Numbered from the stretch's first letter, positions 1 through 64,000 are shown. The stretch is DNA of 64,000 nucleotides from Eledone cirrhosa (GCA_964016885.1 OZ024741.1:191518001-191582000), one strand, 5' to 3'. Translations and numbers: made by a program. The notes: generated by a model from the letters alone, not told the origin.

Positions 1-186
1 CTATATTAGAAACCGACTCTCTCTCTACTGGCAAAAATTTGTGAAATTATAAAACCAGAAGAACATACATACATACATACACACATACATACACACATAC
101 ATAGATACATACATATTGGCTGCCCCCTCATTATCGCGTATGGCCATTGCAGGAAAAAAAACAAAAAACATAACAACAGTAATGAC

Positions 187-216
<30 letters not shown>

Positions 217-219
<3 letters not shown>

Positions 220-536
220 AAGGAGAGGGACAAAATTAACCGATACCAGGAATTAAAGTGGGAGGTAAAAAGGATTTGGAACTGCCATGAAGTCAAAATG
301 GTCCCAATTGTCATAGGCGCACTAGGTACTATCTCAAAAAGTTTCCAGGGAAGGTTAAAGAAAATTGGCCCCGCCACGCTTTTTGGAACGCTTCAAAAGG
401 CATGCTTGCTGGGAACAGCAAGAACCCTCCGATACATCCTGAATATCTGAGGCTGCAGGTAGTGGCTTGATATTTCAACAAACTTTCCAGTTAACTAACA
501 TCAATGACTGAGACTCAAAGAACAATAATAATAATA
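217..536 (+). mobile_element. Dong/R4-clade non-LTR retrotransposon 3' end
   Basis: Translates EKERDKINRYQELKWEVKRIW...VPIVIGALGTI...LQKACLLGTARTLRYILNI*, the C-terminus of an RLE-type element. (AAT)n on both sides. Confidence 0.8.
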
Positions 537-639
537 AAAAATTATATATATACACACACACACATACATATCTATATATACATATACACATACACACATA
601 CACACACACACAATGACAATTAACGGTGCTGTGATCGAA

Positions 640-2175
640 TGTGGCTTTTTAGCCCAGCCAATGATCTAAAATGTCTTGCACAGAGTTGGGAACCATGATA
701 AAATCATTCACCGGCAATAGATGGCTGTGGTTGGTCTTCATGTACTTTTGCATGTCGTTTGAGGCCTCCTGCTGATCTACACTCTCTACCACATGCTTGG
801 CAGGTATGATGAGTAGCATCTCCAACAGCAGCCTGGTAGTCAACCACTGGTCTCACTTTATGACTGCGAAAATGACTTTCGAGTCAGATGACTTTCGATG
901 TCAGCGCCATAGGATGACCTTCACTGTCTGGAAATGCAACAGCGATGCCCTTCCTCACATCCCTCTTTACTTTCTCGTATGCGATTCAAGATGTTTCAAA
1001 GGCAACTTTCCCCTCATATCCAGTATTTCTCCATTTATTACGATCAGCAGTTATGTTTTCCCATGTATCAGCAGAGATGTTAGCATCTTTCAAAGAGGCT
1101 TTCAATGAATCCTTATACCTCTTGTTTGATTTATGTGGCGGTCGTTTTCCTTTAACTAACTCTCCATAAAAGAGTTGTTTTGGTATTTTAGAATCCTTCA
1201 TCCTGGCAAGGTGACCACTCCATCGGAGTCTTTGCTTAAGCACAAGAGCTTCTATACTGTCACACACAGAGCTTTCCAAAATCTTGCATCACTGCTGTGG
1301 TCCCTCCAGTGAATGCCATGGATCCGTGTGAGACACATCTGATAAAAATGCTCCAATTGTTTAAGATGGTGTCGATATGTGACCCAGGTCTCGCAAGCAT
1401 AAAGAAAAGAAGAGAGCACACATGCCCTGTACACTTTACCTTTGTCTTCCTGCATGTTTCGCCAACCCCAAAGGCACCTTTCTAGCTTTCCGAAAGCATC
1501 ATTTGCTTTCCTAATCCTGAGTGGGATTTCATTATCGAGGTTGCTGTATCGATTGTCAGTGCTTCCCAGGTAGACAAACTTCTCAACCACTCCAAGTTGT
1601 TTACCATACACATAGATGTTTGGCTCACTGTACTGCTTACCAGGGGCAGGTTGGTACATGACGACGGTTTTCTTGAGACTGACAGTCAATCATAAGGCAG
1701 TGCAAGTATCAGAAAATGCATTCAAAATGTGCTGCATATCACTCTCTGTGTGCACTACAAGATCGCAATCACCTGCATACAAGAGGTCTATTATGATTGA
1801 TGTAAATACTTTTGCTTTTGCAGCAAAGCACCTGATGTTAAATATGCTGCCTGGGGTTCGATATCAGATGTAAACACCATGCTCACAATTCCTGAATGCA
1901 ATATAGAAAACCATTGCAAAGTATATGGCAAACAGGGTCGGTGCTGGAATATCCCCCTGTTTCACTCCATTTTTTACTGAGATAGGCCCCGACATGTTAC
2001 CTCTGACATTAACCCAAGCCTTCATGTCGTCTTGGAAAGACCTAACCAAAGCAAGGAACTTATCAGGGCAACCAAGTTTGTTGGAGAACCTTCCATAAAG
2101 CATTTCTGTTAACAGTATCGAAAGCTTTTGTCAGATCGACAAAAACCTGATACAGATCCAGACCTTGTTCCATGT
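640..2175 (-). mobile_element. Degenerate RTE (BovB-like) LINE fragment, RT and C-terminus
   Basis: Broken ORFs contain NGVKQGDIPAPTLF, FVYLGS, LYACETW and LRWSGHLARM...KQLFYGEL...KRYKD. Confidence 0.85.
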
Positions 2176-2362
2176 ACATACATTGATTGATTGATTGATT
2201 CATTCATTCATTCATTCATTCATTCATTCATTCATTCGTTCATTTAATTTTATTGTATACTTTTTGTATTTTCTTATTTTTTATTTTTTCAGAAATTTTA
2301 TCAAGTTTTCCAAAGTCTTCCAATATTTGAGATAATTATTTATTTTTCCTTAATAATTGCAG

Positions 2363-2514
2363 AACATTCTTCCCTTGTCAACGTTGGCTGGCAACCAATG
2401 AAGGTGATGGGCAAATTATGAGAGAACTGGTACCAGTGAATGCTTCTCTCAAGAAGAAATTACTTAAGCATGATTCTGAATATTTAAAAAACCAAATTGG
2501 TCTGGAAGTAAAAG
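2363..2514 (+). CDS. LOXHD1: LOXHD1-like exon, end of a PLAT repeat (about PLAT7) plus linker; upstream exons lie outside the window
   Basis: ttgcAG acceptor and G|GTttcc donor. Translates TFFPCQRWLATNEGDGQIMRELVPVN...IGLEVK, the PLAT FPCxRWLA motif. Phase 2 to phase 1. Confidence 0.9.
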
Positions 2515-2587
2515 GTTTCCTACTTAGACATTTTCTCTTTCTACCATTTCTACACTAACATTTGATTAATAACAGAATAGATATACA

Positions 2588-3262
2588 CATCATCATCATC
2601 ATCATCACCGTTTTACGTCCATTCTTCCACGCTAGCATGGGTTAGACAGGTTGTCCTGTTGTGGGAAATGCTAGGTCAGGTGAACATGTGTTGCTCATAC
2701 AGAACTGATTTGGGCTTGAATTTTACAGCTGGATACCCTTCCTAACACCAACCTCATTTACAGTGAGTACTGGGTGCTTTTTTACCGTGGTGCCTACACG
2801 TCCACTTTACAGTAGGAGGGGGGTATACTATCTATATGCTTCAGCTTCAGCTTGTACCCATGGGTAGTCAAGTCTTCTGTATTACTGCGTAACGAGAGAG
2901 GTTTGCGTCATCATCTTTGAGGGGTGCAATTGGGCAAGGTCAGCTTTTATCACCTCATCCGAGGTCTTCTTGGGTCTCCCCACTCCAAGGCTTCCATCGA
3001 CTTTTAGTGCTCTGCACCTTTTTGTGCAGTTGTCATCCTTCATATGCATCACATGTCCATATCAATGTAATATCCTCTCCTGCACATAACATTTTATTCC
3101 CCTTATGCCTAGTCTCTCTTTCAATATGTTTATGTTTTGCTGTTCACGGATATTACTATTACACATCCATCGGATCATGCAAGCTTCATTTCATTCTAAT
3201 CTACACAAATCTTCTGCACACAATGCCCAAGTCTCACTACCATGCAACATTGCTGTTCATAT
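2588..3262 (-). mobile_element. RTE LINE (family B) 3' fragment
   Basis: Reverse complement of about 17280-18000, with a (CAT)n tail at 2588-2607. Confidence 0.85.
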
Positions 3263-3990
3263 CATATACATATTAGTCTTAGTATGAAATTAGGTCCATC
3301 AAGGAGTTTTGGCAACTTGGGATGAGGATCAAACTGACTATGATTCATTGTTATTTAAAAGCTCAACAGTATTCCCTCATGTCTCTCCTTCCTCAAAATA
3401 CAGAGATAAAATAGTGAAATCTTTTGTTGTTATTTAACAACTCATCAGTATTCACTCATCTCTCTCCTTCCCAAACTACAGAGAAAATTTCCATTGTTAT
3501 TTAAAAATTCATCAGTTGCACTTCCCAAGATACAGAAAAAAAAGCAGTATTGGTCTATGTATTAAAAATGTAAACAAAAATGTGCCAGGCATGTTATGCT
3601 TGGCACAGTTTTGTTTACATTTTGTTTACATTTTAGCCTGTGTGACCCCTTGTATATATTATTTATTCATAACATGTTATATTGGTCCTTTATTAAGTAT
3701 TATTGGGACATAAACCATGTTATGAATAAATAATATATACAGGCAGTTGCACAGGCTAAATAGTTTGCAGTGAGGCTAAATACAAATGGGTATGACTGTT
3801 TATTTATTTAATAGTTTCACTACGAACTGCAATATGTTTCAATCCTGAACACTAAACCTGCAAAAATATGTATCTCTGTAATATTTATTTATATATAAGA
3901 CATGTTATAGTGGTGTATTAATGTGTATATGTATATATATATATAGTGAAAAAAAGTGCGGATGTTAGAAAACGCTCTCTACAGATCACG

Positions 3991-4308
3991 TTATATAATG
4001 AAAATGATAAAAAAAAAGGTTTCAAAAGTGCACCTGGTATATATATATAAAGGATCTTTATAACTTGCACAAAAATTGATGTTAGCAAAACCTACTTTTT
4101 CCATTTGGGATTATCAAAACATTTGTTATTAGGTTAAATTGTTTTTTTGTTCAAACTCCTGCATCTGGCTGAGAATCATCATGCAGGAGTTTTAATGAAA
4201 AGACAATTTAACCTAATAACATCAATTTTTAATGTTATAAAGATCCTTTATATATATATATATCAGGTGTGCTTTTCAAACCCTTTTTTTTATCATTTTT
4301 ATTATATA
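3991..4308. repeat. Long imperfect palindrome / foldback
   Basis: 3991-4084 is inverted at about 4217-4308. Inner stems are tgttattaggttaaattgt/acaatttaacctaataaca and aaactcctgcat/atgcaggagttt. Confidence 0.8.
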
Positions 4309-4311
4309 TAT

Positions 4312-4692
4312 ATGATTAATGTTCAGAGCCATCCTCAGCATTCTCGTGTAGCACCCATCCACCATCTGAGTGAGTTTCTTGGTCAGTGTCCAAGTCTCAG
4401 ACCCATACAGCAGCACAGACTCCACTACAGCAATGAAGAGGCAGATTTTCAGGTCTCTACGAAGGTCCGACTTCCACACCGATCTCAAGCTGTGGCACGC
4501 CGCCCAGGCCTTGCTCTTCCTACATGGACACACTAGAAGAGGAAGACCAAGGTTAACGTATGTTGATGCCCTAAGGACAGACACTGGACTGTTGGAGACG
4601 CAGGACATGGCAGCGATAATGAGGGACAGAGACCGCTGGAGAGAACTCGTCCATGGATCTCGGGAATTTTACCCGCCTTAGATAGATAGATA
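4312..4692. mobile_element. RTE-like LINE 3' fragment with internal inversion
   Basis: Minus strand reads KAWAACHSL...LLYGSETW (4312-4520). It is joined to plus-strand RRGRPRLTYVD...DRDRWR...FYPP* and a (TAGA)n tail. Confidence 0.75.
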
Positions 4693-4734
4693 TATGTATA
4701 TATACACATACAGTCAGTAGGCACCTCTTAACCA

Positions 4735-5097
4735 AATAAACACCCCCATCCCACTACCCCTACTCCATCCCATCCCACTCCCACCAACACCACCCTTTCT
4801 CTGTAAAGTTATGCTGGTACCACAACATCCAGTCCAAACAAATGAGATTGTGTATGTGTCACAACAAAAAAAACACAGTCCATGCTGTAATGTGACCGTG
4901 TAGGTAACACGGTAAAAACCTCCCAGTCCACACTGTAAACGTGGTTGGTGTTAAGAAGGGCATCCAGCCATAGAAAACCTGCCAGACAGTCCTATACAAG
5001 CGAGACACGTCACCCGACCAATCTTGCCTCAAGTGGGACAATTCCCGTATAAACCCATGCTAGCGTGGAAGATAGACGTTAAACGATGATGATGATA
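4735..5097 (+). mobile_element. RTE 3' UTR fragment
   Basis: Near reverse complement of 63419-63660. Ends in gacgttaaacgatgatgat. Confidence 0.7.
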
Positions 5098-5141
5098 TAT
5101 AAAACAGAGTTTTGCAACTTGCTTGAAGCATTGTTTAATAG

Positions 5142-5564
5142 GAAACAAAAATTTAAATTTTGAAGACCAACACAATGTGTTATGAAGAATGTTAAATTGC
5201 CACGATAAGAAAAGAATCTTACCTTAGGAAATTTAACGATCCCAAATATTTTCGGGTTTAAAAACCCATTATCAAGGAAGTAACCCTATGAGAGACTTAA
5301 AAATCGATCGGATAGACTTGTTTATCACTCATACACATGCATATATCATACATTTCACAACACCCATGTTTGAAATTTTAACGTCTTTTCATTTCATTTC
5401 ACTTTTTTAAATCTCTCACAGGGTTATTCCTTTGATAAGGGGTTTTTAAACCCAAAAATATTTGGGATCGTTAAATTTGCTAAGGTAAGATTCTTTTGTT
5501 ATCTTGGTAATTTAACATTCTTCATATGCATTGTGTCAGTCTTCAAAATTTAAATTTGTGTTTC
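5142..5564. repeat. Foldback with ~160-bp inverted arms and ~100-bp spacer
   Basis: 5142-5303 is the imperfect reverse complement of 5403-5564, for example aaatttaacgatcccaaatatttt / aaaatatttgggatcgttaaattt. Confidence 0.85.
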
Positions 5565-5656
5565 ATATATATATATATATCAATTGAAAAAACGAAGTTA
5601 AAGATTCACGTTAATCCCCTGTAATTATATTATATATATATGTGTATATATATATA

Positions 5657-6004
5657 TCATCATTTCATCATCATTTCATTTTACGTCCGCTTTTTCCATG
5701 CTTGCAAGAGTGGGAGGGGAACTGATTCTGGCTTGATTTCTACAGCTGGATGCCCTTCCTAACACCAATCTCATTTACAGTGAGTGCTGGGTGCTTTTTT
5801 TATGCTGTGGCACCTCCACGACCACTTTGCAGTGGAATGATATGGACCCCAGTCCCTATCATCTCATTTCTACAGCTGAGTAAGCTGGAGCAATGTGAAA
5901 TAAAGTGCCATGCTCAAGGAAACAACACACCACCCAGTCTGAGAATTGAACTCACAACCTTTCGATTGCAAGGCCAATGCTCTAACCACTAAGCCATGTG
6001 CCTC
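5657..6004 (-). mobile_element. tRNA-derived SINE (family 2) with RTE-type 3' tail
   Basis: Minus strand has A box TGGCTTAGTGG, B box GAGTTCAATTC, and tail GGAAAAAGCGGACGTAAAATG. A near-identical copy is at 8222-8564. Confidence 0.8.
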
Positions 6005-6086
6005 CATTCATATATATATATATTACTACAGCTACAATACTATACTTACTTCTTACAAAAACTATACCACTGCCCTAATAATACAT

Positions 6087-6350
6087 TTAACCCTTTCAAT
6101 ACTTTATTTCAAATGAAAAACATTATCTATAAATTTCAAGAAAATTTGAAAACAATAAAAAAAATTGGAGGAATTTAGTAAAATAATTTTCTCATTATTC
6201 AATTGGTGTTTGGAACATAACTTAACAAATATTCTTTTAAAAAATTATAATGGAAGGTTTTTAAATAAACAGTTTGGGATTTAAAATAAACAGTTTGGTA
6301 TCATAGAATCAAGGGCAGTTTCCAACAGTTTGCCATCAAAAAGGGTTTTA
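6087..6350. mobile_element. piggyBac-type MITE
   Basis: TTAACCCTTTC...AAAAGGGTTTTAA ends. A related copy is at 34762-34970. Confidence 0.55.
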
Positions 6351-6408
6351 AAAATCCATATATTGCATTAATTACATAAACTTTCATGTTTATTTGAACA
6401 TATTACAG

Positions 6409-6513
6409 CTCTGACGACCACCTACCACATAAAGGTGCACACTGCTGATAAGTGGGGTGCTGGTACTGATTCCAATGTCTATGTGATTCTATATGGCCAC
6501 CTGGATATCTCTG
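6409..6513 (+). CDS. LOXHD1: LOXHD1-like exon, PLAT8 start
   Basis: tacAG...G|GTAAGG. Translates LTTTYHIKVHTADKWGAGTDSNVYVILYGHLDIS, the GAGTDxNV motif. In frame with its neighbours. Confidence 0.93.
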
Positions 6514-7229
6514 GTAAGGGATCAGTTATCACCTTTTTCAGTACATATTGATAACATACACACTCTACTGTCTATATGTCTCTCTCACTCTACTCACTAT
6601 ATGTCTGTCCGTGTGTGGAGGGGTAAATTTGTATATCTATGTGTGTGTGGATGAATGTATTTGTGTTTATCTGTACATGTATTGGGTTGTACATGTGTGT
6701 ATATTATGTGTATGTGTAGGTATTTTGTGTGTGTGTGTGTGTTTTGTGTATGCAGGTGTATTCAGACAATTGAAGTGGATGTGTGACAAATGTTCACCAG
6801 GATTGAACGTTAGTCTATCACGGATAACTTTCCCAGATGATCTGCTACTTATGTCAACTGAAGTAATGCAAAAGTAAGTGTTCTGTTCACAAACAACAAT
6901 AATCAGGCTGTGGTTTGAATCCCTGACCACCCATGAGTATATAATTCTTAATGAGTATATAATTCCTGATCCATAAGTGGGAGATTAGTAATTGTTAGTG
7001 TAGTGATGAATCAGTGATTGTTAGTGTAGTGGTTAATCCTTGATTATTACTGTGTCAGCAAACCAATTGATATAAGTGATGGTCTAAAAATTATACAGCT
7101 TATCTTTGTGGCTTAAAGCTACAATGATTGCTTTAGAACAAAGCTAGTTACACACTCTTTCACAAGAGTTCAGATTGTATGTTAGAACAATCGCTAAATA
7201 CTGATGATCCTTCAGTGGTTGTTTACTGG

Positions 7230-7580
7230 AGTAAGGAGGTGTTGAATTAGTTACTGTTGTTGTAAAATATTGAATTAATGATTGTTACAGCAGTAATGAT
7301 GTGTTAAATCAGTGATTGTTATTTCAGTAGTAAGGTGTTGAGTTATTAATGTAGTGAGACATTAAATCTGTGATAGTTACTGCAGTAATGAAGTGTCAAA
7401 TCAATGATTGTTACAGTAGTAGTGCAGTACTAGTCTTTGTGATTGTTACTACAATGAGATGTTGGATTAATAATTGTATACTGCAGCAGTGAGATCTTGG
7501 ATCATTGATTGTTACAGCAGTAGTAAAGTACCGAATGTAACTAAAGTGGTAAGGTGCTAAATTGTTACTGCAGAAGTATG
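7230..7580. repeat. Degenerate ~33-bp minisatellite
   Basis: Recurring (a/g)tgattgttac(a/t)gcagtagtga...aatc units. Confidence 0.6.
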
Positions 7581-7636
7581 CTTGTTAAGATAGTAAATGG
7601 TGTCTAAGTTTTGTCTGCTTCTGGTTGTATTTACAG

Positions 7637-7745
7637 GGAAAATATTGTTGAAATCTTCAGTTACTAACAGCAACAAGTTTGAACGAAACCAAATTGATGA
7701 ATTTATTGTTGAAGTTGTTGATATTGGAGAACTTCAGAAAATCAA
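7637..7745 (+). CDS. LOXHD1: LOXHD1-like exon, PLAT8 middle
   Basis: ttacAG...AA|GTATAG. Translates GKILLKSSVTNSNKFERNQIDEFIVEVVDIGELQKI, with the NKFER and DIG motifs. Confidence 0.93.
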
Positions 7746-7789
7746 GTATAGTTCCTACATTTTGCTTATTATTATTATTACTACACCTG

Positions 7790-7978
7790 TTGATTAGCAG
7801 TATCAGTAAAGGGTCAGACACCATGCTTTGCAGCATAGAGTTACGGCCCTTTACGGTCTGAGTTCAAATCCCACTGAGGTTAACTTTGCCTTCCATCCTT
7901 ACAGGGTCGATGAAATAAAGCACCATTAATGCTCTGGGATAATTGCTGGCCTTGTGCCAAAAGTAGAAACAATTATTA
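7790..7978 (+). mobile_element. tRNA-derived SINE (family 1)
   Basis: B box GAGTTCAAATCC, body gaggttaactttgccttccatcc, tail ctggccttgtgccaaaagtagaaacaattatt. Confidence 0.85.
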
Positions 7979-8221
7979 CTACAGCTGAATGATGGCAGAT
8001 TGTCAGAATCAGTAGAACATCAAATAAAATACCATTGTGGTATTTATTCTGGCTCTTTACATTCTGAGCTCTAATCCAGCCACGGTCAATAACGTAAAAT
8101 CCCTGTCAAAAACTGGAGTCAATAAAATCAACTCTCTTCTTCCTTCCAATTGCTGGCCTTGTGTCAATTTTAAAAATAATTATTACTATAACTGTTTCAT
8201 CATCACAAAGACTGGGTCTTT

Positions 8222-8564
8222 CATTCATCATTCATCATTTCATTTTACGTCCGCTTTTTCCCTCCTTCCAAGGGTGGGACGGGAACTGATTTTGGCTTGA
8301 TTTCTACAGCTGGATGCCCTTCCTAACACCAACCTCATTTACAGTGAATGCTGGGTGCTTTTTTGCCATGGCATCTTCACGACCACTTTGCAGTGGAATG
8401 ATATGGACCCCAGTCCCTATCATCTCATTTCTACAGCTGAGTAAACTGGAGCAATGTGAAATAAAGTGTCTTGCTCAAGGAAACAACGCATCACCCGGTC
8501 TGAGAATTGAACTCACAACCTTTCGATTGCAAGGCCAATGCTCTAACCACTAAGCCATGTGCCT
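8222..8564 (-). mobile_element. tRNA-derived SINE (family 2)
   Basis: Near-identical to 5657-6004; both give the same spurious ORF in the track. Confidence 0.8.
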
Positions 8565-8604
8565 CTTTGGATTTATAAATTCTATTTCTCTCTCTCTTCC
8601 ATAG

Positions 8605-8789
8605 AATTGGTCACGATGATGCTGGTATTGGAAGTGCATGGTGTTTGGATAAAGTCATTATTGATTGTCCCTCTCTTGGAAAAACCTGGAACTTCCCCTG
8701 TGACCGTTGGTTAGCAAAAGGTGAAGATGATGGCATGTTGGAGAGGGAACTTTATCCTCAACTATTATCAACAGAACAATACATTCCTT
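8605..8789 (+). CDS. LOXHD1: LOXHD1-like exon, PLAT8 end
   Basis: Polypyrimidine tract plus atAG, donor T|GTAAGT. Translates IGHDDAGIGSAWCLDKVIIDCPSLGKTWNFPCDRWLAKGEDDGMLERELYP. Confidence 0.95.
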
Positions 8790-10125
8790 GTAAGTAAGAC
8801 TGGTAAAAAAATATGAATGATACATCTGTAGATTCCTTTGTTCTTCAAATATTGCAGTTGTTTTTATTGTTGTTTAGCTCCAAGTCAAACTTCATCAAAT
8901 ACATTCCAGCCATGACTACCCCACATTTTTAGGAGTATCACTGACTTAATAGGTCATATCTCTGTGTTGAGTCAATCATGATTTACACCTTGTAATCCAA
9001 AACAGGGATCAACTGATGAGGGATACCTCTATGTGGCTTTGAAATTTACTAGAAATAGTAACAAAATCTCCCTCATATTACACTCTACTATCTTAAATAG
9101 TAATTCCTAAATACATTCTGCCTAAATAAAAGATGGGATGACCATTCAATAGTTGGCTTGTTAGATCAAAACTGAATTGGTCTAAACAACAACTTAGAGA
9201 GGGAAGCTTTCTTCCTTGAAGTGAATGTGTTATTTTAGAGAAAGAAAAAGAAAAATCTACTATTTCTCCATATTAAACCAGTAATTGATTAAAATGATCA
9301 AGGCAGTCAATTTGGCAGAGTCATTAGGATATTGGTTATTTCTTCCTTGTCTCTGCATTTTGAATTCAAATCTCACCAAGTTTCACTTTGCTTTTCATCA
9401 TTTCAAGGTTGATAAAGAAATTACCAGCTCAGTGATGGTGCATGCCTCTCTCCTTCCAACTGTCACATCCTAGATGTTCTACTGGATCAAGAGAGAGAAG
9501 ATCAAGAGGGTGTATGTGTCTGTTTGTGAGTGTATGGTCAACTATAAGTTATATAAATCTCGGAAGTTATTTGTTAAAAAATTACACTAGAATGTCTCAC
9601 AAAAATTGAAAACATGTATGCTTGTTTAGGCCCCGGTAAATTGTGAGGTAATGAAAAGGTTAAGCTGCAGCTTGCTTAACTTATACCATAGCCTCACAAT
9701 TGTCTGAAGCCACCCATAGGTGTAGAATAAGAAACTGTTTGTTTTAAAGTGTTATATTTATATAAACTGTCTGAAACTGCCCTTTGTTCTACAATAATTA
9801 GATGATTATTTTTTTATATTTATATTTATCTAAAATCTTTCCATCATAATTAATAATGATAAAATTAGTTGAAAATCATAGACAGTGTCTTTCATTAGAA
9901 ATATTGTTATGAAAATGTTAAGCAGCAGCTTGTTTAACTTATACCAAAGTCCAGCACTGGCTGTGGGTAAAAAGATCCATATTTTTTCATTAATTAATAT
10001 CATATTTTCCACAGTTTTTACCATTTTTATTCTTAAAATAATTCATGCAAATTTAGATGAGAAATGTTGACATGTAATACTTTTTCTTTGCCTGTCTTCC
10101 CTGTGTCTCTCCACCAATACATCAG

Positions 10126-10301
10126 ATATTCCATATGAAATAACTACATACACAGGGGACATATCTCAGGCATCCACTGATGCAGATGTTTATATTGCCC
10201 TCTACAGTAAAGACAAGAGAACACAACAGAAATCTCTGTGTCTCAAAAGTGAGAGAAAACAGAAATTTAAGAGAAATGGAGTTGATAAATTTATATTGGA
10301 G
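10126..10301 (+). CDS. LOXHD1: LOXHD1-like exon, PLAT9 start
   Basis: atcAG...GAG|GTAAGT. Translates IPYEITTYTGDISQASTDADVYIALYSKDKRTQQKSLC...FKRNGVDKFILE. Confidence 0.93.
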
Positions 10302-10618
10302 GTAAGTCTGTCTCTATAAATCAAATTTTATTAAATAATGTTACAAATTGGATTGAAAATATGAACACATATGATATATACAAAGCATATAAATAAAATA
10401 AATAAAATTACAGTAGAATAACATAACAAATATGTTTTAAATATATACATAAATAACATTACTCATGCTTAAATAACATTATAACTTGCTCGCGATTCTT
10501 TCAGAAGGATATATTCCTTTAATGTTGCAATATTAAAGAAAATGTAAAGAGAAGGGACAACCGAGCCACCACCAGAGTAAAAGACAGCAGAATTTCATAT
10601 TGTCTATCTGGATACCCC

Positions 10619-10846
10619 TTAACCCATTAGGATTTACATTATTCTATATATATTATTGTATTTTTGTGGTAAAGGCTTTACCTCACATAATTATTTCAAA
10701 TAATATCGAATCTATGAGATTTTGATATTATTTATTTTGAGAACAATACCTTAACATCTCTATGAAGGGCCAGTTACAGCTGGTTTGAACAGAAAGAAGT
10801 GAGAGAATTCTCACCGGATACGGCTGGTTTAAATGCTAAAGGTGAA
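10619..10846. mobile_element. piggyBac-type MITE
   Basis: TTAACCCATTAGGATTTA...TAAATGCTAAAGG ends. A second copy is at 11352-11567. Confidence 0.65.
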
Positions 10847-10854
10847 GCAAAAGG

Positions 10855-11070
10855 TTATAGTGTATATCAAGATACTACTGAATTTGTTATTGTATGTATG
10901 AACACTCCTAAATTTGCTATTGTCTTTCTAGTTACTCTTGAATGTCATATTGTCTGTTTAGATACTCTTGAATGTGTATTGTCTGTCTAGATATTCCTGA
11001 ATTTTCTAGTGTCTTTCTAGATAGATACTCCCAAGTGTTATATTGTATGTCTGCACACTCCTGAATGTTA
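10855..11070. repeat. ~28-bp minisatellite
   Basis: Repeated tattgtctgtctagatactcctgaatg-like units. Confidence 0.7.
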
Positions 11071-11351
11071 TCTTTTTATTTATTAGTCTTAAATAACACA
11101 CTTCACTAAAATTAAACAACAATCAATCTGCTTCTGTGAGTTTGTGTGTTTTTTTCTTCATTCAAAGACATCAAGATACTAACTGTAGTAAATGGTTAAG
11201 GACTTCTATTAATGTCTCACTGATGTCCAGATATTCCACAGTCCTAGTTCAGCATATAGTTAATCAACACTATGTGTAAATCTATTGACTGTTTGATGGT
11301 CAAGTTTATTTCTACAAATGGCCAGGTTTAGAAACATATCTATGTTATATG

Positions 11352-11567
11352 TTACCCCTTTAGCCTTTACATTACTCTATATTTACTATTGTATTTTTAC
11401 AGTAAACACTTTATTTCACATAATATCGAATCTATGATATTTTGATATTATTTATTTTGAGAACAATACCTTAGCATAAGTATGAACAGCCAGTTATGGC
11501 CGATTTGAACAGAAAGAGGTGACAGAATTCTGGCTGGATACAGACAGTTTAAATGCTAAAGGGCTAA
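11352..11567. mobile_element. piggyBac-type MITE
   Basis: CCCTTTAGCCTTTA...TAAATGCTAAAGGG terminal inverted repeats. Paralogous to 10619-10846. Confidence 0.65.
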
Positions 11568-12333
11568 AGTCCATTCACTAGTTGATGGTGTTTTCATTTT
11601 AAAGATACCAGCAAGTTTTTTAGGTAAAATCTTTAACTCTTAATATCCTGTACCACATTAAACCACATTAGCAAAACAGCCTTGAAAAGTACTGAACAGT
11701 ACTACAGTAGTATGACTGAATCACATTGAACATTTTAATCTTTACTTTAGTTAATTTTCACTCAGGAGGTTGTTATGGCACAGCTGAAGAGTCCTCCTGC
11801 CCTTTTTTTTTTCTTGGCAAGTTTTCTATGGTTGGATGCCCTTCCTATCACTAACCACTTTACAGAGTGCACTGGGTACACTTTACAGAGTGTACTTGGT
11901 GCAGTTATCATGTCGATCATCACTGCTAGAGAGGTTATCATACCATTGACACAACTGAAGTGTCCTTTTGACTCTTTTTGGCATGGTTTCTACAGCTGAA
12001 TGCCCTTTGTATTATCAACCACCTTACAGGGTGTACAGGATGTAATTTTCATGACACCAACACTAGAAAAAAACACTCTCACTCTTTTTGGCATGATTAC
12101 TATGGCTGGAGCCCTTCCTAACAGCAACCACTTTCCAAAGTGTACCAGGTACTTTTTATTGTGGTACCAGCAATATGGGAGTTGCTGGTCATTAACTTGA
12201 ATGAGGAGCCCAAAAGTCAAAATGACTACATCGTTTTTAAAATTTAATCTGGGGGTTTATATAAATAGGAGAAATGTAAATTGTTTTTAGTATTCAGTCA
12301 TGGGATTATCATTGGTTTTATTTATTATTTAAG

Positions 12334-12450
12334 ATGGAAGATATTGGAGGTGGTATTGAAAAGATTCGCATTGGACATGATGGATCTGGTTTTGGAGCTG
12401 GCTGGTATCTTGCAAAAGTGGAAGTACGAAAGTTGATTTCTTCTGGAAAG
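12334..12450 (+). CDS. LOXHD1: LOXHD1-like exon, PLAT9 middle
   Basis: ttaAG...AAG|GTAAAA. Translates MEDIGGGIEKIRIGHDGSGFGAGWYLAKVEVRKLISSGK (start of ORF 12334..12549). Confidence 0.93.
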
Positions 12451-12469
12451 GTAAAAGAAAAAAACTTAT

Positions 12470-14125
12470 CCTCATCATCATCATCATCATCAACATCATT
12501 ATCATCACCGTTTAACGTTTATTTTTCCATGCTAACATGGGTTAGATAAGCCAGATCAAATGACCGAGTCTTGCTCATACAGAACTGTTTCTGGCTTGGT
12601 TTCTATGGCTGGATGCCCTTCCTAATGCCAACCACTTTATAGTGTGGACTGGATGTGTTTTGTCGTGGCACCAACACAACCACTTTTCAGTGTGAACTGG
12701 GAGCTGGGGTGGAGGATATACATGGGGACTGGTGAGGTAGATCTAGGGTGGGGCATTTATCTGATGAAAGGTGAGGGTGAAAGGACATGGATGAAGTGTA
12801 GAGTGTTAGGACATGGGAGATACATGGAAGAGGGAGGGAAAGATGTGGATGAAGGGTGGGGTGTTAGGACATGAGGGGTGTATGTAAGGAGGGAGGGAAA
12901 GGTAGTGCATACAAGATGTATGCTTCAGCCTGTACACATGGCAAGGCAAGTCTTCTGTATTACTGCATAATGCCATAGATCTCAATCCTGTGTCATCGCC
13001 TTCGAGAGGTGCAATTGTGCAAGGTCAGCTGTTATCATCTCATCCCAGGTCTTCCTAGGTCTTCCTAGGTCTTCCTACACCATAACTTCCATCAACTAAG
13101 TGTCCTGAACCTTTTTATACAGCTGTCATACTTCATACATATCATATGTCTATACCCATACATTCTCCTGTCCTGAACACTGCATCTGATCCCTCTTATA
13201 CCCAATTTCATTTATGCTTTGCTGTTCATGTATATTACTATTACACATCCATCAGAGCAAGCAAGCTTCATTTCTTTCCAATCTTCACAAGTCCTCTGCA
13301 CAATGCCTTAGTCTCACTACCATGCAATATTGCTGTTCGTATACACGCATCTTACAACCTACCCTTCATTTTGATAGAAAAACCTTTTGTAGTTAGCAGC
13401 AGTAGTAGCTCCCTGCACTTTCTCCATCCCATTCTCACTTTGGCTACAGTACTTTGGAACACCCACCTCTACTGCTAATGTGGTCGCCCAGGTAACTATC
13501 AACTACTTCTACCAATCTCTCTGGGCATTTAAAGGAGTTAGTATCCTGTAGGCTCTTGCTACTTACTGCACCTGTGCAATGACCACATATAAAACCTGCC
13601 TTCTTTGCTAGCCTACCTGAAATTCCACTACATCTCTTGTGTACCCATACTTTGTATTTGGGGCATAGGATGGAATTTCCTTCCTGCACACCGAGGAAGG
13701 TCATTTCCCTGGGATTGTCTGGGCCCTGTATTCCTTTCTACATAATAGGACTTTGGTCTTTGCCAAGTTGACTTTAAGACCTTTAAATTCTAGACCTTTC
13801 TTCCAGATTTAGAATTTCTTTTCTAGTTCTACCATAGATTCAGTTATAGGGTTAGATCATCTGCATACAGACGTTCCCATTAGCAACCAGTCTTAAACTC
13901 TTCTGTTATAGCCTGCAGGACAATAATAAACACTCCTACCTGTACGCTAAATTCTTCATGCTTGTCATTATCAATTCTAACTTTGCTGCCCTCACAAGCC
14001 ATTCATCTACTCCTAGTTTTCTAAAAGTCTACCATATAATGGAATGAGGGACTGTCAAAAGCTTTCTCCAGGTCCACAAATTTAAAGTGGAGTGGCTTAC
14101 ATTTAGCTAGGTACTTCTCCTGCAT
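12470..14125 (-). mobile_element. Older RTE LINE fragment, RT to 3' tail
   Basis: Contains FVDLEKAFD, WVHKRCSGI and a (CAT)n tail at about 12470-12507. Many frameshifts. Confidence 0.85.
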
Positions 14126-14170
14126 ACAATAATATATCCTTATATGGCTGTTATCAACCTTCTTCCCCCA

Positions 14171-14204
<34 letters not shown>

Positions 14205-14927
14205 AGATACATCCTTATGTGGAGTTGAACTAAATGCAAGCCAACAAAACATTCATTAATTTGTACCTAAAAGCTAGTACCTATTTACAGCTAGCTGGAC
14301 TGAGCCTGTTGCAGACAGAATACAATGTTGACATGACAGAAGAAGCTTTAGTTTGATTATTCACTACCCTATTGACATAGTCTATTGTCTACTCCCCTAT
14401 TAAACCAACCATCATACACATTCTACTGTACCCTATAGACACATCAAAAATCCACACTGACTGTTGTCTATTACATTAATGATACAGCCACCCACCATCC
14501 TTGCATTCTGTTGTCCACAGCCCTTAGAGCAATAATAATATCCTTTTCAGGCCCTAAGCTTATAATGTGTCCTCTACCTCCTGTCCCAATATATAAAATC
14601 TCCAAAAAACATTTAATTTGAATAAAATGGTGCCCTTCTTCCCATGACAACCTAAGCATATGTTCTTATTTTGTTTGATCAGCCCTGTCTGCCCTAATAA
14701 TACAGCCATCCACACAGATCTATTTTGTCAACTACCCTATTGTCATGGACACCTGTTGTCTACATATCTTTTCACACAGCTACCATCCTCTAACCTCTAT
14801 TTTCCATGCCCCTATTGACACAGCTATCCCAACTCTCCACAGCCTCATATATCATCAGATACTCCAGTTTCTCACTGTAATATTAATCAAGTTCAACAGT
14901 TGTTCATCAGATATTGCTGTGTTGCAG

Positions 14928-15099
14928 AGTTCCAAAACTTTCGTATTTCCCTGTAACCGGTGGCTGGCAGAAGATGAAGATGATCAGTTAACTGAAAGGA
15001 TGCTGGTTGCTGAGACAACTGTCATTCAAGAATCAATAGGAGAAACAGGACATTTAAAGCATAAAGAAGATTCTGCCAGAGATCAAGGTTTACACAAGT
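14928..15099 (+). CDS. LOXHD1: LOXHD1-like exon, PLAT9 end plus linker
   Basis: ttgcAG...T|GTGAGT. Translates SSKTFVFPCNRWLAEDEDDQLTERMLVAE...DQGLHK. Ends in phase 1. Confidence 0.92.
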
Positions 15100-15369
15100 G
15101 TGAGTATGTGTATTGTATAAATTATGCCAATGTAAATATGTATACTTTACTATATATATATATATATTGTTATACTTTGGAAGGATCATCCTGCCAATAA
15201 AAACACACTTCAATTTATTATAATTTTCTGGCTGGTTGGTTGGTTTGATAACCAGATGGTTGTTTATATATTGTCAAAGCTCTTTTGTCACACATTCTGT
15301 GACTTCCTCAGTGACTGGGTTTTTATTTTGTGTCTCTCCTTTGTTCTTTCCCTCACCATGTTGTTTTTG

Positions 15370-15370
<1 letters not shown>

Positions 15371-15441
<71 letters not shown>
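15371..15441. repeat. (TA)n microsatellite
   Basis: Perfect TA run; source of the poly-IY ORFs in the track. Confidence 0.95.
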
Positions 15442-15445
<4 letters not shown>

Positions 15446-16357
15446 ATGTAATGAATAAAAACATATCAAATATGTTAGAATTTTGTGCTTCTCAATAAGC
15501 AAACTCAATAGACTTTATCCAATAGACTTTATTTAATAAATCAAATGTAAAGAATATATGTATATATATATAGAGAGAGAGAAAGAACCATATAACATAC
15601 AGAATACACAATATGTTATATATATATATATATATACTAAATACATATTTCAGAGATGAATATGTACTCAAGATGGAATCATTAGAGACCTTTAGAGCGC
15701 TATTTCGTATTCAGTAGATGTAATTTAAAATTAATCTATGTAATTGATTATCGATCACAAACAATCGATTATAATTAAACTATAGGAGACTCTGAATATT
15801 CATCAGAGGTATAGTCTTTAGCATTCAAGAGAAATATAGAAGCAAAAATAGTATATAGAACAATATACTTGCCAATATCCAGAGATGAATTTGATGCGAC
15901 TCACCATAATGAAAGCCACATGGTATGACTACGTTAAACCTAAGGCAATAGATATCAACAAAAGTGGATGTTTATTCCACTAGAGATAGGTACAGAAATT
16001 ATAGTCACCTCAGCTCAACAAGAAGTTTGCAGCTGTTGTATACACATGAAATGAATCTTGTATATAACAGCTCCAAAATTCTTAACTATATATTATACAG
16101 TCGTATACTGGCCAGGTTGCCAGGTTTCCCAATGGCAAGTGGGCCTCAGGGGCCTCATGGTAGTATTGCAGGGAGCCCCGCTGTAGTATTTTAGGGGCCA
16201 AAGCTTTGCTTTCAAAAAATATTTTTAAAAAAAGCAAAGCATTTGGTCAAGGAATTCCCCCAGAAACTAACAGTTGGAATCACTGGTTGTCTAAATTTAT
16301 AGCTTACTGTATTCATTCATGCATGCATACATATGTAGACACACACGCATATATATA

Positions 16358-18003
16358 TGGGTAAAGAAGTGCCAAGAAATCCCAGTAGAAGGAAGATGCA
16401 GTAAAGGTAGACCACGAAAAACATGGGCGGAGGTGGTGAGAGCAGACCTCAGATCGCTGAAACTCACCGAGGAGATGACGAAGGACCGTGACAAGTGGAG
16501 AGATGCTGTGCTGAATAGGACCCATCCAACCCTTGCAAGCAGGGAAAAGCGGACGTAAAATAATGATGATGATGATGATATATTTACAAGCCATGTATAG
16601 GGAAGCAGTTAGCAAAGTTACGGTTAACAATGAATATAGCGAGAAATTTAGTATACAGGTCAGTGTCCAACAAGGTTCTGTTCTTAGACCTCTCCTGTTT
16701 ATTATAATAGTGTTGCTAGCTATAACAGAGGAGTTTAAGACTGGATGCCCATGGGAACTTCTGTGTGCGGAACTAAAGAAGAAATTCCAAACATGGAAGC
16801 AGGGAATAGAAAGAAGGGATCTCAAAGTCAATCTGACAAAGACTAAGGTCCTCGTAAGTAGATGAGAAAACAGAAACCAGATCCCATCAGGAAAATGGCC
16901 TTGGTCAGTATGTAGGAAAGGTGTAAGTAGAAATTCCATCCTCTGCCCCAAATGCAAACTATGGGTACACAAGAGAGGCAGTGGGATCTCAGGAAGTTTA
17001 GTTAAGAATGTATGCTTTACATGTAGCAATTACACCGGGACAGTAAGCAGCAAATGGCCACAGGAAACAAGCACTACCAAATTCTGGGAGGGCTCTGTAG
17101 AAACAGTAGACAGCTTCTGCTACTTAGGTGACCAAATTAGCAGCGAAGTTGGGTGGTCTGAAAGTACAGTAACCAGGGTAAGAATGGGTTGGAAGACGTT
17201 CAGGGAGCTACTACCACTGCTAGCTGCAAAAGGCTTTTCCCTCAAAAGGATAGGCAGACTGTATGATGCATGCATATGAACATCAATGTTACATAGTAGT
17301 GAGACCTGGGCTTTGTGTGCAGAAGACTTGCGTAGATTAGAAAGAATCAAAGCTTGCATGCTCAGATGGATGTGTAATATACACGAACAGCAAAGCATAA
17401 ATGAAGTGAGAGAGAGACTGAGCATAAGAAGAATCAAATGGTGTGTGCAGGAGAGGAGGTTGAGTTGGTATGGACATGTGATGTGTATGAAGGACGACAG
17501 CTGCATAAAAAGGTGCAGAGCACTAAATGTCAATGGAAGCCTTGGAGTGGGGAGACCCAACAAGACCTCGGATGAGGTGATAAAAGCTGACCTTTCCCAA
17601 TTGCACCTCTCAAAGGTGATGACACACAACCGTGACCTCTGGCGTCACGCAGTATTACAGAAGACCCGACTTCCCACAGGTACAAGCTGAAGCTGAAGCA
17701 TATAGACAGTATGCCCCCCCCCATCTCCTACTGTAAAGTGGTCGTGGAGGTCTCATGACAAAAAAGTACCCAATCCACACTGTAAAGTGGTTGTGTAGGT
17801 GCTATGATAAAAAAGCACCCAGTACTCACTGTAAATGAGGTTGGTGTAAGGGAGGGTATCCAGCTGTAGAAATCAAGCCAAAATCAGTTCTGTATGAGCA
17901 AGATATGTTCACCTGACCTAGCATTGCCCACAACAAGACATATTGTCTAACCCATGCTAGCGTGGAAGAATGGACGTAAAACGGTGATGATGATGATGAT
18001 GAT
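16358..18003 (+). mobile_element. Two abutting RTE fragments: family A 3' end (16358-16578) and family B RT-to-tail (16580-18003)
   Basis: Contains QGSVLRPLLF, GCPWELL, SETW and LSWYGHVM, with two (GAT)n tails. Confidence 0.9.
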
Positions 18004-18014
18004 ATATATATATG

Positions 18015-18805
18015 TCTAGGGTGGGTAAAATTCCCGAGATCCATGGACGAGTTCTCTCCAGCTGTCTCTGCCCCTCATTATCGCTGCCATGTTCTGCGTC
18101 TCCAGTGTCTGCTCTTAGGGCATCAACATATGTTAACCTCGGTCTTCCTCTTCCAGTGTGTCCATGCAAGGGCTCCTACAAGAGCACTGAGTGCAATGCC
18201 AACTCTGGATGTCGGTGAGCATGTCCAGCTAACCTCAGTCTCTTCTGGGCTACTCTCGAGCTGACATTTGGGAGGCTCACATACATGTCTGAGTTCTTCA
18301 TCCTCAGTGTATACTGATTAATGTTCAGAGCCATCCTCATCATTCTCGTGTAGCACCCATCCACCATCTGAGTGAGTTTCTTGGTCAGTGTCCAAGTCTC
18401 AGACCCATACAGCAGCACAGACTCTACTACAGCAACAAAGAGACGGATCTTCAGGTCTTTACGAAGGTCTGACTTCCACACCGATCTCAAGCTGTGAATT
18501 TGCCAACAACATAGTTCTGGTGACAAACACAGTGAAGGAGGCAAAGGATTTGATGCAGGAGGTGGAGATTGTGTCGATGAGTGTGGGGCTGAGAATGAAT
18601 GAAATTAAGATGAAGTATCTGGTAGAGAATATTAAGAAGCAAGAGAAGATTACTAGTGTAGGCAGGAAGCCACTAGAATTGCTTGAGGACTTCCTGTATT
18701 TGGGAGCAAAGATTGGGAATACGGAAGATGATGTGGTCGAGAGGAAGAACAAAGCCTGGGCAGCATGCAAGCTGTGGCACACTTCCCAGGCTTTGCTCTT
18801 TAGAA
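18015..18805. mobile_element. RTE-like LINE fragment (same family as 4312-4692) with inverted internal segment
   Basis: Minus-strand C-terminus at 18015-18497. Plus-strand RT piece FANNIVLV...FLYLGA...KAWAAC at about 18498-18767. Confidence 0.75.
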
Positions 18806-19009
18806 AAGGGAAGTAAGGTTCAATACAAAACAGTGGATATAGAGAAAAGGTGAAGTTTGAAATAGCACGGAAAATATATTTAAGGGTCTGTTTTTCTCTT
18901 TTGATTTGTCAAAGTGACATTATTGAAAAGATAACATTATTGAAAAAATGAGAGGGACAATTCTTTTTAAAAAAAAGTTTTATAATATATATAAAGTATA
19001 TATATAATT

Positions 19010-20835
19010 CACACTGCAAAATAACACTGAAATAACCATCAAAGAAGCTGATAAAGGGAGTACTGTGGTTATTATGGACACTGAGTACTATAGAGACCTG
19101 GTACTCAAAATCTTAGATGACAATAGATACTACGCAAAAACAGTAAACTACAAACAAACTAACACAATGGGGAACCTCCTAGCATTACTACAAAAATACA
19201 GCAGAAGCCTAACCACAAAAGAATTTGAATACATAGGCCATTTCAAATGTAATACAAGTGCTTTCTACGGCTTACCGAAGATAAATGCATACAATTAACA
19301 CCACCAGAAGACTTAAAACTCAGACCAATTATAGCAGGCTCTGCATGTGAAACCCACGGACTTAGCAACTTCCTGGATATCCAATTAAAGCCCTTACTAA
19401 AATATATACAGAGCTACATATGGGATGACCTTGATATGCTGAACCACCTACCCAAAACAGTAAGTGAAAGCACTATTCTTGTCTCCTTTGACGTAGTAAA
19501 CCTCTACACTAACACACCCCATAACTATGGAATAATAGCAATCCAGTGTTGACTAGACACTCACCAATCTGAAATACCAACACGCATCAACAAAAACTTC
19601 ATTATTGATGGACTCTGATTTATCTTACAGAATAATTTCTTTACTTTCAATGACTCAACATACCGACAAATCTCATGAATTGCAATGGGCACAAAGGTAG
19701 TCATGGGATTCCACGAACAACAAATCTACAACCAATCCCTTCTATTATTCGGAGACTCTTTCCTTATACATCTCAAAAATAATTGGAAGAGATACCTAGA
19801 CAATTGCTTTATACTATGGCAGGAAGACATGAATGCACTCTTTTCAAAAATATGATTAACAATATTAATAATATACAATTCACAATGGAATCTAACTCCA
19901 AGAAATTAGCCTTCTTGGATATTCTCATTCTAAAAACAGATGGGAAAATAGAAACAGACATCTTTTATAAACCCACGGACTCCAAACAGTACCTCCTTTT
20001 CACATCAAATCACCCAAAACATACAAAACTTAACATTCCTTTTAATTTAGCCAAACGTATATGCACCATAATATCAGGCCCAACTTAACGGGAACAAAGA
20101 CTAAATGAACTCAAAAACACACTTACCTTAAAAAACATACTTTCCCACTTGACATAATTAATAAAGGAATAGACAAAGCAAAACACGCAAATTTTCATCA
20201 ACCCAACAACCCAAAACACAGAACCACAAACAATACCTTACCAAATGTATCCACGTTCAACCCCAGAAACACCGAAATGTTCGACCTTCTACACAAAAAC
20301 CTACCCATTCTATTTAAAGATGAAAAAATGAAAAAAATTCTAAAAACACACAAGATCATTAAAAGCAAAAGGCAACCAAAATCACTAAAACACATTCTCA
20401 CTGGAACAAATATTCACAAACCTATCTCCAACCTTACGGTAACAAAATGTGGAAGAACAAATTGTGGAACATGCCTATACTTAACTGAAGGACAAAAATT
20501 CACATTTAAAGATGGCCAAACTTTCACAGTGAAAAACAACTTCACTTGCAACTCGGAGAACCTGATCTATGTAATCACATGTGGTGGCTGTCAACATAAC
20601 TATATAGGACAGACGGAGTTGTTGTTACGCAAAAGAAGGACCATCCATCACCAACAAATCCGAGACGTAAACACAAGGAAAATCCCCTTAAGTAGCCACA
20701 TTGCAGAGTGTGCAGGAATGACTCTACCCAACTTTAAAATCTTCCCTCTTTACAAGTGCTCCAATTCTTTCACTCAACAACCAAGAATAAATAAAGAAAA
20801 GCTATTGTTAACAAATTTAAACGAAAACTAAATAT
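19010..20835 (+). mobile_element. Penelope-like element (RT plus GIY-YIG), pseudogenised
   Basis: Contains IKEADKGSTVVIMD, FYGLPKI, LRPII, SFDVVNLYTN, RYLDNCF, FLDILI, YKPTDSKQYL, SNHPKHTK and CGTC...LIYVITC..C...YIGQT. Interrupted by stops and frameshifts. Confidence 0.92.
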
Positions 20836-21699
20836 GTAATCACCCCCATTAGACCCCCCATACACACACACCACAAAACAGTTTTTAGTTTTTGACAATT
20901 TTCTTAATTTTTTTTTTAAAATTTTTAATTTCCCACCACAAAGGGATCTGTGACAAACAGGCTGAACCCCCCCCCCCCCCACACACACATATGTGCATTG
21001 TTATATATATATGTGTGTGTTTGTGTGTGTATATATATATATATATATATACACAAACGCATACCACAAAATAAGAGAGAAAAAATTACTCATTGCAGAA
21101 GTTACTGCTCGTACTACTGATATTTTACTCTGGCTTTTTCTTAAAGAATCTTTTAAAATTTTTTAATTTTTGGATTCTGAGAATCCTTTGGATTTTAGTT
21201 TTTAATTTTTGACAATTTTCTGAATTTTTAAGAAAAAAATTTTCTTAATTTCCTACCACAAAGGGATCTATGACAGACAGACTGAAAAACAAAACACACA
21301 ACCCCCCCCCCCCCCCCACACACACACACACACATGTGTGTATTGCTAAAGGACCTGTGACAGACAGACTGAAAAAAACACACACACACACACACGTGTG
21401 TATTGTTATATATACACCCTCATTCTCTCTCTCTATATATATATACACACACTCCCTAAAACCACATTCCAATAATAGAATTTCTCCTGCTGCTTCCACA
21501 GAACTTACCTCTAGCTTACAATTTCCCATCCCCTTTTGAACTTTTGACCAGTCAATTAACACAATCAGATATACACACACAGGCTGTGATGAAACACAAC
21601 TACTGCTATCTTCTCCGACCACCAAATTTGGAGCAAGAAGGATGATTTTAATTTTAAACCCTTAGTTTTTAACTCCTATTAATTCTTTTAGTGTCCGGT

Positions 21700-21965
21700 C
21701 AGCTGACCTTGTCTTGCTCATACAGGAACTGATCCTGGCTTGATTTCTACAGCTGGATGCCCTTCCTAACACCAACCTCATTTACAGTGAGTGCTGGGTG
21801 CTTTTTTTTCCGTGGCGCCTACACGTCCACTTTACAGTGTCGGCTGGGTGCTTTTTTTGCCGTGACACCTCCACGACCACTTTGCAGTGGGAGGAGGTGG
21901 GGGCGTATTGTCTATATGCTTCAGCTTTGGCTTATACCCGTGGGAAGTCGGGTCTTCTGTATTAC
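21700..21965 (-). mobile_element. RTE family B 3' UTR fragment
   Basis: Matches 35395-35660. Confidence 0.75.
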
Positions 21966-22079
21966 TGTATTACTTTACAGTGTGGGCAAAAAACTGCCAT
22001 CTTACTTACATTGTGTACACTCTGAATGGTGGCTTGCATTTTCTCACTTTCAAGCCTATTATCTCATTGAGTGAGTGAG

Positions 22080-22350
22080 TAATAACCAGATCTCGCTGAT
22101 ATAAATCAAGAATAAAAACCAGATACTGCAATAGCCTGGAGTTCAAAGGCCCCCAGCTCTTTAATAAGCCACCAAAAAGTCTGGGAGATCTACATGACGT
22201 GCAGGTTTTCGAGAAATTCTTGACATTCAACTAACCAAGATCTCAGATGAACCCATAGCACAAGAAGCACAAGAAAGGCTGGCTCTAGAAAGTGTACTAT
22301 CAATGGCAGTGCCCCAGCATGGCCTCAGCCAATCTGCTGGAGTGCGTAAA
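22080..22350 (+). mobile_element. CR1-group LINE 3' fragment
   Basis: Translates RIKTRYCNSLEFKGPQLFNKPPKSL...FEKFLDIQLTKISDEP, a typical ORF2 C-terminus. Confidence 0.6.
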
Positions 22351-23846
22351 AGAGTAAATATCTATCTATATACTACTAAAACTCTGTGATTGTGTCCTTG
22401 TCTGTTATTTAATACAGCCAAAACGTCACATAATGGGAAAATACTTTGAAAGGAAGTTGCCCCTGAAATGGGAATACAAATGGAATAAAACAAGTTTCAC
22501 ATAAATCGGAGCACAAGTTCCCGAGATACAGGGTTTTTCCGGGTACCTTCATAAATAGAGAGAGACAAAGATAGAGAGAAAGATATAGTGGTTGTGAGAG
22601 AGTAGATTGAAAGAGAGACATAGAAAGAAAGAACGAGACAGAGAAGGATAGTGGAAGAGGGAGAGAGCTGGTGGTGTTGTTGAATGAAATTATAATATGT
22701 GACTTCAAAGAATCGAATACAGCATTACTGTATCTAGCTCGAATAAGGTGACTGAATATTAAGTCATATATATCGTATAACTTGTGTAGCGAATATTTCC
22801 TGCTAAATAGGAAGGGCATCCAGCTGTAGAAAACCAGCCAGAAACAGTTCTATACAAGCGATACATGGTCACCCAACCAATCTTGCCGCAAGTGGGACAA
22901 ACCCGTCTAACACATACGTTGAAGATGATGATATATATATATGTGTGTGTGTCTGTGACCAATGTATATAGGTCACAGACACCCATATATATATATATGT
23001 GTATATGCACACACACATATATATGGGCCTTCCAATTTAATTTAACATTATATACATGTCTGTGTATATTTTAATTATTTAAAAATTATTTTTAAGTGAA
23101 CATGATTTTTTTAAAATAGCTTAAGGGAAACTTGACCCAACGGATCACAGATGGTTTAGTATATGATAAAGTTATATCTGTATAAATACAGAGTGTGTAA
23201 CCAAGAGCGCAAATATCAAATATGTAGGCATGTAAACATGGTAAGCATGCCAGAAAATATGAATTTCTCCATAGTAATTAGTAATATTTTGAAATGGGCA
23301 TACTAATTTGCATATAATTAGTGCTTTTTTGGTAATTAATTAAGATATATAGGAAGAACTGTGCTACCAGCCAAAGGGTATGATAAAGTTATATCTGTAT
23401 AAATACAGAGAGTGTAACCAAGATTGGACCATGTATAAATATATACACATATCTAATATGTAAGCATGTTAACATGCCAGAAAATACAAATTTCCTTGTA
23501 GATTAAAAAAATGATTAACGTCTTTAATCGATTTTCCATTATACCCATCAAATTTATGTTTACTTTTGGTTGTTTAGATGATATACGCGTCTTCTGATGA
23601 GGGACCATGCATAATATTACATATTTTATACATATGTTATATTGCATAATTTATATACACATACAATAATGCATATTTTATATTCATATGTGTAATATTA
23701 CATATTTTATATACATGTGTAATATTACATATTTAGTATTGCGTAATTTATATACACATGTAACATTTCATATTTGATATAAACATATTTAATATTGTAT
23801 ATTTTATATACACCTGTGTAATATTACATATTTTATATTGGTCCAG

Positions 23847-23963
23847 CGAGAAAATACAAGAAATATACTCACAAAGAACTGTTTGACATCCGAGAGAAGT
23901 GTATTGAATTTGGACATAACACAGAACATAACACACCAGACCGTATCCACCAAAGAAAGCAAG
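23847..23963 (+). CDS. Candidate non-PLAT linker/cassette exon of the LOXHD1-like gene
   Basis: ttttatattggtccAG acceptor and AAG|GTATAT donor. 117 nt, phase 1-1, stop-free (RKYKKYTHKELFDIREKCIEFGHNTEHNTPDRIHQRKQ). No recognisable homology. Confidence 0.4.
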
Positions 23964-24854
23964 GTATATTTTGTGATGGATCACATAGAGATATTTCATA
24001 CTATATTTTTGTTAATGTATTTACCTTGTATTAAATATACAATGGTAAAGAAAACTGGATATAATTTAATTAAATGCGCACAAAAATATACACATTTTAT
24101 ATCTTTATGTCCTGAGTTTAATTCCCAATACCGATTCACTTTCCTTTGCATCTTCTTTATAAAATAGCAGCAGTTAACTCTTTTAACATCAAACTGCCTG
24201 AAACGGCTCTATGATACAAAATTGTTTATTTTAAAGTGTTTATATTTATCTAAAAACCTCCCATCATGATTTTATGATGTTATGTTCCAAAACCCAACTG
24301 AATAATGAAAATGTTAGTTATATTATGAAGTTCCTCCAAATTGTTGATTATTTTCCAAATGATTTGAAAATTAGAGGCATGTGGTAATGAAAGAGATAAA
24401 ACATCATGGCAAAAAGCATTGCCACATTACCTATGATAGATATTAATGTTATTAAATATGTGACCTTGTGTCTAACTTAGAAATCATCAGGGTGGGGGGA
24501 AAATTGTGAGAGCACCAAACAAAATTCCACTGGGGTAGACTTACCTTTCATGATTCTGTGTTCAATAAAATAAGTACCACTCATGTACTGTGGTTAATTT
24601 AATTAATAAACTTCTTCCACCAAATGTGTGGCCCCGTGCCAATGTTAGAAATTATTACTTAACTCTTTTCATCTCAAACTACCTGAAACTGCCCTTGGCT
24701 GATTTTAAAATGTTATATTTATCTAAAAATTTCAATCAATTTTATGCAAGAACATTTGTTAAGTTATGTTTGAAATCCCAGCTTAATAATGAGAAATTTT
24801 GTTATTTTTCTAAATCTCTTGAAATCGATGGTTATTTTCAAAATTATTTGAAAA

Positions 24855-26868
24855 TTATTTCTCACCACACAGCTTACAAGGTGGGGAATTCACTGACTTA
24901 TCAATATTGAACTTGATATAGTTCATTCTCAGTGCCTGTCCCTGGGCTACAAAAATAAGGGCCTCAGATTCAACTTTTAAGTCACTTTTCCTAGTCCATT
25001 CCCAGTTACTATCTTTGTCAACTGTCTCAGGCATTTCACGTACGAATTGACCATAGATTTTTTTTCTTCCATCTATTCAATGTGTCATTCTGTATATCTT
25101 GTTTAAATTCTCCCTTTCCATTGCTTCATCACTGTTTAGGACCTTTATCATTCTTACTCCTGCCATCAATCTCCCCTTTGAATTCTTTACATACCATGCC
25201 AGATTATTTTCCTTTGACTTCACATACATTTCACAGCTAATAAGACCTCTTTGTCATGATAGACACAACCTGTCTACATCCCTTTTGGGGATGTAGATCC
25301 CCTTGTAGTGTCATCATCTTCCTGGTTTTTCTATCAAGCTCCTTAAGTTCATCACATTCCCCTCTATCACACCAGCGCTATACGTTAGCACTGCAACAGC
25401 CCATGTGTTGATAGCCAGTATCTTATTCCTACCACTTAACTTTGTCTTTAACACCAACTTTAGTCTGTGTTTATATTCTTTCATTTCCTTCTCTTTCATT
25501 TGGTTTGTTTCCAGGATGGCTAAGTACTTATATCTGTTGTCATGAAATTCCTTCATAACTTGTCCATTTGGTAATTCAATTCCTTCCATCTTATCAATTC
25601 TACCTCGCTTCAGTAGTAGCACACCACATTTTTTATGCCAAATTCCATTCCTATGTCTGTACTGAATGTAAGAACTCTCTGTACAAGGGAATCAATATGT
25701 TCATAGGATTTGCCATAAAGTTTTAGGTCATCCATGAACAACAGGTGATTTATCCTTAACTCACGTCCTCCCCACTCATAGCCAGCCTTTGACCTCAACA
25801 CCATTGAAAGTGGAACCATACACAGTACAAACAACAAAAGTGAAAGAATGTCTCCATGAAATATTCCGCTCTTGATCTTCACAACTCCCAATGTTTATCT
25901 ACATGATGTCAGCTCAGTCTCCCAACCATCCATACTGCTCATAGAAACTGTCTAATGTTAGCTGCAATACCAAATATTTCCAAACATTCTACTATCCAAC
26001 TATGTGGCACCATGTTGTAAACCTTGCAGTAATCAATCCAGGCCATGACAAGATTTGTGTATCTCCTTTTACAATCTTTAAGGATCACCTTATCAATCAA
26101 CAATTGATCCTTAGTCCCTTGCTTCTTCTCTTACCTCCCTTCTGCTCTACAGGTAGTGTCTTCTCCAGGTATTCATACATTGCCTCAGCAATGACACCTG
26201 TCATAAGTTTCCACATAAGAGGGAGGCAAGAGATAGGTCTAAAGTTATCAACTTCATTTCCATTGCTGGGGTCCTTCAAAGACAAAGTCATTCTCCCAAA
26301 GGTTAGCTATTCTGGCAACCTCTCTTCTCTATTCAAGATCTTATTCAGTTGCTCAGCAATTCTCTCAGGAAGGGCCCTCAGCTTTTCCAACCAGGATCCT
26401 TGCACGTCGTCTCTGCGGGGAGTTTTTTTCAATTTGGTATCTTTCTATACTGGATATTTACCATATCAGTTGTTATCTTCAATTCTCCCTGTTGATTATC
26501 CCCAATGTCATATTTGATGTTAGCCACTCCACACTTCTATATTCCTACACTTCAGATACCACTCCAAAACTTCTTACTTTCATCCACATCAGGGATTATA
26601 TTATCATTCCTAACCAAGCCATTTACCTCCTGATAGAATCTCCTCTGATTTTGTTGGAAACGTACATTCTGTTTATACTGTGTGATCTGTTGTTCATATC
26701 TTTGCAGCTTTGGAAACTACCTTTTGTTTCAGCTCCTCAGTTACCATAGTAACCTTCTTTCTCCTGACATTGTACTTCCCTGTAAGTTGCTCAATCCCTC
26801 CACCCCACACACTTTTTAATTCACCTCACGTTACCCTTTCCAGAATATTGATATCTTTCCTAATCTTG
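24855..26868 (-). mobile_element. Dong/R4-clade retrotransposon fragment (RT and start of zinc knuckle)
   Basis: Contains [61 protein letters not shown] and ESEALIFVAQGQAL...CKLC. Confidence 0.88.
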
Positions 26869-26871
26869 TAG

Positions 26872-27010
26872 ATTACAGAGTGATCATAGCAACATCTGAC
26901 CAGAAAGATGCTGGCATTTCAGATGGGATATGGCTCCTTTTGGAAGGATACAAGCAAACACCTCATATTTTTGAAAATATCAAAAATTCCCAGGGAAAAT
27001 TCTTCAAAAG
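26872..27010 (+). CDS. LOXHD1: LOXHD1-like exon, start of the divergent penultimate PLAT (PLAT14-like)
   Basis: ttgtAG...AG|GTAAAA. Translates YRVIIATSDQKDAGISDGIWLLLEGYKQ...GKFFKR. The WLxLEG motif is recalled as typical of the penultimate repeat. Confidence 0.85.
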
Positions 27011-27458
27011 GTAAAATTTTCTGAAAATTTCATTAAATCACTGTCTGATTTGTTGTCAATAACCCCCCTCCCCCCCTCCCCCAAAAAAGAAAAAACATTT
27101 TAAATGTCAAAGTACCATGACTTAAACTAGTGGCACAGTTTCTATATTATACAACCTAATACTATACGAGCATCTACATGGTCACTAACAAAATCTTCCT
27201 CAACTGGAATGTCTTTGATCATGCCATCTTTGATCGTGTCATCTTGATCAATTTATCTTTGATCATGTCCTCTTTGAGTGGTACTTAATCAACCCTGTAA
27301 TGATGAAAAGTAAAGTTGACATTGGTAGAATTTGAACTGATTGTGCTGGGAATCAGAATAATTATTGCTAAGAATTCTACCTGACATGTAAATAACTGCC
27401 AATTCACTGCCTTGTATAAATAAGGCTTACCTATATGCCTTCTATATATACATATATT

Positions 27459-28135
27459 ATCATCATCATCATCATTTTACGTCCACTTTTCCCTGCTTGC
27501 AAAGGTAGGATGGGTCATCTTCAGCCCAGCATCTCTCCATTCGTCACAGTCTTTCGTCATTTCCTCTGTGAGCTTCAGCGATCTGAGATCAGCTCTCACC
27601 ACCTCTGCCCATATTTTTCGTGGTCTTCCTCTACTGCGTTTTCCTTCCACTGGGATTTATTGACAGTTCTTTACCCAGCGGTCATCTTCCATTCTCATCA
27701 CATAGCCATACCAGCACAGTCTTCTCTCCCACACACTACAGTTTATCCCTCTTATACACAATTTCACTCTCCACTCGTCTATGCTTGGTCATTCATGCAA
27801 ATTAACATTGCACATCCATCGGAGCATGCTTGCTTCATTTCTCTCCAGCCGTCTCATATCTTCCACTGTTGTTACCCATGTCTCACTACCATGCAGCATC
27901 GCACATCTCACACAGGCATCATATAACCGTCCTTTCATTCGTAGGGAGAAACCCTTCGTTGTCAACAGAGAAAACAGATCCCTAAACTTTTTCTATCCTG
28001 TCCTTAGTCTGTCCCTTGCCAATCTGATCACCTAGGTATTGGAAGCTATCAACCACTTCTATAGATCCTACCTGCATTTGAAAAATGTGCCTATCACTGA
28101 CACTTCTACTATCAAATTCCCCTGAACATCTACCA
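27459..28135 (-). mobile_element. RTE family A-like 3' fragment
   Basis: Homologous to 45572-46260, with a (CAT)n tail. Confidence 0.85.
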
Positions 28136-29439
28136 ATTATATATATACACCAACAGAATGAAACATTTTTATAATCATTGCATTAAATATAAACAGTTTT
28201 GATTTATATAAAAATCTTGTCAAATATTAGATATTAAATATTAATTCTGTGAGCAGTTCGAATAGACATGAGTTTTCTGTTAAAAGTTGTTTTTATACAT
28301 GTTCTTTATGAAGGTCTGGTGGTGAAGGTGGAAGTGGGATTTAACAGGTCAAGAATTCAATTAAATTCACTTGATTAAAAATAGAAAATATTCTTACCAT
28401 TCATACTAATAGTCCAGATGGCATGTTTAATGTGTGTATGTGGGGGTTATTGAGGCGGGGTTCAATTGTGTTGAAAGGTCAGTATATGGAGCTTGTCAAA
28501 CTGTAAAATTTTGTAGTGGATATAAAATTAATCATTTGTTTTGTGGTGTGTGTGTGCGCATGCATGTGCATGTATGCGTACCACTTGAATCAAGATGACA
28601 ATATTTTTTTAGGGGTTGCAGATAAAAATAAGGATAAAAATATAAATAAAAATATAGATATAAACATGAATAAAAGGGGGGTGCAGAGGCTGTGCTTCTG
28701 GAGGATTTGTAGAAGAAAAGAAAGCGAAAGAAGAGAGAGGGATATAAGGGCATCCAGCCGTAGAAAACCTGCCAGATAGTCCTATATGAGCGACACACGG
28801 TCACCTGACCAACCTTGCCTCAAGTGGGACAATTCCCGTCTAACCCATGCTAGCATGGAAAGTGGACGTTAAACGAGGATGATGATGATATATAATGTGG
28901 CCAATTCTATCTGCTAAACGTCTTCCTCGTACCACTGTATTTACTAAGTGATTGAGAACAAAATCAGACTAAACACCTTCAGATATTAATTACATTAATT
29001 ACATTAATTACATTCTTTAATTATATTAATTATATTAATTACATTCTTTCATGCTTTGAATTCAATTCCTGAACCCCTACTTCAACCCTTACTTGTTGAA
29101 CAGAGAAAATAGCAGAAAAGAATACAATATTTTTAATGGTTTGTTAGGCAACAATAACAAAAATAACTTTAACACAGAGATACAAATAACATTTGCCAAT
29201 GTAACATTCAATACTGAATGTTTAGACAAGGTTAAAGCATAGTTAGAAACAGACCACTGGCTACATTGTGTCCAAAAGAATTGTATCCTCTTGCCTGAAA
29301 AATATATTCAGAATTGAACATTTAGTCGCGGTTTCACTTTATATTAGAGTCAACTGTTACTTTTCATACTTCTGGGATCACTTTATTCAACTGTGGGCCT
29401 TCTATTCAAAATGTACTCAAGTTGGAATCATTACTCTTA

Positions 29440-29879
29440 TTATTGATTAACTTTTTCAAGATTCACTTGAAGAGGAAAATCAGGGTGGAGAGGCAAGTGC
29501 TGCCTTCTAGCAAGTTTGTTGAAAGGTGGGTGAATGTAGCGAGAATGGTCCGAGTGAACGGGACCACTCTGAATATACGTCTGTAGTTTGAGAAATGGAA
29601 AAATTGAGAGAGGGCGCTTGCCCTGGTGGTCAGGGTGGCCGTGGTCTTTTGTGTGGTTTTCGCCACGAGTAACCCTCGGAGGTGTCCCCCCTATTGGGGA
29701 ATTTTTCATTGTTTCAATTTTCATTTTTATTGTTTATATATATATGTTTCTATGTCCTTTTTTTTTTTCTTTTCTTATATAAATAATAAAAATATTTACA
29801 CGCACAAAACCCACATCGTACCGTCCTGTGCCGTCTGTAATGTTTTTCTTGATGTCAGCCCTTGTGGCCAATAAAGAAA

Positions 29880-29912
<33 letters not shown>
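29440..29912 (+). mobile_element. Tx1/L1-group retrotransposon 3' end
   Basis: Translates LINFFKIHLKRKIRVERQVLPSSKFVERWVNVARMVRV...*, followed by a 3' UTR, AATAAA and an (ATT)n tail. Confidence 0.65.
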
Positions 29913-29913
<1 letters not shown>

Positions 29914-29918
29914 TACAG

Positions 29919-30095
29919 AGGGCAGACAGATGGTTTTCTGTTCGCCTGTTCACCTATTGGAGAGATAAAGAACTGCTATTTAGGAGCACTGAGAAATGAA
30001 GAATCATCATCATCGTCATCATTATATAGATCTTCTAAATCCAACTATTGGTTGTGTGATCAGGTGACTGTCATTGATGAAACAACGAAGAAAAT
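29919..30095 (+). CDS. LOXHD1: LOXHD1-like exon, penultimate PLAT middle
   Basis: ctacAG...AT|GTATGT. Translates GQTDGFLFACSPIGEIKNCYLGAL...YWLCDQVTVIDETTKK. Phase 2-2 joins both neighbours. Confidence 0.87.
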
Positions 30096-31550
30096 GTATG
30101 TACACAGTATTTTTTTCTTTTTCATATTTCTACACAAAATATATCAATATGATTTACAGTATGTAATATTTGGCTGAGTGGTAAGAGAATTGGATTCGCA
30201 ATCGTGAGGTTGTGATTTCGATTCTCGGACCAGGTGATGCGTTATGTCCTTGAGCAAGACACTTTATTTCACGCTCTTCCTTCTACCTGGAGTTGCAACC
30301 AATAGATAGTATTAGCAATTGGAAAGACCCATGGAACCATAGTTTCCTCGGTCCGATTTGATGAAATTCGATCGACTGATGATATATATATATCGTATGT
30401 ATGTATGTCGGATCACTCTTGACCCAGTACAACCTGTCACATGTTCGGGTCGTCGGTGGCTAAACCAGCAACCCCACCAAATTTACTTGGTGAGGAGGGT
30501 GATTTTGGACACCCTGCAGGACAAAAAACAAAACCTGACAAAAGGCAAAAGAACTCATAAGAATCAACGGCCATCCAAAAATGTATAAATATGTATATAC
30601 ATGTATGCATGTGTATATATGTATATATATATATATGTATATATATATGTATATACATGTATGCATGTGTATGTATATGCGCAGGGACATAGAAGTAATC
30701 AGGCTGGATACCTGATTGCGCAGTTAAACTACTGGGAGTGAAGGGCCCCTAGCCTTTGTCAGGGCATTCTTCTAGGAGAAGGCAACTCAGAAAACTGGGA
30801 TAACTCCAATAAAAATCTGCGGCTTAGTAGTTACTGATGATGTTGATCTTTTCTTCTTTTCAGGATATAGCTACTGTTGCTCAGAGAGTGGGATTGGCTC
30901 AGTGCACAGTCTTTCCTCACTTTAAAAAATCTTCACGCACATGCATTGCACAATAGAATTAATTGATAATTATTAATAATATTATATCGTGCAATGGCCA
31001 TACTCAATAACGAGGGGACAGCCATCATTTATGTATGTCTTTATTGGATGGCTGTTGACTCTCCTGAGTTCTTCCACCCTTTGACGGGTCTTGTTTTTCA
31101 TCCCGCAGGGTGTCCTAAATCACCCTCCTCTGATATAAAACCTGCGACTTCGTTTGCATCCAATGATGTAGACCAGTTCTTCTTTTTAGGTAAATGCATT
31201 CAATGTTCAAAGAATGGGATTGGCTCCGTGCAAAGCCTTTCCTCACTTAAAAAAAAGCTTCAAGCACAGGCATCACTTGATATGTGACATTTTTTGTGTT
31301 GCATGGCATTGCTGGCCATAGACAAGTCCCTAGCCACGTCCATGATGTTTAAGTAACAAGTGATGGCATTATTTGAAATCGAGTTGCAGCCATCATATAT
31401 TTATATGTATGTATGTCGGGTCCCTCACTTTAAAAAATATCTTCACGCACAGGCATTGCACGATAGAATTAATTAATAATTATTAATAATGGTATATCGT
31501 GCAATGGCTATACTCGATAACGAGGGGACAGCCATCATCATGTATGTATT

Positions 31551-31589
<39 letters not shown>

Positions 31590-31645
31590 AGCAAAAAAGT
31601 CCATAGAAAAGAGAAAGGAAAAATTCAAAAAGTGGTAATTCATTA

Positions 31646-32046
31646 CACTGGTCAACACACTTTTTGCTGACTTAGGTTTTGTTGTTGTTTTCTGCTAATT
31701 TAGAGATGCTGATTTCAAATATGGCATCTATTTTCCCCCCAACACATCAGGTTTTTATGTTTGTCTTTCGCTTGGCTATCCCATAAACACAGGAAACACA
31801 GATAGTTTGTATACTCTCCTTATTGGCCAAGCAAAATTACTCAAATTACTCAAGAACAGGTCTCAAATTTTGGTCAGCAGAAAAAAAAACAAATGGGTGA
31901 GGCCAATATGGACCAGGCCATAGATAAAAGACTTGATGTCATAGAAAAAAAGTATTGTCATTTTTAAACTCAGAGGCCCCAAATTACTCAAGAACAGGTC
32001 TCAAACTTAGGTCAGCAGAAAAAAAGCAAAATTTTGTTGACCAGTG
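31646..32046. mobile_element. Non-autonomous DNA transposon (MITE)
   Basis: 12-bp terminal inverted repeats CACTGGTCAACA / TGTTGACCAGTG, with TTA on both sides. Confidence 0.75.
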
Positions 32047-32353
32047 TTATTATTCATACATGTAACATGTATTATGCTACTTTAGGTTTCAAGCCATAGG
32101 TGCAGCAGCATTAGCAGACTATACACCACAGAGCAGATTGTATTTGGCAGAGCTGCAATTTGTAGCCTATTCTTCAGGCATAAATGCAAGATGTCTGAAA
32201 AAGATTTCAAGTTAAAATCCCATGTAGAAAGAGGATATAACCCTCAAAATATAGTGATCTATAATCTAAGGGAGGCAACTCTTCTTTAATAATTAGAACT
32301 GCTGTGATGTGTGTACCTGTATTTGTGTGTTTGACTGGTTAATAATTCAGATC

Positions 32354-32766
32354 CGCGGTGGATTGGCAGTATCGGTAGAGGGTCAGACACCATGCTTTGC
32401 AGCATAGAGTTATGGCCCTTTATGTTCAGAATTCAAATCCCTCCGAGGTTAACTTTTCCTTTCATTCTTACGAGGTCGATAAAATAAAGTACCAGTAATA
32501 CACTGGATTAATTGCCGGCCTTGTGCCAAAAGTAGAAACAATTATTAGTGTAGTGTAAAATGGCGGTGGATTGAGAGTATCATTAGAGGGTCCGATGCCA
32601 TGCTTTTCAGCATGGAGTTATGGGCTTTTACGATCTGAGTTCAAATCCTGCTGAGGTTAACTTTGCCTTTCATCCTTACGGGATCGATAAAATAAAGTAC
32701 CAGTAATGCACTGGGATAATTGCTGGCCTTGTGCCAAAAGTAGAAACAATTATTAGTGTAGTGTAA
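32354..32766 (+). mobile_element. Two tandem family-1 SINEs
   Basis: Two full A-box, B-box and tail units, each followed by attagtgtagtgtaa. Confidence 0.9.
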
Positions 32767-35074
32767 TGTGTAAAAAAGAAAAGTGACATGTGGAGTAAAG
32801 TGTTAGTGTGTGGAAATTATGGTGAATGTAGCACTTCTGTTTGTGATGACTGGATCTCCAATCCATAGTTTTTCCATAATTAAATGTAAGTACATTTCGA
32901 GATGTAAGCAGCGCTTAAAAACCTCTTTTTTTTTATTTCAGGTATTTGTTCAATGACTTCAATACCTGTAGAATCCTCAATTTCTCACTTCACTGAAACA
33001 AAGAGAACATCTCTTTCTTCTGTTAATATATGGTCTTAACCTTTCCAGAATTGTCCATTTGATTGTGATGGGGATTTCTTTAATTGTCAGGCTCATTTTG
33101 CAAGAGCTTTGGTGGCCTCTATTTTGCATGAGTTACACACATTCTCAACAATAAAGCACCCCTTCACTTGTCTTTTTCCCTTGTCTTTCTAAAGTTCCAC
33201 ATTTTGAAATCAGCTTTCACCACTTCTGCCCATGTTTTCTTTGGTCTTCTTCTTCCATAACTTCCTTTATTTAACAATCATCATCCATATTCATTACATG
33301 CCCGTACCAGTGCAGTCTTATTTCCACCACACTACATCTAATTCCTTTTATGAGAGAGAGAGAGAAAGTCATTACACATAATTGTATTGGCTAAAGATGT
33401 GATACAAGCCTAGAATTTACAGGGAAGAAATATTCATTTAAGAATAAGACATGATTTTTCGTGGACTGGGAGAACCAATTCAAGGTGTGGCTAAGAATTA
33501 ATTAATGAGTTAGTTATATAAATTACCAATGGTTCAGAGAAAAACACTATCAACCAGTTCATTAGTTAGCCGAATGTTTCTTCAAGAAATGCCAAAGATA
33601 AATTCAAAACTTGTCCAGAATATTTATCTAAGGGAAGTAATACAACTAAAAAAATCAATTGAATTACAAACCCTTCTACAAATCTCAACTCTTGTGCTTT
33701 TTTCAAAAATTCTTGTACACAAAAATTTTGTAGAGGGTTTTTGGGGAAGGATAAAATATAAGAATAACTGACTGGATTATTCCAATATGAAACACACGCA
33801 GCAAGGGAAGACCTATATATAAACTACATACATATGTTGAACTGAGCTCCAATTTCAAACAAGGTTCAGATATGAAATGAAAATAACCAAAATGATCCTC
33901 CTTCTTGAAACTCAGATAAATGAGTTCATAAGCTTTTCCTTTTGCTATACTTAAGATATTAATCTAGATAGATAGTGTTTCTTTGAATTCATTTGTTTTA
34001 AGGCATAGCAGAGGCCTAATCTCATTTAGTGAGACAAAGGTAAATCAATTTTCTCCATGTCCAATTCTGAATACACTCTTCAGGCAAGGAGATGCAATTC
34101 TTTCGGACACAGTGTAGCCACTAGTCTATTTCTGTGCTCTAACCATGTTTAAACATTCAACACATGTGTATGTTAGTGTTAAAGATATAGAGAGAAGATG
34201 AGTTTTTATGATGATATTACTGTCTATTTAAAAAATATCACCTTGAAATTGAATAAGATGTGAGTCTTCATACAGTATATTTTATTATGTTCCCTTAATA
34301 TGGAAAAATACACTAAATCTAAGTTTGGTAGTCATAACACATGAGCTGACAAAAGCCCCTTCTAACACATGCCGATATTAGACAGTCTCTGTCCTTATCT
34401 GGCTTTCCTGTAAGTTCTATTATCACCAAATGTCCTATCCATTCTCGTGTGTTGTAGTCTTGTTAAAAGAAAACATGCTATAAGTGAGAGGTGTTAACTA
34501 TATCAACCAGCAGACAAGGAAATTACTCAGTTGGATGTAAATTGCACCAAATGTTTCTGTTGGAATATACCAGCGTTTCTTCACCCAACACCGATGTATA
34601 TAAAGCATTTCTGTAGTTTCTATTAATCAAATTTCTCCCACAACCAGAAGCTATGCTAGAAGACACTTATCCAATGTGTCACACAGTGGGATGAAATGCA
34701 ATAAACTTGTTGTATTTGTGGTTGTCTTCTTTAATAATTATAAAGAGTTTAAATACTTCAATAACCCTTTCATGACCGTACTACCAATGAAATAAACTGT
34801 TTCAATTATTGAAGGCTTTTGTGGGATTTACTAAAATTATTATTTCATTACTAAGATACTAATTTAACATATGTTGAACATTTTTAATGTATATAAAAAC
34901 CTTGTAAGATATGTGGTTTTGTTTCATAAAACTAGAACCAGTTTTAGCCGGGTTGATATCAAAAGGGTTAACATGTTCTTAAATGTTTCTTCATTTAACC
35001 TAGTTTCTCCTACTTTTTACTTACTCAGTTATATCTTTATATGAGCCCCATATATATTGTTTTCTCCCATTCAG

Positions 35075-35193
35075 ATATATCTTTCAATGTAATAATTCGG
35101 TGAAAGTAACACAGAAAATATCCAAGGAAGATTCAGTGAAACTATGTTTGGTAGAAACAATGCAAGATAAACCACCTCCACAAAAGAAAGCAA
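35075..35193 (+). CDS. LOXHD1: LOXHD1-like exon, penultimate PLAT end plus linker
   Basis: ttttctcccattcAG...A|GTAAGT. Translates YIFQCNNSVKVTQKISKEDSVKLCLVETMQDKPPPQKKA. Phase 2 to phase 1 fits the chain. Confidence 0.82.
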
Positions 35194-35304
35194 GTAAGTG
35201 TGTTAAATATTATTTTAGATACATATAAGAAGGGACATAACTCTTGAGTGAGTCTGCCAGATCGACCCACAAGAAATAGCAGCTAGATCACACCCTAACC
35301 GTCG

Positions 35305-37478
35305 TATCATCATCATCATCACCGTTTTACATCCATTCTTCAACGCTAGCATGGGTTAGACGGGTTGTCCTGTTGTGGACAATGCCAGATCGGGTGACTT
35401 TGTCTTGATCATATGGGAACTGATTTTGGCTTGATTTCTACGGCTGGATGCCCTCCCTTACATCACCCTTATTTACAGTGAGTACTGGGTGCTTTTTTAC
35501 CGTGGCGCCTACACGACCACTTTACAGTGTGGGCTGGGTGCTTTTTTGTCGTGAAACCTCCACGACCACTTTGCAGTGGGAGGGGATGGGGGAATATTGT
35601 CTATATGCTCCAGGTTCGGCTTGTACCCTTGGAAAGTCGGGTCTTCTGTATTACTGCGTGACGCCAGAGGTCATAATCCTGTGTCATCGCCTTTGAGAGG
35701 TGCAGTTGGGCAAGGTCAGCTTTTATCACCTCATCCGAGGTCTTTTTGGGTCTCCCCACTCCAAGGCTTCCATCGACTTTTAGTGCTCTGCACCTTTTTA
35801 TGCAGCTGTCGTCCTTCATACACATCACATGTCCATACCAACGAAACCTCCTCTCCTGCACACAGCATTTGACTCCTCTTATGCTTAGTTTCTCTCTTAA
35901 TTTGTTTATGCTTTGCCGTTCGTGTATATTACTATTACACATCTATCGGAGCATGAAAGCTTTGTTTCTTTCTAATCTACGCAAGTCTTCAACACACAGC
36001 CCCCATGTAACATTGCTGTTCGTATACACGCATCAGTCTGCCTTTCATTTTGAGGGAAAAGCCTTTTGCAGCTAGCAGTGATAGTAGCTCCCTGAACTTC
36101 TTCCATCCCGTTCTTACTCTGGTTACTGTACTTTCAGAACATCCAACTTCGCTGCTAATTTGGTCACCTATGTAGCAGAAGCTGTTTACTGTTTTTACAG
36201 AGCCCTCCCAGAGTTTGGTAGTGCTTGTTTCCTGTGGTTGTTTGCTGCTTACTGTCCCGGTGTATCTGCTACATGTAAAGCCTACATTCCTAACTAAGCT
36301 TCCTGAGATCCCACTACATCTCTTGTGTACCCATAGTTTACCATAGTTTGCATTTGAGGCAGAAGATGGAATTCCTACCTACACCTTTCCTACATACTGA
36401 GCAAAGCCATTTTCCTGACGGGATGTGGGTTCTGCTTTCTCGTCTACTTACGAGGACTTTGTTTGGAATTTCTTCTTTAGTTCCGCCATAGATTCAGCTA
36501 TAAGTGTAAGATCATCCGCATACAGAAGTTCCCATGGGCATCCAGTCTTAAACTCCTCTGTTATAGCTAGCAATACTATAATAGACAGGAGAGGTCTAAG
36601 AACGGAGCCCTGGTGGACACCGACCTGTATGTTAAATTCCTCGCTATAGTCGTTGTTAACGCTAACTTTGCTTACTGCTCCCCTATACATAGCTTATACA
36701 GCTTTCACAAGCCATTTGTCTACTTCTAATATTCTAAGAGCCCACCAGATTATAGCATGGGCACTCTGTCAAAAGCTTTTCCCAGATCAACAAATGCCAG
36801 GTAGAGCGGGTTACTTTTAGCTAGGTATTTTTCCCATAACTGCCTCACAAGGAAGAGAGCATCAGTGGTGCTTTTCCTGGCACAAACCCAAATTGCATCT
36901 CATCTAGTTTTACCCAGTCCCTAATCAACTGTGCTATAACTCTTTCTGTTACATTCATGACCTGGTCCATCAGCCTTATACCTCTATAATTTTCTCTATC
37001 TAGTGCATCTCCTTTAACCTTGTAGTTGTTGACAATGATGCTACTGCACCAATCTTTTGGTATGACACCTTCTAGTATTACCTGGTTAACAATACATGTG
37101 GTTATGGTGTGACCTACCAACCCAGATACTTTCAGCATCTCGGCAGCTATACCCGATGGACCGGTTGCCTTTCCAATCTTCATATCTTTAATTGCCTTAT
37201 TTACTACACTGCTGCTGACTTGTATTGCTGGTCCCTCTATAGGGTCCACTTGGGGTAGAGTTTCATTCTCCCGTGCATTCTCCTCATTTAGTAATCTTTC
37301 ATAATGGCTCTTCCACGCAGCTTTCTTCTCGGCGCTTGTGAAGGCAAGCTCACCTTTATTATTCAGGACACACTTCTCTCCAATGACATCACGATTTTCT
37401 CTAACACACTGCCTCGCAATCCTGAACTCCTCCTGTTTCTGGTCCTCATGCTTCAAAACATGCTTAAATTTTCTATCC
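35305..37478 (-). mobile_element. RTE family B, 5'-truncated, about 2.2 kb
   Basis: Contains NYRGIRLMDQ, QFGFVPG, GVHQGSVL, LLYADDL and FRWYGHVM, with a (CAT)n tail. Confidence 0.92.
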
Positions 37479-37644
37479 GGAAAAAAAATGGCTTAGTCAT
37501 AGCCAGAACATCTTTGATGACGGGTCCACCACACCTTTCCCAAAGGAGTAACAAATAAGTGCTCCAACAGGATAAAATGCTGCTACTACATAAATACCCT
37601 CTAACCCATATTCATATTGAATGTTGTATTTGACAATATTTCAG

Positions 37645-37833
37645 GGGAGATGGTCGACTATGAGATGCAAGTGTACACTGGAGATGTGAAACATGCAGGA
37701 ACTGATGCCAATGTCCACATCAATATATTTGGGGAAGATGGAGAAACAGGCAGACAACCACTAAAACAGAGATTTAAGGATTTGTTTGAGAGAAACCAGA
37801 AAGATACATTCATTATAAAAAGTCTAGATTTAG
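37645..37833 (+). CDS. LOXHD1: LOXHD1-like exon, last PLAT (PLAT15) start
   Basis: ttcAG...AG|GTAAGT. Translates VDYEMQVYTGDVKHAGTDANVHINIFGEDGETGRQPLKQRFKDLFERNQKDTFIIKSLDL. Confidence 0.95.
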
Positions 37834-38730
37834 GTAAGTAGTTTTTCTTAATTTCTTGGCAAGTTTAAAATATATCCAATCTTTATGCAGGAAGCAACAT
37901 GGTTAAGACGTTTGTTTCACAATTATGAGATTCCAGGTTCATTCTCACTCTGTGGACAAGTTTTTTTTAATCAAACCTTGTGAGAGGTTTTTGAAATTAT
38001 GTGGAAGTCTAAAAATTAGTTTATTCAAATCTTTACTAATGGAGAGATAATTGTGAAAGTCATAGTTCTGTTTGATACCTTTTTAAGAATGCCCTCATGG
38101 ATGCCATTTCATGTGCTGAGAAACTGGTTATTGATGATAAAATTTAATTAATTAAAATTTATGCATTCAAATTTAGCAATTTAATTAACAAACATTGATA
38201 AAGTATCATTTCAATTTATATTCAGAGATGTAATTTCTAACTGAATTAAAAATATTTAACACTATCTTCCTTCCACTCTACATTCCAGACAAGGCACTGG
38301 AATTTTTGTCCAGGCTAGAATATCACACCATATATATTATTAACTCTATTACTGTAGCCTTCATAACTCATTTATTTGGTACAAATGTTATGGATTGTCC
38401 TTTGTTAAACTTTATAATCCAACTAGCAGAGAAATAACAAACATAAAATGGAATAGTTCAACTACAAATAGTACCCTTAACATCATTTATGACCATATCT
38501 CTAATGAAATACTACATTACTACATTTGTTCTGACTCAACATTCTATTAAATTCACCTTTCATCCTTCTGGAGTTGATAAAATAAAGTGAGGTTGATGTA
38601 ATTGAATCTCCCTATATTTGCTAGCCTTGCACCTGAACTGGAAGTCAATGTATTTAACTTAATCAACTATTACTCAATATTTTCTATCACCTTAAAAAAA
38701 CAACCTATTCAATGGTCTTTTATTTTGCAG

Positions 38731-38909
38731 GCAAATTAACCAGTCTCTTTGTAGAACAGGATAGTTCAGGATTTCAATCTGGATGGTTTCTAGACTGTAT
38801 TGAGGTAATCAATAAAACTACACAGGAAAAATCAATATTTCCGTGTAAAACCTGGTTAGACAAGAAAACTGGAGCAACATCAATATATTTAAAGCCACAG
38901 AACAATTAG
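38731..38909 (+). CDS. LOXHD1: LOXHD1-like terminal coding exon with stop codon
   Basis: ttttgcAG acceptor. Translates KLTSLFVEQDSSGFQSGWFLDCIEV...IFPCKTWLDKKTG...PQNN*, TAG at 38907-38909. Confidence 0.95.
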
Positions 38910-39015
38910 CAACGAAGCAATGTCCGACCAATCAGCAATGAAGCAATGACAAGACAATTAGCAACGAAGCAAATACCCAACAATTAGCAACAAAGTAATG
39001 ACATAATTAGCAAGT
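38900..39015 (+). repeat. ~26-bp tandem repeat spanning the stop codon and proximal 3' UTR
   Basis: About five caattagcaacgaagcaa-like units. Confidence 0.75.
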
Positions 39016-39109
39016 GTTGAAAGCAAGACAGAACAGTGGAGCAACTGCGATATATTTTGAACCAGATTTATACAATCACAGAACAATGAACAAATGTTGA
39101 AATGTGCAG

Positions 39110-39200
39110 TAAAATAAAATATTCAAGCTATATTATATTTCATGTAATTTTTTTTTGTTTTCTAAATAAAGATTATTTAGAAAAACCTTTGAATAAATGC
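39110..39200 (+). promoter_or_regulatory. Candidate polyadenylation signals
   Basis: Three AATAAA hexamers about 200-290 nt after the stop. The region is AT-rich, so chance occurrence is possible. Confidence 0.4.
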
Positions 39201-39779
39201 TCAATCTGTTGATACAGCTTCTGTACTTTATCTAAAAACTAAATCCTTCAAAATTTCAGAAATTAGGGAATGTTAAAGAAAGAATTTAATGATTCCACCA
39301 GTCTTTCTTGTTTAAAAATATATAACTTCCATGAAATCTGCTTCTCTGGTTGTGTGCAATATCTCCCCCACAAGATCTGTCAGCCAATATCAAAGGGAAG
39401 ATGATTCTTGTAACAATGTGTAACTCATTTTTCCTTTGTGACCGTATATGATAATTTCCCTTAGTATTTGACACTACTTCCCAAAGCAAAATAATGAAAA
39501 TGAATAGTTTTTTAACAAAAACTGCTCGAAGTTTATAAATTAAGATAAAAGCATGACATTTTCAGTGAAGATTCCAAACTAAATTTTTTAAGAATATTGC
39601 AAAACGATTTCATTCTATTTACAGATTATTAATTAAAATAAACAATTTTATATAAAATGTAGGCAAAAACACGAAAAAAAAATTATTTTCTGTCAGTATC
39701 AACATATACATACATTTAAAGGGCTTGAAACAGTTAATACAAAGATTTGCATTGCTCACAGTCTGTTTTGGGGTCCATT

Positions 39780-40610
39780 TTAATATTTTATTTGAAACAT
39801 TGTTTGCAAGTTCTTTTTTTCTTTAAGTCTTCAGGCCAGTGCATGGCAGCCTGAACCTGGAAAACTTCTTCCAGGGTCATTTTCCTTTTATAGGAATAGA
39901 CCCCAATAAGTTGATGGGCCAGGTTCATTCATTTCCTTGCCTTTTCTAGACAGGAGTTTATGGTTTGGGGATTCTTTCATCAACACAAATAATGAACATA
40001 TAGCCACATCAACAAAATAGAATAAATACTTCAACCATTTATTCAACTTTCTTCCAAAGCAGTAGCTGGCTCTCAACTGGTCTGCATGGTCTACTCCATT
40101 CATGTGCTCCATATAGTCTGTTACTGCCCTCGGACAAGGCACAATGCAGTGTTCCCTGCTCTTTTATTTTTGCCAGACACTTATTAAATCATTGGGACTG
40201 GAATTTGTGGTCAACAGTGTCAGTCGTGCCACCAACAGCTTTTGGAATGATTTCCTATTTTTTCTTATTGTGCAGCAAGCATAGGTCTCATTCTATAAAA
40301 AGTTCCTGAAAGTGGTGAATTTTTTCCCCCATATGTCCTTTGTGAGGTCCTTCACGACTCTTTCTCCAAGTCCTTGTTCCATTTGATTTGGGACTTTCCC
40401 TGTTATGAACATGGAAGTTTTTACATAGCCGTTGTATGGATCAGCCCGCATCTACATTTTTATCCCATGCTTTGTAGGCTTCAGTGGAAGATATTGTTTG
40501 AAGCCAAGATGTCCAGTGCAAGCAATCATTACCTCATCAATCAATGTTTCAGTGTTGATTGTACTGTGACTTCAAGTTCCCACGTATCCTTTCAATAAAT
40601 AGCTGAAAAT
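39780..40610 (-). mobile_element. piggyBac-family transposase relic
   Basis: Contains PCPRAVTDYMEHMNGVDHADQL...RKLNKW and IDEVMIACTG..GFKQYLPLKPTKHGIK. Disrupted. Confidence 0.82.
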
Positions 40611-41419
40611 GGACATGTTTATATACATATGTTTACAGGTATATTTATATATACACACACACATGTCTACCAAGACAACACAGATACTTGTAACGGAATT
40701 TCACAAAGTTTAGGTTTTCATTCTACCTTTACTTCGTTATTTTTCCTTATCAATGTTTTATTATGAAGTTGTGAATGTAATTATGGCGAATACATTGATG
40801 TTTCATTGTCGGGTGTTATTAATTGTTCAAGATATTTTTACCTGGTAGACTTGAAGTCCTCTGTATGTCCCCTTGACTGTAAAATTGATCTGCAATTTTA
40901 TTCCAGTGACCATCAATAATGACAGCAATAGTATTGAATGTATTTAAGTTTTAGAGACTAGGTTTGATATGCAGAAATTACCAGGATAACTGGATACAGG
41001 AAGAATCATCTCCAAATTTAGAAATTCATATTTTCATAAATAAGTTATTTACATAAGAGAAACCCTATAGTTTATGTTGATTACTGACACATAGAAATGA
41101 TTAAAGGTGAAAATGATATTTTGATAATATATTTCTAGAATACAATTACATAAATGTTCAGCATATATGGACATACAGGGATAAATGTATGAGTAACTTT
41201 GGAGAAATAACTTTTTACAGGGACAAATGTAGGTTTAGAACCCAGGACCTTGTGGTTGGAAAGTAATACATGTGCATCTGTGTGTATAAATATACATTAT
41301 AGTGTAATATATATATATATAAACATATTATCTCAAGGAAGCCTGCTCAGTGCACTCTACATGTGAGTGGAGTTCCACTGAAGCATGTGGAGAGTATCTC
41401 GGGGCTGTGTTCATAAGTG

Positions 41420-41850
41420 ATAATAATAATGGTTTCTTATATAGGCACAAGGCCAGCAATTTTGGGGGAGGGGAAGTTGATTTGATCGACCCCAGTGCGT
41501 GACTGGTACGTTATTATATCGACTCCGAAAGGATGAAAGGTAAAGTTAACCTCGGCGGGATTTGAATTCAGATCATGAAGGGCCATAACTCTATGCTGCA
41601 AAGCATGGTGTCTGATACTCTAACGATACTGGCAAACCACCGCCCTTATAATAATAATTGTTTCTACTTTTAGCACAAGGCCAGCAATTACCCAGTGCAT
41701 TACTGGTAATTTATCAATTTTATCAACCCCGTAAGGAGGAAAAGCAAAGTTAACTTTGGCCGGATTTGAACTCAGATCATAAATGGACGTAACTCTATGC
41801 TGATAAAGCATGGTGTCCGACCCTCAACTGATACTGCCAATCCACTGCCC
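41420..41850 (-). mobile_element. Two tandem family-1 SINEs
   Basis: Reverse-complement copies at about 41420-41645 (longer variant) and 41650-41850. Confidence 0.88.
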
Positions 41851-41859
41851 TCACTGACC

Positions 41860-44800
41860 TTATAATAATAAAATTATTGTGTACAGTGCTCAGATGCACT
41901 ACAACTCATCATGTATAGTACATAGAATAATGTACAAATGTCAGGGAAGTGAGCAGTGTATGAGTCATGTTATACATGTGTACATATGTATGGAGGGGGG
42001 GGGGGATATCAGGTGCAGTGTTGGCGAATTTCAGGAAGCATGGAGGTTTTAAAGGATGCAGTGTCTCGGCAGCTAACAACTGATGCAAGGTAGTTTGTTC
42101 CATGCTTCAGCAACTCTGAGCGTGAAAAAATGTTTCCGAAAGTCATGGAAGCTGTGCTGTTTTCTGACTTTGTAGGCATGCCCACGTGTGTTAGACACAT
42201 GGAATTCAAAAAGGTACTCAGGGTTGTTGTTGGCAAGATGGTTAATAATTTTGTGGGTGTTTACCAAGTCAGTTGTCAGATGTCGGAGCTTCAATGTATC
42301 CATGCCCAGGGAAGCAAGGCATTCAGAGTATGATAGATGCCTGATGGAGGGTATTCGCTTGGTTGCACGTCTCTGAACAGTTTCCAGGAGGCCAATGTTC
42401 TGAGCAAGATAGGGGTTCTAGACAGGTGATGCAAATTCTAAATCTGGTTGCACCATAGCTGTAGAGTGGCTGACAAAGGTCTTGCTGAGTGATGCCAAGA
42501 CACTCTCAGCCTTCTTGATAATTTTAGAGATGTGCTTTGTCCAACGCAAATCGCTGCTGACAGTAATGCCCGGGTCATATTCACAAGAAGACTTATTGAT
42601 ATTAGTGTTGTGGAGGGAGTATGTGGACGCTGGGCTTTTTCTCCCAAAATGCATGTTGGTACACTTGTCCACAGCCAGCTTGAGTTGCCAGTCCGTGATC
42701 CATTGCTGCATTGTGTCCAGGTCTGATTGCAGGAAAAATTATATAGTGTACAGCTTGATGTCATTTGCATACTTCAGTACTGTGGCATTCCTTAAGTTTG
42801 CATCTATATCATTAATATATGCAACAAACAAAAGGGGACCAAGAACAGGTCCCTGTGGTACACCAGATGACATCTCATAGTGTGAAGAATGCTATCCTGG
42901 AACCATGACTACCTTTCTTCGACTGAGAATGAAGGACTTCAACCAATTAAAAAGATCATCCTTCACACCCATTGCAGAGAGTTTTGCCATAAGTCTTTTG
43001 TGTGGCGCGGAATTGAAAGCTTTAGCAAAGTCAAGGTAAACAACATCCACCCATGAGCCGCCATCAGTGATACAGGTGATGTCTTCAAGAAACTTGATAA
43101 ATTGATCACAGCAGCGGGAGTTAGGGATAAATCTAAATTGTGAGGGCCAGATAAGACTGTGAGAGTTCCAGAAGTTCCAGAGTGTTTGTCTGACACAGGA
43201 TTCCATCAGTTTGACAATGCAGCTAGTAAGACTGACTTGACGATATTTGACAGGTGATGTACGGTCACCCTTTTTGAACAGAAGAATGACACTGGCAGTT
43301 TTCCACAGCTCCGGAGTAGCACTGTTGTTAAAACAGAATTGAAAGGAGAATGAAAGCTGGTGCAGAAGGAAGTACCCACCACATTTGAGAAGCAGGTACA
43401 TAACAAGATCAAGACCAGGAGAGGCATGGTTGCATTTATTCTTAAGGTGATGTTGTAGCATTGCAGGTATAAATTCCATAGTAGTTATAGAATTTGATGT
43501 CAGAGGTGGTGAAGATGGTACGTTTTGGTTTTCAACAGTGAAAATGCCTGCATAGCATTCAGCAATGAGTTCTGCGTATTCTTTGGGGTCGTCAGTAATC
43601 TGGCTTGTGTGGGGATTGCAAAGAGGACCAACTTGAGTGAGGTCTCTGCTTTGAATGTACATATTTCCAGAATGTACATATTTGGTTGTTATGCACAGTT
43701 AAAATTCAAGCACTGCCTTTTTTGTCACCTGCTTGAGATGGTTGGATGATTTATTTCGCTTTTTTCGAATGCTGCAGTCTCCCAAATTGCACTTTTGGGA
43801 TGGTTTTTCTGCTTACGTGGCACTGATGCTGCACAAGCTGTCCATATTGAGTTCAGGATGTTCTGAAGTATAGTCGTAAAATTCAAGCCAGTTTGGGCAT
43901 TGTAGCTTGGTGCAGTAAGAGTTCCAGTCTGCTTTATTCAAGTCAAAGAGAGCAGTTTAGAGATGGTTGTAGTTTTTGTTAGACAATAAAAACTCCAAGT
44001 AGCAGTGTTGACGTGGTCATACGTATATCGCAGAAAAATACTTCTTGTTGTGATTGGTTCAAATCAACACAAAGAATTGCTGAAAAGTTTGAATAAACGT
44101 AGACTATTACACCACCACGATTAATGCGGTCTTTACAAAACAAGTTGTAGCCAGCTATGCTGAAAACCCCATCACAAAGTAAAGAATGCGCCATGTTTCC
44201 ATGACTGTAATGAAATCAGGATCGATACTTTTGACGTAGGAATCAAAAAGATATATCTTGTTGCATTGACTATGAGCATTTAAGGACAGCCATTTATGCC
44301 TTGATTTTAGTTTATGATGATGTGCAGGAGATGACAGGTTGTTCTGATTTAGTTGCCCACATTTTTTCAGTTTGTCAGTTTTTTCATTGCCAGCTATTGT
44401 GGGTACAGTGTGTTCAGACCAGCTGGTATCTCTTTTCCATGTTTCACCAGCTTTAATAAACATCCATATCTGCCCATCTGCTGAAGCTTTCATGTTGTGC
44501 TGAGTTGTGATGTAAGGAAGCTGCAGCACATAGCTTTGGACGTACATTAGGTGGTAGGCCAGAGCATGTTCGGAAGGTAATCCGATTTTCATGCCTAGCC
44601 TTATTAGAGGCTAAAAGACATGAACGTGCCTCAGAAGAGTTTGAAAAAGACAGCCCAATTAGTCTGGGTTTTGGACCTGGTCGGCCAAGGCAGAGAACAC
44701 CATTTGGGGGAGGACAGCCTAGGTCTTTGGAAGAGCTGGCAGCAAATGCTGGAAGGTCAGCTATGTCCTCTGATTCACCAATGGCAATTTCTGTGTGGCT

Positions 44801-45240
44801 TTCTCAATGTGTCTAGATTTGGCAAGAGCTACAGGGAGATTTTTTTGCAAGGCACTCCAGTAAGATCCCTCCTTGTGAGGTTCTATATGAACGCTTGATT
44901 TGATTCCTGCTAGTTCTCAGTTTAAAGCAGAAATCATTTGTCGTATTTCCGCAAACTCTGTATTGATGGTCAATTTTTGTTGTTGTTGTTGTTTAGAAGT
45001 AACGAGAGAGGAAGACATGGGTTGCTGTTGTTGATTATGTCTTCCTGGTTGTCAGTTTTTGCCATTGTTCAGCAACAATGGTAGAAGACACGGTTGTCGG
45101 TTTTTGTTGTTATTGTTCAACATCAAATGGTAGAGGCAGACACACAGGCCAGGCACTGAAAGGACCAATTTGATAGCTGGACTATTTCCTAGAGTCCATC
45201 CATCATAGAAATATGGTGTCTTTTTTTCTAACCTGAGATC
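41860..45240 (-). mobile_element. Near full-length degenerate CR1-clade LINE
   Basis: APE motifs (LSLNAHS, ITVMETW, AGYNLFCKDR), RT motifs (YRQVSLTS, YLDFAKAF, SGVPQG.VLGPLLF, YANDIKL), C-terminal TRGHAYK...HFFTLRV...WNKLP, and an (ATT)n tail. The upstream part is probably ORF1. Confidence 0.88.
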
Positions 45241-45249
45241 TTTCAAAAG

Positions 45250-45552
45250 TTTGATGGAAGGCAGGAGGCTGAATTAAGTGCAAGAATTGCAGGAGCTGGT
45301 GCAGTAATGTATCAGCTTCAGCATTCGGTAATCAGAAAAAGGGAGGTAGGTGTAAAAGCCAAACTCAAACTCCTTATCTTCAATTCAGTATTAGTGCCAA
45401 CCCTTACCTATGGTCATGGTAATGACCGAAAGAATACAATTGCGAATAAAAGTGGCCGAAATGGGGGTTCCTCTGAAGGGTCTTTGGGGTAATGTGACTT
45501 GATAGTGTATAGCTTGGAGATCAGAGAGTCACTCTAGGTAGAGAGAGCCGCT
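45250..45552 (+). mobile_element. Small RTE-group LINE fragment
   Basis: Translates ELSARIAGAGAVM...KLLIFNSVLVPTLTYGH. Confidence 0.6.
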
Positions 45553-45571
45553 AGTATATATATATATATAT

Positions 45572-48345
45572 CATCATCATCATCATCATTTTACATCCGC
45601 TTTTCCCTGCTTCCAAGGGTGGGACGGGTCCTATTCAGCATAGCATCTCTCCACCCATCACGGTCCTTCATCATCTCCTCCGTGAGTTTCAGTGGTTTGA
45701 GGTCTGCTCTCACCTCCTCCGCCCATGTTTTTTGTGATCTACCTCGACTGCATCTTCCCTCTACTGGGATTTCTTGGCACTTCTTTACCCAGCGTTCATC
45801 CTCCATACGCATCATATGTCCATACTATCTCAGCCTTCTCTCCTGCACACCACAACTTATCCCTCTTATACCCAGTTTCTTTCTCAACTCGTCTATGCTT
45901 GGTCGTTCACGCACATTGACATTGCACATCCAGTGTAGCATACTTGCTTCATTTCTCTCCAACCATCACATATCTTCTGCAGTTGCTGCCCACGTCTCAC
46001 TATCATGCAGCATCGCACATCTCACACAGGCATCATATAACCGTCCTTTCGTACGCAGGGAGAAACCCTTCTTTGTCAACAGAGGAAGCAGCACACTAAA
46101 CTTCTTCCAACCCGTCCTTATTCTAGATTCTATGGCCTTGGAACACTTCCATGCTAATCTGATCACCTAAGTACCGGAAGCTATCAACCACTTCTATAGA
46201 ACCCACCTGCATTGGAAAAATGTGTCTATTACTGCAATTACTACTCCCAACTTTCCCTGTACATCTACTGCATATGTAGGTTTCCCTACCTGTTAGTTTG
46301 CCTGCTATCCCACTACATCTCTTATGTACCCAAGATCTGCATTGCGTACATTTTATGGAATTTATGCCAGTTCCTTTCCTACATATCGAACATGGCCATT
46401 TCCCTGATGGAATCATAGTATTGTCCTCTCTTCTACTTATCAAGACTTTTGTCTTAGTTATGTTCACTCTCAGGCCTCTTGATTCCAACTGCTGTTTCCA
46501 TAGCCAGAATTTATTCTCTAGCTCCTCTACTGATTCTGCTATAAGAACCAGATCATCAGCATAGAGAAGTTCCCATGGGCAGCCAGTCTTAAACTCCTCT
46601 GTTATGGCTTGGAGGACTATAATGAACAAGAGCGGGCTGAGGACCGAACCCTGATGTACTCCTACTTGTATCTGGAATTCCTCACTAAACTCCATTCCTA
46701 CCCTCACTTTACTGACAGCACCCCAGTACATAGCTTGCACTGTCCTCACAAGCCATTCCTCTACACCTAGTTTCCTTAGGGACCACCAGATGACAGATCG
46801 GGGTACCCTATCAAAGGCTTTCTCTAGGTCAACAAAAGCTAAGTATAGTGGCTTATTCTTCTCTAAGAACCTCTCTTGTAGTTGCCTCACTAAGAAGAGG
46901 GCATCTGTTGTACTTTTCTGAGGCACAAAACCAAACTGCATCTCATCTAATTTGACCCTTTTTCTAATCAGTTGCGCTAATATTCTTTCTGCCACTTTTA
47001 TAACCTGATCCATCAGCTTTATGCCCCCATAATGGCTCCTCTCTATAGCATCCCCTTTACTTTTGTAGCAATTTATGAGAATACTGCTGCACCAGTCTTT
47101 GGGTATGACACCACCATATATAGCTTGATTAATGATGTGTGCAACTAGTTTAGTGCCTACTTCTCCTGATGCTTTAAGCATCTCAGCAACTATCCCCCGA
47201 CGGTCCAGCAGCCTTTCCATTCTTTATTTCCTTAATTGCCTGATGTCTAGTACACCTGATGTCTAGCTACTCTCTTAGCGGCTGGGTATCCTTCTCTACT
47301 CCCACCGTTTTTCCAAGTCTTCCATGCCAGCCTTTTGTCTCAAATGGCCCTATCTACCATGCTGTTACACCACCAGGTCACTCTCTGTCTGGTTGAAGCT
47401 CTGCCCCAACCACAAGTTTCTTCAGTAGCCTGCAGTAAGTTGTCACGCAAGAGATTCCAGTTATCATCTATGTCATACAACTCTAAATCATCTTCTTTTT
47501 CGTCATACACATCTTGAAGGTCTTTGCTAAATTTATATTTTAATGAAAGGTCTTTTAGCTTCCAGATCTTTCTTTTCCACACCTTCCTGTATGTCTCATT
47601 CTTTCTCTTGCTTACTGAGATGTCACTAACGACTAACCTATGCTGTGGGGTACATTCTTCCCCGGGGTATGCCTTAGTATTTGACACCATCTGTCTGTCT
47701 CGCTGTCTAACTAGCAGGAAGTCAATCTGGCTTATGTGCTTGCCTGATTTGTAGGTTATTAGGTGGTTGGTAGGCTTCTGGAAGTTAGTGTTGCAAATAG
47801 TTAGTACATTTGCATCACAAAATTCAAGAAGCCTCACTCCTTCTTCATTTCTTGAGTCGTAACCGTGCCCGCCATGTACCCCAGTGTATCCACCCTGGAG
47901 CTGTCCAACATGTCCATTGAAGTCCTCCGCTAGCATAATGATGTCTCTGTCCTCTGTCATTGAGGCTGTTTGTAAAAGCAGTCTTTCTCTTCTTTACCTA
48001 GGCCTGCCTGGGGAGCATAGGCAGAGATGATTGTCAGTAGTCTCTTGCCTACAACTAACCTAAACTTAATTATTCTATTACTAACTCTAACTACCTCCAT
48101 TGTCTTATTGATCCATCTCTCAGCCCGTAATATGCCCATCCCACCTAACCCATCATCATTACCCACCCAGAAAAGCTTATAACTACGATGTTTGCCTGCG
48201 ATTAGTCTTGCAGAGGCACCTCTCCATATCACCTCTTGCACACAGAATACATCCACATGCCTTCTCTCCAGCATCTCCGCTATCTCACCAGATCTACCTG
48301 TTAGAGTGCCAACATTAAGTGTGGCAACTCTGAGATGCGACGTCT
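45572..48345 (-). mobile_element. RTE family A, nearly full ORF (APE-RT-PHD-C-terminus), disrupted
   Basis: Contains LRVATLNVGTLTGRS, CVQE, ISAYAPQ, DFNGHVG, SQIDFLL, QHRLV, the 365-aa RT ORF with LLYADDL, and a (GAT)n tail. Internal deletion near 47230-47300. Confidence 0.95.
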
Positions 48346-48364
48346 TATTCTTTTTCCTGTTGTA

Positions 48365-50850
48365 AAATGTAGTCTATAGCATAACATTTCTTATCCGTAC
48401 AGTGGGTTTTCTTAAAGGGGTATGTTTTGCTGATTAGGGATTTTATGGTAGTTTCTGGCTTTCTACCACTTTAATCTTTAGATGCGTCTTTCTTAGGACC
48501 TTTCTAAATCGATTAGCTAATTTCCCTCAGGGGTTCGTCCATGAACATGACACTCTGGTATCTCTGGTTGTTGTACCATGAAGTGGCTTTCCCTATCTTA
48601 TGTTTAGTCCTATCTATGCTATTCTCCTGTACAATGAGCAAATACCAAATGGGCAAATGTCCATTTCTATGAGGGTCTTATATTTTTCCATAGCTCCTTT
48701 GTACACTCTGATTCTGTTTCTTTGGTTGTAGCCAGAGAACTACATGCAATTGATGAAGTGTTGGATGTGTTTTTCCATTTCAGTTGGATCGCACATGTGG
48801 GACACATTCTTCATCACTCTTACCATGAGTTTTTGAGTATAAGGTATTTGGAGACCATGGGTTTAGCATAATGTGAGTGGAGAATTTGGGTTTTCTCATT
48901 TATAGTGTTTAACCAGTGTTCAGTGCCGAATACTGGTAGTCTATTGTTAGGGTGTTTGGAAGGGTAGTCAATAGTTACTGTTATACTCTGGTGTATGGAG
49001 TTAGCTATCTGCTGGATGCTCTCCATTGTGCTATTTTCTTATTCCTGTTCATTAGTACGCTCTTGTGGGGTGTTCTTATTACTATATTAATATCATCTAC
49101 GTACTGAGAGTACATGACGAGGGCTATGGAGTTCTCTTCTAGGAGTTCTCTGAGTCTCTTTTCCCACCATACCATAAATAGGTTGGCAACATCATCAGCT
49201 ATGCTGACGCCAATGGCTGCTCCCTCATTCTGGGTGTAGACTTTTTCATTAAATTTAAACATGTAGCCCTTTAGGGTAGTTTTAATACTAGCCCCTACTG
49301 CATGTGCAACCATTTTTCTCACCTAATCATTGTTTTTGGGTGTCCGTATGGCTTTGGTCCATCCATTCCATCTTTCTATGGGAGTCTTTTTAGTCATTGA
49401 AGTGATGGTGGGGTCTACCTCTTATTGGCCTGCAGGGGCAGAAACTGCTAAGGTCATAATTATTTAAGTATTCAGTGTCATAAGTAAGTCTAAGTAGGAA
49501 GCCCAGTTCATCTGTGTCAACGTCGCAGAACGCTACTTTAGTCTCCTTGATTATTTCCACACATTTTTCCACAGCAAAATCAATGTCAATGGATGGGTAC
49601 AGGGATACTACATCCATACTGCCTATTATGTAGTTTGTTATGTTTTAGTTGTTGTTGCATTCATTGATTCTGCTGAGGAGGTCCTCCGTGTTGTCACATA
49701 TATCTGGGGACATTTTAATTATGATGCGTATAATCATAGAGAAGAAGTAGAAGATCCTGTAATTACTGGCAATATTGGCTCCGCATACAGGTCTTGTTGG
49801 TGGTCCTGTCATAGGGTTGTTAGTTGTTTTATGGTCTTTGCGGAGCCTATACAAGGGTGGTATATCCTTGTTAGAGGCTTGGAAATTATTGGCTGTGCGT
49901 CTACTTGGTTTTATGATGTCGGTCCACATCATCATGTGAGCATTGAGGATCTTTTCTCTTTCCTTGTGGTGTTTGTGGTGTTTGACATCCTACCGGATTT
50001 GTCTGTAGGTAGACACATACCTCACCATCCCTTGTGCACTGCAAGAGGCTAAGTAGGCCTTCTGCAGGTTTTCTTCCAAGTTGTTGGATTTATGGTCTGC
50101 TTTGTCTCCTAGTATATTGATCTACTACCTGTCTCAGTTTATTTCTAGCTATAGTAAACTGTGCCTCTGTTTGGTCATCTATTTGTTGTGGTATAAAAAC
50201 CCTTCTATTAAAGGGTAATTTAGTGAGGTGAATTTTGTTAATCTTGTATGTTTTGTCAGTTGGGATGAAGAACAGGTTCTCTAAGGGGTTGTCATTAAAT
50301 CTACTGTTATAGTTGTGTGTTATTATAGTTGTTGTTGTTTTTCCTACTGTTAACGTTATTGTTATTTCTGTTACATGTATTGTTGTTATGTCTATTGTTG
50401 TTGTTCTCTCTATTGTTATCGTTGCTGCTACTTCTATTTCTACTACTGTGGTTGTTACATTTATTGCTGTTATTATAGTTATTGTAGTTGTTCTTTCTAT
50501 TGTTATCATTGCTGTTCCTGCTATTTCTATTATTAATATTTCTATCTCTCCTGCTGTCCCTGTTGTTGTTATTGTTATAACTATTATTATTATAGCCGTT
50601 ATTTCTATAGTTGAAGTTATTGTTTGTTACCACTTTTGTTATTATTATTGCTGTTCATATTGTTGTTATTTATGTTCGTATTCCAATGGATTTTAGTGAA
50701 GGACTTTTCAATTTCCGACAGGCATCGTATTAGGTTTACCTTGCTATATATAGTGAACTTTGGTGGTGTAGCAAGCAATGGCACTATTTCATCGCTGCGG
50801 AGTAATTTGGTCATACTTTGTCACTTGCCAGCCCTTAGGGTTGGTGGCGT
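48365..50850 (-). mobile_element. Second, unrelated Penelope-like element, truncated before the GIY-YIG domain
   Basis: Contains PPLYRLRKDHK, PTRPVCGA, MDVVSLYPSI, YTQNEGAAIG, YVDDI, IDYPSKHPNNRLP, HYAKPM and TPEGKLA...KVVE...PF...C-x4-C. Confidence 0.82.
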
Positions 50851-51119
50851 ATGAATACAAAAGACGACGTCCGCCCAGCAGTTGCTTCGCGCCTTTTTTC
50901 AGTTCTAGCTACCAATTCCACCTAGACTTTCGTTAACACCAGCAGCTCACAAATGGCTTCCCGGTCAAGGCACCATCTTTCAAAACTAGCTAGCAGTTAC
51001 GTCCGGGATTTTCTACTAAACAGTACTATGTAACTCGTTTCACGATTTTCTTAGTAGAATTACATTTATCGTTCAACTTGATTATGCGATATGTTGCAGT
51101 TCTTCACTCACCTTGTACT

Positions 51120-51192
51120 TGTATTATAATAATGAAATAATAATAATGAAAATATTGTGTACAGTGCTCAGGTGCACTACAACTCATCAAAC
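51120..51192 (-). mobile_element. CR1 3' tail fragment
   Basis: tgtgtacagtgctcaggtgcactacaactcatc matches 41878-41910. Confidence 0.7.
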
Positions 51193-53037
51193 GTGTCACG
51201 GTCCTTCGCCATCTCCACTGTGAGCTTCAGCAATCTGAGGTCTGTTCTCACCTCCTCCGCCCATGTTTTTCGTGGTCTACCTCTACCACGTCTTCCTTCA
51301 GCTGGCATTTCCTGGCACTTCTATACCCATCGGTCATCCTCCATGCGCATCACATGTCCATACCATCGCAGTCTCCTCTCCCACACACTACATTCTATCC
51401 CTCTCAGACAGCTTCTCTCTCGACAAATCCATGCTGGGTCGTTCACACACATTGACATTACATATCCAACGAAGCATGCTTGCCTCATTTCTCTCCAGCC
51501 GTCGCATATCCTCTGCAGTTGCTGCCCAAGTCTCACTACCATGCAGCATCCTCACATAGGCATCAAATAACCGGCCTTTCGTACACAGGGAGAAACCCTT
51601 CTTCGACAGCAGAGGAAGCAGCTCCCTAAACTTCTTCCAGCCCATCCTTATTCTAGATACTATGGCCTCAGAACACCTCCCTCCCATGCTAATCTGATCT
51701 CCTAGGTACCGGAAGCTATCAACCACTTCTATAGCACCCACCTGCATTTGAAAAATTGTGTCTATCAATGCGACTTCTACTGTCTAATTTCCCTGTACAT
51801 CTACACCATACGTATTTCTCCCTACCTGTTATTTTGCCTACTACATCTCTTGTGTACCCAAGATCTGCATTGTGTGCATTTTATAGAATTTATGCCAGTT
51901 CCTTTTCTGCATATCGAACATGGCTATTTCCCTGACGGAATCCAAGTTTTGTCCACTTTTCTACTCAACACTTTTGTCTTAGCTAGCTTCACTCTCAGTC
52001 CTCTTGATTCCAACTGCTGTTTCTATAGCCAGAATTTATTCACTAGCTCCTCTGCTGATTCTGCTATAAGAACCAGATCGTCAGCATAGAGAAGTTCCCA
52101 TGGAAAGCCAGTCTTAAACTCCTCTGTTATGGCTTGGAGGTCTATAATAAACAAGAACGGGCTGAGGACCGAACCCTGATGTACTTCTACTTGTATCTGG
52201 AATTCCTCACTAAACTCCATTCCTACCCTCACTTTACTGACAGCACCTCTGTATAAAGTTTGCACTGTCCTCACAAGCCATTCCTCAACACCTAGTTTCC
52301 TTAGGGACCACCAGATGACAGATCGGGGTACCCTATCAAAGGCCTTCTCTAGGTCAATAAAAACTAAGTATAGTGGCTTATTCTTCTCTAAGAACCTCTC
52401 TTGTAATTGTCTCACCAAGAAGAGGGCATCTGTTGTACTTTTCCGAGGCACAAAACCAAACTGCATCTCATCTAGTTTGACCCTTTCTCTAATTAGTTGT
52501 GCTAATATCCTTTCTGCCACTTTCATAACCTGATCCATCAGTTTTATACCCCTCTAATTGCTCCTCTCCAGAGCATCCCCTTTACCTTTGTAGCAATTTA
52601 TGACATTACTGCTGCACCAGTCTTTGGGTATGACACCGCCATATATAGCGTGATTGATGATGTGTGCAACCAGTTTAGTGCCTACGTCCCCTGATGCCTT
52701 CAGCATCTCAGCAACTATCACCGACGGTCCAGCGGCCTTACCATTTTTCATTTCCCTAATCGCCTCTTGGACCCTATATTCGTCAATCTCAATAGCTGGT
52801 CCCTCTGTCGGATCTACTGAGGGTAATTTCTCTCTCTCTCATTCGTTCTCCACATTCATCAGTCTCTCATAATGACATTTCCAAGCCTCCTTTTTCTGAT
52901 CATTCATGACACTAAGTACACCGGCATCATCCCGGACACATTTATCTCCAACATCCTGATTTGCATTGACACACTGCCTTGCAATGTGGAACACCGCACG
53001 TCTCTGATCTTCCCGTCGCAGAACATTGGCAAACCTC
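51193..53037 (-). mobile_element. RTE family A fragment
   Basis: RT ORFs closely similar to 46123..47220, with stops. Confidence 0.92.
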
Positions 53038-53676
53038 CTACATATATATATATACATATATACATACATATATCTATATCTATATATATATATATGGTGG
53101 CTGCCAACTCGTTTTCGAGTATGGCCACTACTTTATATCCATGTAGGAGAACCCCTACCGATGCGCTGAACGAGTGTGACTTTTTAGTCCAGCCAGCGAC
53201 TTGAAAACTCTGGTACAAACACTACACTTGTGACAATTATTGACACATAGTGCTGGGCCTATGGTACCATGTGACGACAAGTGCAGAGAGATCTCCAGAT
53301 ATAAAGCAATGCCTGTGCCGTGAAGCTTTTATAGTGAGCAAAGGCACTGCACAAAGCCAGTCCCACTCTCTTAACCAAGATGATATTTACCAAAAAGAAG
53401 AACAAGTCAACATCATTGGAAACATACATATATACATATATACATATATATATACATACATATATATATATATACATATATCAAAATAAATTAACGGAGT
53501 CATAAACTCATGTTGGTCCCTGTAATTTATGAGCTCAAAGGAAAGAGAATCCTGGGCTCTTCAAATATAATATATAGAAAATATAATACACGAGAGAGAG
53601 AGTGTGTGTTTATCAATGTACATTATATTATATATACATATATGCGTAGACACACACACACATATATATATATATA

Positions 53677-54190
53677 CTAGCAGAGGTACCCGGCGTTGCT
53701 CGGATATTAAATAGTAGTTGTGTATACCATTTATATTAATACTTCAGTGCTGCTTTGAAAACTATACTTTTACAAAATGATCGGCTTTTTCCAAAAGGGG
53801 GTTTCTGCCCCCAGGGGTCCTCTACTCAATATATGCCAATTCTGAGAGTTCACATTCATCTGTATGACAAACGTAGCCCATGTGTCAAGTTTTATGAAAA
53901 TTGGTTGCGAACTCCAGAAGTTATGACGTTTTGTTGCATTGCACTACAGTGCTTCAGTTGACTCCAAGGAAGTGGTTAAAGGGGGTTATCTGCCGGGAGG
54001 CCCTATAATAAATATCTGGAAAAATGAAAGTGCCCATGACCATCCGGAGTACATAAGTAACCTATGTTTTAAGTTTGGTGAAAATACTGTAGAAATGCAT
54101 AAAGTTTATACATACGCGCGCGTGCGTGCGTGTGTATTTGTGTGTACGTATGTATGTGTATGTCCGTCGGGGCATACGTATGTACTGGCC
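53677..54190 (-). mobile_element. Non-autonomous Helitron
   Basis: Minus-strand 3' end reads CCGAGCAACGCCGGGTACCTCTGCTAG|T, a hairpin followed by CTAG. The 5' boundary is uncertain. Confidence 0.7.
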
Positions 54191-55040
54191 TAAATCTTCA
54201 CTATTTACTTTTACTATTTTAATAACCTCCGTCATTTTCGTTTTCAAATTTATTTACATTATTCTTAAACTCTGGGGCTGGAAATCATTCTGTTAATTTA
54301 AATAGAATATTAGTCTAACGACTCCATTTAGGATTTGCTTTGAAGTCGCTAGATGTATCTGAGGAACTTGCGAATCCAGAGTCAGGTTCGATCCACAAAT
54401 AGGTCGCACCTCAAGCTGTTTACCAGAGAAACAATTGCAATACGTTAATAAATTGTGTTTCAATGTATCACTGATTCTTCGTTTTCCATATTATTATACT
54501 TTGCTCTGAAGGAGCATAGAGTGCTCAACTGGCATTCCACCTATGGACGCATCGAAGCAACCTTACTACAAATATATATATATATATATATATTCAGTAA
54601 TTAGGAATATTCCAAAGCTTGTGAGGAAAGTTATCAACATACGTTAAGGTGACTCGACAGGTTGGTAGGGATTCTGTGGTGGAAACACGAACAAACGAGG
54701 AGTGTAATCAAAAAAGAGAAATAGGACGAAGGTAAACAGTTACAAAAGGATTTAATCCACGTATTAACAATTGTTTCATCAGAATTTCAGTCCATTATTG
54801 CTACACTATGTCATAATATATATATATTGAACTTTGATTATTGTAATCTCTATATAACTGCTCTGTAAAACAACCGATGTTATTACATTGAGCTATTTAT
54901 CTTACTGGTAATAAGATAGTAATTAATGACTATCTTTCACTATTTAAGGTTTGTATAAAAAATATATTACCATAAAAGGTTTTATTACATACATAACCAT
55001 AAATAGTATCCTTAATACTATATATATATATATATATATA

Positions 55041-56055
55041 TAAGCCACTATACTTAGCATTTGTTGACCTAGAGAGGCCTTTGATAGGGTACTCCGATCT
55101 GTCATCTGGTGGTCCCTAAGAAAACTAGGTGTAGAGGAATGGCTTGTGAGGACAGTGCAAGCTATGTACAGAGGTGCTGTCAGTAAAGTGAGAGTAAGAA
55201 TGGAGTTTAGTGAGGGATTCCAGATACAAGTAGGTGTACATCAGGGTTCGGTCCTCAGCTCTTGTTCATTATAGTCCTTCAAGCCATAACAGAGGAGTTT
55301 CCATGGGAACTTCTCTATGCTGATGATATGGTTCTTATAGCAGAATCAGTAGAGGAGCTAAAGAAGAAATTCTGGCTATAGAAACAGCAGTTGGAATCAA
55401 GAGGGCTGAGGGTCAACATAGCCAAGACAAAAGTGTTGATAAGTAGAAGAGAGGACAATACTCTGATTCCATCAGGAAAATAGCCATGTTCGATATGCAC
55501 ATAGTATCTAGAATAAGGATGGGTTGGAAGAAGTTTAGGGAGTTGTTTCCTCTGGTGACAAAGAAGGGTTTCTCCCTGCGTATGAAAGGATGCTTATATG
55601 AAGCCTGTGTGAGATGCGTGATGATTCATGGTAGAGAGACATGGGCAGCAACTGCAGAGGATATGCGACGGCTGGAGAGAAATGAAGCAAGCATGCTCCA
55701 TTGGATGTGCAATGTCAATGTGCGTGAACGACCAAGCATAGACAAGTTGAGAAAGAAACTGGGTATAAGAGGGATAAGTTGTGGTGTGCAAGAGAGAAGA
55801 CTGAGATGGTGTGGACATGAGATGCGCATGGAGGATGACCGCTGGGTAAAGAAGTGCCAAGAAATCCCAGTAGAAGGAAGACGCAGCAGAGGAAGACCAC
55901 AAAAAAGATGGGCGGAGATGGTGAGAGCAGACCTCAGATCACTGAAACTCACGGAGATGACGAAGGACCGTGACAAGTGGAGAGATGCTGTGCTGAATAG
56001 GACCCGTCCCACCCTTGCAATCAGGGAAAAAGCGGACGTAAAATGATGATGATGA
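55041..56055 (+). mobile_element. RTE family A fragment with internal deletions
   Basis: ORF 55486..56046 is the C-terminus. The PHD segment is deleted at about 55500. (GAT)n tail present. Confidence 0.9.
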
Positions 56056-56074
56056 TATAGATATATATATATAT

Positions 56075-56552
56075 ATATATAAAATATGTGTGTATGTCCG
56101 TGCCCACATAACTTTTAGAGTTTGAAACCGATTTTCTTCAAATTTGAAACTAACATGCATTATGTTCCCAGAAGTGTTGTGGACTCATAAAATTTTAAAG
56201 TTTTTGTCTAATGCGGCCTCTAGGTGGACGAAGGCTGTCTCTGAATGACTGTGACAATCACGTCACATGTGCGAAACTTAAATAATTTTTGGTTAACATT
56301 TTACTCATCTTGGTGGGTTTCATACTCTTTCCTTAGATAATGCCTCCAAGGGCTACGTATGTTCTACAGATGAATTGGAACACTCAGAATTGGTGCATAT
56401 TGAGTAGGGGACCCCTGGGGGAAGGAACCCCCTTTTGGAAAAAGCTGATGATTTTGTAAAAGTATAGTTTTCGAAGCAGCACTGAAGTATTGACATAAAT
56501 GGTATACACAACTGCTATTTAATACCCGAGCAACGCCGGGTACCTCTGCTAG
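56075..56552 (+). mobile_element. Non-autonomous Helitron
   Basis: Ends CCCGAGCAACGCCGGGTACCTCTGCTAG|T. The last ~190 bp is shared with 53677-53870 in inverted orientation. Confidence 0.72.
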
Positions 56553-57564
56553 TTTTTTGATAAAAGAAATAAAAACCAATAGGCTATGTACCCTAAAGGG
56601 ACGCAACACACATATCGTTATAGTGTTTAACAAGCCGTTTCCTTCCTCAATAAATTAATGTGTGTGTGTAATAATTATTTTGTATAATGTATAATTTATG
56701 AATATATATAAGTAGATTTGGTGGGGGCTTGTACTTCTAGTGTCTGTATCTGTTTATGTATTTACGTGTAGATATGTGTATATGTAACTTAAGCGTAACG
56801 TACGTTACGAATTGAAAACTAACCGATTTTAACTGGGGTTTTTTTGACAATTGATGGTGGAAAAGATTTCAAATTGTCTTAACTCTGATCGTAAAAGGCC
56901 GCAATCATCGTCTGCCACTCTTACCGGCTACATAGCCTGGTAGTCTAATTTATCGGGACCAGCTACATAGGTTCTTCCAAATAAAAATGAACAAAAAATG
57001 CCTTTAACAATTAAAGTAAACAACATTGTGAAATTATGTACTTCCCTAATAATTATACTGCAAAAATGTAATTTTCACGTTTTCATTGGTCAATTTAAGT
57101 CATGCAATTTGTACATCACAAAGGGACGGAAGAAATATATGTAGAGAGAATTTCTACTTTATAAATTCTTTGGTTGTATCTACTTTAGCATGTTTATTGC
57201 GTGGCTGTTAGGTATTTGTACTCGCATTTGATGTGGCGACAAAATAACAGGAAAATAATTGTTTCTGCCGCATCTTTCCTCCGGAAGTACCTATTTAAAC
57301 AAGTCTGTTTACTTTAATGATAAATTACAATTTTGTCTGGTTTCTTTCTTTTCTTTTTTAAAAAAAACTGTAATTAAGTGTGAAGCTGAGTACAGGTAAT
57401 TAGTCCTACAAACGGTGGTCTTCTACACAGTTTTCCTCTACCAAATTCCATCTGCAAGGTATATTTCATTTTTATACTTTACCGTTACATCAAATATTCA
57501 TTATATGGGTCTTGAATATCAAATTTGTTTTGTAAGTTCTTTATAATATTCCATTTTATGACCA

Positions 57565-58070
57565 TCTTTCTCATATAATTGTTTCTACTTTTGGCACAGC
57601 AATTATCCTAGTGTATTACTGGTACTTTATTTTATCGACCCCGTAAGGATGAAAGGCAAAGTTAACCTCGGCGGGATTTGAACTCAGACCATAAAGGGCC
57701 GTAACTCTTTGCTGCAAAGCATGGCGTCCGACCCTCTACCGATACTGCCAATCCACCGCTCTTTCTCATATAATTGTTTCTACTTTTTGGCACAAGGCCA
57801 GCAAATTATCTCAGTGTATTACTGGTACTTTATTTTATCGACCCGGTGAGGATGAAAGGCAAAGTTAATCTCTTTCTCATATAATTGTTTCTACTTTAGG
57901 CACAAGGCCAGCAATTACCCAGTGCATTACTGGTACTTTATTTTATCGACCCCGTAAGGATGAAAGGCAAAGTCAACCTCGGCGGGATTTGAACTCAGAT
58001 CGTAAAGGGACGTAACTATGCTGGAAAGCATGGCGTCCGACCCTCTACCGATACTGCTAATCCACCGCCC
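57565..58070 (-). mobile_element. Array of three family-1 SINEs (middle copy truncated)
   Basis: Each copy is preceded by tctttctcatataat. Confidence 0.88.
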
Positions 58071-59091
58071 TGTGATGGAATATTTGCTTACATGAAAACA
58101 ATTCATATACACTGCTGAATAAGGAATTTCAATCTAGAAATTTAAAGGATAGTCTCAGTTGCATGAAGTTTTCCCCCAGCCATCATATTCAGACTGCAAT
58201 ACTATTTGTATATATATAGTTTATGTAATACTCCCCTCAGATATCCTTGGCTTACATAATTGTAATATAGGAAAGAATAATGTGCTGATTATGTGTGTCA
58301 GATATCCTTGGCTTTCCTATATTTATATCTAACAATTTGTAGTTTAGTCAACTTGTTAAGTGAATATGTTTCACTGGGGAGATCTAATAAAATCGAAATA
58401 TGTATTTCGATTTCATCAAGGTTATATACATTGTCCACTCCCACTGTATTGTCTTAAATTGTTATAAACAACTTGGACTAGCTAAAGCCATACTTGTTTT
58501 TCATCACTTGAATACACGTAAAGGGAGATTCGGTCTTGGAATTCGGACTGTAATCATCATATAATTCTGCTTGTTTCGTTCGTCATGCTTTCGTAAGTTA
58601 CACAAACACATCTGCGCGTAAATACATAAACAAATACACAGACAACCGAAGTACACACACCATTCATAGAACGCAACGCTGTGTATGTATCTATGTAATG
58701 TCTGAGAAAGGAAGGGGGGGGGGGGGGGTGAAACGCTATGTATGTGTGTTTGTGTTAGTATATGTGTGTGATAGTATGTGTTTGCGCGTTTATATTTGAG
58801 AGTATGTGTGTTTGCGCGTAACCCATACATAGAACGCTGTGTATATAATAATTGTGTAGATGTGTGTGAATGTATGTATGTGTGTTTGTGTTAGTAAATG
58901 TGTGTAAGAAGATATACATAACGACTGCAGTTGCAAGGTGTAGAGTGTACCCCTTGCATTCGCGGAGTTTCTTTAGAACCTAACAAATAATTGTTCGTTG
59001 AAACCACCTCATATTCACGGAATCTAAATTTTTCTTCCGCGAGTTTTGAAGGCAATATATAATTTTTTAATGCTAAATTATTAATAACAAT

Positions 59092-59963
59092 ATTAGCAGA
59101 AAAACCACCCTTCGGTGTTTTTCTGCTAGCATGTGTAGTGTACATATTGATATTATACGCAAATATATATGCATATAGATATGATACGTCAAATAAAATC
59201 GTAATTGACTATAATGCACAGAAATTGAACGAAGTCTGTGTTACACTGTCTTCTGTAATCAGTAAAGTAATCCATGATACACTAAAAAAAAGACAAGGCA
59301 CTGTCAGGGTATTAGCTGTCAGAAGTGAAAGTAAGCGAAGGTGACGAATGACGTCACCTTCGCCTACTTTCACTTCTGACATCTAATACCATGACAGTGC
59401 CAAAGACAATATTATATATAAACTGCATATATGATAAACTAAGATGTTATGATAAAGGAGAAAATTAGCGACGGAAATATAAACCTTATATAACGATGCG
59501 AATATATGAACGTTTATATAAGCGATGTGATGGCTGTTAGTTATGATATAAGGGACGCTAACCGGAAGTATTGACATTTGAAAATTTTAAAGAACTGAAT
59601 GTTAAAATAAGCAATACTTTATGTATAAGAATATTTATGTTTAATGAAGAGCTACGAAATTTAGTAGATAAATTACATAATATTCATTCATTATTTATCG
59701 GTAGAGGGTCGGATCCATGCTTTGACGTATAGAGTTACGGCCCTTGCCATTCTGAGTTCAAATCCCGCCGAGGTTAACTTTGCCTTTCATCCTTACTGGG
59801 TCGATAAAATAAAGTACCAGTAATGCTCTGGGTAATTGCTGGCCTTGTGCCAAAAGTAGAAACAATTATTTATTCAAAGTAATCCAACTTATTTTACTAA
59901 CGGAATAAAAAATATAAAACGGACGCTGTCCTGCACTCCTCCCTTTATTATATTATAGATAGA
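59092..59963 (-). mobile_element. Non-autonomous Helitron copy 1, containing a MITE and a SINE
   Basis: Minus-strand start TCTATCTATAATATAATAAA at about 59963. Subterminal hairpin GCAGAAAAACCACC..GGTGTTTTTCTGC at about 59095-59130. Confidence 0.72.
59297..59401. mobile_element. 105-bp foldback MITE with 8-bp TSD (Merlin- or MULE-like)
   Basis: GGCACTGTCA...TGACAGTGCC, palindromic throughout. AAAGACAA is duplicated on both sides. The empty site is seen in the neighbouring paralogous units. Confidence 0.85.
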
Positions 59964-59993
59964 CTAGCAGAAAAACCACCCACCGGGTGGTTT

Positions 59994-61020
59994 TCTGCTA
60001 GCATGTGTAGTGTGTATATTGATATTATACGCAAGTATATATGCATGTAGATATGATACATCAAATAAAACCGTAATTGACAATATACACAGAAATTGAA
60101 CGAAGACTGTGTTACACTTTCTTCTATAATCAGTAACGTAATCCATGATATTAAAAAAAGACGATATTATATATCTGCTAGCATGTGTAGTATGTATATT
60201 GATATTATACGCAAGTATATATGCATGTAGATATGATCAAATAAAATCCTAATTGACAATATACACAGAAATTGAACGAAGACTGTTACACTGTCTTATG
60301 TAATCAGTAACGTAATCCATGATACATTAAAAAACGACGATATTATATATCTGCTATATGCATGTAGATATGATCAAATAAAATCCTAATTGACAATATA
60401 CACAGAAATTGAACGAAGACTGTTACACTGTCTTATGTAATCAGTAACGTAATCCATGATACATTAAAAAACGACGATATTATATATCTGCTAGCATGTG
60501 TAGTGTGTATATTGATATTATACGCAAGTATATATGCATGTAGATATGATCAAATAAAATCCTAATTGACAATATACACAGAAATTGAACGAAGACTGTT
60601 ACACTGTCTTATGTAATCAGTAACGTAATCCATGATACATTAAAAAAAGACGATATTATATATCTGCTAGCATGTGTAGTGTGTATATTGATATTATACG
60701 CAAGTATATATGCATGTAGATATGATACATCAAATAAAATCGTAATTAACAATATACACAGAAATTGAACGAAGACTGTGCTACACTTTCTTCTATAATC
60801 AGTAACGTAATCCATGATATTAAAAAAAGACGATATTATATATCTGCTAGCATGTGTAGTGTGTATATTGATATTATACCCAAGTATATATGCATGTAGA
60901 TATGATCAAATAAAATCCTAATTGACAATATACACAGAAATTGAACGAAGACTGTTACACTGTCTTATGTAATCAGTAACGTAATCCATGATACATTAAA
61001 AAAAGACGATATTATATATA
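59994..61020. repeat. Six-unit ~178-bp tandem array
   Basis: Units start with ctgcta at about 59994, 60175, 60350 (internally deleted), 60488, 60664 and 60844. Confidence 0.92.
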
Positions 61021-61209
61021 AACTGCATTAGGAGAAAATTAGTGACAGAAATATATGAATATTTATTTAAATGATCGCTAACCGGAAGTGTTGACATTTG
61101 AAAATTTTAAAGAAGTGAATCTTTAAATAAGTAATAAAATATATTTAATGAACAGCCACGAAATTTAGTAGATAAATTATGTAATATTCATTCATTATTT
61201 ATTCAAAGT

Positions 61210-61409
61210 CGGTGGATTGGCAGTATCGGTAGAGGGTCGGACGCCATGCTTTGACGCATAGAGTTACGGCCCTTTCCATTCTGAGTTCAAATCCCGCCGA
61301 GGTTAACTTTGCCTTTCATCCTTACGGGGTCGATAAAATAAAGTACCAGTCATGTACTGGGTTATTGCTGGCCTTGTGCCAAAAGTAGAAACAATTATTT
61401 ATTCAAAGT
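61210..61409 (+). mobile_element. Family-1 SINE inside Helitron copy 2
   Basis: Full head and tail, flanked by the TSD attatttattcaaagt. Confidence 0.88.
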
Positions 61410-61499
61410 AATCCAACTTATTTTACTAAGGGGATAAAAAAATTATAAACCGTACGGAGTCATGCGTTTCTTACTTTATTATAGTTTAGATTACTGCAG

Positions 61500-63310
61500 G
61501 AAGCTGCTACCCACTGCATGCCAACACAACTTTGTATGGTGTTCGCTGATCTGTGCCAGCCAATGCACTGCAATTTTGGAACACACATAAGGAATCAATG
61601 ATTGAGAATTATTTGCATCAAGGAATGGATGGTCAGTAAGCTGAAAATATGGCACTTGGTTACATTAACACAATATTCATTGAAAACGGTACCAACTGCG
61701 CATGACTGGGACTACCTCAGCCCATTGGATGCTTCAACCTGATCCTCAAGTTGACATCAACCACCCTGATATTGCTTCTCTTACTGAAGAGCACAACAAA
61801 TGACAGCTGACGTTCTTCAACAGAGAAGAAAAGGTAAAAAGCCAGTACATACCTGCTTCTATGCAAATGCACCTGGAGGTTGTGACAATACACTGATGTT
61901 TCACCTCCAGATGAATAACTATCAGGTATGTTGCCGTGCTTGGACTGGCATAGCATCTACACTGTTGCTGGGAAGTAGAATTGTGCACAGTTTATTCAAA
62001 TTACCTGTTCCACAAAGAGAGACCAGTGTATGTAATGTGTCTGGCTTATCTGACCATGCCAATTACTTATGGAACCTGGATCTCATAATACTGGATTCCT
62101 TCCCATCCAATTCATGCCTTTCATAAGTGCCTTCAAGACATCACTGGTGTCAATGAAATGTTTGGAGGAAAGGTTTTGCTTTTGGAAGGTGATTTCAGGC
62201 AACTGCTGCCAATATTATTGAAGCCACATTAGAAATATGCCTTGAAAACTTCCATCTGTGGCACTTCTTTCAACATTTTAGATTAAGCAATAATTGTTTC
62301 TACTTTTGGCACAAGGCCAGCAATTACCCAGTGTACTACTGGTACTTTATTTTATCGAACCCGTAAGGATGAAAGGCAAAGTTAACCTCGGCGATATTTG
62401 AACTCAGAATGACAAGGGCCGTAACTCAATGCGTCAAAGCATGGCGTCCGACCCTCTACCGTTACTGCCAATCCACCGCCCTCTTTTAAATTTTAGATTA
62501 AGCAATAATGTCAGAGTAAGAGAATATCAGAGTTTGTGAAGTGACTGCTACATCGTAGTAATTGAACAACACCTCCAATTGAAGGACAATATGAATAAAG
62601 ATGATGTTGAAGTGCCTCCATTATCATGTGTAAATAACTGTTTAGTGAAACACATTTTCAATGATACTACGCAACAAGAGAAAAGAACGTGTCATTTCAT
62701 CTCCCAAGAATGCTGATTGCCTATTAATCAATGAAGGGGTTCTCAGACAACACCCTGGTAACAGCCATACTTATTATAGTGCAGATAGCGAGCTCACTGA
62801 TTAGCCTTCAGAGGCAGACACATATTCTGCTGAATTTCTGAACTCGCTTACACCTTCAGGGATGCTGCTTCACTTACTCCAATTAAAAACAGGATCGTTA
62901 ATAATGCTTCTACGGAATATTTGAATCCAGAACAGATTATGCAATGGCACAAGATTAGAAGTAGTGGGACTGCGTCAGCATTTTATCGAAGCTTCTCATA
63001 TCAGTGGTTCGTTGATGGGCAGGCGTCTTTTGATCCCAGAACTGAAGTTCACCTCCCATTGATCCCAACATCCTTTTTACTTTGGAAAGAGCCCAGTTTC
63101 CAGTAAGTTTGTTATATGCTATGACAATCAACAAGAGTGGGTCAGTTCCTTCCTGAGCCAGTATTTAGCCATGGGCAATTGTACGTCACTTTTTCAAGAG
63201 TTCACAGACAGTCAGATGTAAAAATTAAAGCATTGAACACTGATAAGCAAGGAAGGTGAGGTAATAAAACTGTGACAAAGAACATTGGATCCAAACAGCT
63301 ATTAAAATAA
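61500..63310 (+). pseudogene. Helitron RepHel Pif1-type helicase relic
   Basis: Contains ANAPGGCDNT (decayed Walker A), AWTGIASTLL...HSLFKLP, FGGKVLLLEGDFRQLLP, LNSLTPSG, IMLLRN, LCNGTRL, QFPV..YAMTINKS and VFSHGQLYVTFSRV. Many stops. Confidence 0.9.
62291..62489 (-). mobile_element. Family-1 SINE inserted in the Helitron helicase relic
   Basis: 20-bp TSD attttagattaagcaataat at 62275-62294 and 62490-62509. Confidence 0.92.
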
Positions 63311-63418
63311 TTCTGAGCCAATTTCAAGTTGCAATAGAATTGAGACTAATCAGGTAAATAAAAAGATTGTATATTCTCTATATCGTTTTGTATTTGTATA
63401 TAATTGTTCCTACTTTTG

Positions 63419-64000
63419 GCTGGATGCCCTTCCTAACACCAACCACATTTACAGTGTGGACTGGGACGTTTTTACCGTGTTACCTACATGGCCACATTAC
63501 AGCATGGACTGTGTGTTTTTTGTTGTGACACCTACACAACCTCATTAGTTTGGACTGGATGTTGTGGTACCAGCATAACTTTATAGAGAAAGGGTGGTGT
63601 TGGCGGGAGTGGGAGGATGATGTAGCGGTAGTGGGTTGGGGTGTATGTTTGGTTTGGAGGGGCTTACAGACTGTGGGTTAACTTTGCATGTGGGCAAGGC
63701 GGGTCTTCTGTATTACTGCATGGTGCCAAAGATCTTGGTCCAGTGACATTGTCTTAGAGAGGTGCAAGTGTGTAAGGTCAGAATTTATCAACTCGTCCCA
63801 GGTTTTTCTGGGTCTACCTACTCCGTAACTTCCATCAATGTTGATCGCCCTGCACGTTTTTATACAGCTATCGTCTTTCATGTGCATCACGTGACCAATC
63901 CAACGTAGTCTTTTCTCAAGTAAACAGTATCTGATCCCTCTTATTCCTAATTTCTCACTTAGTTCATTTATGTTTTGCTGTTCGCGTATATTACTATTAC
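63419..64000 (-). mobile_element. RTE LINE 3' region, runs off the window
   Basis: Contains LRWIGHV and GVGRPRKTWDELI. The 3' UTR is shared with 4735-5000. Confidence 0.85.

Follow-up and report, generated by a model that had tools for sequence, protein, structure and literature searches.

The described systems against which the present locus can be set are the LOXHD1 genes of vertebrates (DFNB77; mouse alleles samba, I1342N, and T1308X) and those of gastropods and bivalves, the closest non-cephalopod orthologues. Mouse LOXHD1 is reported to co-precipitate with TMC1, CIB2, LHFPL5 and PCDH15 (PMC11387651), and mouse PLAT10 mutants lose most of the transduction current by P11, although an in-frame transcript devoid of PLAT10 is made (PMC8051682). 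In the T1308X mutant, PLAT10 exons 28-32 are skipped in frame (PMC8051682). In the accessible parts of these accounts, no partner is pinned to a single LOXHD1 repeat.

Full-length LOXHD1 orthologues, including that of mink, present 16 repeats (R1-R16), some of them with an additional N-terminal repeat, and in the records examined, from sea urchin, flatworms, molluscs and vertebrates, the repeats stand in the same order. The mouse cDNA numbering counts 15 repeats, and R11-R14 correspond to mouse PLAT10-13. The mouse residues T1308, I1342 and P1420, whose positions derive from the PLAT10 primers and alleles of mouse Loxhd1 (PMC8051682), were placed at T1510, I1544 and P1622 of the mink record, that is, 202 residues further on and all of them on R11. 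Since the PLAT10 primers and alleles fell on R11, mouse PLAT10 was equated with this repeat, and by this correspondence R11-R14 contain the samba residue (mouse I1342). The 202-residue offset is probably accounted for by the alternative coiled-coil exons 19-20; a form of mouse LOXHD1 without these exons exists (PMC11387651).

Here, the 3′ end of LOXHD1 was analyzed in a 64,000-nt stretch of Eledone cirrhosa DNA, positions 191,518,001-191,582,000 of contig C2, hereafter the window. We consider it likely that octopod LOXHD1 is devoid of R11-R14, with R10 spliced in frame via a short linker to R15, and that the block was lost in a common ancestor of the octopods examined, between phase-1 introns.

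Repeat Composition of the LOXHD1 3′ End in the Window

The window, which contains no N, carries the end of R8 followed by R9, R10, R15 and R16 of the 16-repeat series. Thirteen exons with AG/GT ends form a single open frame of 644 codons, running from position 2363 to a stop at 38909 (Table 1). The exon at 8605-8789 shared 87% and 82% identity with the Octopus and Argonauta LOXHD1 records, respectively. A phase-1 intron precedes each of R9, R10, R15 and R16, and the donor at 15099 is also of phase 1. The first-pass annotation had proposed that this donor leads in frame to a phase-1 acceptor at 26872, and indeed GT and AG were present and the frame was open to 38909. The frame was also kept when exon 8 (23847-23963) was omitted, the direct 15099-26872 join being open to the same stop.

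Table 1. Features of the LOXHD1 3′ end in the window (positions counted from its first nucleotide).
Feature	Position	Strand	Basis
LOXHD1 exon, R8 end and R8-R9 linker	2363-2514	+	Splice sites, HMM best R8, frame
Exon, R9 (mouse PLAT8), first part	6409-6513	+	Splice sites, HMM, frame
Exon, R9 middle	7637-7745	+	Splice sites, HMM, frame
Exon, R9 end	8605-8789	+	Splice sites, HMM, frame; 87% identity to Octopus records
Exon, R10 (mouse PLAT9), first part	10126-10301	+	Splice sites, HMM, frame, tree
Exon, R10 middle	12334-12450	+	Splice sites, HMM, frame
Exon, R10 end and ancestral R10-R11 linker, phase-1 donor	14928-15099	+	X4 contig record 25; junction profile 13.0 bits
Intron, high-copy repeats and retroelement relics, without PLAT exon	15100-23846	+	HMM scan, word depth, Pfam
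Linker exon, 117 nt, phase 1-1, 39 codons, non-PLAT	23847-23963	+	Splice sites, X4 record 25, alignment with Octopus and Argonauta
Intron, minus-strand reverse-transcriptase relic, without PLAT exon	23964-26871	+	RVT_1 E=2.7e-7 at 25613-25894
Exon, R15 (mouse PLAT14), first part, phase-1 acceptor	26872-27010	+	HMM R15 30.5 bits, next 12.5; X4 record 25
Exon, R15 middle	29919-30095	+	HMM, frame; counterpart skipped in O. bimaculoides isoform X2 and Argonauta model
Exon, R15 end and R15-R16 linker	35075-35193	+	Splice sites, HMM, frame
Exon, R16 (mouse PLAT15), first half	37645-37833	+	Splice sites, HMM, frame, tree
Last coding exon, R16 second half and stop codon	38731-38909	+	Splice sites, HMM, frame

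Repeat identity was assigned with one HMM per repeat position, built from the 12 non-octopod rows of an alignment of 14 orthologues, and with a tree of 54 single repeats. The HMMs classed the window exons as R8-end, R9, R10, R15 and R16, with margins that are small for some true LOXHD1 exons. In the tree, the window R10, R15 and R16 fell in starred clades of the same number, and R9 in a starred mollusc R9 clade, the R9 rows forming an open fork with R12. The repeat identities of the first-pass annotation were therefore retained, while its numbering turned out to be the 15-repeat scheme of the mouse cDNA, against 16 in full-length orthologues. The window exons thus match PLAT models in tandem, at the fixed positions and in the conserved order of a LOXHD1 orthologue (HMM classes and tree), and the complete set of 15-16 repeats, PLAT10-13 among them, was not found, R11-R14 being absent, which defines a shortened variant. 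Compared with vertebrate LOXHD1, R1-R10, R15 and R16 have the same identities and order, whereas the octopod gene is devoid of R11-R14 and carries a 39-residue non-PLAT exon. Moreover, the in-frame modular loss of four repeats, mouse PLAT10 among them, that had been postulated from the window was borne out by the HMM and tree classes, the open frame and a spliced contig.

Search for R11-R14 in the Interval and in the Genome

The 16 models were run on stop-free segments of both strands of the interval 15100-26871, and no PLAT exon was detected there, the best score being 5.6 bits. This is below the best of each of five shuffles (6.8-8.8 bits), and the true PLAT exons of the window reached 17-83 bits; PLAT10-13 exons are thus lacking between these positions, as had been noticed at first sight. 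The interval presented very high word depth in runs X1-X3, 3,217 of its 11,772 bases matched other DNA compared, and one of its 12 candidate retroelement frames contained a reverse transcriptase (Pfam, cut-off E 0.01). The earlier description of this DNA as transposon relics and AT-rich sequence alone does not hold, since it encloses the 117-nt phase 1-1 coding exon at 23847-23963.

The whole 3.0-Gb assembly was searched in a loose first pass, which can miss short diverged exons, and returned 34 matches for the PLAT family, 30 for gastropod R11-R14 and 24 for a second R11-R14 fragment. After HMM scoring, no R11-R14 exon of LOXHD1 was found among all places from these searches, in agreement with what the loss had predicted for PLAT10-13 across the assembly; one place scored below 9 bits on every repeat HMM. 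Collinear LOXHD1 exons on contig C2 (190.73-191.56 Mb) began with the end of a repeat preceding R1, followed by R1-R10, R15 and R16. R1-R3 and the end of this additional N-terminal repeat lie up to ~780 kb upstream of the window, with gaps of 155-285 kb separating R1-R3 from the other exons, and this arrangement suggests a gene of 13 repeats over ~820 kb. The possibility that displaced R11-R14 make up the PLAT cluster at C2:190.73-190.94 Mb was considered and rejected, since the cluster classed as R1, R2 and the end of the extra N-terminal repeat. Seven places on other contigs had R14 as the best or tied best class, at 32-63 bits with margins of 0-16. Three of the seven were whole domains in open frames of >1,100 aa, where the whole R14 of an orthologue scores ~190-215 bits. 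All seven were read as putative single-PLAT domains of other genes, which we take to be polycystin-like from their motifs.

Transcript Evidence for the R10-Linker-R15 Join

The 15099-to-23847 junction that the first-pass annotation had suggested seeking in RNA was present, without mismatch, on record 25 of the X4 contigs (1,426 nt, depth 7.4). Positions 945-1118, 1119-1233 and 1234-1374 of this record matched 14926-15099, 23847-23961 and 26870-27010 of the window with no mismatches or gaps. The two-base offsets at the joints correspond to an AG common to both sides, and the splices are thus 15099-23847 and 23963-26872. Because introns are missing from it, contigs of X1-X3 continue past the same exon boundaries into genomic sequence, and the linker is single-copy, record 25 was read as cDNA. 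This transcript support consists of one contig from one run of one study, with junctions compared within 14600-27300.

It could be argued that R11-R14 do exist and were collapsed, misjoined or placed elsewhere in the assembly, given that the interval is repeat-rich and that no read or contig in the runs searched spans 15100-26871 as a whole. However, the spliced contig crosses both junctions, the same junction of R10 with the linker is seen in the separate assemblies of three Octopus species (O. sinensis, O. bimaculoides and O. vulgaris) and of Argonauta, and the whole-genome searches yielded no R11-R14 exons. Such an artefact, which the first-pass annotation had named as a threat to its proposal, is thus very improbable.

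Distribution and Minimum Age of the Loss

Among the matches listed, 126 proteins have R10 together with R15 or R16; all of R11-R14 are kept in 123 of these, and the three without them belong to O. sinensis, O. vulgaris and Argonauta hians; the orthologue set draws on the best 120 of 970 matches, a ranking that favours proteins with many repeats and could hide other short forms. The O. bimaculoides isoforms are likewise devoid of R11-R14. These octopod models (O. sinensis XP_036363166, O. bimaculoides XP_052827371, Argonauta hians GAB1599835 and O. vulgaris CAI9730794) share with the window both the loss and a homologous linker, and their records contain 7-9 PLAT (PF01477) stretches, the sole other Pfam family above the cut-off being the overlapping DUF7755. 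They begin at the end of R3 or later, whereas the window's genome has upstream R1-R3 exons, and the O. vulgaris model is patchy, with R15 and a portion of R8-R9 missing as well. It is possible that the Argonauta and O. vulgaris models were derived from Octopus models by homology.

In contrast, R11-R14 are kept in seven gastropod and bivalve genera (Lottia, Plakobranchus, Nucella, Biomphalaria, Batillaria, Sinanodonta and Mactra), and hence the loss is not ancestral to molluscs, as the idea of a lineage-specific deletion presupposed. In these molluscs, R8-R10 are 60-64% identical to those of O. sinensis and R15 is far better conserved within this group, and the window retains their R10-R11 linker. 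R11-R14 are also kept in records from a sea urchin and from Macrostomum and Heterobilharzia, and a soft-coral record, itself partial, covers R3-R13. Protein P0147 was rejected as a convergent short form, its sibling Heterobilharzia record having 16 repeats plus one.

The four-repeat loss is common to octopods, not peculiar to the window, and, judging from these gene models, cannot be younger than the divergence of Octopus and Argonauta. This is a minimum age within cephalopods, because the matches listed (including the best 120 of 970) contain no squid, cuttlefish or Nautilus orthologue, which is not evidence of absence. Although the architecture is already visible in public gene models, no account of the repeat architecture of cephalopod LOXHD1 was found in the literature searched (subscription journals and bioRxiv supplements lay outside its scope). 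Three papers that name both LOXHD1 and Octopus mention each of them once.

Breakpoint and Linker Exon

The tail encoded by 14928-15099 scored 13.0 bits on the R10-R11 junction profile, a value reached by none of 300 shuffles; the O. sinensis and Argonauta tails were not significant on this profile. Since the window tail still matches the ancestral R10-R11 linker, the 5′ break was probably in the intron just before R11, with loss of whole exons. Whether in a single step or in more than one, the removal of whole exons flanked by introns of the same phase would have allowed the frame to survive. The in-frame skipping of PLAT10 in the mouse T1308X mutant resembles this in-frame loss.

The linker exon occurs at one place only in the genome and aligns with the R10-R15 linker of the Octopus and Argonauta models. 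No significant match was obtained with the deleted region of seven molluscs (shuffle p 0.135-0.925) or with the 15 inter-repeat junction profiles (best p 0.18), and searches returned no Pfam family, a best E of 1.7 in PDB and a best of 0.77 in the Atlas. A resemblance to the R14 end, noticed by eye, found no support. To judge from these comparisons, the exon may have newly arisen or may be an unrecognisable remnant.

A Y-x4-L-hydrophobic pattern, noticed post hoc, is present in the window and Octopus linkers, Argonauta having I in place of L; this pattern is the eIF4E-binding consensus as given in PMC5291280. Octopods could have replaced the four LOXHD1 repeats on which mammalian hair-cell transduction depends by a newly recruited exon of 39 residues that brings a conserved binding motif of its own. 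The scaffold would thereby have been rewired towards ciliary mechanosensors that have no tip links, or towards a new partner, for instance eIF4E. We regard this as unlikely, and a motif of the eIF4E-binding type in the linker found no support in Pfam, PDB or the Atlas.

Probable Relaxed Constraint on a Shortened Scaffold

Octopod R15 is only 27% identical to that of other molluscs, against 57% among those molluscs, and its stem branch reached 1.73 in the single-repeat tree. Among conserved columns, O. sinensis keeps 56/62 in R8, 51/56 in R9, 55/66 in R10 and 40/49 in R16, and 14/24 in R15. Moreover, O. bimaculoides isoform X2 and the Argonauta model both omit the middle exon of R15, and R4 is reduced too (39% vs 59%). 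The long R15 branch, the low identities of R15 and R4 and the skipping in isoform models could also be taken to mean that the gene is degenerating from its 3′ half, with a shortened product of little function. Against this decay stand the 644-codon open frame, the spliced contig and the large share of conserved columns that R8-R10 and R16 keep across genera, which make it quite improbable.

Because R15 diverged fast, keeps 14 of 24 columns and has its middle exon skipped in two models, we favour the view that constraint was relaxed over R11-R15, in a scaffold that would still be working. As R8-R10 and R16 keep most conserved residues, we infer that the shortened product would still work as a membrane-associated multi-PLAT scaffold. 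Whatever R11-R14 bound would have become dispensable, and the relaxation would have extended to R15.

Implications for Octopod LOXHD1

The mouse offers a contrast to the octopod condition, as PLAT10 mutants there lose most of their transduction current by P11 although an isoform without PLAT10 is made. One could propose that the loss was an adaptation by which LOXHD1 was retuned for the hair cells with multiple kinocilia in the statocyst of cephalopods. In the jellyfish Aurelia, LOXHD1 expression is reported around the statocyst and in hair cells (PMC11250803), and kinociliary groups occur on statocyst hair cells of squid and cuttlefish, the animals that the accessible part of PMC6215419 covers, octopods not being included. 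Matches to the TMC and LHFPL families are present in the window's genome, and the linker exon is conserved in three octopod lineages. However, no cephalopod LOXHD1 expression data were found in the literature searched, no run with a tissue on record was among those examined, and LOXHD1 had no match in four supplement files of a squid atlas. The matches listed contained no squid or Nautilus record by which the loss could be dated against statocyst evolution, and the fast change of R15 and its exon skipping fit relaxation equally. Adaptive retuning thus appears unlikely, and the divergence of R15 fits relaxation at least as well as adaptation.

A role of octopod LOXHD1 in the statocyst is plausible by analogy with the systems described. 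A natural spliced allele without PLAT10-13, common to several octopods, offers a ready design for mapping partners to repeats, and the loss, as a rare genomic change, could mark a node in cephalopod phylogeny.

Linker and R15 exons

The best-conserved stretch of the linker exon, the non-PLAT exon between PLAT repeats R10 and R15, was a Y-x4-L-hydrophobic pattern found in the window and in Octopus, with I replacing L in Argonauta. By sequence, this pattern would correspond to the eIF4E-binding consensus; it was spotted post hoc, and its chance occurrence was roughly estimated from composition at ~2% per 39 residues. The window exon began one codon shorter than in Octopus and Argonauta, suggesting a 3-nt shift of the acceptor at 23847. 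Further downstream, both the Argonauta model and isoform X2 of O. bimaculoides lacked the 177 nt matching the middle R15 exon, a frame-neutral difference.

Separately, broken frames upstream of the linker exon resembled by eye a Penelope-type retroelement, presumably comprising a reverse transcriptase and a GIY-YIG-like end; Pfam at E 0.01 gave no match for these frames.

Coordinates of the features on the contig carrying the window (G000:C2, E. cirrhosa)
Feature	Location	Strand	Remark
Retroelement-like frames	window 19000-20830
Linker exon	window 23847-23963
Middle R15 exon	window 29919-30095		serine run
Source of 3′ copy	window 38547-40622
3′ copy (~1.8 kb)	L037:5006-6839 (C2 ~194.058 Mb)
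Collinear LOXHD1 exons	190,735,000-191,557,000	+	stretches L021, L002, L020, L022, L023, L038, L003, L004, L039

Repeat number and gene extent

Position-specific HMMs revealed 16 PLAT repeats in full-length vertebrate LOXHD1 (protein records P0135, P0012 and others). The figure usually quoted is 15, and in the mouse cDNA with 15 repeats halves of R7 and R8 are likely fused.

The 3′ end of the gene was also found duplicated 2.5 Mb away, where the last LOXHD1 exon was 91.6% identical to the window and the DNA downstream 77%. The R16 frame of this copy was interrupted by a stop, and it is probably a non-coding segmental copy.

Upstream, the end of a pre-R1 repeat and R1, R2, R3 and R4 were encoded by collinear plus-strand exons, with gaps of ~155 and ~285 kb inside R2, and this collinearity suggests a single LOXHD1 gene of ~820 kb. 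Since public octopod models begin at the R3 end or later, it may be that these models are truncated or that the gene is split.
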